Shown here: positions 1 to 64,000 of the stretch, one piece after another
Layout: every line of letters starts with the position of its first letter
Numbering within the stretch: position 1 is the first letter of the stretch
Source: an uncultured Thermoleophilaceae bacterium
GTDB lineage: Bacteria > Actinomycetota > Thermoleophilia > Solirubrobacterales > Thermoleophilaceae
Reading direction: 5' to 3'
Assembly (NCBI GenBank): GCA_963819115.1
Contig: CAWFUR010000012.1
Span: 163,706-227,705, forward strand
Length of the DNA stretch: 64,000 bases
Translations under genes and position numbers: made by a program
The notes under the pieces: generated by a model
Told to the model about the DNA's origin: nothing
Databases searched by the model: none
Seen by the model: the letters and a program-made list of their open reading frames with translations, nothing else

Positions 1-1
1 C

Positions 2-397
2 GCCGCCGCGCATGGCGGGCTCGAGCTGATGCCCTCGCTGCCTGGAGGGGAGCCGGTTCGGTGGCTTTCCACCGGCAGGCGCCTGAGCCGGATGCGCGAC
101 GCACTCGGCCTGCCCCGCCGCTTTCGCTATCTCCTGCCGCCCAGCGACATCACCCTCGGTGAGTACCTGCTCGCTCGAAAGGGAGGCGGGCAGGCCACGG
201 CCCCCCGGCTGACCATCTCCTCGGTCACGGCCCTGCGCTCCAGGTCGGTCAGCCGGGGCGACGTGATCGCTCTGAGGCTCGCCGGCCCGCCCGCGGGCGT
301 CGCGCGGGAGGTCGACTCGATGATCGTGCGGCTCCGGACCCTGGGCCTCGAGCCGAGCTCCGTGGCCGCGCTCACCCGTTCCGCGAGCAACGGGTGA
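2..397 (+). CDS. hypothetical protein (5'-partial, enters from upstream of window)
   Basis: Frame is open from the window edge to TGA 395-397. The stop overlaps the GTG start of the next gene (GTGA). No motif recognised. Confidence 0.3.
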   Translation, partial: AAAHGGLELMPSLPGGEPVRWLSTGRRLSRMRDALGLPRRFRYLLPPSDITLGEYLLARKGGGQATAPRLTISSVTALRSRSVSRGDVIALRLAGPPAGVAREVDSMIVRLRTLGLEPSSVAALTRSASNG

Positions 398-1413
398 CCA
401 TGCGTCCTGGGGGGAACCGCGGCCGCGCCGTTGTCACGTCGCTCGCGCTGGTGGCCGCGGCGCCGATGTCGGCATGCGCCGCCGGGTCGAATCACAGCTC
501 TTCCGGCACGGCCGCGAGCGCGGCGGCTCCCTCCGCCCCTCGTAGCCACGGGGCGACCCTGAGGCCGCGGCTGCTCGGTCGGCTTCCGGCTCCCGTCCAA
601 TTGCCTGCCGCCGTGTCGCTTCCCGGCGGCGACGTGCTCCTCATGGGCGGGTTGAGCTCGGCGGACGCTTCGCTGCCCACCATCGTCCGGGTCCGGGGTG
701 GCCGTGGCGTCCTGGCCGGGACCCTTCCGGCCGCGCAGCACGACGCCGCGGCGGCCTACCTCAATGGGCGAACGTATTTCTTCGGAGGAGGTGGCGTCTC
801 GGGCTCGAGCGGGAGCATCGTGGAGGTGGACGCCCACGGCGGTACGCGTACCGCAGGGTCGGCGTTGCCCGTCCCCGCCTCGGATGTCTCGGCGGCGGTG
901 GTGGACGGCACGGCCTACATCGTCGGCGGGTACACGGGCAGCGCGCCGCTCGACACGGTCGTCGCCTTTCGCCCGGGCCGCCCCCCGCGGGTGGTGGCCC
1001 GGCTCCCGCGCCCGCTGCGCTACGCATCCGTGGGTGCTGTCGCCGGCCGATTGATCGTCGCGGGCGGGACCTCCGGCGTCGCGGCTACGCGCGACATCCT
1101 CTCGTTCGACCCCGGGAGCGACCGGGTCACGCGGATTGGCCGGCTTCCGAGCCCGCTCACCCACGCCACCTCGGCGTCTCTGGGAGGGACCCTCTACGTG
1201 ATCGGCGGTCGGGGCGATTCCCTCACGGGGCAGACCAGGGCGATTCTCGCGGTGGATCCCCGGACCGGCTCCGTCCACCGCGCAGGGCGGCTTCCCGAGC
1301 CGCTGTCCGACGCCGCCGCGGTGGCCGGCTCGGGCCAGATCCTGGTCCTGGGAGGGCGGGACGCGGCCGGACGCGCGCGAGACGAGATCCTGAGGCTCCG
1401 CCCCGGGCCGTGA
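394..1413 (+). CDS. Kelch-repeat secreted protein/lipoprotein
   Basis: Signal/lipobox-like N-terminus (AAPMSAC). Five to six blade repeats with GG doublets (LLMGG, YFFGGGG, YIVGGY, IVAGG, YVIGGR, LVLGGR). Confidence 0.75.
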   Translation: MTMRPGGNRGRAVVTSLALVAAAPMSACAAGSNHSSSGTAASAAAPSAPRSHGATLRPRLLGRLPAPVQLPAAVSLPGGDVLLMGGLSSADASLPTIVRVRGGRGVLAGTLPAAQHDAAAAYLNGRTYFFGGGGVSGSSGSIVEVDAHGGTRTAGSALPVPASDVSAAVVDGTAYIVGGYTGSAPLDTVVAFRPGRPPRVVARLPRPLRYASVGAVAGRLIVAGGTSGVAATRDILSFDPGSDRVTRIGRLPSPLTHATSASLGGTLYVIGGRGDSLTGQTRAILAVDPRTGSVHRAGRLPEPLSDAAAVAGSGQILVLGGRDAAGRARDEILRLRPGP

Positions 1414-2540
1414 GACGTGCCACGGCAGCGATCGTTCTGTGCGCAGCCGCTCTCGCGGGTTGTGGCGGCGGGACCTCCAGGCCCGCCCCCCCACGCACGA
1501 ATGAGCAGACGTCCTCGTCCCCGGCGAGCGGCGTCCGCACGGACTCGACCGACGTCTACGCGGCCGACCGAGCGGGACATCTCAGCCCGACCGTCCGGCA
1601 CGACCCGGCGCGCATCTACGTGCCCAACTCGGAGAGCAACACGGTGGACGTGATCGATCCCGCGACGTTCCGGATCGTCGGGCATTTTGCGACCGGGGCT
1701 CTCCCGCAGCACGTGACGCCGTCCTGGGATCTGAAGACGCTGTGGGTGGACAACGACGAGGGCAACAGCCTCACCCCGATCGACCCTCGCACGGGAAGGC
1801 CGGGGAGGCCGGTGCCGGTCACCGATCCCTACAACCTCTACTTCACGCCCGACGGCCGGTACGCGATCGTCGTGGCCGAGCGCCTGCGGCGGCTCGACTT
1901 CCGCGACGCCCACACGATGCGACTCAGGCACTCCCTGCCGGTCCCGTGTCCGGGAGTGGATCACCTCGACTTCACCGCGAGCGGGCGGTTCCTTCTCGCT
2001 TCGTGCGAATTCGGCGGCGGCATGGTCGTGGTCGACGTGAGGCGGCAACGGCTCGTCCGCTCGATCGGGCTCCGTGACGGAGGGATGCCCCAGGACGTGA
2101 AGCTCTCCCCGGACGGACGAGTCTTCTACGTGGCCGACATGGCGACGAACGGGGTTTGGCTGGTGGACGCCGACCGCTTCCGCCGGATCGGGTTCGTGCC
2201 CACCGGGCGCGGCGCGCACGGCCTCTACGCGAGCAGGGACTCGACCCGGCTCTACGTCTCGAACCGTGGCGAGGGATCGGTCTCGGTCATCTCGTTCCGA
2301 ACGCGGCGGCAGGTGCAGAAGTGGCGTCTCCCCGGTGGCGGTAGCCCGGACATGGGAGGGGTGTCCGCGGATGGCCGGGTGCTCTGGCTCTCAGGGCGCT
2401 ACAACGGTGAGGTCTACGCCATCAGCACCCGCACGGGACGGCTGATCAAGCGCATGAAGGTGGGCGCGGGACCTCACGGGCTGTGCGTGTTCCCGCAGCC
2501 CGGTCGCTACTCGCTCGGCCACACCGGCGTGTTCCGCTGA
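1410..2540 (+). CDS. YVTN/YncE-like beta-propeller repeat lipoprotein
   Basis: LAGC lipobox. Repeats YVPNSESNTVDVID, LWVDNDEGNSLTPID, FYVADMATNGVWLVD, LYVSNRGEGSVSVI. Start overlaps the previous stop. Confidence 0.75.
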   Translation: MRRATAAIVLCAAALAGCGGGTSRPAPPRTNEQTSSSPASGVRTDSTDVYAADRAGHLSPTVRHDPARIYVPNSESNTVDVIDPATFRIVGHFATGALPQHVTPSWDLKTLWVDNDEGNSLTPIDPRTGRPGRPVPVTDPYNLYFTPDGRYAIVVAERLRRLDFRDAHTMRLRHSLPVPCPGVDHLDFTASGRFLLASCEFGGGMVVVDVRRQRLVRSIGLRDGGMPQDVKLSPDGRVFYVADMATNGVWLVDADRFRRIGFVPTGRGAHGLYASRDSTRLYVSNRGEGSVSVISFRTRRQVQKWRLPGGGSPDMGGVSADGRVLWLSGRYNGEVYAISTRTGRLIKRMKVGAGPHGLCVFPQPGRYSLGHTGVFR

Positions 2541-3927
2541 GTCGCACCACGCGCTGCCGCTCGGTCGACTCGGAGCCATCGCTCACCACGACGGTGATGC
2601 GCGCGGACACGGTCCGGTCCCCGCGCAACGCCGCGGCCGCAGCCCGTCGTGCCTTCCGCGGGATCCGGACTGCGAGCGTGCGGGTACCGCGGGGAGGCAG
2701 CGGAAGCGAGAGGGCCTTCAGGGGGTAGTTGCCGAGCAGCCGGCCCGTCACGCTCGCGACGCACCGGCCCACGCATCGCACGCCCACCTCCACCGCGGCG
2801 TCGAGCGTCTGCGCCCTGGGTCCGCTGAGCGAAACGCGCGGCGCGAGCGAGGACAGATGCGACCTCAGCGCCGTGCCGTTCGGCGCGCGCGGCTTTCCCC
2901 TGGCGTTGGCGAGCACGGCGAGCGCCGTGCACTTCGTGTGGGGCAGGACCCACCACGCCCACATGAGGTAGCCCACGCCGTGCCGGTCGGCCCATCTCAT
3001 GAAGCTCCTCACATAAGAGGCGGTGCAGTCGAGCTCACCGAACTCGCCCGTCACCACGGGGACCTCTTCCGCGAGCGGCGCCACCGTGGCGTCCCAGCAT
3101 GCCTCGGTGCGGCAGGGCTGGAAGTTGTAGTTGTGGAAGCTCGCGATCAGCCCACGGCCGGCCGGCCGGTTAGCCCCCCAGCCGGAGAGGTCGTTGGAGA
3201 AGTGCCGCCCGGGGACCATGATCGGCTGCCTGGCGCCTGCCGAGCGGACGGCATCGACCATCGCCTGCATGCCGGACGCGGCGAACGTCTTGCCGTCGAG
3301 GCGCTGGAGCAGGTGCGCCGTTGGCGCGAGGCAGCCCCCGTTTCGCCAGCAGTCCCAGGTCAGGTCGAAGACGAGCTTGTTCGCGTCGTAGCGTTCGTAC
3401 GGCTCGTTGAAGACGTCGAAGATCATCGACCGGTCCTTCCTGAACGTCTTCGCGACCGAGCGCCAGAAGTCGTCCGAACGGTCGTCGGGCAGCGCGCGCA
3501 GGCCGTCGGCCACCACGCCGGCGGGTCCCGACCAGTGGAGGTCCAGGACCACGGCCAGGCCCGCGCGGTGGAGCGTGGTGACCCACCTGCGCACGGCCGC
3601 GCGGTACCCGGAGACCCTTCCAAACGCCGGCAGCCCGTCCTCGCCGAGCCAGCAATCCTGGTTCAACGGCACCCGAACGGTGTTCACGTGCCATCGCGCC
3701 ATCAAGGCGGCGTCGCCCGCGTCCGGTCCAACGCCCGTCGCGCTGGCCACGTTCGAGTACCCGTAGCCGTCGCGGCAGGCGTACTCGAAGCTCGGCCAGT
3801 TCACGCCGCGCGGCACGAACGTCAGGCCGGTGCGGGCGTCGAGGAGGTGGTTGCCCGCCACCCGCAGCCGTGGCGCCGCGGCGTGGCACACGCCCGCGGT
3901 GCACATGCATGCCGAGGCGACGAGCAC
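2446..3927 (-). CDS. glycoside hydrolase family 5 (cellulase/mannanase-like), secreted
   Basis: Blocks NTVRVPL, FDVFNEPY (acid/base Glu) and VVTGEFGE (nucleophile Glu). The start is uncertain: GTG at 3927 leaves a short signal peptide. The 3' end overlaps the convergent gene by 95 nt. Confidence 0.75.
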   Translation of the reverse strand: MLVASACMCTAGVCHAAAPRLRVAGNHLLDARTGLTFVPRGVNWPSFEYACRDGYGYSNVASATGVGPDAGDAALMARWHVNTVRVPLNQDCWLGEDGLPAFGRVSGYRAAVRRWVTTLHRAGLAVVLDLHWSGPAGVVADGLRALPDDRSDDFWRSVAKTFRKDRSMIFDVFNEPYERYDANKLVFDLTWDCWRNGGCLAPTAHLLQRLDGKTFAASGMQAMVDAVRSAGARQPIMVPGRHFSNDLSGWGANRPAGRGLIASFHNYNFQPCRTEACWDATVAPLAEEVPVVTGEFGELDCTASYVRSFMRWADRHGVGYLMWAWWVLPHTKCTALAVLANARGKPRAPNGTALRSHLSSLAPRVSLSGPRAQTLDAAVEVGVRCVGRCVASVTGRLLGNYPLKALSLPLPPRGTRTLAVRIPRKARRAAAAALRGDRTVSARITVVVSDGSESTERQRVVRLSGTRRCGRASSDRAAGTRTAREVPRPPSCA

Positions 3928-4039
3928 GAGCGCCGCGATCCGGCGCCAGGTATTGCCCGCGCGAATCAGACGGCCAAGGCTGTCACACGAAGGAGACCAC
4001 CCGGAAGCGCGACACTATGCGGCGCGAGGTGCCGACTCC

Positions 4040-6160
4040 GTGAGCACATCCCCGGACCGCCGCCGCCGCCAGGGCGGTATCGCGCTGGTGGTGATCACCG
4101 CGCTCCTGATCGCCGGCGCCGCGGTGACATGGTACGTGCACGAGGAGGTGGTGAACGGATCGAGGTTCAGCACCCGCGCGGCGTCCGCGCTCGACGACTC
4201 CGACGTCCGGACCGTGCTGGCGGTTCGCATGGTCGGCGGCCTCACCAGGAGCGTCGTTCCCGATGCACTGGTGGTGCGCCCGCTTCTGGTTCCGGCGCTG
4301 GCCACGCTCGCCGACACCTCGCCGTTCCGGCGGCTGTTCGCGCGAGCGGTACGCGATCGCCACCGGGCTCTGATCAATCACGAGACGACGTTCAGGTTCG
4401 AGCTTCCCCTGGGCGAGGGCGTCTTGTTCGAGTCGCTCGGGCGCGTTGCGCCCCGGATCGCGCGTCTGGTTCCGGCGGACCTGAGGGTGCCGATCGTGCG
4501 GCTCGACCCGCACGACTCCGAGCTGGCCGCCACCGGCTTCCTCGTGGACATCGCGGGCTGGCGCTGGCCGCTGACGCTCGCCGCGCTCCTCGCGGCGGCC
4601 GGTGCCGCCCTGTTGGCCGGAGGCATCCGGCCCGCGCTGGTCTACCTGGGAGCCGCCGCAACGGGCGGTGGCCTGATCGTCGCGGCCGCCGTCGCGGGGC
4701 TGGGTGAATTCGTGGTCTCGCACGCCGCGCACGCCGCCGATCTCAGCGACGACGTGGAGCGCGGAGCCATTCGGGCGCTGTGGACGGCGCTCTTCTCCGA
4801 CCTGATCACCTCGGCGCTGGTCGTGGCGCTCGGCGGAGCTGTGGTGGCCGCCCTGGCCTCGACCCAGCTCCCCAGAGGCCGGCTGGCCGCGGGGTGGGAG
4901 TGGACGCGCCGCGAGGCCGGCTCGCCCACCCGGCCGGCGCGGCTCGTGAGGGCCGCGGGCCTGATCGCCGCCGGGTCCGTGCTCATCTTCGATCCGGAGC
5001 TGCTGGCAAAGATCGTGCTCGTCGCCGCGGGCGTGCTCGTTGTGCTCGCGGGCGTGTGGCAGCTCCCGGGCCCGGGCCCACGCATGGAGGCCGCGCGGGC
5101 ACCGGCTCGCACCGCCTCGCCTCTGCTCCTGGCCGCCGCGATAACCGCGGCGATGGCGGTCACGACGCTCGTCGTGGTGCTCGTGCTGCCCACTCCGGGG
5201 GCCGCGACGGCGGAGAGCGCGGGGCCGGCCGAGGGGTGCAACGGCTCGCGGGCGCTCTGCGGCCGGCGCCTGGACCAGGTGGTGTTCCCGGGCACGCACA
5301 ACTCCTACGCGGCCGCCGACGAGCCGGGCTGGCTGTTTGCCAACCAGCGCCATGGGATCGGGCGCCAGCTGAAGGACGGCATCCGGGCGCTGACGCTCGA
5401 CATCCACTTCGGGGTGAGCGACCCGTCGACCGGCCGGGTTCGCACCGACCTCGGAACGGAGGAGTCTTCCCGCAACAAGGTCGCGCAGCAGCTGAGCCCC
5501 GGCGCCCTCCGTGTGGCGGACAGCCTCGCGGGCCGTGTCGGCAGTGGCCGGCTGACCGGCGAGCGCCGCGCCTATCTCTGTCACACGCTGTGTGAGCTCG
5601 GGGCGGAGCCGCTCGACGATCAGCTCAGGATCATCGGCTCGTTCCTGGCCGGCCATCCCGGCGCGGTGGTCATTGCGTTCATCGAGCCCTACGTTCCCGT
5701 GGGCACGATCGGGCGGGCGCTCGAGCGAACCGACCTGCTCACCCACGCCGCGCGCCTCCGGCTGGGGCAGCCGCTGCCCACGCTCGGTCAGCTCAGGCGA
5801 GCGGACACCCGCCTGGTGGTGCTGGCCGAGGAGGACGGCGGCACGCGCCCGTGGTACCTCCCCGGGTTCTCCTTCGTTCAGGACACGCCGCTGGGGGCGA
5901 AGACACCGGCCCAGCTCAGCTGCGCGCGCTACCGCGGGCGCCCCGACAGCCCCCTGCTCCTGGTCAACCACTGGATCCCGCCGTTCCCGCCGTCGGTGAC
6001 CCGCAACGAGCAGATCGGCGGGAGGTTCCTGGAGCGCCGGCTGAGGCAATGTCAACGCCGCCGGCGGCACCTGCCGAACCTGATCGCCGTGGACTTCTAT
6101 GAACGCAGCGGGGTGGTGGAGGCGGCCGGGCGGCTCAACGCCGCCCGCCGCGTGCGGTGA
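4040..6160 (+). CDS. multi-pass membrane protein with C-terminal PI-PLC X-domain-like phosphodiesterase
   Basis: I chose the GTG at 4040 to avoid overlap with the GH5 gene. Several hydrophobic helices are followed by VVFPGTHNSYAA...GIRALTLDIHF, a PLC-like catalytic block. Confidence 0.6.
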   Translation: MSTSPDRRRRQGGIALVVITALLIAGAAVTWYVHEEVVNGSRFSTRAASALDDSDVRTVLAVRMVGGLTRSVVPDALVVRPLLVPALATLADTSPFRRLFARAVRDRHRALINHETTFRFELPLGEGVLFESLGRVAPRIARLVPADLRVPIVRLDPHDSELAATGFLVDIAGWRWPLTLAALLAAAGAALLAGGIRPALVYLGAAATGGGLIVAAAVAGLGEFVVSHAAHAADLSDDVERGAIRALWTALFSDLITSALVVALGGAVVAALASTQLPRGRLAAGWEWTRREAGSPTRPARLVRAAGLIAAGSVLIFDPELLAKIVLVAAGVLVVLAGVWQLPGPGPRMEAARAPARTASPLLLAAAITAAMAVTTLVVVLVLPTPGAATAESAGPAEGCNGSRALCGRRLDQVVFPGTHNSYAAADEPGWLFANQRHGIGRQLKDGIRALTLDIHFGVSDPSTGRVRTDLGTEESSRNKVAQQLSPGALRVADSLAGRVGSGRLTGERRAYLCHTLCELGAEPLDDQLRIIGSFLAGHPGAVVIAFIEPYVPVGTIGRALERTDLLTHAARLRLGQPLPTLGQLRRADTRLVVLAEEDGGTRPWYLPGFSFVQDTPLGAKTPAQLSCARYRGRPDSPLLLVNHWIPPFPPSVTRNEQIGGRFLERRLRQCQRRRRHLPNLIAVDFYERSGVVEAAGRLNAARRVR

Positions 6161-6515
6161 ACCCCTTCGTCGAGACGCACTCGAACTGGAGAAGGCCCAC
6201 GTCCTCGGGCTGTCGTGGGGCGGGGTGGTGGCCCAGGGGCTCTAGTCGGACCTCCACCCGGGGGGGTACCGGGCCATGGCCCGGATGCTCGCCCACACGG
6301 ACACTCGCCCCCTCCTGCCGCGAATCAAGGTGCCCACCCTCCTCCTATGGGGCGACGACGACAGGCGATCTCCCCTGAGCGTGGGCGAGCACCTGCGCGA
6401 CGGCATCCCGGGAGCCACGCTCGTGGTGATCCCGGAGGCGGGGCACCTGAGCAACCTCGAGCAGCCCGCTCGCTTCAACGCCGCGGTGCGCGATTTCGCC
6501 GGGCGTCCTGGCTAG
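6159..6515 (+). pseudogene. alpha/beta-hydrolase relic (N-terminus and cap deleted, frames disrupted)
   Basis: One frame reads LELEKAHVLGLSWGGVVAQGL then TAG (GxSxG nucleophile elbow). Another frame (6276-6515) reads IKVPTLLLWGDDDRRSP...VIPEAGHLSNLEQP (catalytic His block). Only about 10 codons separate them. Confidence 0.7.
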
Positions 6516-6618
6516 CCGAACTTCTCGGCGAGGTCACCGCGTGTGCGTCGCCCTCCTCCTTGCTGAAGCGGTCCGCGTTAGGCTGGTTCTCGTCAGGGGG
6601 TCGAGGGAGGGGAACGCG

Positions 6619-8061
6619 ATGCCGTCGCGGTTGTCGGTCAGGTGTACAGCTCTGGTTGCCGTTGTCGGCCTATGTCTCACCGGCTGCACGATCGGGCGCA
6701 CCGACACGGCGGATCAGATCACCGCCCACCAGGCGCTGCTGCACGGGACCGTGGTGTCCAACCACGACGAGACGGGCTCGTTCTGGTTCGACCTTGCTCG
6801 CGTGGGGCAGTCGTATGGCCCACCGGCACTCCACGACGTGGCATACACGAACGGGGACCAGATCCCCGTATCCATCCGCAAGAACGGCCTCGTGCCGGGC
6901 AGCGACTACAAGTACCGCGTCTGCTCGAAGGACTCGGACTCCACCTCGGCACACCCGGCGCCTCCGGGCTGCGGTGCCACCAAGTTCTTCTCAACCCCCG
7001 CCGCTCCCACCGCGGCGGTCTCGCTCGGCGACTCCTACATCTCCGGCGAGGCCGGGCGCTGGCAGGGCAATTCGATCAACCCCGCGGGAGACCGCGACGG
7101 CACCGACCGCGCCTTCACGGGCACCCTCTATGACGAGAGCCTGGTCTACGACCCGCCGTCGGACACGAACGGCTGTCACCGGTCCGACGTGGCCGAGATA
7201 CGCAGCGCCTCGCTGTCGGTCTCCGAGAGGATCAACCTCGCCTGCTCCGGGGCAGTGACCAAGAACATCTTCCGGGCGTCGAACGGAGGCGAGGCCCAGC
7301 ACGACGACGAGCCGCCCCAGGCCGACCAGCTCGCGACGGTGGCGCGGGACAAGGACGTGAAGCTGATCGCGCTCTCGATCGGCGGCAATGACCTCGGGTT
7401 CGCCTCGATCGTCACCGCCTGCGTGGAGGCCTACGCCAGCAACACCACTCCCTGCAAGGACACGCAGGGGGCGGGGCTCGCGGCGAAGTTCCCGGCGGCA
7501 AAGGCCGCGGTGGGCAAGGCCATCGACGAGATCCGCACGGTGATGACCAATGCCGGCTACCTCCCGTCGTCGTGGCGGCTCGTGCTCCAGTCCTACCCCT
7601 CGGCGATCGCGCGCGGGTCAGAGCTGCGTGTGCCCGAGATCAACAAGGTCTCGCGCACGAGTGTTGATGGATGCCCGGTGTACGACAGTGATGCGGATTG
7701 GGCGCGCGACACCGTGGTGGGCCAGATCTCGGACGGCCTGGCCTCGGTCGCCGCGGACCGGGGCGTCCAGTTCCTCGACCTCCGCGACCTGTTCCAGGAT
7801 CGCGAGATCTGCTCCACGTCCACCCGGCTGGCCACGCCCACGCAGGGTCCCTCCGCCACCACCTCCGACTGGGCCCGGTTCCTGAACCTCTCCGCGGTGG
7901 AGACCCAGGGCAAGCTGGAGGAGACCTTCCACCCGAATGCTTACGGAGAGCAGGCGTTCGGCAAGTGCCTCTCGCTCGCATTCGCGGCGACGGGGGACGT
8001 GGACTGCGTGAACACCCCGGGCAGCGGTCCGGCAGGCGTGGTCGTTCACCCGCACGGCTGA
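6619..8061 (+). CDS. SGNH/GDSL hydrolase lipoprotein (lipase/esterase)
   Basis: Start MPSRLSV...LTGC (lipobox). Block I SLGDSYISGE and block III LSIGGNDLGF are present. Confidence 0.8.
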   Translation: MPSRLSVRCTALVAVVGLCLTGCTIGRTDTADQITAHQALLHGTVVSNHDETGSFWFDLARVGQSYGPPALHDVAYTNGDQIPVSIRKNGLVPGSDYKYRVCSKDSDSTSAHPAPPGCGATKFFSTPAAPTAAVSLGDSYISGEAGRWQGNSINPAGDRDGTDRAFTGTLYDESLVYDPPSDTNGCHRSDVAEIRSASLSVSERINLACSGAVTKNIFRASNGGEAQHDDEPPQADQLATVARDKDVKLIALSIGGNDLGFASIVTACVEAYASNTTPCKDTQGAGLAAKFPAAKAAVGKAIDEIRTVMTNAGYLPSSWRLVLQSYPSAIARGSELRVPEINKVSRTSVDGCPVYDSDADWARDTVVGQISDGLASVAADRGVQFLDLRDLFQDREICSTSTRLATPTQGPSATTSDWARFLNLSAVETQGKLEETFHPNAYGEQAFGKCLSLAFAATGDVDCVNTPGSGPAGVVVHPHG

Positions 8062-8062
8062 G

Positions 8063-8530
8063 ATGCGCGACGGCGAGCTGTCGCTGCGCCCCCCCGAGCA
8101 GGCGGACAGGGAGGTCCTGACGGCACTGCTCGCCGAGCCCGAGGTGAAGCGCTGGTGGGCCGACGGCGAGTACGAGTACGAGCACGGTTGGGTAATCGAG
8201 GTCGACGGTCGTTTCGCCGGTTGGATCCAGTACGAGGAGGAGACCCACGAGTGGTTCCCGAGCGTGGCCCTCGACATCTCGCTCACCACGTCGCTGCACG
8301 GGGCCGGCTATGGCCGTCGCGCGCTCCGGCTGGCGATCGATCACTTCGCGTCGCGGGGGCACCACCGGTTCACCATCGATCCCAACGTGGAGAACGAGCG
8401 CGCCATCCGTGCGTACGCCGGCGCGGGCTTCGAGCCTGTCGGCGTGATGCGGGCCTATGAGCGCAACCCGCTCGGTGGCTGGAACGACAGCCTGCTGATG
8501 GACCTGATCGTGGCCGACGCGGAGTCCTGA
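8063..8530 (+). CDS. GNAT family N-acetyltransferase
   Basis: GNAT core with the acetyl-CoA loop HGAGYGRRAL, 155 aa. ATG lies 1 nt after the upstream stop. Confidence 0.75.
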   Translation: MRDGELSLRPPEQADREVLTALLAEPEVKRWWADGEYEYEHGWVIEVDGRFAGWIQYEEETHEWFPSVALDISLTTSLHGAGYGRRALRLAIDHFASRGHHRFTIDPNVENERAIRAYAGAGFEPVGVMRAYERNPLGGWNDSLLMDLIVADAES

Positions 8531-8571
8531 TCTCGCGCGGGTGACGCGCGACCCGGATCGATTCGGCTACC

Positions 8572-10896
8572 GTGCGCGTCCTGTCGTCCTCGTTCGTAGC
8601 CCCGGCGCCCCCGATGCGCCTCTCGCGTACCGTCGGCGCGCTTCTGCTCGGCGTGATCGCGCTGTTCGCAGCATTCGCCGTTTCGGCGCCCGCGGCCGAC
8701 GCCGCCCTCAAGGCCCGCGGCAGCATCGACCAGGCCTACGTGCTCGGCGCGAAGAAGGCGCAGCACCTCAAGCTCGTCAGGCATGGCCGCGTGATCGACG
8801 CCGGCGCCGCCGACTCCTTCGGCAGCAAGATCTTCCGCGACCTGAAGCCCGGGCCCGGCTACGTCGTACGCGCCGGCCGCAAGCGCACCAGGGCGTTCCG
8901 GGTCCTTCGCCCCGGCGCGAATCCGCGCCCGGCTTTCTACAAGCGCAAGAAGCTCAAGCAGGGCCTGAACTACGTGCGCATGCGCGACGGCGTGGAGATC
9001 GCGATGACCGTGCGCCTGCCCCAGGGCAAGACCCTCGCGGATGGGCCCTTCCCCACGATCATCGAGTACTCCGGCTACCAGACGGCCGCCCCGCACGACC
9101 TGCTCCAGTCGGTGATCGACTCCCTCGGCGGCAGCGGCGCCCCGGCCGACCCGCTCGCGCCCGCCACCTCGACCGCGGTGGGCTCCTTGATCGCACCGCT
9201 GATCGGCTTCGCCGTGGTGAGCGTTCAGATGCGCGGCTCGGGCTGCTCCGGCGGCGCGTTCGACCTCTTCGACTACCCCACGACCTTCGATGGCTACGAC
9301 GCGGTGGAGACCGTGGGCGCGCAGAGCTGGGTCAAGGGCGGCAAGGTCGGAATGGGCGGCATCTCCTTCTCCGGAATCACGCAGCTCTTCGTCGCGGGCA
9401 CGCGGCCCCCGCACCTGGCGGCCATCACCCCGATGTCGGTCACCGACGACATCTACACCGGCACGGGCTACCCGGGCGGCATCTTCAACTCCGGCTTTGC
9501 GCAGACCTGGATCCAGGAGCGCATGGACGACGCCGAGCCGGCGCCCCAGGGTGGGCAGCCCTGGGCGCGCGAGCTCACGAAGCAGGGCGACAAGCACTGC
9601 ATCGCCAACCAGAAGCTCCGGCTCCAGACCCAGGACGCGCTCCAGCTTCAGAAGGAGAACCCCTTCCGCACGCCGTCGCTGTTCGCCCATCGCGCCCCCG
9701 GGGCGTGGCTGAAGCGGGCGAAGGTGCCGATCTTCCTGGTCGGCCAGTTCCAGGACGAGCAGACGAGCGGGCACTTCGCCGAGGCGCTCAAGTACCTGAA
9801 CGGAAAGCCGAACGTGTTCATCTCGCTTCAGAACGGCGTGCACGCCGACTCGCTGGGGCCGAAGACGATCACCCGCTGGGCCGAGTTCCTGAACCTCTAC
9901 GTGGCCGACAAGATCCCGGTTCTGCCCGGCACGGTGATCAGCCTCAGCGGCGTGCTCTACCAGTACCTCGCCGACGCCGGCGCGGCGCCCGTCGAGCAGT
10001 CTCGCTACGCGACCTACACGAGCGTCGCCGCCGCCAAGGCCGACTTCAAGAAGGACCCGCACGTCCGGCTGCTCTTCGACAACGGCGCCGGCCCCCAGGG
10101 CGCCGGCTCGATCGGCTCAACGTGGGAGCTCGGCTACAGCGCCTGGCCGCCGAAGCAGGCCAGGGCCACGCGCTACTTCCTCGGCGCCGGCGGCTCGCTG
10201 GGCGCGAAGCCGTCCAAGCGGGGATCGGCCAGCTACACGGCCGACCCGAACGCCCGCCCGCGCCAGACGCTCGCGGGCGACGGGGCCGAGGACGCCTGGA
10301 AGGCGCAGCCGCCCTACAACTGGGCTCCTCTGGCCGCCGGCAAGGGCCTGGGCTGGGTCACGGGCGCGCTGGCCAGGGACACCGTCATCGCCGGCCCGTC
10401 CAGTCTCGACCTGTACGTCAAGTCGTCCGCGAAGGACACAGACTTCCAGGTCACGCTCAGCGAGGTCAGGCCCGACGGCAACGAGACCTATGTCCAGAAC
10501 GGCTGGCTTCGTGCCTCGCACCGGAAGCTGGACCGGCGCCGGTCCACCGCGCTCGATCCCTTCCCCACGCATCTCGAGAGGGACGCCGCGCCGCTGCCCA
10601 GGGGCAAGTACACGCTCGTACGTGTGCCGTTCTTCGCGGTGGCCCATGCCTTCCGCGCGGGCTCGAAGATCCGGGTGACGGTCGAGGCCACGGGCGGCGA
10701 CCGCCCGCGCTGGGCCTTCGCCACCATCGACAGGGGTACCACCAGGAACACGATCAGCCTGGGCGGCGCCCGCGCGTCCAGCCTGGTGCTGCCGGTGCTG
10801 TCCGGCGCCACCGCCAAGGGCACTCCGCTGCCGGGCGCCACCGCGCTCCGCGGCGAGCCCAACCGCACGTACACCGCCGCTTCCAACGGCGGCTGA
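8572..10896 (+). CDS. CocE/NonD family hydrolase (S15 X-Pro dipeptidyl-peptidase-like), secreted
   Basis: Signal peptide, GISFSGITQ nucleophile elbow, and a long C-terminal beta-sandwich region. An alternative start is at 8614. Confidence 0.8.
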   Translation: MRVLSSSFVAPAPPMRLSRTVGALLLGVIALFAAFAVSAPAADAALKARGSIDQAYVLGAKKAQHLKLVRHGRVIDAGAADSFGSKIFRDLKPGPGYVVRAGRKRTRAFRVLRPGANPRPAFYKRKKLKQGLNYVRMRDGVEIAMTVRLPQGKTLADGPFPTIIEYSGYQTAAPHDLLQSVIDSLGGSGAPADPLAPATSTAVGSLIAPLIGFAVVSVQMRGSGCSGGAFDLFDYPTTFDGYDAVETVGAQSWVKGGKVGMGGISFSGITQLFVAGTRPPHLAAITPMSVTDDIYTGTGYPGGIFNSGFAQTWIQERMDDAEPAPQGGQPWARELTKQGDKHCIANQKLRLQTQDALQLQKENPFRTPSLFAHRAPGAWLKRAKVPIFLVGQFQDEQTSGHFAEALKYLNGKPNVFISLQNGVHADSLGPKTITRWAEFLNLYVADKIPVLPGTVISLSGVLYQYLADAGAAPVEQSRYATYTSVAAAKADFKKDPHVRLLFDNGAGPQGAGSIGSTWELGYSAWPPKQARATRYFLGAGGSLGAKPSKRGSASYTADPNARPRQTLAGDGAEDAWKAQPPYNWAPLAAGKGLGWVTGALARDTVIAGPSSLDLYVKSSAKDTDFQVTLSEVRPDGNETYVQNGWLRASHRKLDRRRSTALDPFPTHLERDAAPLPRGKYTLVRVPFFAVAHAFRAGSKIRVTVEATGGDRPRWAFATIDRGTTRNTISLGGARASSLVLPVLSGATAKGTPLPGATALRGEPNRTYTAASNGG

Positions 10897-10935
10897 GCAC
10901 CGCGCCCGGGCCCGGGCGTCCGGCATGATGTCCCG

Positions 10936-11807
10936 GTGACCGCGATCGAGGACTGGTGGGCGGAGGGCGACCGGGTGGAGCTGGAGCTACGCGGGTCACC
11001 CCGCTCCATCTTCGTCCACCGAGCGGGATCGGGCCCGCCGATGACGCTCCTCCACGGCTTCCCGAGCTCCTCCCACGACTGGCACAAGGTTGCGCCGGCG
11101 CTCGCCGCGAGCCACACCCTCATCGCGCCCGACTTCCTCGGATTCGGGGCGTCCGACAAGCCGGCCGAGCACGACTACTCGATCCACGAGCAGGCCGACC
11201 TGGTCGAGGCGTTGTGGGCCCGCGAAGGCGTCGAGTCGACCGTGGTGGTGGCCCACGACTACGCCGTGTCGGTGGCACAGGAGCTTCTGGCCCGTCGCGC
11301 CAAGGGCGGGCTCGCGGTGGAGATCGAGGCGCTCCACCTTCTGAACGGCGGCCTCTACCCCGACGTGCACCGGCCCCAGCCGATCCAGCTGGCGTTGCTG
11401 GACCCTGAGCAGGGACCGCTCGTGAGCGCCGCGTCGACCGAGGAGCTGTTCGTGATGGGCCTGGCGCCGACGTTCGCGGACGACTACGACGCGGCCGAGG
11501 ACGCCACGGCGATCTGGCGCTCGATGAGCCGCGACGGCGGCCAGCTGATCTCGTACCGCCTGATCCGCTACCTGATCGACCGCCAGGACAACGCGGAGCG
11601 CTGGGCCGGTGCGCTCGAGACCGTGGCGGTGCCGACCGCCTTCGTGTGGGGGATGCTCGATCCCGTGTCCGGCGCCCACATGGCAGAGCGGATCCGCGAG
11701 CGCCTTCCCAGCGCTCCCTTCACGGCTCTCGCTGATGTGTCCCACTGGCCCCAGCTCGAGGCGCCAAAGCGGGTGGCCGAGGCCCTCCTGGCCGGCGTGC
11801 CGCGCGC

Positions 11808-11811
<4 letters not shown>
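10936..11811 (+). CDS. alpha/beta hydrolase (epoxide hydrolase/dehalogenase-like, Asp nucleophile)
   Basis: HGFPSSSHDW oxyanion motif, VVVAHDYAVSV elbow and C-terminal SHWPQLEAP His block. Confidence 0.8.
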
Positions 11812-13463
<1,652 letters not shown>

Positions 13464-13537
13464 GCAGCGGGCCACCTTAGAGGCCTTCGCGCGCCGTTCG
13501 CCCATGTGTGGACAGGCCGGGGGGTTCGCGAGTACGC

Positions 13538-13551
13538 TTGCTCTAGCAATA
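13538..13551. promoter_or_regulatory. CTTGC-N4-GCAA inverted repeat immediately upstream of the marR start (candidate autoregulatory operator)
   Basis: The sequence is cttgctctagcaat, which ends 2 nt before ATG 13553. The same half-sites recur upstream of yceI. Confidence 0.45.
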
Positions 13552-13552
13552 A

Positions 13553-14068
13553 ATGGCCGCTAATCCTGAAGAAACCGTCGCCACATGTCGCACCCTCGTC
13601 GGTGACGATGGGATTCGGTCGTGGTCGGACACGCACGCGGATGCGTGGATCGGGATGCTCGAGGCTCACAAGCGGCTGACGCGCGAGCTCGAGTCCGAGC
13701 TCGAGGCCGAGTACGGCCTCAGCCTCAGCGGGGTGGAGCTGCTGGGCCGGCTGGCGGCCGCGGAGCAGCGCATGCTCCGGCTCACGGAGCTGGCGGGTCG
13801 CGCCGGGCTCAGCGTGAGCAGGGTGTCCCGCATCACGGACATGCTCGAGGCCCGCGGCCTCGTGGAGCGCCGTCCCTGCCCGGCTGACGCCCGGGCCAAG
13901 AACGCCTTCCTCACCGACGCCGGGCTGGAGCTTCTGCGCGCCGCCCAGGCCACCCACTTCGCCGGTGTGGAGGAGCGCTTCTTCGACCGGCTCGAGCCCG
14001 GAGAGGTGGAGGCGCTGGCCTTGATCTTCTCCCGCTTCGCGCCGGGCGCCGCATCCGACTGCACCTAG
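13553..14068 (+). CDS. MarR family transcriptional regulator
   Basis: Winged-helix core LSLSGVELLGRLAAAEQRMLRLTELAGRAGLSVSRVSRITDMLEARGLVERR. Confidence 0.85.
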   Translation: MAANPEETVATCRTLVGDDGIRSWSDTHADAWIGMLEAHKRLTRELESELEAEYGLSLSGVELLGRLAAAEQRMLRLTELAGRAGLSVSRVSRITDMLEARGLVERRPCPADARAKNAFLTDAGLELLRAAQATHFAGVEERFFDRLEPGEVEALALIFSRFAPGAASDCT

Positions 14069-14075
14069 GAAAGCC

Positions 14076-14122
14076 GGGTCCGGTGCTCGGCCCGATCACC
14101 GATCGGGCCTGCGCTCCTCCCT
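14076..14122. repeat. REP-like intergenic element, copy A (contains terminator-like hairpin)
   Basis: The arms GGGTCCGGTGCTCG and CTGCGCTCCTCCCT are identical to those of the copies at 14812-14909. The central hairpin differs. Confidence 0.7.
14089..14109 (+). terminator. hairpin after marR (9-bp stem ggcccgatc/gatcgggcc, 3-nt loop), TTTT 14 nt downstream
   Basis: Perfect stem read directly from the sequence. It begins 21 nt after the marR stop. Confidence 0.45.
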
Positions 14123-14163
14123 TTTGGGCGCCCTTGACGGAACCTCCTACGAGGTCGTTGCGC

Positions 14164-14177
14164 GCGCAAGCTTGCGC
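14164..14177. promoter_or_regulatory. perfect 14-bp palindrome GCGCAAGCTTGCGC (candidate MarR operator)
   Basis: Self-complementary 14-mer in the marR-yceI intergenic region. Confidence 0.5.
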
Positions 14178-14198
14178 CCGCAATGAATTGGTGCTACC

Positions 14199-14226
14199 CT
14201 TGCGCTAACAAGCTTGCGCTAGCAAG
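14199..14226. promoter_or_regulatory. tandem 14-mers CTTGCGCTAaCAAG / CTTGCGCTAGCAAG upstream of yceI
   Basis: Two adjacent copies of the CTTGC-N4/5-(G)CAAG motif, 26 nt upstream of ATG 14252. A possible TTGCGC-17-TACCCT promoter lies at 14172-14200. Confidence 0.45.
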
Positions 14227-14251
14227 CACATCACTTCGACAGGAGATCCAA

Positions 14252-14809
14252 ATGAGCACCGTCACCTCCGTTACCGCAGTACCCACCGGCACGTGGAACG
14301 TCGACCCGTCTCACTCGAACGTGGAGTTTCAGGTCAAGCACCTGGGCATCGCCACCGTACGCGGCCACTTCGCCGAGTTCGAAGGCTCCCTGCACGTGGA
14401 CGAGGACACGCGCGAGGTCAAGGCCAGGGGGCTGGTCAAGGCCGGCTCGGTGAACACCAACGAGGACAAGCGCGACGACCACCTCCGCTCCGCCGACTTC
14501 TTCGACGTGGAGCAGTACGAGCACATCGAGTTCGACTCGAAGTCGATCGTCCCGCTGGACGACGACACGTTCGAGATCACCGGCGACCTCACTCTCCACG
14601 GCGTGACCCGCGAGATCACGCTGAAGGCCGAGGTCACGGGCACCGAGGAGGACCCGTGGGGCAACGAGCGCGTGGGCCTCGAGGTCACCGGCCAGCTGAA
14701 CCGCGGTGACTACGGCATGACCTTCAACCAGGCTCTCGGCAGCGGCAACATGCTGGTGTCGGACAAGGTGAAGCTCGCGCTCGACATTTCCGCCGTCAAG
14801 CAGGCGTAA
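14252..14809 (+). CDS. YceI family (polyisoprenoid-binding) protein
   Basis: WNVDPSHSNVEFQVKHLGIATVRGHF and KRDDHLRSADFFDV are typical YceI blocks. AGGAG RBS lies upstream of ATG 14252. Confidence 0.85.
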   Translation: MSTVTSVTAVPTGTWNVDPSHSNVEFQVKHLGIATVRGHFAEFEGSLHVDEDTREVKARGLVKAGSVNTNEDKRDDHLRSADFFDVEQYEHIEFDSKSIVPLDDDTFEITGDLTLHGVTREITLKAEVTGTEEDPWGNERVGLEVTGQLNRGDYGMTFNQALGSGNMLVSDKVKLALDISAVKQA

Positions 14810-14811
14810 AT

Positions 14812-14909
14812 TCGGGGTCCGGTGCTCGCCCGGCCGGCGCCCGGGCTGCGCTCCTCCCTAATCGGGGTCCGGTGCTCGCCCGGCCGGCGCCCGGGCTGCG
14901 CTCCTCCCT
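14812..14909. repeat. REP-like element, two perfect 48-nt copies in tandem (period 50 bp)
   Basis: tcggggtccggtgctcgcccggccggcgcccgggctgcgctcctccct occurs at 14812-14859 and 14862-14909. Internal hairpin is gcccgg/ccgggc. Confidence 0.9.
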
Positions 14910-14991
14910 GCAGCATTGGCCGAGGGCCGGCGGCGCCACGCGTCGCCGGCCCTTTTGCATGCCCAGGCGACGTGGGCGACACTACGGACCC

Positions 14992-16980
14992 ATGCGCGCC
15001 CATCTGCTCGCCGCGTTTCTGATCTGCGCCGCTCTCGCGCCGGCGACCGCCGGGGCCGCGCCGGCCCAGCGCATGAAGGTGGGCACCCTGGTGCTCCGGC
15101 CCTGCCCGGACGGGACGCGCTGGATGTGCGGAAAGATCCGCCGCCGCCTTGATCCCGCACGCCCCGCCGGCCCGCACATCCGGATCGGCTTTCGCTGGCT
15201 GCCCGCCAAGGACGGGCCCAGCGGCAGGCCTCCGCTCGTCGCGGTCGAGGGCGGGCCCGGGTACCCGTCCACCGGCACGCGCGTGGAGTACCGCGGGATC
15301 TTCGGCCCCCTCCTGCGCAAGCGCGATCTGCTCCTGGTGGACAACCGGGGCACCGGCACGTCCGCGCTCATCCGGTGCCGGCGACTACAGCGGTACACCG
15401 GGGTCAGCTCAGGGCCCGGCTTCCCCGGGATCGTGGCCGGGTGCGCGCGTGCGATCGAGCGCCACTATCGCCGTCCCGGCCGGCCGGCCGTGCACGCGGC
15501 CGACCTCTTCGCCACCGCCTACGCGGTGGGAGACCTGGAGGCGGTTCTGAGGCGCCTTCGCCTGCGTCACATCGCCCTCTACGGCGACTCCTACGGCACG
15601 TGGTTCGTCCAGTCCTACATCTCGCGTTATCGCAAGCGCCTCGACTCGGTTCTGCTCGACTCCGCCTACCCGGTGCGTGGGCTCGACCCCTGGTACGCCT
15701 CGTCGGGAGAGGTGGCGCGGCGCGCCTTCGATGCCGTGTGCGAACGCGACGCGGGCTGTTCCGCGGCCGCGCCCGGGAGCGCCGTGGAGCGCCTCGGCCG
15801 GCTGGTGGCTCGGTTGCGGCAGGCTCCCATCACCGGCGTCACGCGGGACTCCGACGGTAGCCGGCTGCGCGCCCGCGTGGACGTGCGTGCGGTGGTCGAC
15901 ATGATCCAGGACGCGGCGTCCGAGCCCAACATCTACCGGGAGCTGGATGCGTCGGTGCGAGCCGCGCTCGGCGGCGACGATGTTCCGCTGCTGCGGCTGG
16001 TGGCCCAGACGCAGAGCTACCTGCACGGCGCGAGCCCGGCGGACTACTTCTCGAACGGGCTCTACTTCGCGGTCAGCTGCATGGACTATCCGCAGCTTTT
16101 CTCGATGCACTCCACGCCGGCGCAGCGCCGCGCGCAGCTGGCGGCGCGCCTGCTGGCCCCGCCGCCCGGTGCGTTCACGCCGTTCACCGCCCGCGAGTGG
16201 TTCACGATGAGCGCCTACTCGGAGCCCTACGAGGCATGTCTCGATTGGCCCCGCCCCGCGCACACCGCACCGGTGGCCGACCCGACGTCCACGCCGCTCC
16301 CCGCGTCCGTCCCACTGCTTGTGGTGGGGGGCGACCTGGATTCGCTCACCCCCGTCACCGACGCACCACTGTTCGTGCCCGGCCTGGGGGCGAACACGCG
16401 GGTAATCACCGTGCCCAACACGGTGCACGTGGACTCGCAGGGGTACACGCCGCTGCTGAACGGGACCAGGTGCGTAAGGCGGATCATCCGCGCCTTCGTG
16501 CGCGCGCCCGCCGCGATGGCCACGCTCGATGCGAGCTGCACGTCCGGAGTGCCGCCCGTGCACACGCCGGGCGCCTATCCGGTGAGGCTCGCGCAGGCCG
16601 CCGCCGCCACGCTCGTGTCCGGCTCCGATCCGGGGGCCGGGCCACGTCGGGCGGCCACCGTGGCCGCGGGCGCACTGGCCGACGCGACCGTCCGGCGCTT
16701 CTACTCGGGCGGGGCGCGCGGTCCCGGGCTGCGGGGCGGGACCTTCAGGGCGCGCGGCGACGGTCCGGTACGCCTCCGCCTGCGCCGGGTCAGGTTCGTG
16801 CGCGACGCGACCGTGGACGGCAGGGCCTCGTGGCGGCCCTCGACGGGGGCCGCCAAGGGCACGCTCTCGGTCAGGCTGCCGGGCGGCGCGAGGGTCCGCG
16901 TGAGCGTCTCGTGGAACCAGCGCTCCCGTTTCGCGCGGGCCCGCATAGCGGATACGGAACTCACACTTCCGGCTCCCTGA
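14992..16980 (+). CDS. secreted alpha/beta hydrolase, S33 tripeptidyl-aminopeptidase (TAP)-like
   Basis: Signal peptide MRAHLLAAFLICAALAPATAGA and nucleophile elbow LYGDSYGTWF. I chose the ATG at 14992, outside the tandem repeat. Confidence 0.75.
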   Translation: MRAHLLAAFLICAALAPATAGAAPAQRMKVGTLVLRPCPDGTRWMCGKIRRRLDPARPAGPHIRIGFRWLPAKDGPSGRPPLVAVEGGPGYPSTGTRVEYRGIFGPLLRKRDLLLVDNRGTGTSALIRCRRLQRYTGVSSGPGFPGIVAGCARAIERHYRRPGRPAVHAADLFATAYAVGDLEAVLRRLRLRHIALYGDSYGTWFVQSYISRYRKRLDSVLLDSAYPVRGLDPWYASSGEVARRAFDAVCERDAGCSAAAPGSAVERLGRLVARLRQAPITGVTRDSDGSRLRARVDVRAVVDMIQDAASEPNIYRELDASVRAALGGDDVPLLRLVAQTQSYLHGASPADYFSNGLYFAVSCMDYPQLFSMHSTPAQRRAQLAARLLAPPPGAFTPFTAREWFTMSAYSEPYEACLDWPRPAHTAPVADPTSTPLPASVPLLVVGGDLDSLTPVTDAPLFVPGLGANTRVITVPNTVHVDSQGYTPLLNGTRCVRRIIRAFVRAPAAMATLDASCTSGVPPVHTPGAYPVRLAQAAAATLVSGSDPGAGPRRAATVAAGALADATVRRFYSGGARGPGLRGGTFRARGDGPVRLRLRRVRFVRDATVDGRASWRPSTGAAKGTLSVRLPGGARVRVSVSWNQRSRFARARIADTELTLPAP

Positions 16981-17093
16981 GGTCCGTGTCACCCCTATGG
17001 GGTGGGTCAGTCGGATGACTTACTGCGTATGCAGGACGCACGGACGGAAAGCCGGTTGACGCCCCGCGCTCAGGAGGTACCCTCAAATGCGGG

Positions 17094-18026
17094 ATGAGAC
17101 AAGAAGACTTCCGGCATGAGGCTCTGCTGTATGCCGGAGAGGACGACTTCCTGAAGCGGACCGTTCCGTTTCTCCGGGAGGGCGTGGAGGCTGGTGAGCC
17201 CGCATTCGTGGTGCTGAACGCGGACAGGCTCCGCGCGCTGCGTGCCGAGCTGAACGGCCACGCCGAGGGGGTGCATTTCGCCGACATGGCGGCGGTGGGC
17301 GCCAACCCGGCCTGCATCATTCCGGCGTGGCGCCAGTTCGTGGACAAGCATTCCGCGGGCGGCCGCCCGCTGAGGGGCATCGGCGAGCCGATCTGGCCAG
17401 ACAGGAGCTCCGCCGAGCTCGTTGAGTGCCAGCGCCACGAATCGCTCCTGAACCTCGCCTTCGCCGGCACCCCCAGCTTCCGGCTGCTGTGCCCGTACGA
17501 CACGGAGGCCCTCGATCCAGCCGTGATCGACGAGGCGCTGCGCAGCCATCCGATCGTGGTCAACGGCCACGGTCCCGAGACGAGCGATTCCTTCCGTGAC
17601 CTCGACGAGGTGGCCGCGCCGTTCTCCGAGCCTCTCCCCGAGGCGGAGGTCGAGCCTCGCGTCGCCGTCTTCCAGGCCACCACGCTCGCCGCCCTTCGGG
17701 CTTTCGTGGCCCGCGAGGCGATTGCGGCCGGCCTCTCGGAGCGCAACCGCGACGGCCTCGTGCTCGCCGCGAACGAGGTGGCCACGAACAGCGTCCGCCA
17801 CGGCGGCGGCGGCGGGATCATCCGCCTGTGGCAGACCGAGGACGCGCTGCTCTGCGAGATCCACGACACCGGCCACATCGAGGATCCGCTCGTCGGGCGA
17901 GTGCGCCCGGCGCCGGAGCAGCTTGGCGGTCACGGACTCTGGATGGCCAACCAGGTCTGTGACCTGGTGCAGGTGCGGACCTTCCCGGGGGGGAACGTCG
18001 TCCGCCTGCACATGCGCCGCCGGTAG
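17094..18026 (+). CDS. MEDS-domain / RsbA-family anti-sigma regulatory protein (HATPase-like C-terminus)
   Basis: N-terminus FRHEALLYAGEDDFL (MEDS-like). C-terminus NEVATNSVRHGGG...HDTGHI...GGHGLWMANQ (SpoIIAB/RsbW-type ATPase). Confidence 0.7.
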   Translation: MRQEDFRHEALLYAGEDDFLKRTVPFLREGVEAGEPAFVVLNADRLRALRAELNGHAEGVHFADMAAVGANPACIIPAWRQFVDKHSAGGRPLRGIGEPIWPDRSSAELVECQRHESLLNLAFAGTPSFRLLCPYDTEALDPAVIDEALRSHPIVVNGHGPETSDSFRDLDEVAAPFSEPLPEAEVEPRVAVFQATTLAALRAFVAREAIAAGLSERNRDGLVLAANEVATNSVRHGGGGGIIRLWQTEDALLCEIHDTGHIEDPLVGRVRPAPEQLGGHGLWMANQVCDLVQVRTFPGGNVVRLHMRRR

Positions 18027-18028
18027 CG

Positions 18029-18790
18029 CTAGTCCACCGACCGCACGTGCGAGACCAGCCCATCCTCACCGAGGAGGTGGAGGGCATACCCCGGAGGCCC
18101 CTCGCCCAGTTCGATCGGCCGCTCCTCGCCGAGGTTCAGCTCGGCCGGCCGGAACGTGCTGGGGCAGGTGAAGACCTCGCAGCCTCCGATGCGGCCGACT
18201 GCCGCCGTGTGCACATGGCCGGTCACCACCCGTGCCACCTGAGGGTGCTCCTCGAGCAGTAGGGCGAGGGCGGCGCGGTCGGCTTCGGGAAGCCCGATGT
18301 CGTCGAGCGCGCGGACCCCGATCGAGATGGGCGGGTGGTGCATGGCCAGCAGGGTCGGCACGTCGCGTTCGCGTTGTAGCTCCTTCGCGAGCCGTGCGAG
18401 TCGCCGTGCGTCGAGCGACCCGCCGTCCTGCCCCGGCACGGTCGTGTCGCAGGCCACGAGACGAAGCGGACCCAGGCGGGTCGAGTAGCTCCACGGCTCC
18501 GCCTTCGATCCCGTGCCGGGGAAGTGGGCGTCCATCAAGGCGCCGTCGTCGTGGTTGCCGGGGAGCATGTGAATCGGCATTGGCACGGGGGCGAGCAGCT
18601 TCCCCACGCGCTCGTACTCCGCGGGCATGCCGTTCTCGGTGAGGTCACCGGTCACGACCACGGCCGCGGGCCGCGGGTCGAGCGCCAGCACGGCCTCCAC
18701 CACCGCCGCGAGCCGGTCCGCGCCCTGGTCGCCGTCAGCCGCGGCCCGAACGTGAAAGTCGGTCAGCTGAGCGAGGAGGAAGGACTCCAC
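18029..18790 (-). CDS. metallophosphoesterase (CpdA/GpdQ-like phosphodiesterase)
   Basis: Motifs VVVTGDLTENG, LPGNHDD, AMHHPP and VVTGHVH. Confidence 0.85.
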   Translation of the reverse strand: MESFLLAQLTDFHVRAAADGDQGADRLAAVVEAVLALDPRPAAVVVTGDLTENGMPAEYERVGKLLAPVPMPIHMLPGNHDDGALMDAHFPGTGSKAEPWSYSTRLGPLRLVACDTTVPGQDGGSLDARRLARLAKELQRERDVPTLLAMHHPPISIGVRALDDIGLPEADRAALALLLEEHPQVARVVTGHVHTAAVGRIGGCEVFTCPSTFRPAELNLGEERPIELGEGPPGYALHLLGEDGLVSHVRSVD

Positions 18791-18834
18791 GGCGCAATCG
18801 TGTCACGCCCGCCCGGCTCCGGTAGGGTCGCGCC

Positions 18835-19848
18835 ATGGCAGACCTGAACCGCCGTTTCCTGCTCCGCGAGCGCCCGACCGACCGCATCGGGCCCGACACC
18901 TTCGAGCTGGTGGAGGAGGAGGTGCCGGAGATCGGCGACGGGGAGGCGCTCATGCGCACTGAGTGGATGTCGCTCGACCCGACCAACCGCACGTGGATCG
19001 ACGACACGCCCACGTACCTTCCTCCGGTGGCCATCGGGGAGTGCATGCGCGCTCTCGGCCTCGCTCGGGTGGTGAAGTCGAACCATCCCGGCTACGAGGA
19101 GGGCAAGCTCATGCAGGGCCTCGTGGGCTGGCAGGAGTACACGGTGGCCTCCGATGCCGCGCCGCTGCTTCCCACTCCAGACCTCGACGTGCCCCCGAGC
19201 TCGTTCCTGGGCGTGCTCGGGATGACCGGGCTCACGGCCTGGGTCGGCATCACTGAGATCGGCAACCCGCAGCCCGGCGAGACCGTGGTGGTGTCCGCCG
19301 CCGCCGGCGCGGTCGGCTCGGTGGCCGGGCAGCTCGCCAAGGCGAAGGGCGCCCGTGTGGTGGGGATCGCCGGGGGTCCGGACAAGACCGCGATGCTCAC
19401 GAACGAGCTCGGCTTCGACGCCGTGGTGGACTACAAGGCGGACGACTGGCGTGAACAGCTCGCCGCGGCCACGCCCGACGGCATCGACGTGGACTTCGAG
19501 AACGTGGGTGGCGACATCATGGACGCGATCTTCGCCCGCCTGAACATCCGCTCACGGGTCGCGCTGTGCGGCCTGATCTCGGGCTACAACGAGGAGGGCG
19601 CACCGGCCGGGCCGCGCGCCTTCGGCAACCTGTTGATCAAGCGCTCCACCCTCCGTGGCTTCATCGTGCTCGACCACTTCCACCAGGCGCCCGAGGCCGT
19701 GGCCGAGATCTCCGGGCTGATGGCCGAGGGCAAGCTGAAGCCGCTCGAGACGGTGGTGGAGGGCTTCGAGCAACTGCCCGAGACCATCAACATGCTGTTC
19801 GACGGCGCGAACGTGGGCAAGCTCGTGGTGCGCCTGAACGGCGACTGA
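18835..19848 (+). CDS. NADP-dependent oxidoreductase, MDR superfamily (CurA/YncB-like enone reductase)
   Basis: AAAGAVGSVAGQLAK nucleotide-binding loop, with typical N- and C-terminal MDR blocks. Confidence 0.85.
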   Translation: MADLNRRFLLRERPTDRIGPDTFELVEEEVPEIGDGEALMRTEWMSLDPTNRTWIDDTPTYLPPVAIGECMRALGLARVVKSNHPGYEEGKLMQGLVGWQEYTVASDAAPLLPTPDLDVPPSSFLGVLGMTGLTAWVGITEIGNPQPGETVVVSAAAGAVGSVAGQLAKAKGARVVGIAGGPDKTAMLTNELGFDAVVDYKADDWREQLAAATPDGIDVDFENVGGDIMDAIFARLNIRSRVALCGLISGYNEEGAPAGPRAFGNLLIKRSTLRGFIVLDHFHQAPEAVAEISGLMAEGKLKPLETVVEGFEQLPETINMLFDGANVGKLVVRLNGD

Positions 19849-19860
19849 CCCCGAGCCGGC

Positions 19861-20802
19861 TCAGGCGCTCGGGCAGGGCCTGGGCTTCGAGCTGCCGGGC
19901 AGCAGGCAGGCGTCGAAGCGCGTCGGCCTGTGCCCGCGCCGCAGGCGGAAGCGCGTGTACTTGCCGATCGTCCCGCGCTCGGTCACGAACAGCTCGATCA
20001 CGGCGCCCGAGCGGAGGCGGTGCTCAAGACGGCGAAAGCGCACGACGCCCTTATCCGGCGCCACGGTCTTGCGCCGGTACGGGCAGGCTCGGCCGCGGCA
20101 GGAGAGCCGGACCTTCGCGCCGTCGGGCGCACGAACCGCCAGCCGGTCGACCCGCAGCGCCGTCCGGCCGAAGCTCACGCTCAGCCGCACCACGGGAAAC
20201 GGGCTGAGCAGCTCGACCGGAGGTGTGCCGACCGCGATCACGCGCCGCGTCACGGCGGCCGCGCCGTCGCGGTCCACCACCCGCAGCCCCACCGTGTGGG
20301 GGCCGGCCCGGCCGAACTCGATGCCCGCCACCACGTTCCCCCCGTCGTCGTACTGACCGTCGCCGTCGATGTCCCATGCCTGGGCCGCGATCGGCCCGTC
20401 GGGGTCCAACGAGGTGGACGTGAGCATCACCGTGTCGCGGACCATCGGTGCCAGCGGCGCGAAGGAGAACGACGCCACCGGAGGGCGGTTGCGGATCACG
20501 ATCGTCTGCTTCTGGAGGGAGGCGTCGCCGTTCACGCAGAGCGTCACGCCGTAACGACCGGCGGTGGCGAACGCACGCGCGGCGCTCGCGCCCGTCGCGT
20601 CGTCGCAGGCGCCGTTCCCGTCGAGGTCCCACGCGAGGCTCGTGATCATGCCCGTCGCGGTGGAGGTGAACCTCACCACCTGGCCGGAGAGCGGCGACGC
20701 GGGGGAGAAGCTGAACGAGGCCGCCGGCACCTGGGCCTGGACGGGCGCGGAGAGAAGCACCGCGGCGGAGGCCAGCGCGGCGAGCGCGAGCGCACCGCGC
20801 AC
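19861..20802 (-). CDS. secreted PKD-domain protein with Arg-rich C-terminal domain
   Basis: Signal peptide. Two PKD-like repeats (FSFSP...WDLDGNGACDD and FSFAP...WDIDGDGQYDD). The basic C-terminus ends FDACLLPG. Confidence 0.75.
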   Translation of the reverse strand: MRGALALAALASAAVLLSAPVQAQVPAASFSFSPASPLSGQVVRFTSTATGMITSLAWDLDGNGACDDATGASAARAFATAGRYGVTLCVNGDASLQKQTIVIRNRPPVASFSFAPLAPMVRDTVMLTSTSLDPDGPIAAQAWDIDGDGQYDDGGNVVAGIEFGRAGPHTVGLRVVDRDGAAAVTRRVIAVGTPPVELLSPFPVVRLSVSFGRTALRVDRLAVRAPDGAKVRLSCRGRACPYRRKTVAPDKGVVRFRRLEHRLRSGAVIELFVTERGTIGKYTRFRLRRGHRPTRFDACLLPGSSKPRPCPSA

Positions 20803-20936
20803 CTCAGCGACATCCTTGCGTAACGAGCAACCGACCTCCGGCGACGATCAGTCGCCGAAGCTACCACTCCCGGTTGGACCAGGCTGGGCGAGGAGCGCAG
20901 CCCGATCGTCGATCGGGCGAGCACCGCAGCCAGTTA

Positions 20937-22082
20937 TTACTTGGGTGTGACCTTGAGGATCTTGTCCGTGTTGCCACCGTTGTCGGTGGTGATGTACAGG
21001 TTGCCGTCCGGTCCCTGGACGGGAGAGCGGAGGCGCCCGTAACCACGGAGCGTGGTGGTGATCTCGGCCACATTGCCCTGTGCGTTCAGCTTGAAGAGGA
21101 GGAGTCGGCTGCCCTTCAGGAGGCCCACGGCGAGCAGGCCGTTCCACGAGCCCCAGCGCGTGCCGTTGATGAAGGTGGCGCCCGACGGGGCGACGGTCGG
21201 GAGACCCGAGGACCACAGCGCGCGGATGGCCCCGGGGAACTTCTGGAGGTCGGTCATCGGGACGCCCTCGTTGTAGCCGGGGCCCGAGGGTGACACCGGA
21301 TCCCAGCCGAACTGCCCGGCCACGAGCCGGTTGAGCTCGTCGTCCCGGTCCGTACCGTGCTCGGTCTGGAAGCCCATGCCGTCGCTCGCGCGGAACGCGA
21401 TCGATTGAACGTTGCGGTGTCCGTAGGAGAAGATGCGCGGGTCATAGATGCCATTTGGGTTGCCCGGCGCGCCGGTGCCGTCCTTGTTGATGTGCAGAAC
21501 CTTGCCGCCGAGCGAGCGCGGGTTCTGCGGGACGGTGGCGGTGGCCGAGTCGCCCGTGCCCACCCAGAGGCGACCGTCCGGTCCGAAGCGCGGCCGGCAG
21601 CCGGAGTGACGCCCGAGCTCCCCGGCGATGTTCACGGGCGCGCCGGTGAAGATGTTGGTGCGATTGGTGAGCGTGGTGAAGCCCGGATCGACCGTCCAGC
21701 GGACGAGGCGCACGTCGTTGCTGGGCCCGCCGAGCGTGGAGGCCAGGCACACGTAGATGTAGTGGTTGGTGGCGAACGCGGGATCGACCGCGAGTCCCAT
21801 CATTCCGGCCTCCGAGGCGCTCACCACGTCGGCGGGAGCGCCGAGCAGGCGCTTCTGCCCGTTGATGAAGGCGGAGATCCTCCCGGCGCGCTCGGTGTAG
21901 ATCATCGTGTTGCCGGCGAAGCCCACGTCCCACGGATGGTCGACGCCAGTCACCGCCGCGGTGACGGTCACCTGCGGCGGGATCACGCAGCCCGAGAGGG
22001 CGACGATGGCGCAGCAGGCAATCGCAAGGCTCGCGATCACCCCAGCCCGACGGCGGCGGGTCGGTCCTTCCATGGGGCGCAT
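20937..22082 (-). CDS. PQQ-dependent sugar dehydrogenase (sorbosone/glucose dehydrogenase-B-like) lipoprotein
   Basis: ALSGC lipobox, SYGHRNVQS and RFGPDGRLWVGTGD blocks. The start is uncertain (22082 or 22073). Confidence 0.8.
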   Translation of the reverse strand: MRPMEGPTRRRRAGVIASLAIACCAIVALSGCVIPPQVTVTAAVTGVDHPWDVGFAGNTMIYTERAGRISAFINGQKRLLGAPADVVSASEAGMMGLAVDPAFATNHYIYVCLASTLGGPSNDVRLVRWTVDPGFTTLTNRTNIFTGAPVNIAGELGRHSGCRPRFGPDGRLWVGTGDSATATVPQNPRSLGGKVLHINKDGTGAPGNPNGIYDPRIFSYGHRNVQSIAFRASDGMGFQTEHGTDRDDELNRLVAGQFGWDPVSPSGPGYNEGVPMTDLQKFPGAIRALWSSGLPTVAPSGATFINGTRWGSWNGLLAVGLLKGSRLLLFKLNAQGNVAEITTTLRGYGRLRSPVQGPDGNLYITTDNGGNTDKILKVTPK

Positions 22083-22296
22083 CCAGTAAGGAATACCCGT
22101 TCTTGGGCCCAAAAAACAGACGTAACTCGCCGTATTGGCCATTTAGTGGCCCCCTCGGCACCTCGCGCGGGGTAAAGCGGAGGAGACCCTGGGCACGGCG
22201 TCGTCAATGCACGGGTTACCCGCTCCCTCGGCCGGGGGTGGCGGCGCGGAAGGCCGCCCGCGCCGGACACGCCGACTGGCTACCCTCTCCCGGCGA

Positions 22297-22370
<74 letters not shown>

Positions 22371-22661
22371 CTCTAGGGATGCCGCTGTCTGAGCTGCTCC
22401 CCCGCTCTGGAGAGCAAATTCGTTTGCGCGCCCTCGGTATCCCCAGCCCGCTGGAATCCGCTGGGCTCCGCTGTTCTGGGTCGCTAACCTCCCCCATCTC
22501 CTCCCCACCGGGACCCAGGCTGAGGGCCGACCAAAGAAGCAAGCCCGCTTGCGCGGCTGGCCGCTTGCTCGGTGGCTGTCGAGATGACTTCTCCCCCGCT
22601 GTCGGCGGGGGTCCCAGCCCTCGGGACGGACGGTCTTACGCGCTCCCGCTAGGCCCGAGCT

Positions 22662-22995
22662 CTCAAGCGGGCGGGGTACGCGGCTGAGATCGAGCGCCTC
22701 GACCAGCGGCGCTGCGAATCGGATCTTCCAGTTGGTTAGGAAGCCCCGGAGCTGTTCCTCGATGGCCCGGGTTCGATGCGCGGGCTGCTTCTGGTACGTG
22801 CGAAACGCTCCCAGCTTCCCATGCGCAGCCAGGATCTCCTCCACGACGGGAGCACCCAGGTTCGGATCAGCTCGTCCTCCAGGTCCGCCTCGCAGACGTA
22901 GAAGCCAAGTCGTTCCATGGCGGCACGGTCGAGGTCGAAACCGAGGCCGGCGCGCTCTAGTGCACGCCGAAGCGTGTCCTCTTCTCCCGCGTCGC
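22662..22995 (-). pseudogene. TOPRIM/OLD-family nuclease C-terminal relic (frameshifted)
   Basis: Two minus frames read LGFYVCEADLEDELIR and then DPNLGAPVVEEILAAHGKLGAFRTYQKQPAHRTRAIEEQLRGFL..KIRFAAPLVEALDLSRVPRPLE. The frame switch is near 22860-22870. The N-terminal ATPase is absent. Confidence 0.5.
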
Positions 22996-23026
22996 ACAGG
23001 CCGGCGTCCGCCGGCTGGGGTGGATC

Positions 23027-23359
23027 ATGCGCATCCTGGCGGCGCTCGGCCGCTCGGCCCGGATGTCCCCCGCCCAGTCTGCGGACGTGGTGATCGAGAT
23101 GGACGCCGTGAACGGCGAACTCGGACCCGACTTCGCCGCGCTGGAATGCCCGACCGTGTTCGTGGTTGGCACCGGAGCCCATTCGGGCGCCACCGAGGAC
23201 GAGATGCGCACGGTGCGCGCTGCCGTCGCCGACGCCGAGGAGCGCAACAAGCGCATATCCGTGTTCGCGACGACGCCCCACAAGCACACGCAGATCCTCA
23301 GCAAGGCCCCCGACACCGTGGTCGCCGCGATCGAGGACGTAGTCCACGGGTCTCGCTGA
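23027..23359 (+). CDS. hypothetical 110-aa ORF, possibly a C-terminal alpha/beta-hydrolase fragment
   Basis: The pattern ECPTVFVVGTGAHSG...ATTPHKHTQILSKAPDTVVAAIEDVV resembles the last strand/His block of alpha/beta hydrolases. It lies within the relic-rich stretch. Confidence 0.3.
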   Translation: MRILAALGRSARMSPAQSADVVIEMDAVNGELGPDFAALECPTVFVVGTGAHSGATEDEMRTVRAAVADAEERNKRISVFATTPHKHTQILSKAPDTVVAAIEDVVHGSR

Positions 23360-23898
23360 CCAGCGTTCGACCGCTCGACGCATCGTCCTCTTCGCCGACC
23401 TCGTGCGCCTCGAGATCGAGCTGTTGGACGCTGTCGAGGCGCGGCTGCGCGGCGCGCTGGCGGGGGGCTGGAGCAACGAGAGCGGGCGACGCCCAGCAGG
23501 AGCCCGGGGCCGACGCCAGCCCCCCTGAGTCGAGGGTCTGGGTCGGGCGCCTCGTAATCGAGGATGCTCTCTCCTCCGGCGAGGTGGCCTTTGACGGCTC
23601 AGCCGAGCTCGCTGGCAGCCTCCCGCGATGGATCGGGGTTCCTTCTCGCGCACGCGAGTGCGAGGACGGGCCCACCCGTTTTGGGTCTCGCCGGGTTGGA
23701 AGACCGCTGAGGCTCGACCCGAGACACGCGGTCCGGCCGAGTACGGGGAACCTCGTCCGCCCGCCAATGGTCGTGCTCCTTCGCACTTCTTCGCTATCGG
23801 GGCGACTCATTCGAATGTCGCTCGCAAGCTGAATCCGAGCGATTCCTACGGAGAATCCTCCGTATTCGACGCGTCGATTCAGATCAGGATGCACGAGG

Positions 23899-23920
23899 GG
23901 GGGCCGGCGTGCCGGCCCCC
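23899..23920 (-). terminator. GC-rich hairpin downstream of the BNR-protein gene
   Basis: The arms gggggccggc and gccggccccc are inverted repeats, about 38 nt past the stop at 23958. There is no U-tract. Confidence 0.35.
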
Positions 23921-23957
23921 GCCCCCGCGATCCGTTCCCGGGAAGCTGACCCCGGGC

Positions 23958-25499
23958 TCAGCCGAGCGGGCAGGCGTAGAACGCCTTGCTCAGCTTGACC
24001 TTGCTCTGCTTGGCCCCGATCTTCAGGAAGACCGTCGCCTTGATCGTGTACTTCTTGCCGAGCGTCGCCCCCTTGAGCTTGAAGGTCGTGCCGTAGGCCG
24101 GCTTCTTGTCGACCTTCTTCTGCTTGCCGAGCTGGAACAGGACCTTGCTCACCACGACATTGCCCGTCTTGTGCTTGAGCTTGGTGAGCTTGACCTTGAC
24201 CTTCTTGGTCTTGCAGCTCGGGATCGTGACCTGGACCGAGGTCTTCTTCTTGCCCACCTTCTTCGACGCCTTGCCGCCGGCGGGCAGGCAGTTCGGCCAC
24301 TTGCACTTGTCCTTCTTGCTGACCTTCGACTTCGGTCCGGTGTAGGGCTCGAGCGGGGTTGCCTCGAGCTCGCTCGCGGCTCCCGTCGGGCCGCGGCGGG
24401 TGTCCCAGGCGGCGAAGCCCTGGCCGCTCGGGGCGGCCGCGACGTTGAGCTCCGGGTAGATGTCGCCGCTGATGTCGATCGTCACCGTCGGCCCCCAGTG
24501 CGCGCCGTCCTTCGATGTGCGCCACTGGAGCAGGTCGGGCCCGTTGGCCACCCAGACCGCGTGCAGCCGCCCCGAGCCGTCCTGATAAAGGTCCCCGAAG
24601 ATCGGGGTCCGCTTCTCACTCACGCCCCTCGGCGCGCCGAACCCGGTTCCGGTGAACTTGCGCACGACGTACTGCTGCGCGCCCGGTGCTCCGCGCTTGT
24701 ACATCAGGTACAGACCGCCGGGACCGCCCGCCAGCGTGACGTCGTCGCCGAGCGCGCTGACGTTCGACTCGACGAGGGCGCGGGGGGTCCAGTTGGCCTG
24801 GTCGTTGAGGCTCCCGGAGCCTCCGTACGCGCGCCACCAGAGGCTCTGGTTGCTCGCCTGGTCGGCGAACGCGACGACCGGCCTCGAGCCGTCCAGCCCG
24901 ACCGTGCCGTCGCTCGTCGAGCTGGTCTCGTAGAGCCGCGCGAAGCCGTTCTCGATGCCGCCGCCGAGCGGCGCGTTGGTGAAGAACATCCCCGCCGTGG
25001 CGCTCGCATTGACGTACGAGACCGAGTCGCCGGGGCCGTGGACCGCGTCGCCGGTCGAGTCCGGACCCGTAAGCGATCCCGATCCCTCGGGGTCGGCGAT
25101 CGCCTGCACCGAGCCGAAGCTCACACCTCCGTTAGTCGAGCGGCGGGCGAAGGTGCAGAAGTCGGCGACGCCGCACTGATCCTCGCCGAGCAACACGACC
25201 ACCTGTCCGCCTCCCGGCAGCAAGACGTGCGGGCGCGCGCCCGCGGTGCCCGTGTAGAGCGCCTGGTTCCCCTCGCACCCGCGCTTGCCGTGCGGGATGC
25301 GACAGTAATAGACGAGCTCCTGCCCCGCGGGTGGCGAGATGTCCTTCCAGACGACGTGCGCCGTCCCGGAGTCGTCGACGGCGATGTCCGGCTCGCTGCC
25401 CATGCCGAACTGGAACGGCGTCGACGCCTGGGCGGCAGGGGCGGCGGCCAGCCAGATTGCGACCAGGGCGATGCTGATTAGCTTGCGCTTCGCGTTCAT
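23958..25499 (-). CDS. secreted BNR/Asp-box repeat protein with Lys-rich C-terminal domain
   Basis: Signal peptide MNAKRKLISIALVAIWLAAAPAAQA from ATG 25499. Asp-box-like RSTNGGVSF and TSKDGAHWG. The last ~125 aa are very Lys-rich. Confidence 0.75.
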   Translation of the reverse strand: MNAKRKLISIALVAIWLAAAPAAQASTPFQFGMGSEPDIAVDDSGTAHVVWKDISPPAGQELVYYCRIPHGKRGCEGNQALYTGTAGARPHVLLPGGGQVVVLLGEDQCGVADFCTFARRSTNGGVSFGSVQAIADPEGSGSLTGPDSTGDAVHGPGDSVSYVNASATAGMFFTNAPLGGGIENGFARLYETSSTSDGTVGLDGSRPVVAFADQASNQSLWWRAYGGSGSLNDQANWTPRALVESNVSALGDDVTLAGGPGGLYLMYKRGAPGAQQYVVRKFTGTGFGAPRGVSEKRTPIFGDLYQDGSGRLHAVWVANGPDLLQWRTSKDGAHWGPTVTIDISGDIYPELNVAAAPSGQGFAAWDTRRGPTGAASELEATPLEPYTGPKSKVSKKDKCKWPNCLPAGGKASKKVGKKKTSVQVTIPSCKTKKVKVKLTKLKHKTGNVVVSKVLFQLGKQKKVDKKPAYGTTFKLKGATLGKKYTIKATVFLKIGAKQSKVKLSKAFYACPLG

Positions 25500-25564
25500 G
25501 AGGCTCCTTCCGATGCTCGGGACTCCGTGCCCCGCGCAGATCAGTGGTTTCAGAGTTGGAGGGG

Positions 25565-25876
25565 TCAGTCGGCGATGCATCCGACCCTGCCGATTCCCCG
25601 CAGCTGCCCGCCGAGGCTCGCACGAACGATCTTGAGGCGCCCGCTGCAAGGGCCCTGTCGGACCCGGCAGACCCAGCCGACCCTGCGCCGGCAGGAGACC
25701 CGCCATTCGGACGGATCGACATGGAACGGAAGTCCCGACATCTCGAGGTACTCGCTCGCGGACCAGGCGGCCGTTCGAGCCGCCTGCTTCTTCGTGATCG
25801 CAGCCGCCGCGCCCGCCGGTATGGCGGCGAGCGACACGGCGATCGTGATCAGCGCTGTGAGCCAGATTCGAGTCAT
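25565..25876 (-). CDS. small secreted/membrane-anchored hypothetical protein (103 aa)
   Basis: ATG 25876 is preceded by a GGAGGAGGAGG RBS. Hydrophobic N-terminus MTRIWLTALITIAVSLAAIPAGA, followed by four Cys. Confidence 0.55.
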   Translation of the reverse strand: MTRIWLTALITIAVSLAAIPAGAAAAITKKQAARTAAWSASEYLEMSGLPFHVDPSEWRVSCRRRVGWVCRVRQGPCSGRLKIVRASLGGQLRGIGRVGCIAD

Positions 25877-26013
25877 GTGCTCCTCCTCCTCGTCGGTCGA
25901 ATTTCCCACGGAGGACGGAGCAGGCCAAGGCAGTATTACGGGTGGGCGTAAGAAGTTCTGCCGAACACCTGTCCACCCCCCGATGGACGACGTCAGCAGA
26001 CGGGAGTACCGTG

Positions 26014-26535
26014 ATGGACCGCATGGGCGTGGACACCCGCGTCGCCCCGGACTCGGCGGCTGGCGGCGGCGAGGAGGCGCTGGCACGGCGAGCCGCCTCC
26101 GGGGAGATCGAGGCCTTTTCGATCCTGTACGAGCGCTATGAGCACCGGCTCTACGGGCTCTGCCGGCGAATCACGGGCTCGCCCGATGACGCCGCGGACG
26201 CGACACAGGACGCCTTCGTCAGGCTGCTCGAGAAGCTGCCGCGCGGGGAGGGCGAGGTGCGCAACTTCGCGTCCTACGCGCTGACCGTTGCGCGCCACGC
26301 GAGCTACGATCTGCTCGCCAAACGCCGCGCCGATCCGGTCGAGGAGTTGCCAGAGCCGGCTCGCCGCGACCCGGTCGCGCCGGAACAGGACCCCGAGCGC
26401 TCGGCGCTGCTCGCCGCCGCGCGGAGCGGCGTGGAGGCCGCCAACCGGCGGCTCGAGCCGCGCCACCGCGAGGTGCTGGCGCTGCGGGAGGCCGAGGAGT
26501 CTCCTACGACGAGATCGCCGAAGCCATGGGGATGA
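26014..26535 (+). pseudogene. ECF-type sigma-70 factor, region 4 interrupted by a -1 frameshift near 26498-26501
   Basis: Region 2 reads FSILYERYEHRLYGLCRRITGSPDDAADATQDAFVRL. It then reads REVLALREAEE and goes out of frame. The expected LSYDEIAEAMGMNRNSV continues in the next frame. Confidence 0.75.
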
Positions 26536-27350
26536 ACCGCAACTCGGTCGCCCAGCTCATCCTGCGTGCCCGCACCGCGCTGTGGCGCGAACTGCGACGC
26601 AGCGCCGTGGCCTCGATCGCGCCCGCCACGCCGGACTGCGAGCGCGCGCTGCCGCTGGTCTGCGCGAGCCATGACGGAGAGCGGATGCCGGCTGGGCAGC
26701 AGGACTGGCTGCGCTCTCATCTCGACAGCTGCGCTCGTTGCCGCCTGGCCGGCGAGGAGCTCGCGGACGTAGGACGCAGCTACCGCTCCTGGGCTCCGCT
26801 GCCCGCCGCCGGCCTCCAGGCCGCGGTGCTCGGCCGCATCTCCGACGCATTCGGCTTCGGCTGGCCCGTCGCCTCCGGCACGGGCGGTTCCGGCACGGGA
26901 GCCTCCACGCTGTCGGGCGGTTCGCCCTCAGCCGGCAAGCTCGGCGGCGCGCTCGCCGCCCACAAGGGCGTCCTCGCGACCTTGGTGGCGGCTGCCGCTC
27001 TCACGGGCATCGGCGCGGCGGTCGTGGCCGGGCGTGAGGATGAGTCCGGTCGCGCGGTCGCCGAGCCGGACTCGACGGCCGGTCCCAGCCCGCCCCGCCA
27101 GGCGCGTGAGCGGCCCGAGCGCGAGCCGAAGCAGGCGGCCGAGCGCCACCGGGCGCTTCAGCGCAAACGGGCACAGGCGCGCCGCCGGGCAAGCAGGCGC
27201 GCCGCCGCCCGGCAGCCCGCGGCACCCGATCCCGTGCCCCAATCCTCCCCGGTCCCGACTCCAGCTCCCGCCGAGCGGGCCGCGACCTCACCAACGCCCC
27301 CCGCCCCCACACCGCAGATAGCGCCGGAGCTCGAAGTCGACCCCGAGTAG
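26526..27350 (+). CDS. sigma region 4.2 remainder fused to zf-HC2 anti-sigma-like domain, TM segment and Pro-rich tail
   Basis: MGMNRNSVAQLILRARTAL (the HTH of region 4.2) is followed by HLDSCARC (H-x3-C-x2-C), a hydrophobic helix LATLVAAAALTGIGAAVVA and a Pro/Arg-rich C-terminus. Confidence 0.65.
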   Translation: MGMNRNSVAQLILRARTALWRELRRSAVASIAPATPDCERALPLVCASHDGERMPAGQQDWLRSHLDSCARCRLAGEELADVGRSYRSWAPLPAAGLQAAVLGRISDAFGFGWPVASGTGGSGTGASTLSGGSPSAGKLGGALAAHKGVLATLVAAAALTGIGAAVVAGREDESGRAVAEPDSTAGPSPPRQARERPEREPKQAAERHRALQRKRAQARRRASRRAAARQPAAPDPVPQSSPVPTPAPAERAATSPTPPAPTPQIAPELEVDPE

Positions 27351-27499
27351 CGCCGGTAGGCTGCCGACGCGCTCGGGCAGACGACGCCGCGGTCCAGACA
27401 CAGCGCGCGAGCGGCGGCGTTCGCGATGCTTCGCGCTCGTTCGCGGTCCTTCGCGGCGACTGGATTGAACCAGCGACCTTTCGGCCCCCAGACCGGGTG

Positions 27500-27517
27500 G
27501 CATCATGATGCTAAGAT
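27500..27517 (+). promoter_or_regulatory. 12-bp perfect palindrome GCATCATGATGC overlapping an extended -10 (TGcTAAGAT) of the antitoxin gene
   Basis: The palindrome spans 27500-27511 and TAAGAT spans 27512-27517. The ATG at 27524 is about 7 nt downstream, which suggests a leaderless transcript. Confidence 0.45.
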
Positions 27518-27523
27518 GCCTTT

Positions 27524-27769
27524 ATGCCGAAGGTCCGGACGACTCTGACGATCGACGACGAGGTCCTGCGTGCTGTCAAGCACAGGGCGGCCCGAGGCGG
27601 CAAGCGCGAGAGCGAGGTGATCGAGGAGGCCTTGCGCCGAGACCTCGGCATCAATTTGCTCGACGAACTCTGGTCGCGCGGCCGGATGGGCGAGAAGGAA
27701 GCCTCGGCTCTGGCGGTGGAGGCGCAGCACGAGACACGGCCGGCCAGTTCTTGCCTCAAGCGTCGCTGA
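27524..27769 (+). CDS. ribbon-helix-helix antitoxin (VapB/CopG-like)
   Basis: MPKVRTTLTIDDEVLRAVKHRAARGGKRESEVIEEALRR is a classic RHH N-terminus. It sits 3 nt upstream of the PIN gene. Confidence 0.8.
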   Translation: MPKVRTTLTIDDEVLRAVKHRAARGGKRESEVIEEALRRDLGINLLDELWSRGRMGEKEASALAVEAQHETRPASSCLKRR

Positions 27770-27772
27770 GGC

Positions 27773-28183
27773 GTGCGAGCGGTCCTCGATCCGAACGTCC
27801 TCATCTCGGCCCTTCTCACCCGTGACGGAACGCCGGCCAAGGTGCTTCGTGCCTGGCTCGAGGGCCGGTTCGATCTGATCGTCTCCCCGCTCCTGCTCGA
27901 GGAGCTGGAGCGAGCTCTCGCCTACCCGAAGCTCGCCGAGCGGATCCCGGCCCCTGAGTCCGCAGCGCTGGTTGACTGGCTTGGGCGCGAGGCAGTACTG
28001 GTTGACGATCCGTCGGATCCGCCGAGCTCGCATTCGGTTGATCCGGGTGACGACTACCTGCTCGCCCTCGCTGAAAACGAAGGCGCTGCGCTCGTCTCCG
28101 GCGACAGGCACCTGCTCGCACTGAGCGCGGCGGTGCCGGTGCTGACGGTGCGAGAGTTCCTGGTCATCGTCGGCGGCAGTTGA
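27773..28183 (+). CDS. PIN-domain toxin (TIGR00305-like)
   Basis: GTG start. AVLDPNVLISALL (first acidic residue), LLEELERAL and LVSGDRHLLAL blocks. Confidence 0.8.
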   Translation: MRAVLDPNVLISALLTRDGTPAKVLRAWLEGRFDLIVSPLLLEELERALAYPKLAERIPAPESAALVDWLGREAVLVDDPSDPPSSHSVDPGDDYLLALAENEGAALVSGDRHLLALSAAVPVLTVREFLVIVGGS

Positions 28184-28185
28184 GA

Positions 28186-28278
28186 AGCCCGAGTCAGCGT
28201 CCACCCCTCCTCCACAACCCGCCCGACCAACAAACGCCGCTTCTTCAGGCTGAGAGCCGCGTTAGCGTGCAACTTCAT
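28186..28278 (-). mobile_element. IS481-family transposase N-terminal relic (about 31 codons)
   Basis: MKLHANAALSLKKRRLLVGRVVEEGWTLT matches the conserved IS481 N-terminal HTH leader. The similarity ends where the PIN gene 3' end begins. Confidence 0.6.
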
Positions 28279-28362
28279 CCGGTGTCCTCCTTGGGACTGG
28301 TGCCTAGACAGCTCCCAGCCTCCAAGGGGGCCCGGATGAACCAACCTCCTCAGGAACTACAC

Positions 28363-28806
28363 CTAGGCCGGGCTGCGGGATGCCGGTCGCAGGGCCGGCC
28401 TCCCGGCGGGGCGAGAGCGGCCGCGAGTCGTGCGATGGTGTAGGCGATCGTGAGCGCGCCGCACCTCGGTTCGGGCGGCGGCGAGCTGGCGTTCGCGCAC
28501 GTCGGTCCTGGGGCTGACCGGTTTGGCCCGGCGTCTGCCGGGTTGAGCCGGGGAGCGCGGCGCAGGCGACTCGCGAATTCGCTGGTCGACTGCCAGGTCC
28601 TCGAGGAGGTAGGGGCGGGCGGCGAGTTGATCTCGGACGAAGCCGTCCGTCAGCACCTGGTGAAGCGGCCGCCCGATCCGGAGCTGCCCGGCGACGTAGC
28701 TTGCGAGCCGGTCCGCGGCTCGCGAGCGAGCGAGCAGGGAGAAGCGATGCTTGGCTGTGGCGCCGCTGGGGGTTGTGGTCGTGACTGGTGCGGAGACTTC
28801 GCGCAT
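28363..28806 (-). CDS. hypothetical protein
   Basis: ORF with a plausible segment LASYVAGQLRIGRPLHQVLTDGFVRDQLAARPYLLEDL. The C-terminal half is Arg/Pro-rich and may be non-coding read-through. Confidence 0.25.
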   Translation of the reverse strand: MREVSAPVTTTTPSGATAKHRFSLLARSRAADRLASYVAGQLRIGRPLHQVLTDGFVRDQLAARPYLLEDLAVDQRIRESPAPRSPAQPGRRRAKPVSPRTDVRERQLAAARTEVRRAHDRLHHRTTRGRSRPAGRPALRPASRSPA

Positions 28807-28822
28807 TCGTCGGTCCTCCGGC

Positions 28823-29227
28823 TCAGAGCCCGAGCACGGCGACGCCGCGCTCGCTGTAGCCGAGGTGGTGGGCGAGTTCGTGGCGCACGGTGCGACGGAT
28901 CTCGGCGGCGAGGCGCGGACGGTCTCCGCCGAAGTCGCGGCTGAGCGCGTCCCGGTTGATGACGATGCGGGCGGCCCCGTCGCCGCGCGCGACGCCTGCG
29001 CCGTGGTAGAGGCCGTAGACCCCGCGGAACTCGTCGTCGCCGCCGATGATCACGGGCACGTCGTCGAGCGCCCGCACAAGCTCGTCGGGGAGCTCGTCGA
29101 GGCTGTCCGCAACCAGCTGCGTGAAGGGGTCATCGTCACCGAGCTGCGGCTCGGGGATTGGCGTCTCGCCGCCGTCCGCCAGCGGCGCGTCGGCGCCCAA
29201 CTCTCGGATCTTGGTCAGAAGTCCCAT
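28823..29227 (-). CDS. metallopeptidase family protein (zincin-like, DUF1025-type)
   Basis: HExxH reads HELAHHLG near the C-terminus, with an acidic N-terminal half. ATG at 29227. Confidence 0.7.
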   Translation of the reverse strand: MGLLTKIRELGADAPLADGGETPIPEPQLGDDDPFTQLVADSLDELPDELVRALDDVPVIIGGDDEFRGVYGLYHGAGVARGDGAARIVINRDALSRDFGGDRPRLAAEIRRTVRHELAHHLGYSERGVAVLGL

Positions 29228-29298
29228 GCCGATGAGGATCCGCCAACGCCCGGCCGGCGGCCATCGCCCGGGCGGCTCGCTGCCCGGCGCGCCCGGGC

Positions 29299-30477
29299 TC
29301 ATACGATCGGATGACCATCGGGCGCAGGAAGCCAGACGCGCACCACGGTTCCGCCCTCCGGTGGGGCGTCGATGTCCAGCCGGCCGCCGGCGGCTTGGGC
29401 GCGCTCGTCGCAGGAGGCGAGCCCGACGTGGCCCTCGGCGACCGCCGACCTCGCGCGTTCGGGGTCGAGCCCCCGGCCGTCGTCGGCGACCTCGAGCACG
29501 ACGCCGCCCGGGGCCGTCGCGACCGTCACCGCCACGTTGCCCGCCGCGGCGTGCTTCGCCGCGTTGGCGATCAGCTCGCGTGCCAAGGAGACCAGCAAGC
29601 TGTCCTGGAGACCACTCGCTTCGTCGGCGACGCTCAGACTCCAGCGGGCGCCACCTCGCTCGCTCTGGCGCTGGACCAGCGACCGCATGGCCGCTTCGAG
29701 GCCGGCATGCTCGAGCACGTAGGGATGGAGGTCGAAGATCGCCTCTCGAAGCTGCGTCAAGCTCCCCCGCACGGCGTCGCGGGCGCGCCGGAGGGCCTCC
29801 TGGTCCCCCCGCTCGGCCTCGTCGAGTTCCTGTCCCGCGGCCAGCAGGTCCTGGACGGCCTCGTCGTGGAGCGCCTCTGCCAGGCGCTTTCGCTCCCGCT
29901 CCTCGGCCCCCATCGTCTCGGCCAGCAACCGGGTCCGGGCCGCTGCGAGCTCCTCGATACGGCGAGCCCGGCGTGTCAACACGGCAGAGAGCAGCACGGC
30001 CGCGAGCCCGATCCAGGCCAGGTAGAGCGCCTGGGTGAGCACGAACTCGAAGTCCGCTCCGAGCTTGGTGGCGGGGTGGGGAAGCGAGATCCCGAGGTAG
30101 CCGGCCACCGCGGCGGCCGACCAGAGCGCGGTCCCACTCGGCGGCATCAGGAAGGCGGCTCCTATCGGGAGCAGGAAGAATGCGAGTCGAAGCTGCGAGA
30201 ACGCTCCACCCGAGACGTAGGTCAGCGCCAGCAGCAGCGTGAAGTCGACCGCCGCGTAGGCCGCGCCGGGCACGGCGGCCCCCCAGCCCTTGAGCTCGGC
30301 CACGAGGGCGGCGATAGCGTAGACCGTGGTGACAGCAAGCAGCCAGCCGAATGCCGCCTCGCCCGTTTGCGGATGCTCGACGAGCTGCTCGCCGACGAAG
30401 ATGACCGGGAGCGCGGCGACGCGGACGACTGCCACCGCCCGCTGCGCGGCGCGGGCGGCGACATCGCGGTCGCTCAC
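29299..30477 (-). CDS. sensor histidine kinase (NarL-type, HisKA_3)
   Basis: N-terminal TM helices. H-box LAEALHDEAVQDL, plus ELIANAAKHA and VADDGRGL boxes. The start overlaps the RR stop. Confidence 0.85.
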   Translation of the reverse strand: MSDRDVAARAAQRAVAVVRVAALPVIFVGEQLVEHPQTGEAAFGWLLAVTTVYAIAALVAELKGWGAAVPGAAYAAVDFTLLLALTYVSGGAFSQLRLAFFLLPIGAAFLMPPSGTALWSAAAVAGYLGISLPHPATKLGADFEFVLTQALYLAWIGLAAVLLSAVLTRRARRIEELAAARTRLLAETMGAEERERKRLAEALHDEAVQDLLAAGQELDEAERGDQEALRRARDAVRGSLTQLREAIFDLHPYVLEHAGLEAAMRSLVQRQSERGGARWSLSVADEASGLQDSLLVSLARELIANAAKHAAAGNVAVTVATAPGGVVLEVADDGRGLDPERARSAVAEGHVGLASCDERAQAAGGRLDIDAPPEGGTVVRVWLPAPDGHPIV

Positions 30478-31121
30478 TCGAGCAGGCCGCGGCGCATTGC
30501 CTCCGCGACAGCCGCGGCCCGGTCGGAGACCCCGAGCTTCTCGTAGAGATGCTGGAGGTGCGTCTTCACGGTCGCGGGACTGAGGTAGAGGCGCTTGCCG
30601 ATATCCGGGGCGGAGAGCCCGTCGGCGGTGAGCTTGAGGATCTCCCGCTCCCGGGGCGTGAGCAGGGGCCTCTCGTCGGTCGAGCGACGCTGGATCTCGT
30701 GCGCAAGGCCGCGCTGGACCTCCTGGGAGAAGACGGTGTCGCCGCGGGCGACCGCGGCGACCGCGTCGCAGATCTCCTGGCGGGTCGACTCCTTCGACAG
30801 GTACGCCTTGGCGCCGCTACCGATGGCGGCGTAGACGATCTCGCTGTCCAGGTACGCGGAGACGAACACCACCCGTGTGGCCAGGCCGTCGCGTTCGATC
30901 GCGTTCAGCACCTGACGCCCGTCGAGGTCGGGCATCTTCATGTCGAGCACGGCCACGTCGGGCTCAAGCTCGCGGATCGCCTCGAGAGCCTCGCGGCCGG
31001 TCCCGGCCTCGCCCACGAGCTCGAGGTCGGGCCGCTCCTTCACCGCCCGCACGATGCCGTCCCGGTAGACCGGATGGTCGTCGGCCACGACGACGCGGAC
31101 TCGTGGGCGCCGCGGGCTCAC
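30474..31121 (-). CDS. LuxR/NarL-family response regulator
   Basis: REC domain (VVVADDHP...VAVLDMKMPDLDG) plus HTH LTPREREILKLTADGLSAPDIGKRLYLSPATVKTHLQHLYEKLGV. Confidence 0.9.
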   Translation of the reverse strand: MSPRRPRVRVVVADDHPVYRDGIVRAVKERPDLELVGEAGTGREALEAIRELEPDVAVLDMKMPDLDGRQVLNAIERDGLATRVVFVSAYLDSEIVYAAIGSGAKAYLSKESTRQEICDAVAAVARGDTVFSQEVQRGLAHEIQRRSTDERPLLTPREREILKLTADGLSAPDIGKRLYLSPATVKTHLQHLYEKLGVSDRAAAVAEAMRRGLLE

Positions 31122-31130
31122 AGCCCTTTT

Positions 31131-31649
31131 CTACCAGCCGGGGTGGGCGCCGCCCATGAGGCTGCGCTGGAACGCCTCGACGACTCCCGGGGTCGCGGCG
31201 TCGGAGAACGCGGTCCCGCCTCGCGCCACCCGAGCGATGCCCGCGCAGATCTCGGCTCGCGTGGCGTCCTTGTCGAGGTACCCAGCCGCCCCGGCGCCGA
31301 CCGCTTCTCTGACGAGCGAGCTGTCGAGGAAGGCGCTGAGGAGGATCACCCTCGTCCGACACCTCGGTCCGAGCGCGGTCAGCTGAGCGCAGAGCTCGAT
31401 TCCGTCCAGACGCGGCATGCGCACGTCGAGCACGGCGACATCGGGCTGCCGGCCGGCGATCAGCGCGGTCGCGGCCTCGCCGTCACCCGCCTTGCCCACG
31501 AGCTTCAGGCCGGAACGGGAGGCGATCGCTCTCGCGAGGCCGTCGCGGTAGAACGGGTGGTCGTCGGCGATCACCACCGTCGCCTCGCGGTCCTCGACGG
31601 CGGTCGCGGCCTCCGGAGCGGGGAGTTCGATCAGCTCGTTGCGATTCAT
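31131..31649 (-). CDS. stand-alone receiver domain protein (NarL-type REC lacking the HTH)
   Basis: VVIADDHPFYRDGLARAI...VAVLDVRMPRLDG is paralogous to the adjacent RR. It stops at the linker, 10 nt before the next gene. Confidence 0.75.
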   Translation of the reverse strand: MNRNELIELPAPEAATAVEDREATVVIADDHPFYRDGLARAIASRSGLKLVGKAGDGEAATALIAGRQPDVAVLDVRMPRLDGIELCAQLTALGPRCRTRVILLSAFLDSSLVREAVGAGAAGYLDKDATRAEICAGIARVARGGTAFSDAATPGVVEAFQRSLMGGAHPGW

Positions 31650-31839
31650 GGGGCCAATGTCCCGTCCCGGTTGGCTCCCGGCCATCCCAAGGGCGGGGCG
31701 GTCCACGACGACCCCGCTTCCCCCGACTGGGGGTCCACCCGTGGGAGGAGGCGACCGCCGTCGAGGACCGGCTCGCCGCCGGATGCCGGGCCTGCCGTCC
31801 CGGACGGACACTCCTGACACACGAGAGATGGAGCCGAAG

Positions 31840-32502
31840 ATGACCACCACGCTGACAATCAACGACAGACTCGAAGCCAGCCCGGCCGCCTTCCTGACGG
31901 AGGTCGCCGAAATCGCGCGGCACCTCGTCGACGAGCTGGACGGCGGCACGGCGGCAAACGTCCGACGCGACGCGGAGCGGCTGAACGTCCTCGCGCATAC
32001 GGAAGCCCCTGCCGGTGCGGACCTCGATTCCACATTCGCAGGTGCGCTGCGGTCGCGTGCGACCTCGGTCGCCGGGCTCGCCGCCCGCAGCCGGTCGCCG
32101 CTGGCGATCGCCCAAGCGGCCAACGGCGTGATCCGGCTCATCGCCGACCACCCCGAGGTGTTCGAAGACGCAGCGGCCCCTGAGCTTCTGTCGCTCGACT
32201 ACCTTGAGCGCGAGGCGCAGCTGCGCTCGCTCGCCGGGCAGCACCTTGCCGTAACAGCCGTCGTCGAGCGTGCCGTCGCGGTCTGGCCGCGTGTGCGACG
32301 CGGGCTCATCGCGGCGGGGGCGAACGAGCTCGCGCAGCAATTCGATGCCCACCTCGAGGAGCTGAGCCGCCACCAGGGCGCCGCCGGCATCCGGGACGCG
32401 ACCCGGCGGGGGAGAGAACTGATCGCCCTCATGCGGACGATCGTGCAGCGTTCCGGCGCCCGCAGTGTGGGCCAGGGCAAGCAGCCAGACGCCGGAAGGT
32501 GA
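31840..32502 (+). CDS. hypothetical protein (helical)
   Basis: ATG at 31840 (or 31828). The Ala/Leu/Arg-rich sequence has no recognisable motif. Confidence 0.4.
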   Translation: MTTTLTINDRLEASPAAFLTEVAEIARHLVDELDGGTAANVRRDAERLNVLAHTEAPAGADLDSTFAGALRSRATSVAGLAARSRSPLAIAQAANGVIRLIADHPEVFEDAAAPELLSLDYLEREAQLRSLAGQHLAVTAVVERAVAVWPRVRRGLIAAGANELAQQFDAHLEELSRHQGAAGIRDATRRGRELIALMRTIVQRSGARSVGQGKQPDAGR

Positions 32503-32525
32503 GCACCGCGACACCCTCACCTCGA

Positions 32526-32639
32526 GACTTCGGCGCCGATCCGGGGATCCTCGCCGCGGAGATTCGCCGCACCGTGCTGCACGAGATCGGCCACCATCTC
32601 GGCTATTCCGAGGCAGGCGTCACCGCGCTCGGTCTCTGA
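32526..32639 (+). pseudogene. C-terminal 38-codon fragment of a zincin-like metallopeptidase (paralogue of 28823-29227)
   Basis: Reads DFGADPGILAAEIRRTVLHEIGHHLGYSEAGVTALGL-stop. The intact copy reads DFGGDRPRLAAEIRRTVRHELAHHLGYSERGVAVLGL. Confidence 0.7.
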
Positions 32640-32894
32640 GCTCGCCCCGGCGGGCGCGGACGGGTTGCCTTCGGGGAGGGCCGGGCTCGCGTGCGCCCGT
32701 AGCGCAGGGCCAGCAGCACCGCGATCGGGATGCCGGTGAGGATCACCATCACGGTGAACCACAGGCTGGCTCCATCGGTGCCCGATCCGAACGAATGCAG
32801 TACCGCGAGCACGTAGACCGCCACCGTCGCCTGGTGGGGCGCGCTAGTCGTGGGCGAGGGCCTCGGTCACCCCGAGGACGACTGCCGCATGGGC

Positions 32895-33101
32895 TCACGG
32901 GTAGACATGCTCCCCCGTGTCCTTGTCGGTTACGGTGATCGCGCCGGCGGGGCAGGCGCGGGCGGCGGCGAGGATCGCCTCGTCGGTGCCTTCGCCGGTG
33001 ACGATCGCGATGTCCTCGAGGGTGAAGACGCCGGGGGCGACGAGCGCGCAGTCGCCATGTGCGGCGCATGCGAACTCGTCGACGTGGGGGATGAGGGTCA
33101 T
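32895..33101 (-). CDS. ferredoxin (single 3Fe-4S/4Fe-4S cluster type, 68 aa)
   Basis: CAAHGDCALVAPGVF...ARACPAGAI is the Cys pattern of small actinobacterial ferredoxins. The start overlaps the reductase stop (ATGA-type). Confidence 0.85.
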   Translation of the reverse strand: MTLIPHVDEFACAAHGDCALVAPGVFTLEDIAIVTGEGTDEAILAAARACPAGAITVTDKDTGEHVYP

Positions 33102-34294
33102 GCTGCGTTCCTTTCGGTGAGTCGGGTCTGCTGCTCCAGCAGCCTGCGTGTCTGCGCAAGGGCGTGGGGGCGGCCGACGAGCAGTGCGGCCACGGGCGTG
33201 CCGTCGCGGGTGTAGGTGGCGGTGAAGTCGCGAGCGTCCGGTTCGCCGTCGATCGTGATCGCGTCGGCGCCGTGGGCGTGTCCGAGGTATTGGATGCGCA
33301 GGCCGTGCTGGTCGCTCCAGAAGCTCTGGATCGCGGGCGGCGGCGGGTCGAGGCCGAGCATCGCGCGGGCGGCGGCCGCGCCCTGGCGGGCGGCGGCCTC
33401 CCAGTGCTCGGTGCGCACGTGCGCACCGATGCGCGCGTCGAAGGCGCGGCTGGCGTCGCCGGCCGCGTAGATGCCCGGGACTCGGGTGCGGCCGGCGGCG
33501 TCGGCCTGGACGCCGCTTTCGTCGAGGCCGCTTCCGCGCAGCCAGCTCGTCGCTGGCTCGGTCCCAATGCCGACGACGACGGCGTCGCAGTCGACGCGGC
33601 GGCCGTCGTCGAGCTCGATCGCCGAGATCGCCGTCGTGCCGCGCAGGCGCGCGATGCGCGCGGCGAGGTGCACCGTGATGCCCTCTTGGCGGTGCAGCTC
33701 GGCGAACCAGCTGCCGAGGCTCGCCCCGAGCACTGCCGCGAGCGGCGCTTCGGCGGCTTCCACGATCGTCACCTCGACGCCGATGTTTGCGGCGGTGGCG
33801 GCGACCTCCTGGCCGATGAAGCCGGCGCCGATCACGGCGAGGCGGCTGCCGGGAACGAGCGCGTCGCGAAGGCGTCGGGCGTCGCCGATCGTCCGCAACA
33901 CGTGGACGTTGTCGAAGCACTCGGTGCCGGGCAGCGTCCGCGGGGCGCCGCCGGTGGCGATCAGCAACTCAGAGAACGCGAGCCGCCTGCCCGAGTCGAG
34001 CACGAGCGCGCGGCCCGCGACGTCGAGCGCGGTTGCGCGGACACCGGTCAGGAGGTCCACGTCGTGCTCGGCGTACCAGTCGTCCGAGCGGAACCGCAGG
34101 TTGTCGTCAACGACCGTCCCGCTCAGGTACTCCTTGGAGAGAGGCGGCCGGTCGTAGGGCGCGAGCGGCTCGCCGGCGACGAGCCGGATCGTCGTTGTTG
34201 CGCCGCTGCGACGCAAAGTCTCGACGGCGCGCTGTGCCGCCAGGCCGCCGCCCGCGATCACCACTCCCGAGTTCTTCCTGGAGGTTCTGTGCAT
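33098..34294 (-). CDS. FAD-dependent ferredoxin reductase (pyridine nucleotide-disulfide oxidoreductase family)
   Basis: VVIAGGGLAAQRA (FAD GxGxxG), LAVIGAGFIGQEVA (NAD) and YAAGD block. ATG at 34294. Confidence 0.85.
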   Translation of the reverse strand: MHRTSRKNSGVVIAGGGLAAQRAVETLRRSGATTTIRLVAGEPLAPYDRPPLSKEYLSGTVVDDNLRFRSDDWYAEHDVDLLTGVRATALDVAGRALVLDSGRRLAFSELLIATGGAPRTLPGTECFDNVHVLRTIGDARRLRDALVPGSRLAVIGAGFIGQEVAATAANIGVEVTIVEAAEAPLAAVLGASLGSWFAELHRQEGITVHLAARIARLRGTTAISAIELDDGRRVDCDAVVVGIGTEPATSWLRGSGLDESGVQADAAGRTRVPGIYAAGDASRAFDARIGAHVRTEHWEAAARQGAAAARAMLGLDPPPPAIQSFWSDQHGLRIQYLGHAHGADAITIDGEPDARDFTATYTRDGTPVAALLVGRPHALAQTRRLLEQQTRLTERNAA

Positions 34295-34561
34295 GAGACA
34301 CAGGATGCGCTCACATCGGTGAGGACCCGGTAAGCCGCGGGTCAAGAACGTCTTTACCAGGCGGGGCGACCGCGCCGGTAGGCGACGTCCTGACCCCTTC
34401 ACGTGACGGTCCTTGCACGCACGCGGCGCTGCGAGGGCAATCCCCGCATGCGCGTAAGAGCGGTCTGACCTGTGGCTTACCGGCGCCTGGCGAGCGCCCC
34501 GCACACTCGTGATCGTTCACTCACACCGGCCAGTCAGCCACCCTCACCAAGGAGACACCAG

Positions 34562-34996
34562 ATGCCGACCAACACCGTCAAGCCCAGCCGGACGCCGGTC
34601 ATCCTGCTCGCCGATCGCGAGTGCGCCGGCAGCCACGACCCTGCGCTGAGTCACATCGCGCAATCCGTTCGCGGCAACGACGTCCACGTCGTCGCTTCCG
34701 CCAGCCCGCTCGCCGGCGAGCGGTGGCTCGTCGACGTGGCCGCTCGCGAGGAGGACGCTCGTCGGCGACTGGGGAGCTGGACCTCCGTGCTGGCGCCTTA
34801 CGCCTCGCTCGTCGACGGCGAGGTCGGCGACGAGAACCCGCGCCTGGCGCTTGCCGACGCGCGGCGGGAATTCGGCGACGACGCGGTGCTGATGTCCGTG
34901 AGCAACTCGACGGCTTCGCCCAAGGTGCCGCCGGTGGCTGCCGCCCGCCCAGGGTGGCTCGCCCGTCGTCGGGCCAGACGCGTCCTGGCTGCGTAG
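34562..34996 (+). CDS. hypothetical protein
   Basis: ATG is preceded by AAGGAGA. No confident family; there is a weak USP-like alternation of strands. Confidence 0.4.
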   Translation: MPTNTVKPSRTPVILLADRECAGSHDPALSHIAQSVRGNDVHVVASASPLAGERWLVDVAAREEDARRRLGSWTSVLAPYASLVDGEVGDENPRLALADARREFGDDAVLMSVSNSTASPKVPPVAAARPGWLARRRARRVLAA

Positions 34997-35018
34997 GGGC
35001 GAAGTGGCCGCCGCCGGG

Positions 35019-36464
35019 TCATGCGGCGGTCTGCCTCCGCGCAGCGGTGAACCCCGGCAGATCGAAGCTGATCGTGGTTCCCTCGCCGAGCACCGACTCG
35101 GCCCAGATGCGCCCGCCGTGCGCCTCGACGATCGCGCGGGCAATCGCCAAACCGAGCCCACTGCCGCCGCGGTCGCGCGAGCGGCTCTGCTCGGCGCGGT
35201 AGAAGCGCTCGAAGATGTGCGGCAGGTGCTCGGGCTCGATGCCGGGTCCGGTGTCGGCAACGGAGAACACCAAGTGGCCGTCGCGAGGCTCGACGGCGAC
35301 GTCGATGCGGTCGTCACGGGTCGTGTGCAGCACCGCGTTTCGTACGAGGTTGCGGAGGACCTGGGTCAGCCGGTCGGGATCGCCATCGAGCGTGCCGCTG
35401 ACGGCGGTGAGGCGGAAGTCGCGCTCGCCGAACAGCGGCAGGTCGCGGCGGAGGTCCTCGAGGAAGTCGTCGAGGTCGATCGGCTGTGGCTCGACGAGGT
35501 GGCCCGCTTCGGCGCTGGCGAGTGTGAGCATGTCGCCGACGAGCCGATCCAGCTCGTCCAGGCGTCGCAGCAGCGTCACGGTGGCCTCATGGCGGCGCGC
35601 CTGGTCGTGCTCGCGGTCGAGCAGCTCGACCTGGGCGCGCAGCACGGCGAGTGGTGTTCGCAGCTCGTGCGAGGCGTCGGAGACAAAGTCGCGCTGGCGG
35701 GCGAAGGCCCGCTCCAGGCGATCGAGCATCCGATCGAACGCGCCGCCGAGCACGCCGACCTCGCCGCGTGTCCCGCTGGTGCGGGAGCGGCGCGACAGGT
35801 CGCCTGCGTCGACCTCGGCGGCGACGTGCGTGATTCGCCGCAGGGGGCGCGCGATCACGGTGGCGATCCCGGTCCCGGCCATGACGGAGAGCAGCAGGGC
35901 GAGCGTGCCGACGAGCACGAAGGTGCGCAGCAGGCTGTCCTGGGCGTCGTGCACGCTGCGGAGCGGGTCGGCGATCTGCAGCGTCCCGACGCGCCGTGAG
36001 TGGTCATCGATCGGTTTCGTGAGGACGCGCATACGCCCGGCTTCGGGCACGGCGGCGCTGGCGAGACCGGACGGGGCGTTTATCACGCCGCGGCCGCCGG
36101 CCGCTTGGGCCTGGTCGTCGTCGTCCTCGAGCTCTCGCTGGAGGATGCGCGGCTGGTTGGTTACCGGCGTGCCGCCGGCGACGTCGATGATGAAGATCCG
36201 CGCTGCCGGGTGGTAGCGCTGCGCGTTGAGGAACCGCCGAGCGGTCCGCTCGACCGCCTCCGGCGTGGAGAGGTCGGTGCCGGCACGCAGCTGGTCCCAT
36301 TCGGCGACCTGCGTGCGCAGGTCCTCGTCGATGCGATCGCGCAGCCGCGAGCCCGTGCCGCGATACACCGCCAGGCAGGTTAGGCCGAGCGCCAGCGTGG
36401 TGATCAGCGCGATCGCGACGGCGAGCCGAGCGCGCAGGCCACCCGGCACGAGCCGTGCGCTCAC
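35019..36464 (-). CDS. sensor histidine kinase (TM-HAMP-HisKA-HATPase)
   Basis: H-box FVSDASHELRTPL, N-box LVRNAVLHT and G-boxes DTGPGI and GSGLGLAIARAIVEAHGG. Confidence 0.9.
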   Translation of the reverse strand: MSARLVPGGLRARLAVAIALITTLALGLTCLAVYRGTGSRLRDRIDEDLRTQVAEWDQLRAGTDLSTPEAVERTARRFLNAQRYHPAARIFIIDVAGGTPVTNQPRILQRELEDDDDQAQAAGGRGVINAPSGLASAAVPEAGRMRVLTKPIDDHSRRVGTLQIADPLRSVHDAQDSLLRTFVLVGTLALLLSVMAGTGIATVIARPLRRITHVAAEVDAGDLSRRSRTSGTRGEVGVLGGAFDRMLDRLERAFARQRDFVSDASHELRTPLAVLRAQVELLDREHDQARRHEATVTLLRRLDELDRLVGDMLTLASAEAGHLVEPQPIDLDDFLEDLRRDLPLFGERDFRLTAVSGTLDGDPDRLTQVLRNLVRNAVLHTTRDDRIDVAVEPRDGHLVFSVADTGPGIEPEHLPHIFERFYRAEQSRSRDRGGSGLGLAIARAIVEAHGGRIWAESVLGEGTTISFDLPGFTAARRQTAA

Positions 36465-37147
36465 GAGGAGCGCCGCAGCCGGTAGCCGACGTTGCGGACC
36501 GTTTCGATCGGACCGCCGCCCTCGCCGGCGCCGAGCTTCTTGCGCAGGTAGCCGATGTAGACCTCCAGCACCTTGGTGCCGGGGTCGAAGTCATAGCCCC
36601 AGACGGCGTTGAGGATCTGCTCGCGTGAGAGCACCTGGTCGGGGTGGCGCGCCAGATACGCCAGCAGCTCGAACTCCCGTGCGGTGAGTTGGACCTCACG
36701 GCCGTCGTGCTCGACGCGCCGCGTGCGCAGGTCCAGCCGCACGTCGCCGGCCTCCAGCACCGATGCCTCGCGCTGGCTTGGCTGGCGCAGCTGCGCACGA
36801 ACCCGCGCGAGCAGCTCCTCGAAGGAGAACGGCTTGGTCACGTAGTCGTTGGCGCCTCGGTCCAAGCCCTCGACGCGCTGCTCGATCGCGCCGCGGGCGG
36901 TGAGGACGATCACCGGCAGCTCAGGCTTGCTCCCGCGGATCGCATCGAGCACCTCCAGGCCGCTCTTGCCCGGGAGCATGACGTCCAGCAGCACCAGCCC
37001 ATAGTCCCCGGTGAGCGCCTCGAGCTCGCCGCGCTCGCCGTCATGGGCGACCGTCACGGCGTAGCCCTCGGCGCCGAGCGCCTGCTCGATGAACCCGGCG
37101 AGCGTGCGCTCATCCTCAACGACCAGGATCCTCATCTCGGGGGCCAT
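36461..37147 (-). CDS. OmpR/PhoB-family response regulator
   Basis: REC domain (ILVVEDE...LLDVMLPGKSG) plus winged helix (LTAREFELL...TVRNVGYRL). The stop overlaps the kinase start. Confidence 0.9.
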   Translation of the reverse strand: MAPEMRILVVEDERTLAGFIEQALGAEGYAVTVAHDGERGELEALTGDYGLVLLDVMLPGKSGLEVLDAIRGSKPELPVIVLTARGAIEQRVEGLDRGANDYVTKPFSFEELLARVRAQLRQPSQREASVLEAGDVRLDLRTRRVEHDGREVQLTAREFELLAYLARHPDQVLSREQILNAVWGYDFDPGTKVLEVYIGYLRKKLGAGEGGGPIETVRNVGYRLRRSS

Positions 37148-37302
37148 GCTAAGCGCCCCCAGCGTCGCCGGCGCCCGGGTAAGAGGCTTCTGACCAGGCG
37201 CTAACTGGGCGCTTGCGCACCCGATCGAGCCCGCGCTTCGCGTAAGGACCCTCCTGACCCGTCGCTTACCTGGCTCTCGTCAGCGCCCACCACGATCAAA
37301 CC

Positions 37303-37512
37303 ATGACCGACAAGACCCGTATCAAGATCGCCGCCGTCGTGACCGCGCTGTTCCTCGCCGCCGTCTCGCTGGCCGGTATCGCCACCCGAACCGATGCGCC
37401 GAAGGCGGTCTCGGCCGCATCCGCCCCGGCGGGAGTGCAGCAGCCCACGACCGCCCCTGCGCCGCCGGCCGGTGAGTACGAGGACGGAGACGGGGGCGAG
37501 GACCATGACTGA
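37303..37512 (+). CDS. small single-pass membrane protein with acidic C-terminus
   Basis: Contains IKIAAVVTALFLAAVSLAGIA and is divergent from the TCS. The 3' end overlaps the next ORF by 8 nt. Confidence 0.45.
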   Translation: MTDKTRIKIAAVVTALFLAAVSLAGIATRTDAPKAVSAASAPAGVQQPTTAPAPPAGEYEDGDGGEDHD

Positions 37513-37753
37513 TCACGCCGCCCCGGCACGCACCGAGGCGAGCGCGCGCCGTCCCGCGCTGTCGCAGACGATCCTCAGCGTCGCCGCGACCGCGACTGCC
37601 GTCGCCGCGCTCATCTGGTCGGCGCTGTTCTACGACGCCACCCGCAATCACGCAGTCGCGCTGCCCGCGACTCACGCCCAACCCGCGCATGCGGCGACCG
37701 GCGCAGCCAAGCCGGCGCCCACCGTCGCGCCCGTCACCACCCGCACATCATGA
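37505..37753 (+). CDS. small single-pass membrane protein
   Basis: Helix ILSVAATATAVAALIWSALFY. The stop overlaps the ApbE start (ATGA). Confidence 0.45.
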   Translation: MTDHAAPARTEASARRPALSQTILSVAATATAVAALIWSALFYDATRNHAVALPATHAQPAHAATGAAKPAPTVAPVTTRTS

Positions 37754-38718
37754 CGGCGCCTTTCACAGAGCACGAGCATCACTTCGACGTCTTCGGCACC
37801 CAGGTTCGACTGCTCGTCGGCGCTCCCGCCGGCGAGCCGTTCACCGCCCGGCTCGCCGCGCTACGTGTGCAGCGAACGATGCACGACCTGCATGCCAAGC
37901 TGACGCGCTTCGAGCCCGGCAGCGAGCTGTCTCGACTCAACGCACGCTCCGGCCAACCGATCGCAGTCTCATCGACGCTGTTGGACGCCGTCCAGGCGGC
38001 GATCTTCGCCGCCGAGGTCAGCGAGGGACTCGTCGATCCCACGATCACGCCGCATCTGGAGCGGGCCGGCTACGCGCGATCGCGCGCGGGGGAGCCGCCC
38101 GCGGACCTGCGGGCCGCGCTGGAAACCGCGCCGCCACGCCGGCCCGCCGCCCGAGCGCCCCGCAGTGGCTGGGAGCGCCTCGACGTCGACCCTGAAGACG
38201 GCACCGTCCAGTTGCCCTCCGGGACGCGTCTGGACCTCGGCGGAAGCGCCAAGGGCCTGGCGGTCGACATCGCGGCGCGGATGCTCGCCGGCCGGCCGAC
38301 GTTCGCGATCGACGCCGGCGGCGACATCCGCCTCGGCGGCACCTCTCGTGTGCCGCGGATGGTCAACATCGCTCACCCGCTCACCGACGCCGACGCGCAC
38401 CGCTTCACCCTGCATGACGGCGCCGTCGCAACCAGCGGCCTGCGCACCCGTATCTGGAAGACCGCCGCGGGCCACGCCCACCACCTCATCGACCCATCAA
38501 CGGGTGAGCCGGCATGGACCGGCGTCATCCAGGCCACCGCGTTGGCACCCACCGCCCTGGAGGCTGAGACGCTCGCCAAGGGCGCACTGCTGCGCGGCCC
38601 GCGCGCCGGACGCCGCGTGCTCGAACGCCACGGCGGCGGCGCGCTGATCCTCGACGACGGCGAACTGCTCCTCGTCGGCGCGCTCGCGACCACACCGCGC
38701 GGGCTGGTGGCGGCATGA
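37750..38718 (+). CDS. apbE: FAD:protein FMN transferase (ApbE family)
   Basis: FGTQVRL..., LDLGGSAKGLAVD and TSGLRTR blocks are typical of ApbE. Translationally coupled to both neighbours. Confidence 0.8.
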   Translation: MTAPFTEHEHHFDVFGTQVRLLVGAPAGEPFTARLAALRVQRTMHDLHAKLTRFEPGSELSRLNARSGQPIAVSSTLLDAVQAAIFAAEVSEGLVDPTITPHLERAGYARSRAGEPPADLRAALETAPPRRPAARAPRSGWERLDVDPEDGTVQLPSGTRLDLGGSAKGLAVDIAARMLAGRPTFAIDAGGDIRLGGTSRVPRMVNIAHPLTDADAHRFTLHDGAVATSGLRTRIWKTAAGHAHHLIDPSTGEPAWTGVIQATALAPTALEAETLAKGALLRGPRAGRRVLERHGGGALILDDGELLLVGALATTPRGLVAA

Positions 38719-39326
38719 CCACCGACCCGACCCAGCAGGTGTTCTGGCTCGCCAGCCGCGCCGTGGGCATCGTTGCGATCGCGCTGCTGGGGATCTCCGT
38801 CGCCCTCGGGCTGGCGATGTCCACCAAGCTGCTGCGCCGCCCCGGCCTGCCCGCCAAGCTCAAGCGCTTCCACGAAGCCTCGACCCTCGTCACGCTCGCC
38901 CTGATCGTCGTGCACGCCGGGCTGCTGCTCGCCGACGGCTACCTGCGACCGGGGCTCGCCGGCGTGATGCTGCCCTTCCACCTCTCCTACCGGCCGCTGT
39001 GGACAGGCACCGGGATCATCGCCGCCTGGCTGGCCGCGATCCTCGGGCTGAGCTTCTACGCGCGCAAGTGGATCGGCGCGAAGACCTGGCGCTGGCTGCA
39101 CCGCTGGACACTGGCCGTTTACGTTCTCGCGGTCGGTCACGCCATCGGCGCCGGAACTGACGGCCGCTCGACCTGGATGCTGGCGATGCTCACGCTGCTC
39201 ACCGCGCCGATCGTCTTCGCCTTCAGCTACCGCATGCTCCCGACCGCGCCACGCCAGCGCCCGCCGCGAGCGGCACGTCAACCCGTCCGCCGCCATGCCG
39301 CGGCGAGCGCTGCGCCAGGCTCGTGA
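38715..39326 (+). CDS. ferric-reductase-like transmembrane domain protein (no FAD/NAD domain)
   Basis: Six hydrophobic helices with His residues in helices (FHEAS, VVHAGLL, WLHRW, VGHAIG). Resembles the FRD/MsrQ heme-b membrane module. Confidence 0.6.
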   Translation: MTTDPTQQVFWLASRAVGIVAIALLGISVALGLAMSTKLLRRPGLPAKLKRFHEASTLVTLALIVVHAGLLLADGYLRPGLAGVMLPFHLSYRPLWTGTGIIAAWLAAILGLSFYARKWIGAKTWRWLHRWTLAVYVLAVGHAIGAGTDGRSTWMLAMLTLLTAPIVFAFSYRMLPTAPRQRPPRAARQPVRRHAAASAAPGS

Positions 39327-39413
39327 ACCGCCCAACGATCGAGGGACTTCCACGGACTCCCACCGCGGCCGGGCACGGATGGCGAAACGACAGCCGCGCG
39401 TGATGCTTGACCG

Positions 39414-41315
39414 GTGACGTCCCCGGCGACATCGCATCAGCATGCGCGCATCCGCGCGTCGCTGCACACGCTCGCCGAGTCCCGCGCGCAGATCCTCGCT
39501 GTGATCGCCGTCGTCGCGATCGCCGCCGGATTCTTGCTGCACGCGATCGGCGCAGGAGACGCCGGGCACCAGGTGTGGCGGGCCGCGGTGGCGCTGCTTG
39601 CCGCAGAGCTCGCGTTCGAGGTCGGTCGCACCGTTGTCGTCGATCATCACCTCGGCGTCGACACGATCGCGCTCGTCGCGATGGTTGGAGCGCTGGCGCT
39701 CGGCGAGGAACTCGCGGGCGCGGTCATCGGCCTGATGTTCACCGGTGGAGCGGCGCTTGAGGCGGCGGCATCCCGCCGCGCGCGCCGCGAGCTGACGCTT
39801 CTGGTCCAGCGCGCGCCGCGCGTCGCCCAACTGCGGATCGACCGCGGGCTCGAGGAGGTGCCGGTCGACCGTGTCCGCGCCGGGGACACGGTGCTCGTGC
39901 GCACGGGAGAGGTCGTGCCCGTCGACGGCATCGTGGTCGGGGACGAGGCCGTCGTGGACACCAGCACGCTCAGCGGCGAGCCGCTACCGGTCACGCTGCG
40001 TGCCGGGATGGCCGTGATGAGCGGCAGCGTCAACGCGGGCGGCCCGTTCGACGTGCGTGCCGACCGGCCCGCGGCCGAGAGCGCTTACGCCGCGCTGGTG
40101 CGGCTCGTAGAGCAGGCCCAGGCCCAGCGCGCCCCGTTCGTGCGGATGGCCGACCGCTACGCCGGCATTTTCCTGCCCATCACGCTCGTGGTCGCCGGCC
40201 TGGCGTGGGCGCTCAGCGGTGACCCCGTGCGGGCGCTGGCGGTGGTGGTCGTCGCGACGCCGTGCCCGCTCATCCTCGCTGCACCGATCGCGCTCGTCTC
40301 TGGCCTGTCACGCGCCGCGCGCAACGGCGTCATCGTCAAGGGCGCCGGCGCGATCGAGACCCTCGGCGAGGCCCGTACCGTCCTCTTCGACAAGACGGGC
40401 ACATTGACGGTCGGCACCCCGGAAGTCCGCGAGATCGTCTCGCTGAACGGCCTGGCCAGAGGCGAAGTCCTGCGGCTCGCCGCGTCCGTCGACCGCCTCT
40501 CCGCCCACGTGCTCGGCGAGGCGCTCGTCCGCGCGGCCCAGGAATCCGCGCTCGACCTGACGATGCCGAGCGACGTCGACGAGGAGCCCGGCCAGGGGAT
40601 CGCCGGCACGGTCGACGGCCGTCGCATCGCGGTCGGCAGCCGCGCCTTCCTGCGCGCCCAGGGGTACGACCCCGACGCCGTCGCCGCCGCCTCGCTTGCG
40701 ACCGGTCGCGGCTCCGGCGAGGCCCACGTGCTCGTCGGCGTCGAAGGCGAGCCTGCAGGCGTGATCGTGATGGCCGACGAGCTGCGCCCCGACGCCGACA
40801 GCATCGTCGACCGCCTGCGCCGGGAGGGTGTGCGCCACGTCGCGATGGTCTCCGGCGACCGGGCCTCGGTGGCACAGCGGATCGGCGACATGCTCGGCGT
40901 GGATCGCGTCTACGCCGAGCAGTCGCCCGAGGACAAGCTCGAGGTCGTCCGCACGCTGCGCAACGACCCGGCGCTCAGCCCCGTGATCATGGTCGGCGAC
41001 GGCGTCAATGACGCACCCGCGCTGGCGATCGCCGACCTCGGCATCGCGATGGGTGCCGCAGGCGCCACGGTCTCGTCCGAGACCGCCGACGCCGTCATCA
41101 CCGTCGACCGCGTCGATCGCGTCGCCGACGCCGTCCACACCGGGCGCCGAGCGCTGTTCATCGCCCGCCAGAGCGTTCTCGCCGGCATGGGGCTGAGCAT
41201 CGCGGCGATGGGCGTCGCGGCCGCCGGCTACCTCCAGCCGGTTGCCGGCGCGCTCTTCCAGGAGGTCGTCGATGTCGCCGTCATCCTCAACGCGCTGCGG
41301 GCATTGCGCGGATAG
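39414..41315 (+). CDS. heavy-metal-translocating P1B-type ATPase (no N-terminal HMA domain)
   Basis: CPC motif (ATPCPLILAAP), phosphorylation site DKTGTLT and hinge GDGVNDAPAL. Confidence 0.9.
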   Translation: MTSPATSHQHARIRASLHTLAESRAQILAVIAVVAIAAGFLLHAIGAGDAGHQVWRAAVALLAAELAFEVGRTVVVDHHLGVDTIALVAMVGALALGEELAGAVIGLMFTGGAALEAAASRRARRELTLLVQRAPRVAQLRIDRGLEEVPVDRVRAGDTVLVRTGEVVPVDGIVVGDEAVVDTSTLSGEPLPVTLRAGMAVMSGSVNAGGPFDVRADRPAAESAYAALVRLVEQAQAQRAPFVRMADRYAGIFLPITLVVAGLAWALSGDPVRALAVVVVATPCPLILAAPIALVSGLSRAARNGVIVKGAGAIETLGEARTVLFDKTGTLTVGTPEVREIVSLNGLARGEVLRLAASVDRLSAHVLGEALVRAAQESALDLTMPSDVDEEPGQGIAGTVDGRRIAVGSRAFLRAQGYDPDAVAAASLATGRGSGEAHVLVGVEGEPAGVIVMADELRPDADSIVDRLRREGVRHVAMVSGDRASVAQRIGDMLGVDRVYAEQSPEDKLEVVRTLRNDPALSPVIMVGDGVNDAPALAIADLGIAMGAAGATVSSETADAVITVDRVDRVADAVHTGRRALFIARQSVLAGMGLSIAAMGVAAAGYLQPVAGALFQEVVDVAVILNALRALRG

Positions 41316-41316
41316 C

Positions 41317-41481
41317 TCATTCCACGACGCGCAGTGCGCCGGAGCGGTCGGTGCGGCGCAGACGGCGCAGCGTCAGCAGCGGCGCGACGGCAACCATCAG
41401 CGTCCCGGTGACGAGCGCAAGCAGGTAGGTGAGCGGCGCCACCGAGGTGAGCGTCCGGGTCTCGGGCATGTTGGTGTCGAT
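41317..41481 (-). pseudogene. FtsX-like ABC permease C-terminal relic
   Basis: The last TM helix plus LTLRRLRRTDRSGALRVVE-stop resembles the conserved FtsX/MacB C-terminal tail. Nothing upstream is recognisable. Confidence 0.35.
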
Positions 41482-41751
41482 GAGCCACGACAGCAGCGCA
41501 CGGCCGGCCGCGGGGACGACGCGTGCGAGCCGGGTATCGGCACCAGAACGCCAAGCTGAGGGCCCGGGTACCCATGGGGAGGGGACGGCCGTGACCCACG
41601 TCAGATGTGCAGGCGCCGGGTTCCGGCCCGGCAATTTGAGCTCTCATGAGCTGGGTGAGGACGGCAGGATCGCGCACGGCTACCTCTTCACCTGCCCCGC
41701 TGGGGTCATCGAGGTCCTAGCCCGGGCGGGCGACCGGCTGGAGGCGCCCAC

Positions 41752-42913
41752 ATGACCAAGGCGTCCGGCGTTCCGGAGCCCCGCCGCGCCGTTGACGCCG
41801 GCGCGGGTGCAATGGCCTGGCGGTTCGGCGATGCGCTGCGGGTCGGCGACGGCGCCGCCGCCGAGCGCGTCGTGGCGGCGCTGGAAGCCGTCCAGTCTCT
41901 AGTCATCGCGCCGGCAATGGTCAGAATCGGCGAGCTCTGGCAGTCGCGGCTCATCGGCGTGGCCGACGAGCACCTGGCGACATCGATCAGCCAACGGTCG
42001 TTGATCCGCGTGTTCGAGACGATCAGCGCGAACCGGGACCGCGGGCGCTCCCGTGAGCGGGTGCTGCTCGCTGCGGTCGAGGGCCAGCATCATGTGCTCG
42101 GGCTGCGCATGGTGGCCGACGTCCTCGAGGGCGCCGGGTTCGACGTCCTCTACACCGGCGAGGACGTCCCAGTGGAGAGCCTGCGCGACGCCGTCGCCAA
42201 GCATCGCCCCGCGGTCGTGGGACTCGCGTTCGGGATCGCCTCGGACGTGAGCTGTCTGGCCGACTCGCTGTGGGCCATCCACGAGGTCGCTCCCGAGACG
42301 CGCGTCATGCTCGGTGGTCGCGCCGTACCGCCCGGGCTCCGGACCGGCGGATACGCCTGGGTCGCGACGACCATGGAGGTCGTCGCCGCGGTCGAGGATC
42401 TGCTCGCGGGGCCGGGCCAGCCGCTGCCTGAGTTTGTCGACCTGATGCGCTCCCCCGCAGGCGACGATCATGGGCCGCGCGAGCATTCGGTCGAGCCCGA
42501 TGGCGTCGCGGCGCAGCTGGCCAGGGCGGCTGACGAAGCGACGGGTCTCGCCCGCAAGCACGTTCGCCGTGCCGCGACGTACCGGGATCTGGCCTTTCGC
42601 GACCCGCTGACAGGCCTGCCCATGTTCGGCCCGGCGACACCGTGGCCCGCTTCGGCGGCGACGAGTTGCCGTCCTGCTGCCCCACGGCACGCCGGCGATC
42701 GCCGGCGAGATCGGCGACCGCATCCGCTCTGCCGTGGCTGCCACCGTGGACCCGGCCGTAAGCGTGAGCGTCGGGGTGGCTGAGCTTGAGCACGACGCAC
42801 GCCTCGGGGTGCTTGCGGCCGACACGGCGCTGTACGAGGCGAAGGCGGGCGGCCGTGACCGCGTCGAGATGGCGCGCCCCCGGAAGGCTCCCGACAGCCG
42901 GGGACCGGGCTGA
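41752..42913 (+). pseudogene. CarH-type B12-binding domain / GGDEF protein, decayed (internal deletion plus frameshifts)
   Basis: The N-terminus is intact, with ELWQSRLIGVADEH (W-x9-EH) and GQHHVLG. DPLTGL is then joined directly to RPGDTVARFGGDE in another frame. A 1-nt loss follows (gag tt-gcc) before AVLLPHGT...LYEAKAGGRDRV, which ends at TGA 42911-42913. Confidence 0.8.
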
Positions 42914-42916
42914 CCG

Positions 42917-43225
42917 ATGTACGTCTCGATGTCACGATTGGCGATCCCGGGTGAGCGCGCCCCCGAGCTGGTCGCGGCATTTCGCGCTCGTTCGCGGCTG
43001 GCCGATGCGGCCGACGGGTTCATCGACCTCCAGGTCTGGCAGTCCGATCGTGACCCCGGGGAGATCCTGATGGTCAGTCGCTGGACCGACCGCGAGTCCT
43101 TCAAGGCCTACATGAAGAGCGATGCGCACAAGGCCTCGCACGATCGCATCGATCCGGAGCTCAAGGCCGACATCAAGCTCCTGCGGCTCGATCATCTCCA
43201 CACCTACGAGGTGGTTGTCGAATGA
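42917..43225 (+). CDS. ABM-fold monooxygenase, IsdG/MhuD-like (putative heme-degrading)
   Basis: 102 aa. RWTDRESFKAYMKSDAHKASHDRI parallels the IsdG segment [23 protein letters not shown]. Confidence 0.7.
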   Translation: MYVSMSRLAIPGERAPELVAAFRARSRLADAADGFIDLQVWQSDRDPGEILMVSRWTDRESFKAYMKSDAHKASHDRIDPELKADIKLLRLDHLHTYEVVVE

Positions 43226-43635
43226 CCGTTCGTCGCCCCAGCGGAGCTCCGCCGCCCGCCGTCGTAAGGATCGCTGGCGCCGAAACGCCGCTCGGGCCGG
43301 TCGCCGTCGTGATCTGCGACCGCTACCGCGAGGAGTTCCCGGACGAGGCCGAGCGCTACGGCGATGCTGGGATCGACTGGTGTCGCCATGACAACCAATG
43401 GCTGCTCTCCTGGGCCGTGGACGACGTTCTCGAGGCCGCCGACCTCTGTGAGCAGGCCCGCTGGCTGGCGGAGGTGCTGGAAGCCCGGGGCTTCCCCGTC
43501 GATCGATTGGCCCGTGATCTCGAGATCGCGGCGGACGTGGTGGACGAGGGATGTTTCGGCGAGGCGAGCCCGGCGGTTGCGTCGCGTCTCTCGACCGCCG
43601 CCGAGACCGTCGCAGGGCTCAAGAGCGGTTTCTAA
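43222..43635 (+). CDS. small helical protein of unknown family (paralogue of 45925-46374)
   Basis: ATGA overlap with the upstream gene. Shares the motifs ICxRYRxEFPDE..RYG.AG..WCxHDNQ and RGFPVxRLARxLxIAA with the second copy. Confidence 0.65.
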   Translation: MTVRRPSGAPPPAVVRIAGAETPLGPVAVVICDRYREEFPDEAERYGDAGIDWCRHDNQWLLSWAVDDVLEAADLCEQARWLAEVLEARGFPVDRLARDLEIAADVVDEGCFGEASPAVASRLSTAAETVAGLKSGF

Positions 43636-43812
43636 CCGCGGTGCTCGCGGCGGTCATGACGGTCACGGCGCGGTCGCGGCGCTTGTCCCAATGATGGTCG
43701 TGATCGCGGTTCGGCTCGCACGCTCGCCGAAGCCTCCCCACTGCCCTTCCTACGGTTCGGCTCGTCCCTCGGAACATCGCTTCTAGAGCTGAAACTGGGC
43801 GTTCAGGCGGCC

Positions 43813-43856
43813 GTCTACGGAACCGAAGGTCACAGGTTCGAATCCTGTCGGGCGCG
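43813..43856 (+). repeat. 44-bp direct repeat, distal copy (tRNA-Arg 3' fragment, attR-like)
   Basis: gtctacggaaccgaaggtcacaggttcgaatcctgtcgggcgcg is identical to 22327-22370. No convincing tRNA 5' half lies upstream. Confidence 0.9.
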
Positions 43857-43974
43857 TCACGAACTGCCTGGATATCGCGTGGTTCTGTGCGCACAGCGCG
43901 GTTTGAGACGGTCGGGACCATCAGTAGCTCGGTCAGTAATCGCGTCGAATGCGAACACCGAGGCGAGGGCGGCC

Positions 43975-44165
43975 TAGGTCGAGGGCCCCCTCATCACCCC
44001 GCTCGTGGTACCCCACGATGTAGCCCACTTGTGCGCATGTCGGCGTGCCCGAGGATCGTCTGGAGCGTGGATAGCGCTTCGCCACGGGACCACCGGATGT
44101 GGCGAACGTGGAGCGGGTGTCGTGCATCTGTAGACGGGGAGCGAAAAGCCTTTTCCCCGCATGGG
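43975..44165 (-). pseudogene. tyrosine recombinase (integrase) C-terminal relic, multiply frameshifted
   Basis: The minus strand reads GEKAFRSRLQMHDTRSTFATS (HxLRHTFAT-like box). A shifted frame reads LSTLQTILGHADMRT (LGH box), followed by GYIVGYHE (candidate catalytic Tyr region). Confidence 0.5.
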
Positions 44166-44277
44166 TACAGGTAGTTTTCCTACTTTGCGCCGAGGGTCAG
44201 GTGGCGTACGGTAGACAGCGGCTCGATGGCACCCGTTGAGGACAACCCCACGACCATGAGCCAGCCCGTTTTGCGAG

Positions 44278-45615
44278 ATGCCGACTGGTCGCACTAGGGC
44301 TATGCCTGACGGGCCGGGCCCGAAGCGCCGCCGAGCGGCGGACACCAGTGAGCGCGCCCTGCTGCGCTCGTTCGGCGACGCGCTGCGCGCCGGCGATCCG
44401 TCCGGGGCCAAGGGGGTCGCCGCGGACGCGCTCGAGGCCGGCTACGGCGTGACCACCGTGCAGGACCGCCTGATCGCCCCGGCGATGCGCTGGATCGGCG
44501 AACTGTGGCAGCACGGAGCGGTGACCGTGGGCGACGAGCATCTGGCCACGGCGATCAGCCAGGACGTGCTGGCGCGGCTGTTCCCGCGAGGGCTGACGGC
44601 GCCCGCTGGGTCGCGGGAGCGGATCGTCCTGGCGGCGGTCCAGGGGGAGCATCACACCCTCGGGCTGCGGATGGCCGCAGATGTCCTGGAGGGCGCGGGC
44701 TTCGACGTTCTCTATCTCGGCGCCGACGTGCCGCTCAGCGCCCTGCTCGACACCTGTAGGACGCACACGCCCTCCGCTCTGGGCCTGACTGTGAGTATGG
44801 CGCTCAACGTCCCGACGCTGATCTGGGAGATCGGAGAGGTCTGTGCGCTCGAGCAGCCGCCGGTGATTTTCGCCGCCGGCCGTGCGCTGGAGCCCGCGAT
44901 GAAGCAGGGCCTCGATATCCCGTTCGTCGCCGGCGTCGGGGATGTCGTCAGGACGGTGGAAGCCCTCTTGGCCCGGCCGCCCCGAGGCCCCGTCGTTCCG
45001 GCGGCGCTCGCCGCGAGGGTTCCTGCGGTGTACGGGCCGGAGGCGATCGGCACGGAGGCGCTGGGAACGCACGAGGACGCGTTCTCGCGAACGGCGCTGT
45101 CAGCAGCCGGGTCGGCGCGCGATGCCGCACGCCATGCCTTCGCGATGGAGCAGCTCGCCTTCCGAGACGCCCTCACGGGCCTGTGGAACCGCCGGGCCTA
45201 CGACGACCGATTTGACGAGGCGTCCGCTGCCGAGGCGCAATCCATGGTGCTCATGGTCGACGTCGACAAGTTCAAGCGCATCAACGACACCTTCGGCCAC
45301 GAAGCCGGTGACAAGGCGCTCATCGGGGTCGGCAACGCGATGCTGCGCAGCGTGCGCCCCGGCGACTTCGTCGCCCGGTACGGGGGCGATGAGTTCGCGA
45401 TCCTGCTGCCCGGGGCCGATGAGGCCGGGGCGGTGAGCGTCGGCGAGCGGATCCTCTATGCGGTCCGGCACACCCTCGCCGACCCGGCAGTCACCGTGAG
45501 CGTGGGCGTCTCGCCGGCGCTCGAATCCCAGCTGCAGACGTCGCTCGCCGTCGACAAGGCTCTCTACGACGCCAAGGAGGAGGGCCGCGACCGCGTCGTC
45601 GTCGCGGCCCGCTGA
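44278..45615 (+). CDS. CarH-type cobalamin-binding sensor domain fused to GGDEF diguanylate cyclase
   Basis: ELWQHGAVTVGDEH (W-x9-E-H cap motif), GEHHTLGLRM (E-x-H-x-x-G lower-ligand motif), and GGDEF domain RYGGDEFAILL with RxxD (RPGD) five residues upstream. An alternative ATG is at 44302. Confidence 0.8.
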   Translation: MPTGRTRAMPDGPGPKRRRAADTSERALLRSFGDALRAGDPSGAKGVAADALEAGYGVTTVQDRLIAPAMRWIGELWQHGAVTVGDEHLATAISQDVLARLFPRGLTAPAGSRERIVLAAVQGEHHTLGLRMAADVLEGAGFDVLYLGADVPLSALLDTCRTHTPSALGLTVSMALNVPTLIWEIGEVCALEQPPVIFAAGRALEPAMKQGLDIPFVAGVGDVVRTVEALLARPPRGPVVPAALAARVPAVYGPEAIGTEALGTHEDAFSRTALSAAGSARDAARHAFAMEQLAFRDALTGLWNRRAYDDRFDEASAAEAQSMVLMVDVDKFKRINDTFGHEAGDKALIGVGNAMLRSVRPGDFVARYGGDEFAILLPGADEAGAVSVGERILYAVRHTLADPAVTVSVGVSPALESQLQTSLAVDKALYDAKEEGRDRVVVAAR

Positions 45616-45619
45616 CCGC

Positions 45620-45928
45620 ATGTACATCTCCATGTCGCATCTGCGCATCTGTCCCGAGCGTGCCCCGGAGCTGATCGATGCATTCAGAGACCGGTGCGGT
45701 CTCGTCGAGGGCCACGTCGGTTTCATCGACCTGCAGGTCTGGCAGTCCGACCGCGACGCCGGCGAGGTCGTCATGGTGAGCCGCTGGAGCGACCGCGCGG
45801 CTTTCAAGGCCTACATGAAGAGTGCGGACCACCGGATGTCCCATGAGCGCATCGATGCGGGGCTGCGCTCGGAGATCAAGCTGGAGGCCCTGCAGCACAT
45901 GCACACGTTCGAGGTGGTCGCAGAATGA
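45620..45928 (+). CDS. ABM-fold monooxygenase, IsdG/MhuD-like (putative heme-degrading)
   Basis: 102 aa with RWSDRAAFKAYMKSADHRMSHERI. Lies 4 nt after the upstream stop. Confidence 0.7.
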   Translation: MYISMSHLRICPERAPELIDAFRDRCGLVEGHVGFIDLQVWQSDRDAGEVVMVSRWSDRAAFKAYMKSADHRMSHERIDAGLRSEIKLEALQHMHTFEVVAE

Positions 45929-46374
45929 GCCGCCCGATGCCTCCCAGCGGAGCCAACCCGCCCGTGCGGGCGCAGACCGCCGCGGGCGTCCCGATCGAGC
46001 TCTTGCCGCTTGCCCAGGACATCTGTCGCCGCTACCGGGCCGAGTTCCCCGACGAGGAGGACCGCTACGGGCCCGCGGGCCAGGCCTGGTGCGTCCACGA
46101 CAACCAGTACCTGCTGGCCTGGGCGATCCAGGATGCCCGCGACGGCACCGTCGAACTCGGCGAGCAGGCTGCCTGGCTCGCCGATATCCTCGACTCCCGC
46201 GGCTTCCCCGTCGCCCGGCTGGCTCGCAATCTCAAGATCGCCGCCGCCGTCGTCGTCGAGGGCATCGGCGAGCGGTCGTTCGCCGATGATGTCGCAAGCC
46301 GTCTCGTGGCCGTGGCCGCCGCCGTCGACCTCTGGCAGCGGGTGCCGGAGCATGACGCCCCGCCGCCAGCTTGA
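45925..46374 (+). CDS. small helical protein of unknown family with conserved Cys/His motifs
   Basis: ATGA overlap with the upstream gene. ICRRYRAEFPDEEDRYGPAGQAWCVHDNQYLLAWA and WLADILDSRGFPVARLARNLKIAA are conserved with 43222-43635. Confidence 0.7.
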   Translation: MSRPMPPSGANPPVRAQTAAGVPIELLPLAQDICRRYRAEFPDEEDRYGPAGQAWCVHDNQYLLAWAIQDARDGTVELGEQAAWLADILDSRGFPVARLARNLKIAAAVVVEGIGERSFADDVASRLVAVAAAVDLWQRVPEHDAPPPA

Positions 46375-46405
46375 GGCTGATGGGCCTGGGAGCCCACGTT
46401 CCCGC

Positions 46406-47701
46406 TCAGCGCCAGTCGAAATGCTCGCGGTGAATGCGCCTTGCCGGAACACCCGCGAGCCGCAGTTGTGTCTGGAAGGCTCGCAGCATCCCCTGGGGTC
46501 CGCACATGAACACCGACAGCCCGCTCGCGTCGCCCCCGGCGGTGGCGAGGACCTGCGCGGTCGTGAGGCGTCCCTGGTCGCTGGTATCGACCAGATGGGC
46601 CTGCAGCGATTCATGGCGGTCGGCGATCGCACAAATCTCGTCGGCGAAGGGCGCCTCCCCTTCCGCGGAGTAGAAGAAGTCCACCCGGTGGGGCAGATGA
46701 CCGTCGAGGGCGCGCAGCCAGCTGAGAAATGGCGCTACGCCGACGCCACCTGCGATCCACACCTGCCGGTCGGTGCCGCGCAAATGGTTGAAGCGCCCGT
46801 GGGGACCGCCGATGACCGCCGGCATGCCCGGTTCGATCAGGTCCTTCAGGCGGGAGGTGTAATCGCCAAGCGCTTTGACCGTCACGCGCAGGACGCCCTC
46901 GTGCGGCGCGCTCGAGATGGTGAACGGGTGCCGATGCCAGCCGTCCTTCGCCTCGAGATAGACCATCGCGAACTGGCCCGGGATGAAGTCGATTCCGCGG
47001 CCTAATGGCCGCATCGCGACCTCGACGAGACCTGCTTCGATCTCCCGGACGGCATCCACCTGATAGTCGTGTAGCGAGGCGAAGAAGCGCGCCAGCAGCT
47101 CTCGGTAGACGTAGAAGCCCAGACCGACTCCACCGACTCCGACCAAGGCCCAGCGCAGGATCGGCGCCTCGCGGAAAGGGGTGCCGTCGAGCACCCCGTG
47201 CGCGAAGCCTGCGGCGACGAACAGGCCGGTGGTGCGATGTAGCGCCCGCCAACGGTCATAGCCGCCGAAGACACGGCGGGCTCCGCGTATACCGGGCGCG
47301 TCGCGAACCGCAAGCACCACACCCCGCAAGGCTGCCGGCACGACCGATTGCCATCGCGGCAGGATCGCCCACAGGGCGAGCGCCACCAAACCGATCGCCC
47401 CGATCGCACCGAGGGGTCCGCCGAATCCGGTGCCATGAGAGCTTGCGGACAGCAGCACGTGCGGCGCTAGCAGGATCAGGCCTGTGATCGCAAGCCGGCG
47501 ATGCCAGATCGCCGCCCGGTCGATCCCGTCGAACCACTCCTCCACCCAGGGCAGGGTGCTGATGAGCACGAGCGCGATCGACAGCAGCAGGATCGACTCG
47601 CCGCCAAGCAGCTGGCCGAGGTAGCTGCCCACGGGTTGATCAACAGGCCGCGCCAACGCCCAGAGGACGGCCTGGGCGATGACGAGGGCGCCAATCGTCA
47701 T
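46406..47701 (-). CDS. ferric reductase/NOX-like flavocytochrome (heme-b TM domain + FAD + NAD(P)H domains)
   Basis: TM domain with His-bearing helices, HPFTISS (FAD motif), WIAGGVGVAPFLS (NAD motif) and a C-terminal MCGPQGM block. Confidence 0.8.
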   Translation of the reverse strand: MTIGALVIAQAVLWALARPVDQPVGSYLGQLLGGESILLLSIALVLISTLPWVEEWFDGIDRAAIWHRRLAITGLILLAPHVLLSASSHGTGFGGPLGAIGAIGLVALALWAILPRWQSVVPAALRGVVLAVRDAPGIRGARRVFGGYDRWRALHRTTGLFVAAGFAHGVLDGTPFREAPILRWALVGVGGVGLGFYVYRELLARFFASLHDYQVDAVREIEAGLVEVAMRPLGRGIDFIPGQFAMVYLEAKDGWHRHPFTISSAPHEGVLRVTVKALGDYTSRLKDLIEPGMPAVIGGPHGRFNHLRGTDRQVWIAGGVGVAPFLSWLRALDGHLPHRVDFFYSAEGEAPFADEICAIADRHESLQAHLVDTSDQGRLTTAQVLATAGGDASGLSVFMCGPQGMLRAFQTQLRLAGVPARRIHREHFDWR

Positions 47702-47820
47702 CGGTCCGACGTCTCGGGCCGTGAGTCCCGGCCGGCCAGTCGTCCGACTGACCCGGGTATGGCCGTCACCACGCGTCAGTCCAGGCTACGCCCGGGTGCA
47801 GACGCGCCCGGCTTGACTCG

Positions 47821-48267
47821 ATGCGTGGCCCGACGAGGTGGAGATTGAACATTAGAATCGCCGCCGTGCCGTTCACGCTCAGGAACCTCAAGGAGGATCT
47901 CGAGGATCTGGGGTCCAACTTCGACGGCTCGCCGGACCTGGAGTTCCGAGCCGCAACCAAGGCGCTCGAGCTCGAGCGGTCCGGCCTCAGCTACCAGCGC
48001 ATCCCGCCCGACTATCGCTTCCCGTACGGCCACACGCACAGGGAGCAGGAGGAGCTGTACGTGGTCGTGCGCGGGAGCGGGCGGATGAAGCTCGACAACC
48101 AGATCGTCGAGGTCAGGGAGTGGGACGTGGTGCGCGTCCCGCCTGGCACGTGGCGAGGCTACGAGGGCGGGCCGGAGGGTCTCGAGATCCTCGTCTTCGG
48201 CGCGCCCAATCTCGGTGAGAATCCGCGCGACGACGTGGAGGGTCAGCGCGACTGGTGGGCTGATTAG
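47821..48267 (+). CDS. cupin domain protein
   Basis: [20 protein letters not shown]...[12 protein letters not shown] matches the cupin motifs. The start is uncertain. Confidence 0.7.
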
Positions 48268-48277
48268 CCTCGGCGGA

Positions 48278-49018
48278 GTGTTCGACCACGTCGGAATCGC
48301 CGTCTCGGATCTGGCCGCGTCCGAGCGCTTCTACCGCACCGTGCTCGGCACGCTTGGGATCGAGCCCAGCCAAGCCGACGCCGAGCTCGTCGAGTGGGAG
48401 GACTGGGACATCGGGCCCACGGACCCCGAGCACGCGTTGACCCGCGGCCTGCACGTCGGCTTCCGCGCGCCGACCCGCGAGGCCGTGGACGCCTTCTGGC
48501 AGGCCGGCGTCGACGCAGGTCACACCGACGACGGCGCGCCCGGTCCACGGCCTGAGTACGGACCGGACTACTACGGCGGGTTCCTGCGCGACCCCGACGG
48601 CAACAGCGCCGAGGCGATCCACAGCGAGCGCGCCAACCCCGTGCAGCCGGGCGGAATCGACCACCTGTGGATTCGCGTCGCCGACCTCGCCGCCGCCAAG
48701 CGGTTCTACGCCACGATCGCGCCGCACGCCGGGCTCACGCTGGGCACGGACACGCCCGAGCGGGTCCAGTTCACCGGCGCGGACGGCTCGTTCTCGCTCG
48801 TGGACGACGGGCGGCCGCTCACCGAGCACGTGCACCTTGCCTTCCCGGCGGCCGACGACGCGACCGTTTGCGCGTTCCACGCCGCCGCCATCGCCGCGGG
48901 CTACGCGGACAACGGCGGGCCCGGCGAGCGCGCCGTCTACCACCCCGGCTACTACGGCGCGTTCGTCCTGGACCCCGACGGCCACAACGTCGAGGTCGTG
49001 AACCACAACCGCGGGTGA
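48278..49018 (+). CDS. VOC family protein (two glyoxalase/bleomycin-resistance-like modules)
   Basis: [12 protein letters not shown] and [11 protein letters not shown] start the two modules. C-terminus [18 protein letters not shown] chose the GTG at 48278. Confidence 0.8.
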
Positions 49019-49042
49019 GCGACTACCGAGCTCCGCCGGGGT

Positions 49043-49780
49043 TCAGGGCGTCCAGTTTTCGGCGAGCGGGGTGAGCTGGAGGTCGTGTGTCGCGGAGCGC
49101 GCGTCCTGGTTGGCCAGGAAGAGGACGGCATCGGCGATCCTGCGCGGGTCGGCCAGCGCCTCCGGTGAGGCACCGGCGCGTGTGGACCCGTCGAGCGGCT
49201 GGATGCCCGCGTCGACGACCAGCAGCGCGACCTGGATGCCGTGGGGACGCAGCTCGAGCGTGGCGGCGTTGGTGATCGCTCGCACGGCGAACGATCCTGC
49301 CGCCCACAGACCACGGCCCGGCATCGCGCGCCGTGTCGAGCCGCCGGTGACCTGCACCAGAGTCGCCGGCCGGCCCTGCGCGATCGCGAATCGGCCGCCG
49401 GCGGACAGGAACGAGAAGGCCGCTCGGGCGGGAGCCGCGGCCCACGAGTCAAAGCCGTCGAGGTGGGCCTCGGCAATCGGGCCGCCGCCGAAGGGCCCGG
49501 TGCGCTCGCCGCCGTACGCGGCGGCCGCGTTCAGCACGAGCTCGACTCCATCGTGAGCAGCAGCCGCCTGCTCCAGCGCGCCGGACACGCTCGCGGGGTC
49601 CGTCACGTCCGCCTTCAGCGCGAGCGCGCCGGACGCGCTGACGCCATCAAGGGTGCTCTGCGACCGCGCCACCCCCGCCACCGCCCAGCCGTCGCTCACC
49701 AGCAGCTCGATGACCGCGCGACCCAAGTTGCGCGCTCCGAACACAACCGCACTTCGCTGCTTGCCGTGCATCTCGCTCAT
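49043..49780 (-). CDS. SDR-family NAD(P)-dependent oxidoreductase (atypical)
   Basis: VVFGARNLGRAV Rossmann loop, ~245 aa SDR-like length. Confidence 0.65.
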   Translation of the reverse strand: MSEMHGKQRSAVVFGARNLGRAVIELLVSDGWAVAGVARSQSTLDGVSASGALALKADVTDPASVSGALEQAAAAHDGVELVLNAAAAYGGERTGPFGGGPIAEAHLDGFDSWAAAPARAAFSFLSAGGRFAIAQGRPATLVQVTGGSTRRAMPGRGLWAAGSFAVRAITNAATLELRPHGIQVALLVVDAGIQPLDGSTRAGASPEALADPRRIADAVLFLANQDARSATHDLQLTPLAENWTP

Positions 49781-49919
49781 CGAATCGCTCGATTCCGTCG
49801 GGGATGTTGGCTCATAGGATCGCGCCCTTGGCTTCGACTACCCGCCCGGGATCCGGCTGATGATGAAGCCGGCGTTCGGCCGGGTGCCCGCCGCGTGGCG
49901 CTTGGATCGTCACGATCCG

Positions 49920-51005
49920 TCACATCGTGGCCGCGAGCGCGGCGAGCAACCGTCGGTTGCGGTCGGTTTGCCAGCGCCGGCCCTCGCACCGGTTGCAGAC
50001 GTAGGCGAACACCAAATCGGCGTCCGGGTCACGGAATCCGAGCGAACCGCCTGCGCCGAAGTGGCCGTATGCGTGCGGTCCGGGGCCCAGCGGGCGGTCG
50101 GGCTGGGTGAGTTGGAACCCGAGCCCGAAACGAGTGTGCCGGTCGAGCACCACGTCCTCTCCATCCGACCAGGGTTGTGTGGCCTCGGTCAGGGTGTCGG
50201 GGCCGAGGAGCTCGGGCATGCGCGCGTAAACGGCGGCGACACCGCGGGCGCTCGCGTGACAGTTCGCGCTGGGGATCTCCGCGGCCCTCCACGCGGCGGT
50301 GTTCACGGTGCCGAGCCCCGAGAGGCCCGGAGGATTCAGATATGTGCGTCGCAGCAGCTCGGCGCGCTCGGCGGTCAGCTCGGCTGCGCCGTTGGCGGAC
50401 GTCCCGCCCTCGGGCTCGAAGTGGAACTCGGCGATGTCGGCGTCCGGGGACGCGCCGAACGTGACGTTCGCGGCGTCGCCGGCGAGCCGGGCGAAGCGTT
50501 CCCGCAGGCGTTCGCCCGTCGCTCTCCGCACGATCTCTCCACAGAGAAATCCGAAGGTGTTGACGTGGTAGCCGTGAGCGGAGCCCGGCGGCCACCACGG
50601 CTCCTGGGACTCGAGCGCACGGACCATGTGATCCCAGTCGTAGATCGCATCCGGGGGTAGGTCCTCACGCACCGCCGGATGGCCCGCTTGGTGCGCGAGT
50701 ACCTGACGTAGCGTCGCGTCCTGCCACGCGCGCTCGTCGAGGTCGAGACCGAGCGACAGGACGGTGAGTGCGACGAAGGCCTTGCCGGTGCTGAACACAT
50801 CAACCACCGTGTCGACTGTCCAGGGTCGTGTCCGGGCCGCGTCGGCCCAGCCCCCCCAGAGGTCGACGACCGTCGTTCCGCCAACGATCAGCACGACGCT
50901 TGCCCCGAGCTCGTGCTCGAGGTTCTCCGCCAGAGCCGCCTGTATGGGTGCGAACCGCGCATCGCAGTGGCCGTGGAGGCCCCGGTCGGTGCCTTCGCTC
51001 CTCAT
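49920..51005 (-). CDS. serine hydrolase, beta-lactamase/esterase (class C-like) family
   Basis: The SxxK motif appears as FSTGKAF. The overall length and blocks fit esterase EstB/PBP4*-like proteins. I chose the ATG at 51005. Confidence 0.75.
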   Translation of the reverse strand: MRSEGTDRGLHGHCDARFAPIQAALAENLEHELGASVVLIVGGTTVVDLWGGWADAARTRPWTVDTVVDVFSTGKAFVALTVLSLGLDLDERAWQDATLRQVLAHQAGHPAVREDLPPDAIYDWDHMVRALESQEPWWPPGSAHGYHVNTFGFLCGEIVRRATGERLRERFARLAGDAANVTFGASPDADIAEFHFEPEGGTSANGAAELTAERAELLRRTYLNPPGLSGLGTVNTAAWRAAEIPSANCHASARGVAAVYARMPELLGPDTLTEATQPWSDGEDVVLDRHTRFGLGFQLTQPDRPLGPGPHAYGHFGAGGSLGFRDPDADLVFAYVCNRCEGRRWQTDRNRRLLAALAATM

Positions 51006-51028
51006 GTGTCTCCCTACACTCGCTCCTC

Positions 51029-51328
51029 GTGCCATCGCTCGAGCGCACCTTCCGGATCACCGCCATCGTGGAAGCCACGAGCTTCCTCGCTCTGCTCGTG
51101 GCCACCTACGTGAAGTATGGGCACGACCAGCCGGAGGGCGTGCAGATCCTCGGACCCGTCCACGGGCTGCTGTTCATCGCGTACGTGCTGCTCGCGCTCA
51201 ACCTCGCGGGACGGGCCGGTTGGGGATTGCGCACGACGATCCTGGTGCTGGCCGGGGCGGTCGTTCCCTTCGGCGGCTACGTCGTGGACCGGTGGCTTGC
51301 GCGGCAGCCGGTGGGCTCGGCCGGCTGA
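51029..51328 (+). CDS. DUF3817-type integral membrane protein
   Basis: FRITAIVEATSFLALLVATYVKY...GPVHGLLFIAYVLLAL...VVPFGGY. I infer a GTG start at 51029. Confidence 0.65.
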   Translation: MPSLERTFRITAIVEATSFLALLVATYVKYGHDQPEGVQILGPVHGLLFIAYVLLALNLAGRAGWGLRTTILVLAGAVVPFGGYVVDRWLARQPVGSAG

Positions 51329-51335
51329 CGATCCT

Positions 51336-51986
51336 CTAAGGCGCTTGCCAGAAACGCTCGAGGGACGTCTTGGCGAGGGAGCACTTGAGCACGAAGCCTC
51401 GAGCGCCGGCCAGGTCGACCCGCAGGTCGCACGCCCGCGGAACCTCGGTCGACGTCAGCAGCACGGCCAAATCGGGATCGGCGTTGGTCAGGTCCGCGGA
51501 CACGTCGAACCCGCAGCCATCGGGCAGGTGGAGATCGAGCAGGACGGCCCTGGGCGCGAGGCGCTTGGCGGCCTGCACGGCACGCGCCGCGGTGTCGGCT
51601 TCGCCCACCACGAGGTAGCCCCGGCGGGCGAGCAGCTCTCGGGCGACGGAGCGGAAGGGCGCCGAGTCGTCGACGATCAGGACGCTTACCAGAGCGCGCC
51701 GGCCGTTCGCGGAGTCGCCGACCACCTCCACTCCTGCGAAATGCCGACCGGCGTCCCTTCGCGCCAGGTCGCACATCTCCGCGTGCCATCCCCGCGCGAG
51801 GTGGGGTGGCCCGGGGGCGGTGGTCAGCGTGACGTTCCAGCGCCGCCTGATCAGGAGGTGGAGCGGTGCCGGGAGAACCTGGACCGTCCCGCGGCCCAGG
51901 GCCCGCAGCTCGCTCGCGAGCTCCGCGGCCTGACGGAGGCTCGACGTTTCGAAGCAGAAACGCAGTCGATGCGGCCGGATTCCCAC
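51336..51986 (-). CDS. response regulator with C-terminal REC and N-terminal RraB-like(?) domain
   Basis: The C-terminal REC reads VLIVDDSAPFR...VLLDLHLPDGCG...LKCS. The N-terminal ~95 aa (RLRFCFET...AAELASELRALG...WNVTL...RHFAGVEV) is loosely RraB-like. Confidence 0.6.
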   Translation of the reverse strand: MGIRPHRLRFCFETSSLRQAAELASELRALGRGTVQVLPAPLHLLIRRRWNVTLTTAPGPPHLARGWHAEMCDLARRDAGRHFAGVEVVGDSANGRRALVSVLIVDDSAPFRSVARELLARRGYLVVGEADTAARAVQAAKRLAPRAVLLDLHLPDGCGFDVSADLTNADPDLAVLLTSTEVPRACDLRVDLAGARGFVLKCSLAKTSLERFWQAP

Positions 51987-52049
51987 ATTGCTTCATGGTC
52001 GCCGTCGCACCGGGATGCGTGAATACCGCAGTTGCAGTATTTGGCTCGC

Positions 52050-52673
52050 TCAGCGGAGCACGACGCCGCTGCTCAGAGCGTTCGCCACGAGATGCGCACG
52101 CGAGCGGGCTCCCATCTTCAGCATTGAGTTGCTCACATGCGTGCGGACCGTGTTGTGGGCGATCTGCAGTTCCTCCGAGATCTCAGGCCCGCTCCTTCCG
52201 AGCGAGATCAGACGCACGACCTCGCGCTCGCGCGAGGACAGCTCGCCCGCGTCCCGATCGGTCGACGCGGTGCGGCGGAACTTCCCGCCCCAGCGCGAGG
52301 TGCTGAGCGCGACGAACAGCACGAGCTTGCGTCCTGTGACCACCTCCGTGGCCGCGCCGTACTGAATGCCCACCGTGGTCCCGTCCGCGCAGATCATGGT
52401 GGCCTCGCCGTTGAATTGGCCGTCGGCCAGCGCCGCCGCCCAGTCCTCACCAGAAACCTGCGACGGCCCGGCGACGAACCGGCGGAGGGGCTGGCCGATG
52501 AGCGTTCGGCGGTCGTATCCCAAAAGCTTCAGATACGCGCCGTTGACGTCCAGTTGCACCCGGCGATCGTCAACGAGCACCATGGCGTTGCGGGACTGCT
52601 TGAAGGCTGTCGAGAAGAGCCCCGACCAGCCGTCCGGACGGGCCATGGAGTAAGCATGCCACTCGACCATCAC
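52050..52673 (-). CDS. PAS-domain LuxR-family transcriptional regulator
   Basis: PAS-like N-terminus (FKQSRNAMVLVDDRRVQLDVNGAYLKLLGYDRRTLIGQPL) plus HTH LSSREREVVRLISLGRSGPEISEELQIAHNTVRTHV. Confidence 0.8.
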   Translation of the reverse strand: MMVEWHAYSMARPDGWSGLFSTAFKQSRNAMVLVDDRRVQLDVNGAYLKLLGYDRRTLIGQPLRRFVAGPSQVSGEDWAAALADGQFNGEATMICADGTTVGIQYGAATEVVTGRKLVLFVALSTSRWGGKFRRTASTDRDAGELSSREREVVRLISLGRSGPEISEELQIAHNTVRTHVSNSMLKMGARSRAHLVANALSSGVVLR

Positions 52674-52687
52674 CCCAAGGAGGTCAG

Positions 52688-53176
52688 ATGACGCGTTACC
52701 GGATGCGCGAGAAGATGCTCTCGATCGGAGACGACTCCTGGATCGAGGACGAGGACGGCGAGCGCGTCTTCAAGGTCAACGGCAAGGCGCTGCGCGTTCG
52801 CAAGACGCTCATCCTCGAGGACCTGGACGGGAACGACCTGTGCAAGATCCAGGAGCGCAAGCTGCGCGTGAAGGACAGCATGGAGATCGAGGGCCCGGGC
52901 GGGGACCGGCTCGCGATGGTCAAGCAGGCGATGTTCACACCGCTGCGCGCGCGTTTCGACGTCAGGGTCGAGAACGGCGCCGATCTCGACGTGCAGGGCA
53001 ATGTCGTGGATCACGAGTTCGAGATCGAGGCGGACGGGACCAAGATCGCCGAGGTGTCCAAGCGCTGGTTTCGCGTGCGCGACACCTACGCCATCGAGAT
53101 CGCGCCGGACCAGGACCAGATCCTCCTCCTGGCCGTGGCGGTCGCCGTCGACGTGATGGCCGGGAGGGCGGTCTAG
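52688..53176 (+). CDS. LURP-one-related (tubby C-terminal-like, DUF567) protein
   Basis: YRMREKMLSIGDDSWIEDEDGERVFKVNGKAL..LEDLDGNDLCKIQERKL is the typical repeat pattern of this family. Confidence 0.7.
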   Translation: MTRYRMREKMLSIGDDSWIEDEDGERVFKVNGKALRVRKTLILEDLDGNDLCKIQERKLRVKDSMEIEGPGGDRLAMVKQAMFTPLRARFDVRVENGADLDVQGNVVDHEFEIEADGTKIAEVSKRWFRVRDTYAIEIAPDQDQILLLAVAVAVDVMAGRAV

Positions 53177-53236
53177 GCCGAGCGGCGCTGTCCGGACGCT
53201 CGGCTAGCTTCGGCGCGGTCGAGGAGGAGGGCGCGT

Positions 53237-53590
53237 ATGAAGCTCGTGATCGCAATCGTCCGCCCCGAGAAGGCGAACGATGTGCTCGAGGCGCTGTACC
53301 GCGCGGAGGTGCGCGGGTTGTCCATCAGCCGGGTCCAGGGACATGGCGGCGAGCTCGACCGTGTGGAGACCTATCGCGGAACCACGGTGAAGGTGGGTCT
53401 GGCCGACAAGGTTCGCTTCGAGATCGCCGTGTCGGAGGCGTTCGTCGAGCCGACGATCACCGCGCTCTGCAAGGGCGGGCAGACCGGGGAGGTGGGCGAC
53501 GGCAAGATCTTCGTGGTTCCGCTGGAGCGGGTGATCCGCATCCGGAACGGCGAGACCGACCATGGCGCCGTCACGCCCGTGGGCAGCTGA
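53237..53590 (+). CDS. glnK: P-II nitrogen regulatory protein
   Basis: MKLVIAIVRPEK..., T-loop with YRGTTV, and GDGKIFVVPLERVIRIRNGE. Confidence 0.85.
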   Translation: MKLVIAIVRPEKANDVLEALYRAEVRGLSISRVQGHGGELDRVETYRGTTVKVGLADKVRFEIAVSEAFVEPTITALCKGGQTGEVGDGKIFVVPLERVIRIRNGETDHGAVTPVGS

Positions 53591-54888
53591 TGAACATGCC
53601 GGTCGCGGCCGCCGTGGACAGCGGTGACACCGCGTGGATGCTCGCCGCGACCGCGCTGGTGCTGCTGATGACCCCCGCGCTCGGTCTCTTCTACGGAGGC
53701 CTGGTCCGGGCGAAGAACACGCTCAACACGTACATGATGTGCGTCGCGGCGATCGCCGTCGCCACCGTCACCTGGGCGCTGGTGGGCTACTCGTTCGCGT
53801 TCGACGAGGGCAACGGCTTCATCGGCGGGTTCGGGTACGCCTTCCTGCATGACGTGACCTTCGAGCCTCGCGCCGGATCCACGATCCCGCACCTGCTCTT
53901 CATGGCCTTCCAGGCCACCTTCTGCATCGTCACGGTCGCGCTCGTGTCGGGCGCCGTCGTGGAGCGAATGCGCTTCTCCGCGTTCCTCGTCTTCGCCGCG
54001 CTGTGGTCGGTGCTCGTCTATGCGGTCCTGGCGCACTGGGCGTTCGGTCCGGGCTGGCTCCTGAACCACGGAACGCTCGACTTCGCCGGTGGCGTGCCGG
54101 TGGAGATGGGGTCCGGCTTCTCCGCGCTGGCGGCCGCGCTCGTGGTCGGGGCACGCAAGGACTATGGCCGCCAGGCGCTTCTTCCCCACAACGCGGTGTA
54201 TGTGCTGCTGGGCGCGGGCCTACTGTGGTTCGGCTGGTTCGGCTTCAACGGCGGCAGCGGGTTCTCGACGGGGCACTCGAGCGTTCTGGCGTTCACGAAC
54301 ACGCTGCTCTGCCCCGCATGCACACTCGCGGTCTGGTTCCTGCTGGATGCGTTCCGCGACCGGCAGGTCACGGCCATCGGCGCTGCCACGGCGATCATCG
54401 TCGGGTGCGTCCTCATCACACCCGCCGGCGGCTTCATCAGCCCGGGGTGGGCGATGGCGCTCGGCGCATTCGGTGCGGTGCCGAGCTACACAATGGTGGT
54501 CTGGCGGCCGCGCACGAAGGTGGACGAGACGCTCGATGTGCTCGCCGCCCACGGCATCGCGGGCCTTACCGGCATCCTCTTCACCGGCTTCTTCGCCCAG
54601 CTCGCGTGGAACGGAGTCTCGAACGGGCTCGTGTACGGCGACGCCGGCCAACTCGGGTGGCAGGTCCTGGCCGTCCTCGCTGCCCCGACGTACGCCTTCA
54701 CGGTCACCTTCGTGCTTCTGCGAGCCATCGCTCTGGTCATGCCGCTCCGGGGCACGGAGCACGAGGAGGCACTGGGGATGGACGTGGTGCACCACGGCGA
54801 GGAGGCCTACGCCACCGGCGAGGGCGCGATCCTGGTCGGGCCGGAGGCGGGTTTCGAGGCCGACGTTCCGGCAGCCGGCACCTCCTAG
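53590..54888 (+). CDS. amt: ammonium transporter (Amt family)
   Basis: DTAWMLAATALVLLMTPALGLFYGGLVR, DFAGGVPVEMGSG and GAVPSY...HGIAGLTG blocks. The ATG overlaps the P-II stop (ATGA-type, 53588-53592). Confidence 0.9.
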   Translation: MNMPVAAAVDSGDTAWMLAATALVLLMTPALGLFYGGLVRAKNTLNTYMMCVAAIAVATVTWALVGYSFAFDEGNGFIGGFGYAFLHDVTFEPRAGSTIPHLLFMAFQATFCIVTVALVSGAVVERMRFSAFLVFAALWSVLVYAVLAHWAFGPGWLLNHGTLDFAGGVPVEMGSGFSALAAALVVGARKDYGRQALLPHNAVYVLLGAGLLWFGWFGFNGGSGFSTGHSSVLAFTNTLLCPACTLAVWFLLDAFRDRQVTAIGAATAIIVGCVLITPAGGFISPGWAMALGAFGAVPSYTMVVWRPRTKVDETLDVLAAHGIAGLTGILFTGFFAQLAWNGVSNGLVYGDAGQLGWQVLAVLAAPTYAFTVTFVLLRAIALVMPLRGTEHEEALGMDVVHHGEEAYATGEGAILVGPEAGFEADVPAAGTS

Positions 54889-54903
54889 CGGCAGCTCACC
54901 TCC

Positions 54904-55113
54904 CTACGTCGGGTACACGACCTCACCGTTTTCTTCGTCGACCACGGTGATTGCGCCCGCGGGACAGGCGCGCGCGGCCGCGAGAATCAGATCGGGCGGT
55001 CCCTCGCCGATCACCGTGGCCACGTCGTCCACCTGAAAGACGCCGGGCGCCACCAGGGCGCAGTCGCCATGGGCCATGCAGAGGTTCTCATCGATCAGCG
55101 GTCGGTAGGGCAT
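54904..55113 (-). CDS. ferredoxin (69 aa), paralogue of 32895-33101
   Basis: CMAHGDCALVAPGVF...ARACPAGAI. Confidence 0.85.
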   Translation of the reverse strand: MPYRPLIDENLCMAHGDCALVAPGVFQVDDVATVIGEGPPDLILAAARACPAGAITVVDEENGEVVYPT

Positions 55114-56317
55114 GGTTGTCTCCTTGCTCGGGTTGGGGTTGCTCTGGGGGATCAAGGGTCCGGCGCCATGCGGCGAGCGCCTGGGGGCGGCCGACGAGCA
55201 GCGCGGCGACCGGGCGCCCTGCGCGCTTCCAGACCGCGGTGAAGTCCCTCGCATCGGGATCGCCGTCGATCACGAGCGCGTCGCCGGGCCTGTGGCGGCC
55301 GACGTACTGGAAGCGGCTGCCGTACTGATCGCTCCAGAAGGTCGCCAGGGGGGCGCGCGGAGGCGTCACGTCCAGCGCCGCGTGAGCCGCGAGCCGGGCC
55401 TGGCGCACGGCCGACTCCCAGTGCTCCCCGCGCACGTGACCGTTCAGCGCGGGGTCGTAGGTCGACGCGGCATCCCCGGCGGCCAGGACGCCCTCGGCGG
55501 CCGTGCGTCCGAAGGGGTCGACGCGCACGCCGCCCTCACTCTCGAGCCCGCTTCCGGCGAGCCAGTCGGTGCTGGGCCGGACCCCGACTCCTATCACCAC
55601 CGCGTCGCACTCCACCGGCGCGCGACCCTCGAGCTCGATGCGCTCCACCCGGCCGTTGCCCGAGAAGCCCTTGATGCGCGCCCCCAGCTCGAGCGCCACG
55701 CCCTCGTCTCGGTGGAGCCGTGCGAACCATGTTCCGAGCGTCTCCCCGAGAATGGCGGCCAAAGGCGCGGGAGCCGCTTCTATCAACGTCACATGGGCGC
55801 CCAGCCGGCGGGCCGTGGCGGCCACCTCGAGCCCGATGAAGCCGGCGCCGACAATCGCGATTCGCCGCCCGCGCCGGACGACGTCGCGCAGGGCACGAGC
55901 GTCGTCCAGCGTTCGGAGCGTGTGCACGTTGGCGAAGGAGTGAGCTCCCGGCAGGTGCCTTGGCTCGCTGCCGGTCGCGATCAGGAGCCACCTGAACCGC
56001 AGCTCCTCCCCGGCGTCCAGGGTCACGCTGCGCGCTGCGAGGTCGAGGCCTTCAGCGCGCCTGCCGAGAACGAGGTCCACGTCGTTGTCGGCGTACCACC
56101 GATCCGGGCGCAGGTACACGCTCTCGGGATCGATGTCTCCCGCCAGGATCTCCTTCGACAGTGGGGGACGGTCGTAGGGGCGCACGCGCTCGGCGCAGAC
56201 CATGCGAATCGGACCGTCGTGGCCGCGCCGGCGAAGGGATTCGCAGAAGCGCTGCCCCGCCAGGCCGCCGCCAACGACCACCACCTCTCCCTGTCGTTCG
56301 CTGGCGCTGCGCGTCAT
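55088..56317 (-). CDS. FAD-dependent ferredoxin reductase, paralogue of 33098-34294
   Basis: VVVVGGGLAGQRF, IAIVGAGFIGLEVA and LAAGD. ATG at 56317. The 3' end overlaps the ferredoxin start by 26 nt. Confidence 0.85.
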   Translation of the reverse strand: MTRSASERQGEVVVVGGGLAGQRFCESLRRRGHDGPIRMVCAERVRPYDRPPLSKEILAGDIDPESVYLRPDRWYADNDVDLVLGRRAEGLDLAARSVTLDAGEELRFRWLLIATGSEPRHLPGAHSFANVHTLRTLDDARALRDVVRRGRRIAIVGAGFIGLEVAATARRLGAHVTLIEAAPAPLAAILGETLGTWFARLHRDEGVALELGARIKGFSGNGRVERIELEGRAPVECDAVVIGVGVRPSTDWLAGSGLESEGGVRVDPFGRTAAEGVLAAGDAASTYDPALNGHVRGEHWESAVRQARLAAHAALDVTPPRAPLATFWSDQYGSRFQYVGRHRPGDALVIDGDPDARDFTAVWKRAGRPVAALLVGRPQALAAWRRTLDPPEQPQPEQGDNHALPTADR

Positions 56318-56417
56318 GCCGCAGACCTTGGCGCCGGTGCCTGAGCGAAAGGTCAAGCGGGCATGTGAACTTCCTGAGAGTCCTTCCGCTCGGCGAAGGC
56401 CGCGATAGGCTCGCGCG

Positions 56418-56843
56418 GTGCGCAGAGTCTTCGTGTTGACGGTCGCGGGGGTCGTGGCGGTGGCGGTGCTGATTCAGGCGGTCCCCTACGGCCGCGCTCA
56501 CACGAATCCGCCCGTGACCGCGGAGCCGAAGTGGGACAGCCCTCGCACCCGGGCCCTCGCCGTGGACGCGTGCTTCGCCTGTCACAGCAATCAGACGCGC
56601 TGGCCCTGGTACTCCAGTGTCGCGCCCGTGTCCTGGCTGACCCAGCACGATGTGGACGAGGGAAGAAGGATTCTCAACTTCTCCGAATGGGATCGCCCCC
56701 AGCGGGCGGGCGAGGCGAGCGAGGCGGTGAGCGAGGGCTCGATGCCGCCCTGGCAGTTCAAGGTCCTTCATCCCGAGGCGCGCCTTTCGGACGCCGAGAA
56801 GCGGCAGCTCATCCACGGATTGCAGGCAACCCTCGGGGGTTAG
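56418..56843 (+). CDS. heme-binding domain-containing protein (Haem_bd-like, CxxCH)
   Basis: TM/signal helix, CFACHSNQTRWPWYSSVAPVSWL and EGSMPPWQF blocks. Confidence 0.75.
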   Translation: MRRVFVLTVAGVVAVAVLIQAVPYGRAHTNPPVTAEPKWDSPRTRALAVDACFACHSNQTRWPWYSSVAPVSWLTQHDVDEGRRILNFSEWDRPQRAGEASEAVSEGSMPPWQFKVLHPEARLSDAEKRQLIHGLQATLGG

Positions 56844-57083
56844 TACCGGAGTGCCGCCGCGGCACTCACGTCCGCGGCGTGCCCGAACGGCACGTTCTGC
56901 GAGCAGGCGATGCCTGCCGCGGGAAGCGCGCCCGTGATGAGATAGCCAGGTGGGTTCGCGGCGTCCCTGCCAGAGCGATACCCGAACGCTAGACCCCGGT
57001 TGAACCAAGAAGCAACCCCCGGTCTGAACCTGGGGGCCCTTCAGACCCGATGAATTTCACGCGCCCGCGTGGTCTGATTGGGC

Positions 57084-57533
57084 ATGAGATTCCACGCCAC
57101 AATCGAGCTCAACGGGAAGACGGCCACCGGCATCCGGGTTCCGGTGGAGGTGGTGGACGGGCTCGGCGCAGGTCGGAAGCCCGCCGTCCTGGTCACTATC
57201 GCCGGATACACCTACCGGAGCACCATCGCCACTCGCGGCGATCGCTACCTGGTGGGAGTCAGCGCCGAGAACCGCGCCGGTGCGGGAGTGGCCGCCGGGG
57301 ACGAGGTGGAGGTGGAGATCCAGCTCGACACCGAGCCGCGGGAGATCACCGTGCCGCCCGACCTCGCGGAGGCGCTCGAGGCCGACGCGCGGGCGCGGCA
57401 GTTCTTTGACGGGCTCTCGTACAGCCAGAAGCGCTGGTACGTCGAGCCGATCGATCAGGCCAAGAAGCCCGAGACGCGTGAGCGGAGGGTGGCCAAGGCG
57501 GTGGAGATGCTGAAGGCGGGCCGCAGGCGCTGA
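57084..57533 (+). CDS. DUF1905 / YdeI-OmpD-associated family protein
   Basis: MRFHATIELNGKTATGIRVP... (DUF1905) plus SYSQKRWYVEPIDQAKKPETRERRVAKAVEML (YdeI C-terminus). Confidence 0.75.
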   Translation: MRFHATIELNGKTATGIRVPVEVVDGLGAGRKPAVLVTIAGYTYRSTIATRGDRYLVGVSAENRAGAGVAAGDEVEVEIQLDTEPREITVPPDLAEALEADARARQFFDGLSYSQKRWYVEPIDQAKKPETRERRVAKAVEMLKAGRRR

Positions 57534-57611
57534 GCACCACCACATCGAATCAGTGGTTTGCCGCAGCCGGCGGAGGGTGATTCCCGCTCCGGCCTGACCT
57601 GCGGGGCGCCG

Positions 57612-58775
57612 ATGCCCGAGGCAATGGAGCCCAATCACGAGTTCGATTTCGCCGCGGCGCTCGATCGCCTCGTGGAGGCGGGTGGGTCCGACCTGCACAT
57701 CAAGGCCGGAAACCGCCCCCTCATCCGCGTCCACGGGAAGCTCGAATGGCTCGACGCGACCACCCCGACCCTCACTCCCGCCGACACCGAGAGCGTCCTG
57801 CACGATCTTCTCACCGAGTCACGGATCAAGGAGTTCGAGGCTTCCCATGAGATCGACGCCGCGTATTCGGTGCCCGGGCTCGCCCGCTTTCGGCTGAATG
57901 CCTACCTCCAGCGCGGATCCGTTTCGATTGTGCTGCGCGTGATCCCGCAGGCCATCCAGTCAGTCGCAGACCTCGGTCTCCCCGAGGTGGTGGGGCGCCT
58001 GGCACAGGAGGACCGCGGGATCGTGCTCGTCTCCGGCACGACCGGGTGCGGGAAGTCCACCACGCTGGCGGCGATGATCGGCCAGATCAACGCCACCTCG
58101 CGCAAGCACATCGTCACGATCGAGGACCCGATCGAGTACCTGCATCACGACGACAGATCGTCGATCGACCAGCGCGAGGTGGGAAGCGACACGGAGTCCT
58201 TCCAGACCGCCCTGCGCCGGGTCCTGCGCCAGGACCCGGACGTGATCCTGATCGGCGAGATGCGGGACGAGGAGACCGTTCGCACCGCTCTCTCAGCGGC
58301 CGAGACCGGCCATCTCGTCCTTTCCACCCTCCACACGGTCGACGCGACCGAGACCGTCAACCGCATCCTGGACTTCTTCCCGCCCCACGAGAAGCAGCCG
58401 ATCCGGGCCATGCTCGCAGGCACTCTCAAGGGCATCGTGTCCCAGCGCCTGGTCCCCGCCGCCAAGGGTGGGGGCCGGGTGCCGATCTGCGAGGTCTTCA
58501 CCATGACCGGCCGGGGTCACGACATGATCCTGGACCCGGAGCAGACAGATCACCTCACCGACGTGATCGGGGACGGTGACTACTACGGGATGCAGACCTT
58601 CGACCAGGCGCTCTACCAGGCGGTCACGCGCGGGGATGTGTCGATGGAGGACGCGCTGGCCTACGCCAGCCGGCCGCACGACCTGAAGCTCCTCGTGGCG
58701 GCTGACGGGCACCTCGCCACCACCATGGACGACGTGTACGTGAACCGCGCTCGCCCGGCCGTGCCCGCGCAGTAG
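57612..58775 (+). CDS. pilT: type IV pilus retraction ATPase PilT-like
   Basis: GSDLHIKAGNRPLIRVHG, Walker A GTTGCGKSTT, ILIGEMRD and GHLVLSTLHT. Confidence 0.85.
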   Translation: MPEAMEPNHEFDFAAALDRLVEAGGSDLHIKAGNRPLIRVHGKLEWLDATTPTLTPADTESVLHDLLTESRIKEFEASHEIDAAYSVPGLARFRLNAYLQRGSVSIVLRVIPQAIQSVADLGLPEVVGRLAQEDRGIVLVSGTTGCGKSTTLAAMIGQINATSRKHIVTIEDPIEYLHHDDRSSIDQREVGSDTESFQTALRRVLRQDPDVILIGEMRDEETVRTALSAAETGHLVLSTLHTVDATETVNRILDFFPPHEKQPIRAMLAGTLKGIVSQRLVPAAKGGGRVPICEVFTMTGRGHDMILDPEQTDHLTDVIGDGDYYGMQTFDQALYQAVTRGDVSMEDALAYASRPHDLKLLVAADGHLATTMDDVYVNRARPAVPAQ

Positions 58776-58863
58776 CTCCGCCCGACCGCGGTGAGTGTGT
58801 CTGAGGGGAGGGCCGGAAGGGCTGAGATGTCTTCACCTGAACGGCACCCTCGGCTCGCGGCGC

Positions 58864-59334
58864 CTAGGGCTTGAACACCATCAGGCCGAGGATCGCGAGG
58901 ACGGCGAGTGCTGAGGCGTAGTTGAGCGCGCGTGAGAGCGGGTCGTCGAGGAGGCGGCGCAGCTCCGGGTCCGATGGCGCGTGGTCGGAGGCAAGCCTCG
59001 TGGCGAGCACCCGCGCCTGACGGGGGCGCCGGCCGCCGGCCCCGCCGAGCACGACGGCGGCAGCGAAGAGCGCCAGCGAGGCCTCGACCCAGCCGGCGTC
59101 GTATCCAAACCCGCCCAGATGAACGAGCCACAGCCCGAAGGCGAGAACCAGGACCGCCCCCGAGGCTACGAGCAGCGCGCCGATGCGGGCGAGGCTGAGG
59201 AGCAATGCGATCTCGGCCGGCCCGTCGCGGCGGCGCGCGAGCTCGAAGGGAGTCCCGGCGAGCACGATCCCGGACACAAAGAGCAGTACGCCGACGAGGT
59301 GGCCGAACAGCGCGACGGTGTAGGACGTGACCAT
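58864..59334 (-). CDS. DUF2269-type integral membrane protein
   Basis: Four TM helices; FGHLVGVLLFVSGIVLAG. ATG at 59334. Confidence 0.6.
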   Translation of the reverse strand: MVTSYTVALFGHLVGVLLFVSGIVLAGTPFELARRRDGPAEIALLLSLARIGALLVASGAVLVLAFGLWLVHLGGFGYDAGWVEASLALFAAAVVLGGAGGRRPRQARVLATRLASDHAPSDPELRRLLDDPLSRALNYASALAVLAILGLMVFKP

Positions 59335-59374
59335 GGGCGAACATGATTCTCGACCGGCCACGTATAACCGGGGC

Positions 59375-60286
59375 ATGAGCCCAGAAGATGCCCCCACGTA
59401 CGAGACGCTGCTCTACGGCGTCGACCGCCCGCTGGCCACCATCACGCTCAACCGCCCCGAGCAGCTGAACACGATCGTGCCGCCGATGCCCGACGAGGTG
59501 GAGGCGGCCGTGGGCCGGGCGATACGCGATTCGGCGGTGAAGGTGATCGTGATTCGGGGCGCGGGTCGCGCGTTCTGCGCGGGGTACGACTTCAGCGGCG
59601 GGTTCCACCACTGGGCCGAGGGTCTCGAGACCGATGGCCGCTGGGATCCGGGTAAGGACTTCGCCATGGCCACGTCGCCCGAGGTGTCGCCGACGCAGAA
59701 GTTCATGAGCGTGTGGCGCTCGCCGAAGCCGGTGATCGCGCAGGTGCACGGCTGGTGCGTGGGCGGCGGCAGCGACTTCGCGCTCTGCGCGGACCTGGTG
59801 GTGGCCAGCGAGGACGCGGTGCTCGGCACGCCCTACAGCCGCATGTGGGGCTCCTACCTGTCCGGGATGTGGCTGTACCGCCTAGGCCTGACCAAGGCCA
59901 AGGAGCATGCCCTGACCGGACGGCCGCTCAACGGGCGGCAGGCCGCCGACGCCGGCCTCATCAACCAGGCCGTGCCGTTCGCGGAGCTCGAGTCCACGGT
60001 GGCGGCGCTGGCCGCCGACCTGGCGAGCATCCCGTCCTCGCAGCTCGCGGCGATGAAGCTGATCGTGAACCAGGCCTACGAGAACATGGGCCTGGCCTCC
60101 ACGCAGGCGCTGGGCCCGATCCTCGATGGGCTGATGCGCAACACACCCGATGCCCTTAGCTTCATTGAGAAGGCCGAGCGAGAGGGTGTGCGCAGCGTGG
60201 TGGCCGAGCGCGACGGGCGCTTCGGCGACTACTCCCAGGCGCCGGCCGAGCTTCGCCCCGATCCCTCGCACGTGATCGTCCCGTAG
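59375..60286 (+). CDS. enoyl-CoA hydratase/isomerase (crotonase) family protein
   Basis: ITLNRPEQLN, GAGRAFCAGYD and VHGWCVGGG blocks. Confidence 0.85.
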   Translation: MSPEDAPTYETLLYGVDRPLATITLNRPEQLNTIVPPMPDEVEAAVGRAIRDSAVKVIVIRGAGRAFCAGYDFSGGFHHWAEGLETDGRWDPGKDFAMATSPEVSPTQKFMSVWRSPKPVIAQVHGWCVGGGSDFALCADLVVASEDAVLGTPYSRMWGSYLSGMWLYRLGLTKAKEHALTGRPLNGRQAADAGLINQAVPFAELESTVAALAADLASIPSSQLAAMKLIVNQAYENMGLASTQALGPILDGLMRNTPDALSFIEKAEREGVRSVVAERDGRFGDYSQAPAELRPDPSHVIVP

Positions 60287-60306
60287 GCGACTAGCATCTA
60301 AAGGCG

Positions 60307-60786
60307 ATGGCTGTTCACGTACAGGAGCCGGTGACCGAGACCTCATCGCCCGTCTGTCTGGCTGGCAACCTCGGCTGGCTGCTGGATCAGGTGCAGAACA
60401 CGCTGGCCGCGGAGCTGGCGGTGGCGCTCGAGCCGCTGGGCCTGGCGTCGCGTGGGTACTGCGTGCTGGCCGCCGCCACGGAGGCGGACCGGACACAGAT
60501 CGAGCTGGCCAACCTGGTGGGCCTCGACAAGACCACCATGACCGTCACCGTGGACCGGCTGGAAGCGGCCGGGCTGGCCCGGCGCACGCCTCTCAGCACC
60601 GACCGGCGCGTGAAGGTCGTGACCGTCACCCCCGCCGGGGCGCGGCGGGTGGCCGAGGCCCGCGAGGTGATCGAGCAGGTCCAGGCGGACGTGCTCGCCC
60701 GGCTCCCGTCCGGGCAGCGTGACGCCCTCATGAAGGGGCTCGCCCGGCTCGTGACGGAGCCGTTTCCCTGCGCCGCTCCGGGATAG
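60307..60786 (+). CDS. MarR family transcriptional regulator
   Basis: YCVLAAATEADRTQIELANLVGLDKTTMTVTVDRLEAAGLARR winged helix. Confidence 0.85.
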   Translation: MAVHVQEPVTETSSPVCLAGNLGWLLDQVQNTLAAELAVALEPLGLASRGYCVLAAATEADRTQIELANLVGLDKTTMTVTVDRLEAAGLARRTPLSTDRRVKVVTVTPAGARRVAEAREVIEQVQADVLARLPSGQRDALMKGLARLVTEPFPCAAPG

Positions 60787-60838
60787 ATCGTCCCGACCAG
60801 GATGATTTACAAAAGTAAATCGTCCCGACCAAGATGAT
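60787..60838. promoter_or_regulatory. two 20-nt direct repeats (19/20) flanking an AT-rich palindrome ATTTAC-aaaa-GTAAAT
   Basis: atcgtcccgaccaggatgat lies at 60787-60806 and atcgtcccgaccaagatgat at 60819-60838, with a 32-bp period. The site is between marR and the MFS gene. Confidence 0.6.
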
Positions 60839-60855
60839 CTGCTACGGTCCGGTCT

Positions 60856-62394
60856 GTGACCGAGTCCGTCACACATCTCACGCAGGGAGCACACGAGGGA
60901 GGAGCGGAGCCCGGGCGGTGGCCGGGCGAGCACCGGACCCTTCCGGACCGGAGGCGCTGGACCGCGCTCTACGTCCTCTGCGTCGGAATGCTCATGATCA
61001 TCCTGGACTCGACCGTGGTGAACGTGGCGCTGCCGTCGATCCAGAGCGACCTGGACTTCACGCAGTCCGGCCTGGCATGGGTCATGAACGCGTACCTGAT
61101 CGCGTTCGGCGGCCTCCTCCTCCTCGCCGGCCGCCTGGGGGACCTCGTCGGGCGCAAGTCCGTGTTCATGATCGGGCTCGCGGTGTTCACCACCGCATCG
61201 TTCGTCTGCGGCATGGCCCAGAGCTCCGAGGTCCTGGTGGGCGCGCGCTTCATCCAGGGAGTCGGCGGCGCGCTTACCTCGGCCGTGATCCTCGGCATGA
61301 TCGTCGCGATGTTCCCTGAGCCCCGTGAGCAGGCCAAGGCGATCGGCGTCTACAGCTTCGTGGCCTCCGCCGGTGCGTCCATCGGACTGCTCGCGGGCGG
61401 CGTGCTCACGCAGGCCATCAACTGGCACTGGATCTTCTTCGTGAACCTGCCCATCGGCGTGGCCACCGCGTTCGCGGCGTCCCGCCTGGTGCAGCGCGAC
61501 CAGGGTCTCGGACTCCGCCGCGGAGCCGACGCGCTCGGCGCGGTGCTGGTCACCGGCGCTCTGATGCTGGCCGTGTACACGATCGTCGGCGCCGGCGACC
61601 ACGGCTGGGCCTCCGGGCGTACGCTCGGGCTGGGCGCGGTGTCGCTGGGCCTCCTGAGCGCCTTCGTCGTCCGCGAGTCCCGCACCGAGAACCCGCTGAT
61701 GCCGCTGCGCATCTTCCGCTCGCGCAACGTGTCGGGAGCCAACCTGGTGCAGATCCTGATGGTGGCCGGGCTGTTCGGCATGTTCTTCCTCGGCGCTCTC
61801 TACCTCCAGCGGGTGCTGGGCTATGACGCGGTGCAGACCGGCGTGGCCTTCCTGCCCGTGTCGGTGGGCATCGGCGTCCTGTCGCTCGGGTTCTCCGCGC
61901 GGCTCATGGCCCACTTCGGCGAGAAGGCCACGCTGATCCCGGGACTGGGACTGATCGCGCTCGGCCTGCTCTGGTTCTCGCGCGCGCCGGTGGATGGCAG
62001 CTACCCGGTGGACGTGCTTCCCGCCATGCTGCCGATCGGCGTCGGGGCCGGCCTGGCCTTCCCGGCCATGATGACCCTCGCCATGTCGGGAGCCACGCGG
62101 GCCGACGCCGGACTGGCCTCGGGCCTCGTGAACACCACTCAGCAGATGGGCGGCGCATTGGGCCTGGCGGTGCTGGTCACGCTCTCGACCGGTCGCACGG
62201 ACAACCTCCTGGCCGGTGGCGAGTCCACGGCCAAGGCGCTCACGGACGGGTACCGCCTGGCCTTCGCCATCGCCGCCGGCCTGGTGGTGGCGGCGCTTGG
62301 GGTGGCCGCCACGGTGCTTCGTCCCGCGGCGGAGGTCGTGGCCGAAGAGCTGCCTGAGACCGACGCGGAGCCCGCCTATTCGCAGGCGGCGTAA
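60856..62394 (+). CDS. MFS transporter, DHA2 (EmrB/QacA, 14-TMS) drug-efflux family
   Basis: LDSTVVNVALPSI, the motif-A-like GRLGDLVGRK, and about 14 hydrophobic segments. GTG start. Confidence 0.85.
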   Translation: MTESVTHLTQGAHEGGAEPGRWPGEHRTLPDRRRWTALYVLCVGMLMIILDSTVVNVALPSIQSDLDFTQSGLAWVMNAYLIAFGGLLLLAGRLGDLVGRKSVFMIGLAVFTTASFVCGMAQSSEVLVGARFIQGVGGALTSAVILGMIVAMFPEPREQAKAIGVYSFVASAGASIGLLAGGVLTQAINWHWIFFVNLPIGVATAFAASRLVQRDQGLGLRRGADALGAVLVTGALMLAVYTIVGAGDHGWASGRTLGLGAVSLGLLSAFVVRESRTENPLMPLRIFRSRNVSGANLVQILMVAGLFGMFFLGALYLQRVLGYDAVQTGVAFLPVSVGIGVLSLGFSARLMAHFGEKATLIPGLGLIALGLLWFSRAPVDGSYPVDVLPAMLPIGVGAGLAFPAMMTLAMSGATRADAGLASGLVNTTQQMGGALGLAVLVTLSTGRTDNLLAGGESTAKALTDGYRLAFAIAAGLVVAALGVAATVLRPAAEVVAEELPETDAEPAYSQAA

Positions 62395-62398
62395 CCGC

Positions 62399-62554
62399 TC
62401 AGCCGGGCGAGTGGCACACGGCTTCGATGTTGTGCCCGTCGGGGTCGAGCACGAAGGCCCCGTAGTAGTTGGGGTGATAGATCTCGCGTACGCCGGGGGC
62501 GCCGTTGTCGCGGCCCCCGGCGGCGAGGGCTGCCTCGACGATGTGGTCGAGCAC
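62399..62554 (-). pseudogene. VOC-family C-terminal fragment (51 codons)
   Basis: Reads [51 protein letters not shown]-stop. The matching end of 48278-49018 reads ...[26 protein letters not shown]. Confidence 0.65.
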
Positions 62555-62562
62555 GGGCGGCG

Positions 62563-63013
62563 TCAGCCGCCCTCGGCCCTGGCCTTCAGCCCCGCCGCAG
62601 CGTCCCCGAGCAGGAAGTCGCGGACGCGGGACTCGGCCGGGCCGCGCAGCAACAGCCCGAGCATGCGGCCCGGGTCGGCCTCGAGCCAGTAGGTCGCGCG
62701 GGTGCGGTCTCCACCGAGGTCCTCGAAGTCCCAGCCGCCGGTGAGCGACTTGGTGTCGCCCTTCTCCTGCACCCAGGTGATGGCGCCGGGCGGCTCGTAG
62801 CTGAAGCGAAGCACGGCCCGCACCGTCTTCACCTTCGCGTCCGACTCCGTCTCCACGAGCGAGCGCCCGCTTCTCTCCGTCGCGCTCGAGCACCTCCACG
62901 TCCTTGAGCGAGCCCTGCCACTCAGGCGCGTGGTCGATGTCCGACGCGATCTCGTAGCAACGCGCCATCGGCGCGTCGATCTCGACGCTTCTATCCCCCT
63001 TGATCACTCCCAT
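62563..63013 (-). pseudogene. SRPBCC (START/cyclase-dehydrase-like) protein interrupted by a 1-nt frameshift near 62857-62866
   Basis: MGVIKGDRSVEIDAPMARCYEIASDIDHAPEWQGSLKDVEVLERDGEKRA continues in another frame as VETESDAKVKTVRAVLRFSYEPPGAITWVQEKGD... Confidence 0.65.
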
Positions 63014-63111
63014 GCCGCGACTCTAACCCCTGGAGGCGGTCTCACGGAATGACGTCCTGAGTCGTTCGTACGGGTGCAAGGCGTGATGGACTTACCCCCA
63101 GGAGGCTCGGC

Positions 63112-63822
63112 GTGGCACAGGCGGAACAGGCTCTCGAAGAAGTGTGGGACCTCGTGAGTGCGGGCGGTGCGCCGTTCCGTGGACAGGTGATCTCGGGCGT
63201 GAGGACCACCGGCATCTACTGCCGCCCGGGCTGCCCCGGCCGCCCGAAGCGGGAGAACGTGACCTTCCTGCCGAGCGTCCGCGCGGCGCGCGAGGCCGGG
63301 TTCCGGGCCTGCAAGCGCTGCCGGCCCGACGAAGCCGGCCCCGTGTACACAACGGTGGACAGCCCGATCGGCGAGCTGCTGCTGGTCGGCGACGGCCAGG
63401 TGCTCCACGGACTCAGCATGCAGGACGCGCCGAGACCGAGGTCGGTGCTGCCGGAGTGGCGCCGCGACGACGGCGCCTTCCCGGAGATTCGCCGCGAACT
63501 CAGCGAGTACTTCGCGGGCGAGCGCACCGAATTCCAGGTACCGCTGGCGATGGAGGGCACGACCTTCCAGCGAACGGTGTGGAACGCGCTGCGCGCCATC
63601 CCCTACGGCGAGACGCGCAGCTACGGCGAGCTTGCCCGGGGCATCGGCAAGCCGTCCGCGATGCGTGCGGTGGGCCTGGCGAACGGACGTAATCCGATTG
63701 CGGTGATCGTCCCCTGCCACCGGGTGATCGGCGCCGATGGCTCGCTCACGGGCTTCGGCGGCGGCCTGGAGCGCAAGCGCACGCTGCTCGACCTCGAACG
63801 CGGACCGCGGCTGGCCGTCTAG
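63112..63822 (+). CDS. Ada-type Zn(Cys4) methylphosphotriester domain fused to O6-methylguanine-DNA methyltransferase (no AraC HTH)
   Basis: YCRPGCPGR...FRACKRCRPDE (C-x3-C...C-x2-C), followed directly by the MGMT domain with active site IVPCHRVIG. Confidence 0.8.
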   Translation: MAQAEQALEEVWDLVSAGGAPFRGQVISGVRTTGIYCRPGCPGRPKRENVTFLPSVRAAREAGFRACKRCRPDEAGPVYTTVDSPIGELLLVGDGQVLHGLSMQDAPRPRSVLPEWRRDDGAFPEIRRELSEYFAGERTEFQVPLAMEGTTFQRTVWNALRAIPYGETRSYGELARGIGKPSAMRAVGLANGRNPIAVIVPCHRVIGADGSLTGFGGGLERKRTLLDLERGPRLAV

Positions 63823-64000
63823 CCGCTGTCGGAGGCGGCGTCCTCGCGCTCGCTCTCGGCAAGCCAGTCGGTGGCCGCCGCGGGGGGCTCCCAGTCGTCC
63901 AGGGAGTCCGCCGCGGTGCGCTTGCCGAAGGCGTAGTCCCCGAAGGCCTCGTCGCGGGCGGCGATCGTGCCCATCAGGTCCTGGGTGGCGCGCTCCGAGA

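Follow-up and report, generated by a model that had tools for sequence, protein, structure and literature searches.

The cassette and its upstream paralogue

The cassette occupies 44278-46374 on the plus strand of the window, the 64,000-nucleotide stretch of uncultured Thermoleophilaceae DNA that was analysed. It is composed of three closely packed genes, listed among the open reading frames with products of 445, 102, and 149 aa (Table 1). An earlier note, made from the sequence alone, described a 4-nt gap followed by an ATGA overlap between these same-strand genes, and the junctions read the same way: TGA-CCGC-ATG between genes 1 and 2, and a shared ATGA between genes 2 and 3. In a public annotation, gene 1 starts at 44302, 8 codons downstream.

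A paralogous cassette (41752-43635) lies upstream. It is the older of the two and has a decayed cyclase. In its sensor gene, the GGDEF domain has lost the stretch that corresponds to residues 303-358 of gene 1 and carries two frameshifts, with tblastn pieces falling in three frames. The open reading frame stops at 42783, and the ancestral stop is at 42911-42913. The paralogous photoglobin gene overlaps its ABM gene by ATGA. The promoter of the gene 1-3 cassette presumably sits in the spacer between the two cassettes, where no sigma-70-like or terminator-like sites were detected and no Rfam family was matched.

Table 1. Coordinates of the features within the window.
Feature	Position	Strand	Description
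Paralogous sensor gene	41752-42913	+	B12 module intact; Wx9EH kept; QHHVLG loop; 45% identity to gene 1
Paralogous ABM gene	42917-43225	+	102 aa; 64% identity to gene 2; S/Y/H signature shared
Paralogous photoglobin gene	43222-43635	+	137 aa; 57% identity to gene 3; WCRHD kept
Spacer	43636-44277	.	642 nt; intergenic; G+C slightly lower (composition)
Gene 1	44278-45615	+	445 aa; B12 module, linker, and GGDEF
Gene 1, B12-binding_2 four-helix bundle	44365-44580	+	aa 30-101; PF02607, 1.9e-11; carries W77-x9-E87-H88
Gene 1, B12-binding Rossmann domain	44620-44967	+	from aa 115; PF02310, 1.1e-11
Gene 1, GGDEF diguanylate cyclase domain	45157-45594	+	aa 294-439; PF00990, 2.9e-35; full-length match
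Gene 2	45620-45928	+	102 aa; ABM-fold protein
Gene 3	45925-46374	+	149 aa; most likely a stand-alone photoglobin

The three proteins

Gene 1 encodes a CarH-type B12 sensor fused to an apparently active GGDEF cyclase, judging by its sequence. The cobalamin-binding module spans approximately aa 25-235 and is followed by a linker of about 55 aa and the GGDEF domain at aa 294-439. Profile searches returned B12-binding_2, B12-binding, and GGDEF, as the earlier note had expected; the Pfam envelope of PF02310 covers aa 115-180, and the fold reaches approximately aa 230. Both CarH motifs that had been reported are found at the quoted places, namely the cap W77-x9-E87H88 (ELWQHGAVTVGDEH) and the lower-ligand loop E124-H-H126-T-L-G129 (GEHHTLG). 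The light-responsive signature of SignatureFinder is made up of GxxW, EH, GxxH, and GxxxP (PMC11796333). Gene 1 possesses all four elements, as G74ELW77, E87H88, G123EHH126, and G148ADVP152. The CarH model of NCBIfam matches at 6.7e-18, under its equivalog cutoff, as expected of a non-MerR protein. The best PDB matches of the sensor half are the photocobilins 8J2W, 8J2X, and 8J2Y, with residues 33-252 aligning to 8J2Y.

The GGDEF domain scores 131 bits against TIGR00254 (cutoff 37) and can be aligned to 5EUH. It had been described as active in appearance with an I-site five residues upstream, and the residues are intact: the metal- and guanine-binding residues D328-V-D330, N336, and D345, the A-site GGDEF369-373, and K433xxGR in the cyclase, and R360-P-G-D363 in the I-site. 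More than 100 orthologue clusters share this architecture. Neither Pfam nor the PDB alignment placed a globin domain in gene 1, where the B12 domain and GGDEF are separated by the linker only. Gene 1 was ruled out as a one-polypeptide photocobilin, the photoglobin being encoded separately by gene 3.

Gene 2 is matched over its full length of ~100 aa by ABM (PF03992, 1.4e-15), also as expected, and its best PDB match is 1IUJ. The earlier parallel with IsdG holds for the ABM fold, the His, and the replacement of Asn by Ser. The triad Trp, however, does not align: Tyr65 is at its position, and W56 is a structural Trp common to ABM proteins. Among 71 orthologues, Ser6 and Tyr65 are each found in 70 and His75 in all 71. 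Ser6 aligns to Asn in 1IUJ, the counterpart of Tyr65 in both 8AVH and 1IUJ is Trp, and His75 is at the position of the heme-ligating His (IsdG H77). The Ser6 and Tyr65 positions also correspond to the catalytic Asn and Trp of IsdG (N7, W67) and MhuD. Together with W41, H71, S74, and R77, Ser6, Tyr65, and His75 form a fixed, non-canonical signature.

The NCBIfam scores of gene 2 are 34 bits for HmuQ (cutoff 130), 30.5 for PRK13314 (115), and 23 for IsdG (156); the HmuQ/IsdG-type matches range from 22 to 34 bits against cutoffs of 115-156. A canonical IsdG was rejected because the catalytic Asn is Ser, the Trp is Tyr, only the His is left, and the scores are far below every heme-oxygenase cutoff. 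With two of the three IsdG residues replaced and sub-cutoff scores, heme cleavage by gene 2 is something that we infer and not a family assignment. Most likely, the protein makes the photoglobin chromophore by oxidative heme cleavage using non-canonical chemistry, or else loads or modifies that chromophore.

A bolder proposal, tentative and rather unlikely, sees in the ABM protein a novel enzyme that cleaves or modifies tetrapyrroles through Ser, Tyr, and His at its active site. The bilin that it would produce on the spot, perhaps one other than biliverdin, would become thioether-linked to the invariant Cys56 of the photoglobin. If so, non-photosynthetic soil Actinomycetota would have a self-sufficient, phycobiliprotein-like covalent biliprotein, a detachable second-colour antenna for B12 photoreceptors, and bilin biosynthesis independent of canonical heme oxygenase.

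Gene 3 had been left without a nameable family. It indeed has no Pfam or NCBIfam match, and phmmer and hmmsearch against the PDB returned nothing, but its fold, profile, and fusion partners identify it as a photoglobin. The AF2 model (pLDDT 92) is a five-helix globin fold. Foldseek places phycobiliproteins at ranks 1-38, all with probability 1.00 and a TM of 0.53-0.63 (query-normalised), and haemoglobins come after them. Photoglobins have a globin fold that is akin to, yet distinct from, that of phycobiliproteins (Schneider et al. 2021). At the sequence level the link is remote, and hhalign of the gene 3 family against 19 canonical photoglobin domains (SasPcob relatives) lends it moderate support (E 2.1e-5, probability 77%, not >95%, over 79 columns). 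In this alignment D59 is paired with SasPcob Asp270, W84 with Trp296, and C56 with Thr267.

The family motif is W55-C56-x-H58-D59, W84, L89, R92, and residues C56, D59, W84, and L89 are kept in 80/80 species loci. The invariant C56 is at the phycobiliprotein attachment position. The published photoglobin pocket, C46/D49/L80, has an Asp on the third core helix, a hydrophobic residue ~31 residues further on, and an optional Cys 3 before the Asp (PMC8717448). Residues C56/D59/L89 fit this pocket, and L89 takes the place of the proximal His, as in photoglobins. Gene 3 is most likely a stand-alone photoglobin that is predicted to bind a bilin and to partner the sensor module of gene 1.

Gene neighbourhoods, fusions, and proposed function

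Synteny was counted over 80 species loci carrying a gene 3 homologue, and a locus was called B12-less when no B12 gene was present within 6 kb. An ABM gene is directly upstream of the gene 3 homologue in 69 of the 80, with a stop/start overlap of 4 nt in 59 of these 69. A B12 gene adjoins gene 3 in 42/80. The ABM-photoglobin pair is the conserved core. Conservation of the whole triad had been proposed as a check, and the full triad is found in about 17-19 of the loci (17 with a B12-GGDEF gene upstream, plus 2 partial contigs), in other species and unrelated genomic contexts, a recurrence beyond chance. Genomes can carry multiple copies, e.g., loci L047 and L049 from one MAG. One orthologous locus has lost the cyclase entirely. 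Together with the decayed paralogue, it offers a natural control in which the output is swapped or lost and the ABM-photoglobin core is retained.

An exhaustive profile search found the gene 3 family in natural fusions with B12 modules, B12-gene 3 (P0199) as well as gene 3-B12 (P0131 and P0222). ABM-gene 3 and B12-ABM fusions are also found (P0214 and P0378). When the P0199 model is compared with photocobilin structures, the superposition runs along their full length, 390-394 columns (TM(target) 0.67-0.71, E 1e-15), whereas B12-only structures align over 200-230 columns only. The best match is SasPcob (8J2W/8J2X); for 8J2W the target TM is 0.70 and the rmsd 5-7 Å, and with a pTM of 0.55 the inter-domain geometry is uncertain. 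In a photocobilin, the photoglobin sits against both B12 sub-domains and brings the bilin beside the corrin.

The cassette is probably a split photocobilin-type photoreceptor with c-di-GMP output. The earlier note had suggested a split relative of photocobilins that links tetrapyrrole and light to c-di-GMP, and this is strengthened since gene 3 supplies the missing photoglobin domain. Gene 1 would bind AdoCbl in its CarH-type module, with His126 as the lower ligand and W77/E87-H88 capping the adenosyl group. By analogy with AbDPcob, bound AdoCbl may keep the GGDEF domain at low activity in the dark. Green light would break the Co-C bond, rearranging the sensor module and activating the cyclase, and c-di-GMP may feed back through the RPGD I-site. 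The photoglobin half, released as a separate protein, is predicted to dock non-covalently on the B12 module. Its D59 and W84 would hold a linear tetrapyrrole, perhaps with a thioether to C56 as well, and this pigment could extend or gate the light response, e.g., to red. The product of gene 2, whose translation is coupled to that of gene 3, would serve as the photoglobin's dedicated tetrapyrrole-handling partner.

The ABM-photoglobin pair may instead be an autonomous two-protein dark unit that senses or processes heme, oxygen, or bilin, e.g., in heme detoxification or in iron/heme status signalling, and that is recruited by varied regulators (B12-GGDEF, HTH-PAS-B12, and others). Here it would tune the cyclase by tetrapyrrole or redox status and would add no second colour channel. 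This is unlikely, though it agrees with the pair being more conserved than the adjacency of gene 3 and B12. It also agrees with about 20 of the 80 loci being B12-less, with neighbours as varied as Amt, MFS, an F420H2-dependent reductase, and an RsbW-like kinase; the pair can thus function where no B12 sensor adjoins it, and B12 photobiology may not be its main task. In one genome, a lone gene 3 homologue lies beside a MarR/HTH_20 regulator. However, the bilin contacts of SasPcob optical coupling (Asp270 and Trp296) are invariant in gene 3, and direct fusions to B12 photosensors exist in both orders. In B12-less genomes the B12 partner could also be elsewhere, as the multi-copy MAG illustrates.

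Judged by its sequence, gene 1 is fully equipped for photochemistry with AdoCbl and for making c-di-GMP. It could be a CarH-like diguanylate cyclase that answers to green light by itself, with genes 2 and 3 co-transcribed and functionally separate, e.g., as a small-molecule monooxygenase and a helical accessory protein that has no part in light sensing. In favour are the catalytic diversity of ABM proteins, the departure of gene 2 from the IsdG triad, and the lack of a Pfam family for gene 3. This reading is nonetheless very unlikely given the photoglobin homology of gene 3, the recurrence of the triad in different contexts, and the existence of all three kinds of fusion.

Least probable is a gene 3 that binds heme or a corrinoid via C34, C56, and H58, whether to sense gases or redox state or to chaperone cobalamin for gene 1, with the ABM protein acting on another substrate: the globin fold, the haemoglobins next in the Foldseek list, the invariant C56, and H58 in 68/80 loci accord with it, but H58 is Tyr in 12/80 and Arg in P0199, C34 is missing from 15/80, the proximal-His position is Leu, and the invariant residues are bilin contacts in SasPcob and phycobiliproteins.

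On the preferred reading, a split photocobilin-type receptor, this cassette and ~70 orthologous loci indicate that the photocobilin-type system also occurs as separable parts. To our knowledge, photocobilins are the sole photoreceptors that couple B12 and bilin photochemistry, and two fused proteins have been studied. The ABM partner offers a testable idea of how the bilin of such receptors could be supplied in vivo or attached. The gene 3 photoglobin combines both biliverdin-contact residues with a phycobiliprotein-type Cys, and the partner that accompanies it most consistently is the small, translationally coupled ABM protein, whose active site is fixed in a form unlike that of IsdG. These features bear on the function in heterotrophs of bilin-binding globins, the ancestors of phycobiliproteins. 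A three-part, genetically separable green/red c-di-GMP light switch would also be a useful optogenetic scaffold.

Comparison with known systems

AbDPcob, from an Acidimicrobiaceae bacterium, is a fusion of a photocobilin and a diguanylate cyclase (PDB 8J2Y; Zhang et al. 2024, PMC10979010). AdoCbl represses its cyclase, light activates it >10-fold, BV confers a red-light response, and Pcob modules on their own can control the cyclase in trans (PMC10979010). AbDPcob and the cassette have the same three kinds of component, a photoglobin, a GGDEF cyclase, and an AdoCbl module of the CarH type; AbDPcob places c-di-GMP synthesis under light control, and the cassette is predicted to do so. Unlike AbDPcob, a single polypeptide ordered DGC-CBD-BBD, gene 1 is CBD-DGC, the photoglobin is separate, and an ABM gene lies in between. 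With this difference in domain order, the direction of regulation may not transfer. The BV-binding Asp, retained in gene 3 and joined there by an additional invariant Cys, is His in AbDPcob, which binds BV poorly.

SasPcob, a stand-alone photocobilin of Saccharothrix syringae (8J2W/8J2X), has the BV ligands Asp270 and Trp296, matched by D59 and W84 of gene 3. It is fused, lacks an enzyme output, and has Thr in place of the gene 3 Cys. Similarity between the two globin halves is detectable at the sequence level profile-to-profile only.

Stand-alone photoglobins beside B12-binding_2/B12-binding genes, with GGDEF among the outputs, were catalogued by Schneider et al. 2021 (PMC8717448). That survey was purely computational, found stand-alone photoglobins almost always next to B12 genes, and treated ABM monooxygenases and luciferase-like oxygenases of photoglobin neighbourhoods in one sentence (PMC8717448). 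Compared by description, some of its members share the Cys-x-x-Asp ... Leu pocket of gene 3. In contrast to the survey, the near-obligate partner in the gene 3 clade is ABM, and B12 is adjacent in just over half of the loci. The earlier note knew of no characterised example of the arrangement. Its novelty was overstated because such operons were catalogued computationally in 2021 (PMC8717448) and a fused DGC-photocobilin, AbDPcob, was characterised in 2024 (PMC10979010). The cassette is most likely an uncharacterised variant of photocobilins and not a wholly new system.

The BBAG-2 globins of Myxococcales bind biliverdin and are tied genomically to a B12-binding protein and a heme oxygenase (Rockwell et al. 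2023, PMC10151467). The cassette likewise has a separate bilin-binding-type globin beside a B12-binding protein, with ABM as the putative heme-cleaving counterpart. BBAG-2 draws its bilin from a canonical HO (PF01126), optionally joined by an FDBR, where the cassette has ABM instead. BBAG-2 lacks the CXRD-type Cys; gene 3 has C-x-H/R-D, like BBAG-1, BBAG-3, and phycobiliproteins.

Gene 2 resembles IsdG, MhuD, and HmuQ in its ABM ferredoxin-like fold, its size, H75, and an F-x-x-[WY]-x-x-S...H segment. Unlike these enzymes, it has no association with heme-uptake genes. Gene 1 shares with CarH of Thermus thermophilus and Myxococcus xanthus the AdoCbl sensor of a four-helix bundle and a Rossmann domain, with Wx9EH and E/DxHxxG. 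The output of CarH is a MerR DNA-binding domain, whereas that of gene 1 is a GGDEF cyclase with a photoglobin partner.

The three-gene cassette and its B12 sensor-cyclase

The window has a G+C content of ~70%, similar to that of Actinomycetota. The three-gene cassette proposed in the earlier note is borne out in its open reading frames, junctions, and domains (see table). Gene 1 (B12 sensor-GGDEF) and gene 2 (ABM protein) meet at TGA-CCGC-ATG, and gene 2 and gene 3 share an ATGA overlap. As that note predicted, Pfam places B12-binding_2, B12-binding, and GGDEF in gene 1 and ABM in gene 2, and NCBIfam agrees. A scan of 41300-46900 for promoters and terminators gave none above shuffled sequences. 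An Rfam scan of the 64-kb window found no cobalamin or c-di-GMP riboswitch, the tRNA being its sole match.

Features in and around the three-gene cassette (positions in the window)
Feature	Position	Strand or placement	Details
Gene 1, B12 sensor-GGDEF	44278-45615	same strand as genes 2 and 3	445 aa
Gene 2, ABM protein	45620-45928	same strand as genes 1 and 3	102 aa
Gene 3, photoglobin	45925-46374	same strand as genes 1 and 2	149 aa
Gene 3 residues 1-25	45925-46000		PPSGAxPP, then β-hairpin
Cassette 1, older paralogue of all three genes, in tandem	41752-43635	immediately upstream	gene order and ATGA overlap shared
Portion of cassette 1 orthologous to P0378	41752-43225
Ancestral stop of the cassette 1 sensor gene	42911-42913
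Flanking genes	37750-41315		ApbE flavin transferase, ferric-reductase-like transmembrane protein, P-type ATPase
Membrane reductase	46406-47701	convergent, downstream of the cassette	FAD_binding_8/NAD_binding_1
tRNA gene	22297-22370		single

A reductase adjoining a putative oxygenase in the window is suggestive. The flanking reductase/ATPase context is not conserved at other triad loci. The P-type ATPase, ferric-reductase-like proteins, cupin, glyoxalase, SDR, and beta-lactamase were considered as parts of the system and left out because they show no synteny with the triad at other loci.

The gene 1 motifs listed in the earlier note are all present: ELW77QHGAVTVGDE87H88, GE124HH126TLG129, and R360PGD363, the last lying five residues before G369GDEF. 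The closest solved structures to the sensor half are the photocobilins 8J2W/8J2X (SasPcob, E 4.5e-18) and 8J2Y (AbDPcob), ahead of CarH. The light-responsive signature of cobalamin photoreceptors has four elements, GxxW, EH, GxxH, and GxxxP (PMC11796333), and is complete in gene 1 (G74/W77, E87H88, G123/H126, G148/P152). GGDEF is full-length in the cyclase half, where D328xD330, N336, D345, and K433xxGR are present along with the A-site and a canonical I-site. The stretch between the B12 domain and GGDEF is just ~55 residues long, too short for the photoglobin domain by which photocobilins are defined. The B12-GGDEF architecture occurs in >100 protein clusters, and the same sensor module is also seen as PAS-B12, LysR-HTH-PAS-B12, and B12-EAL.

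Photoglobin identity of gene 3

The gene 3 family is compact: it has ~360 close homologues, and an exhaustive HMM search yields only 311 representatives after clustering at 50%. Its members are almost all stand-alone proteins of 130-160 aa. Direct sequence searches with gene 3 (Pfam and NCBIfam; phmmer and hmmsearch against the PDB) return nothing meaningful, and weak matches to Yos9_DD, LIM domains, and a transacetylase (E > 0.2) were taken as chance.

Gene 3 is a photoglobin on four lines of evidence: fold, fusions, a fusion model, and profile-profile comparison. Its AlphaFold model (pLDDT 92) has a short β-hairpin and five helices. Against the PDB, Foldseek ranks 1-38 are all phycobiliproteins (probability 1.00; query-normalised TM 0.53-0.63), followed by haemoglobins. 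The photoglobin family was first defined likewise, by fold comparison with phycobiliproteins (PMC8717448).

Three proteins from the profile search fuse a gene 3 domain to a B12 module. P0199 reads B12_2-B12-gene 3, and P0131 and P0222 read gene 3-B12_2-B12; photocobilins have been reported in both orders. The P0199 model (pLDDT 83), made from an alignment of 7 B12 rows plus gene 3 family rows, has the photocobilins 8J2W, 8J2X, and 8J2Y as its best PDB matches (E 1e-15 to 9e-11). These span 390-394 columns and cover the whole 327-337-residue targets (TM(target) 0.67-0.71), whereas CarH-type B12-only structures align over just 200-230 columns. By phmmer against the PDB, P0199 gave an alignment for its B12 half only.

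The family was also aligned by hhalign with SasPcob, rebuilt from printed alignments, and 18 relatives carrying a canonical photoglobin domain (E 2.1e-5, probability 77%, 79 columns). The register places D59 on SasPcob Asp270, W84 on Trp296, and C56 on Thr267. The +6 offset separating chain index from the published numbering was checked on His108, Trp61, Glu71-His72, and Trp296. In SasPcob, Asp270 binds the biliverdin A-C pyrrole nitrogens and Trp296 packs on the D ring (PMC10979010). W55, C56, D59, W84, L89, and R92 are retained in 80/80 species, and C56-x-x-D59...L89 fits the published photoglobin pocket C46/D49/L80 (PMC8717448). Characterised photocobilins differ in having no Cys at the C56 position (PMC10979010). 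The CXRD motif is absent from BBAG-2 globins and present in BBAG-1, BBAG-3, and phycobiliproteins (PMC10151467). Alignment to allophycocyanin by hhalign is not significant (probability 1.6%), and its register, with C56/D59 on the chromophore-attachment Cys81 and on Asp84, may be taken as a hint only.

Ahead of the globin helices, all homologues carry a strongly conserved PPSGAxPP and a β-hairpin. The motif is kept in the B12 fusions, in the linker of P0199 and at the N-terminus of P0131. To our knowledge, this segment has no counterpart in characterised photocobilins. It might be a docking peptide. A giant, 1527-aa protein among the representatives, P0201, has 18 tandem repeats that each weakly match positions 5-52 of the family profile (PPSGA motif, hairpin, and first helix); the repeats may reflect biased composition or derive genuinely from the family.

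The ABM protein and its genomic partners

Gene 2 has an ABM fold. Among solved structures, its closest relative is TT1380 (1IUJ), a protein that is itself uncharacterised. Matches to the heme-degrading IsdG, HmoB, and MhuD are weak, and gene 2 falls far under the cutoffs of all heme-oxygenase NCBIfam models. Its active site was compared across 71 orthologues, each directly upstream of a gene 3 homologue. The IsdG and MhuD rows of this alignment are what we take to be their sequences. The IsdG catalytic Asn is replaced by Ser6 in 70/71, as the earlier note had read it. The catalytic Trp, which that note had considered alignable, is Tyr65 in 70/71; W56 is a structural Trp common to ABM proteins. 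Both correspondences also appear in alignments of gene 2 to 1IUJ and 8AVH. The heme-ligating His is retained as H75 in 71/71, and W41, H71, S74, and R77 are further family-specific invariants. A bona fide IsdG-family heme oxygenase was rejected on the catalytic triad and the cutoffs. The predicted active site is not degenerate but different, and strictly conserved. Given its genomic partner, a tetrapyrrole-directed role is the most economical reading of gene 2.

Linkage was sampled at 80 loci from different GTDB species. These are mostly Solirubrobacterales, Thermoleophilaceae, and Gaiellales, and also include Nocardioides, Nakamurella, Jatrophihabitans, Propionibacteriales, Acidimicrobiales, and the non-Actinomycetota MAGs of one Acidobacteriota and one Gemmatimonadales. 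An ABM gene lies directly upstream of the gene 3 homologue at 69/80 loci, with a 4-nt stop/start overlap in 59/69. A CarH-type B12 gene adjoins 42/80, upstream at 37 and downstream at 5. The exact triad, with B12 and GGDEF upstream, occurs at 17 loci plus 2 truncated contigs. One triad (L007) sits in a wholly different neighbourhood. The one locus inspected among those with an upstream B12 gene lacking GGDEF (L003) encodes HTH-PAS-B12. Fusions join ABM to gene 3 (P0214) and B12 to ABM (P0378). These counts and fusions put the ABM protein and photoglobin at the core, with B12 sensors of differing output as common clients.

Alternatively, the ABM-photoglobin pair might serve chiefly as a module for heme, bilin, or redox functions, with B12 sensors as its occasional recipients. 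We regard this as unlikely; its support is the ~20 pairs for which even a family profile detects no B12 gene inside 6 kb. The neighbours of these pairs show no recurrent theme. A sensor from another part of the genome may act in trans for such pairs, since one MAG (MFD01213.bin.2.94; L047 and L049) holds at least two ABM-photoglobin loci on separate contigs, one with B12-GGDEF and one without. That gene 1 acts alone, with genes 2 and 3 unrelated, is highly improbable: the fusions contradict it, and so does gene 3's homology.

Individual loci depart from the ABM-photoglobin core with its B12 client in several ways. In L005 (5699-7376), the operon runs ABM, photoglobin, luciferase-like monooxygenase with no adjacent B12 sensor, and an AdoCbl-dependent methylmalonyl-CoA mutase/MeaB pair lies 2-5 kb upstream. 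L001/L012 (~5890-6435) carry a lone gene 3 homologue next to a divergent HTH_20/MarR-AHSA1-MFS operon; what lies ~110 nt upstream is no more than a short ABM-like remnant, suggesting that ABM was lost. The cultured isolate Nocardioides zhouii HLT2-9 (NZ_SDWV01000001.1; L022, 6001-6384) encodes a homologue with 52% identity to gene 3, a B12-domain gene ~860 nt downstream, and no ABM gene. This natural ABM-less variant is a possible experimental handle.

Cassette 1 shares 45% (sensor), 64% (ABM), and 57% (photoglobin) identity with the three-gene cassette. Its B12 module is intact, as are its ABM and photoglobin genes. In its GGDEF, the equivalent of gene 1 residues 303-358 is deleted, including the metal- and guanine-binding residues, and two frameshifts spread the sensor gene over three reading frames. 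P0378, a 400-aa JGI metagenome protein, is an orthologue with 65% identity to the sensor and 82% to the ABM protein. Its GGDEF is wholly absent, and the B12 module reads straight into ABM. An assembly artefact was rejected on the 56-residue deletion and on this cyclase-free orthologue. P0378 therefore suggests that cyclase loss in this lineage is biological and recurrent, with the ABM-photoglobin core kept.

Proposed mechanism and comparison with known systems

Domain identities, conservation of the ligand residues, fusions, and synteny are observed here; what is proposed, by homology, concerns the cofactors, gene 3 docking on gene 1, the ABM chemistry, and the sign of regulation. The cyclase activity of AbDPcob falls on AdoCbl binding, and green light lifts kcat >10-fold (PMC10979010). 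When the photoglobin carries biliverdin, red light too can drive AdoCbl photolysis (PMC10979010). An isolated cyclase is also regulated in trans by isolated photocobilin modules through protein-protein contacts (PMC10979010). Gene 1 would be a green-light-activated cyclase limited by feedback at its I-site, and gene 3 would dock on the B12 module like a fused photoglobin, presumably at the corrin edge as in 8J2W. Because gene 1 (B12 module-cyclase) and AbDPcob (cyclase-B12 module-photoglobin) differ in domain order, regulation in gene 1 may run in another direction.

On gene 3, D59/W84 would hold a linear tetrapyrrole, perhaps with a covalent bond to C56, that would tune or extend the action spectrum. 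That gene 3 binds heme or a corrinoid is the least probable reading, as L89 occupies the proximal position and H58 and C34 vary. With a linear tetrapyrrole on gene 3, gene 2 would produce, modify, or load the chromophore, and translational coupling would yield the gene 2 protein in stoichiometric amounts.

This kind of system is already known. In 2021, in a set of 5,975 photoglobins (Schneider et al.), these globins were predicted to associate with B12 proteins, including stand-alone photoglobins adjoining B12 genes and GGDEF outputs, with a passing mention of ABM monooxygenases (PMC8717448). Bilin-binding globins were associated with B12 proteins and heme oxygenase in 2023 (PMC10151467), and photocobilins, a cyclase fusion among them, were characterised in 2024 (PMC10979010). 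Beyond the 2021 mention, the literature searched does not tie an ABM or IsdG-like enzyme to such systems. New here are the naming of gene 3 as a photoglobin, the split, three-part architecture, and the finding that, in this clade, the photoglobin is coupled translationally to ABM, its near-obligate partner in place of the B12 protein. The fixed Ser/Tyr/His site of the ABM family is also new, as is the invariant phycobiliprotein-type Cys alongside both SasPcob bilin ligands. The cassette leaves current understanding in place and offers a specific lead, open to testing, on how B12-bilin photoreceptors are supplied with chromophore.

Follow-up and report, generated by a model that had tools for sequence, protein, structure and literature searches.

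A probable stand-alone photoglobin coupled to an IsdG-like ABM gene beside B12-binding sensors in a Thermoleophilaceae bacterium

The window, a stretch of 64,000 nucleotides from an uncultured Thermoleophilaceae bacterium, carries the same cassette twice: a gene for a B12-binding sensor is followed by one for an IsdG-like ABM-domain protein and then by one for a small helical protein with conserved cysteine and histidine residues. The question raised by this arrangement is what the third protein is and what its conserved residues hold. The original prediction had regarded it as an uncharacterised, unnamed family, a description that has to be given up, since the protein fits the photoglobins (PMC8717448), whose fused counterparts, the photocobilins, are biliverdin-binding proteins of known crystal structure (PMC10979010). 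Because related proteins fuse such a globin to a B12-binding module, and others join an ABM domain to a B12-binding module and a GGDEF domain, we propose, with a probability of roughly 0.6, that the protein is the free-standing photoglobin of a split photocobilin-type sensor, its pocket holding a linear tetrapyrrole.

Genes of the two cassettes and their distribution

The features of the two cassettes and of the genes next to them are collected in Table 1. The globins P0001 and P0002 are encoded by intact reading frames and share 57% identity over 129 residues (E 3e-40), and the two long blocks that had been reported as common to them are indeed present in both sequences. The expected coupling to the ABM gene was likewise borne out in each copy, the globin start overlapping the ABM stop by 4 nt (gcagaATGAgcc at 45925-45928 and gtcgaATGAccg at 43222-43225).

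Table 1. Positions of the cassette genes and of neighbouring features in the window
Feature	Protein	Position	Strand	Length	Description
Heavy-metal P-type ATPase		39414-41315	+		TIGR01525, 511 bits; just upstream of the decayed cassette
Second B12-binding module	P0270	41752..42913	+		Sensor motifs intact; GGDEF decayed; annotated ORF ends at 42783
Paralogous ABM-domain protein	P0273	42917..43225	+	102 aa	64% identical to P0272; stop overlaps globin start
Paralogous putative stand-alone photoglobin	P0002	43222..43635	+	137 aa	Decayed cassette; same pocket residues (WCRHD)
B12-binding_2 + B12-binding + GGDEF	P0271	44278..45615	+		CarH/photocobilin-type module; GxxW, Wx9EH, GxxH and GxxxP motifs; intact cyclase (RxxD I-site, GGDEF)
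ABM-domain protein	P0272	45620..45928	+	102 aa	IsdG-like; Ser6/Tyr65/His75 at Asn/Trp/His positions; stop overlaps globin start (ATGA)
Putative stand-alone photoglobin	P0001	45925..46374	+	149 aa	PPSGAxPP N-terminus, beta-hairpin, five-helix globin; candidate pocket C56-x-H58-D59, W84, L89
Ferric-reductase-like flavocytochrome		46406-47701	-		Ferric_reduct TM, FAD_binding_8 and NAD_binding_1; convergent, ends 32 nt past the globin gene

The sensor genes at the head of the cassettes carry the motifs listed for light-responsive cobalamin domains (GxxW, EH, GxxH and GxxxP; PMC11796333), in the form of GELW, DEH (Wx9EH), GEHH and GADVP in P0271 and of GELW, DEH, GQHH and GEDVP in P0270. Among solved structures, the B12 module of P0271 is closest to the photocobilin SasPcob (8j2w, E 4.5e-18), followed by CarH (2e-11). 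In the left-hand copy, the GGDEF region (42590-42913) has lost about 55 aa between DPLTGL and RPGD. A frame change takes DPLTGL directly into RPGDTVARFGGDE, and a further change, to a third frame, carries the remainder up to 42913. The sensor part, the ABM gene and the globin gene of this cassette are all intact despite the decay of the cyclase. B12-only sensors ahead of an ABM-globin pair also occur naturally elsewhere, at loci L017 and L018.

The flavocytochrome, which might donate electrons to an IsdG-type enzyme, was rejected as a conserved partner in this role: none of 80 related loci has a homologue. An ATPase similar to the one upstream adjoins the cassette of locus L002, on the opposite strand. 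No tRNA was found between positions 30000 and 50000 of the window. Beyond the two cassettes, the bacterium's own genome (96% complete) contains no further ABM gene or globin, and no CarH-type module either apart from a 1196-aa ORF, presumably a methionine synthase; a search of the same genome for heme oxygenase (PF01126) found none. Of 201 genomes sampled from the class, 4 contain the globin family, and a search of one other genome of the genus did not find it. It is thus a sporadic accessory gene, and these two observations make the cassette region look accessory and possibly transferred.

The family as a whole comprises 360 homologues at E<=1e-3 in a 90%-clustered database; among 1.84 billion representatives, it forms 199 clusters at 50% identity. 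Where names are given they read 'hypothetical protein', and the hosts are Solirubrobacterales, Gaiella and other Actinomycetota. Neither globin was matched by the Pfam and NCBIfam scans, with no Pfam hit at E<=0.1, and a genome-wide search with the phycobilisome family (PF00502) did not match them either. A profile built from a 74-sequence alignment listed close members alone in a database of 5.8 billion proteins, while the ESM Atlas, queried by features and shape, returned the family's own unnamed clusters together with one weak cluster tagged Phycobilisome.

Fold and pocket of the globin

To characterize the third protein structurally, a model of P0001 was generated with AlphaFold2 from the 59-sequence alignment of its close subfamily. 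The model (pLDDT 92.8, pTM 0.86) comprises a short beta-hairpin (residues 15-25) followed by five helices and adopts a globin fold. The test for a globin-like or phycobiliprotein-like fold that the original prediction had called for thus came out positive. The top Foldseek matches in the PDB were all phycobiliproteins (probability 1.0, TM ~0.6, E ~1e-2), and the first rank of an exhaustive VIA-align comparison was taken by residues 230-345 of 8j2w_B, the C-terminal biliverdin-binding globin of a photocobilin (Z 12.7, rmsd 2.7 A over 114 residues). Allophycocyanins (Z 12.5 and 12.3), the RsbR-type stressosome globin 3zta (Z 12.0) and the photocobilin 8j2y (Z 10.7) came next, and the heme sensor globins DosC and GCS (Z 9.6-10.5) and the RsbR-type 2bnl (Z 8.8) stood lower. 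A Z of about 12-13 is by itself not decisive for helical proteins; the matches obtained here span the whole domain and belong to one superfamily. In the subfamily, residues 1-25 of P0001 (45925-45999), with the P-P-S-G-A-x-P-P stretch and the beta-hairpin, are nearly invariant and take the place of the X/Y helices of phycobiliproteins; this N-terminus may be a docking element.

The globin agrees with the published definition of photoglobins, which have an aspartate in the third core helix, a leucine in the fourth and a Cys, Ser or Thr three residues before the aspartate (C46/D49/L80; PMC8717448). It combines a phycocyanin-like fold, the aspartate and leucine at these helices, and adjacency or fusion to a B12-binding module, and its C-x2-D-x29-L spacing is to be compared with the C46/D49/L80 positions.

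The proximity of RsbR-type globins in structure, together with a precomputed RsbRD_N match in two homologues, raises the alternative of a globin without any tetrapyrrole, which would serve as a regulatory cap shielding the corrin edge of the B12 module or as an RsbR-like, non-heme sensor of another ligand. The globin of photocobilins also covers the corrin edge (PMC10979010), and AbPcob binds biliverdin weakly. The residues conserved in the present family are, however, exactly those of a bilin pocket (Asp59, Trp84, Leu89 and Cys56), and its obligate partner is a relative of heme enzymes that keeps the heme-ligating histidine, which makes a tetrapyrrole-free globin quite unlikely.

The globin fold itself, the presence of heme sensor globins among the matches and the resemblance of the ABM partner to heme-binding proteins could also be read in favour of intact heme, bound through His58 and/or Cys56, with the globin either sensing heme or redox state or exchanging heme with the ABM protein, as donor or acceptor. 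Against this, the fold provides no proximal histidine, the equivalent position being the conserved Leu89, as in photoglobins (PMC8717448), and the nearest structural neighbours are non-heme globins. Heme ligation by the conserved Cys and His, one of the two roles originally suggested for them, finds no support, and we consider an intact-heme globin very unlikely.

Residue-level evidence for a linear tetrapyrrole comes from profile searches of PDB sequences. The close-subfamily profile (A1) returned only LIM-domain noise; with a profile built on 74 diverse cluster representatives (A2), HMMER ranked allophycocyanin-type chains at the top (E 0.016-0.8) and reached 8j2w at E 0.83, all marginal values. 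Although these E-values are marginal, the alignments are mutually consistent: 'aWCvhDnqyllaWa' falls on 'ATCLRDMDYYLRYA' and aWCvhD on ATCLRD, which places Cys56 on the bilin-attachment cysteine, His58 on the arginine and Asp59 on the aspartate of CxRD, and Leu89 on the pocket tyrosine of phycobiliproteins. When the fused relatives P0198 and P0277 were compared with the PDB by phmmer, the B12 part alone was aligned. By the offsets of the ranges matched in VIA-align, rather than by a residue alignment, Asp59 and Trp84 would correspond to Asp270 and Trp296 of SasPcob. The CxHD motif is a variant, in that CXRD is reported for phycobiliproteins and BBAG-1/3 and CXQD for photoglobins (PMC10151467).

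The invariance claimed for the cysteines and the histidine holds within the close subfamily, where C34, W55, C56, H58, D59, N60, W66 and W84 are all found in 59 of 59 sequences; it does not extend to the wider family. Among the 74 representatives, W84 and R92 are kept in 73, W66 in 72, D59 in 71 and L89 in 70, followed by H58 (64), C56 (55, or 74% of family clusters) and C34 (36, or 49%). Position 56 is otherwise occupied by Ala (8), Gly (3) or, in the rest, Ser, Thr, Glu or His, and CxHD is found in 49 clusters and CxRD in one. By these counts the pocket Asp, Trp and Leu are constants of the family, and the cysteine is a majority feature, which agrees with what has been described for photoglobins at large. 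The suggestion of a bilin thioether thus gains from the register of C56-x-H58-D59 with the phycobiliprotein C-x-R-D and loses from the patchy occurrence of the cysteine. Since the cysteine is not family-wide, and since SasPcob binds biliverdin non-covalently without one, we hold a covalent linkage at Cys56 as tentative, with odds somewhat short of even.

The same residues might instead form a metal site or a redox-active disulfide independent of any chromophore, with Cys34, Cys56 and His58 as the participants. C34 and C56 do occur together in 33 of the 74 clusters, and weak matches of the C...C.HD stretch to LIM zinc fingers were obtained at E ~2; these matches are noise, however, and C34 is missing from half and C56 from a quarter of the family while Asp59, Trp84 and Leu89 persist. 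Such a site therefore seems highly improbable, and the bilin pocket is retained as the preferred reading of these residues.

The ABM partner and the conserved neighbourhood

Both ABM proteins of the window score 58-62 bits against the Pfam ABM family. They fall far below the cut-offs of the NCBIfam equivalogs for heme degraders (HmuQ, IsdG and IsdI), the best being HmuQ with 34-36 bits against a cut-off of 130. Among solved proteins, their top sequence matches are TT1380 (1iuj), an uncharacterised protein from Thermus, and otherwise mainly heme degraders, namely B. subtilis HmoB, the heme-degrading monooxygenase 8avh and IsdG, with MhuD and IsdI weaker. Alignments to HmoB, TT1380 and 8avh were used to map the active site. 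We take the catalytic Asn, which is the residue altered in 4fvc, a variant of HmoB, to correspond to Ser6, the Trp to Tyr65 and the heme-ligating His to His75. Across 71 members of the ABM family, Ser6 is found in 70, Tyr65 in 70 and His75 in all 71, so that two of the three catalytic residues of the IsdG-type Asn/Trp/His triad are missing and the heme-ligating His is kept. Given these Ser/Tyr/His residues and the scores below the equivalog cut-offs, the protein is a relative of IsdG with an altered active site. Judged from its sequence, heme binding by the ABM protein is plausible; the loss of two of three IsdG catalytic residues makes heme cleavage uncertain.

The gene neighbourhood was surveyed in 80 loci from species-representative genomes, found with the close-subfamily alignment and thus biased toward CxHD members. 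In 71 of 78 informative loci, the gene immediately upstream of the globin gene, in the same orientation, is an ABM gene; start and stop can overlap by 4 nt in 60 of 72. The survey recovered a B12-binding gene at about 42 of the 78 loci, ~18 of them with a GGDEF output and ~18 of the MerR-B12 type (CarH/LitR-like); run by tblastn over 5 kb on each side, it undercounts divergent B12 genes. The B12 gene of locus L062, for example, was missed with the B12 query from the window and recovered only by Pfam and a CarH-type query. The statement that the globin is always third in its cassette therefore stands for the ABM gene directly ahead of it but not for the B12 gene, and the difference between these two frequencies marks the ABM-globin pair as the constant unit.

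A regulator with a MerR HTH, B12-binding_2 and B12-binding precedes the pair at L062 (3811-4665) and at ~17 further loci (e.g. L080, L056 and L027); as such regulators are of the CarH/LitR type, the module also accompanies transcriptional B12 photoreceptors. A different neighbour is found at seven loci of the surveyed set (L019, L020, L023, L028, L031, L033 and L053) and at L003, where a luciferase-like monooxygenase (PF00296, 75-87% identical to one another) lies directly downstream and no B12 sensor is detectable upstream. This enzyme perhaps modifies the bilin.

The constancy of the pair can be taken to mean that the ABM protein and the globin form a module primarily for breaking down heme and handling the product, in which the ABM protein degrades heme and the globin sequesters or carries the bilin, light sensing is secondary or does not occur at all, and B12 sensors are occasional neighbours. 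Along with the higher frequency of the ABM gene, about half of the loci have no B12 gene within 5 kb, the luciferase-like loci have their monooxygenase instead, and one homologue stands alone. In contrast, both copies in the window follow a B12 sensor, the tblastn counts over 5 kb on either side are too low for divergent B12 genes such as that of L062, and domain fusions physically join all the parts. The globin is fused to B12-binding_2 and B12-binding, in either order, in P0132, P0206, P0198 and P0277, and an ABM domain shares the chain in 11 of the 120 top-scoring relatives of the B12 module, in ten cases along with GGDEF. These ABM fusions, all metagenomic (P0275, P0276, P0278, P0281, P0301, P0312, P0316, P0320, P0338, P0366 and P0336), measure 550-608 aa for the B12-binding_2, B12-binding, GGDEF and ABM architecture and 400 aa for B12 and ABM without GGDEF. 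In some organisms the ABM domain is therefore physically part of the sensor, and we regard a module devoted primarily to heme breakdown as unlikely. The domain packing in a model of the fused relative P0132 was discarded, its pTM being 0.52 and its domain order opposite to that of SasPcob.

A proposed split sensor and its relation to known systems

In the split photocobilin that we propose, Cys56-x-His58-Asp59 on the long central helix, with Trp84 and Leu89 on the next helix, would form a pocket for a linear tetrapyrrole. Because their genes are translationally coupled, the globin and the ABM protein would be made in fixed proportion. For the ABM protein, heme binding through His75 is most likely; it would supply or hand over an open-chain product, which the globin would take up in its CxHD/Trp84/Leu89 pocket, possibly with a thioether at Cys56. 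The loaded globin would then dock on the B12-binding module of the adjacent CarH-type photoreceptor-diguanylate cyclase, where the bilin could extend the light response of adenosylcobalamin to longer wavelengths. Light would shift the oligomeric state of the sensor and hence c-di-GMP synthesis; for the fused AbDPcob, light control of c-di-GMP synthesis has been demonstrated (PMC10979010).

A more far-reaching version of this scheme, which we consider doubtful, makes the Ser/Tyr/His ABM protein a new tetrapyrrole-opening or tetrapyrrole-transferring enzyme that feeds a photoreceptor. The bilin, possibly of the IsdG/MhuD type rather than biliverdin, would be passed on co-translationally and fixed to Cys56 without a lyase, and the outcome would be a three-protein, two-colour B12/bilin sensor. 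If this were true, an IsdG-type protein would for the first time be seen to provide the chromophore of a photoreceptor, and the photoglobins would include one with a covalent bilin. In either version, several hundred sequences labelled 'hypothetical protein', mostly from soil Thermoleophilia and other Actinomycetota, would gain a name and a testable function. The cassette would represent a naturally split form of photocobilin, with the bilin-binding part, the partner that probably supplies the chromophore and the B12 module each residing in a small protein of its own, a form convenient for biochemistry and optogenetic engineering. Moreover, the near-obligate, divergent IsdG-like partner in genomes without a canonical heme oxygenase raises the question of which chromophore these photoglobins carry.

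Stand-alone photoglobins beside B12 genes were known beforehand (Schneider 2021/22, PMC8717448). Like the present protein, they are non-heme globins with a phycocyanin-like pocket, a conserved Asp and Leu and, in some members, a Cys; they too are stand-alone or fused, lie next to B12-binding_2 and B12-binding, and have GGDEF and MerR among their outputs. ABM, luciferase-like and heme oxygenase genes have been recorded in their neighbourhoods. The globins described here differ in carrying CxHD (49 of 74 clusters) instead of CXQD (PMC10151467), in the PPSGAxPP and beta-hairpin N-terminus, as judged against the published description (PMC8717448), and in their near-obligate coupling to the ABM gene, which that work mentions in passing.

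The fused photocobilins SasPcob and AbDPcob (8j2w and 8j2y; Zhang 2024, PMC10979010) offer the top-ranking structural match to the globin as well as the closest solved relative of the B12 module. The logic of B12 module, globin and diguanylate cyclase is the same, and the contact residues appear to be retained, by offset, as D59 and W84. Photocobilins are single polypeptides with the order DGC-CBD-globin, whereas here the genes are separate, the sensor has the order CBD-GGDEF and the ABM gene lies between the B12 and globin genes. Biliverdin in SasPcob is held non-covalently by Asp270 and Trp296 (PMC10979010), the photocobilins having no Cys at this site, and the similarity between the globins at the level of sequence is marginal (E 0.83).

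In the case of BBAG-2, for which bilin binding, namely of biliverdin, has been shown (Rockwell 2023, PMC10151467), the globins likewise come from non-photosynthetic bacteria, where they accompany a heme-opening enzyme and a B12-binding protein. The BBAG-2 proteins have an RGMC motif and no CXRD, their partners are a canonical heme oxygenase and a pre-PcyA reductase instead of an ABM protein, and their hosts are Myxococcales, whereas the present globin belongs to Thermoleophilia and other Actinomycetota. Phycobiliproteins (PF00502) of the allophycocyanin beta type share the globin core (TM ~0.6, Z ~12), with the bilin Cys, the Asp and the pocket hydrophobic residue in register by the marginal profile alignments. 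They differ in that the present globins have no PF00502 match, carry His in place of Arg and lack the X/Y helices for alpha-beta assembly; they come from a non-phototrophic host, and lyase genes were not seen. The ABM partner, for its part, has the ABM fold and the invariant heme-ligating His of IsdG, IsdI, MhuD and HmoB, but Ser instead of the catalytic Asn and Tyr instead of the Trp, each in 70 of 71 members.

As the Schneider, Zhang and Rockwell papers already cover proteins of this kind, the globin is an unannotated member and not a new family. What is less ordinary is the near-obligate, coupled Ser/Tyr/His ABM protein, the genome without a canonical heme oxygenase and the retained cysteine at the attachment site.
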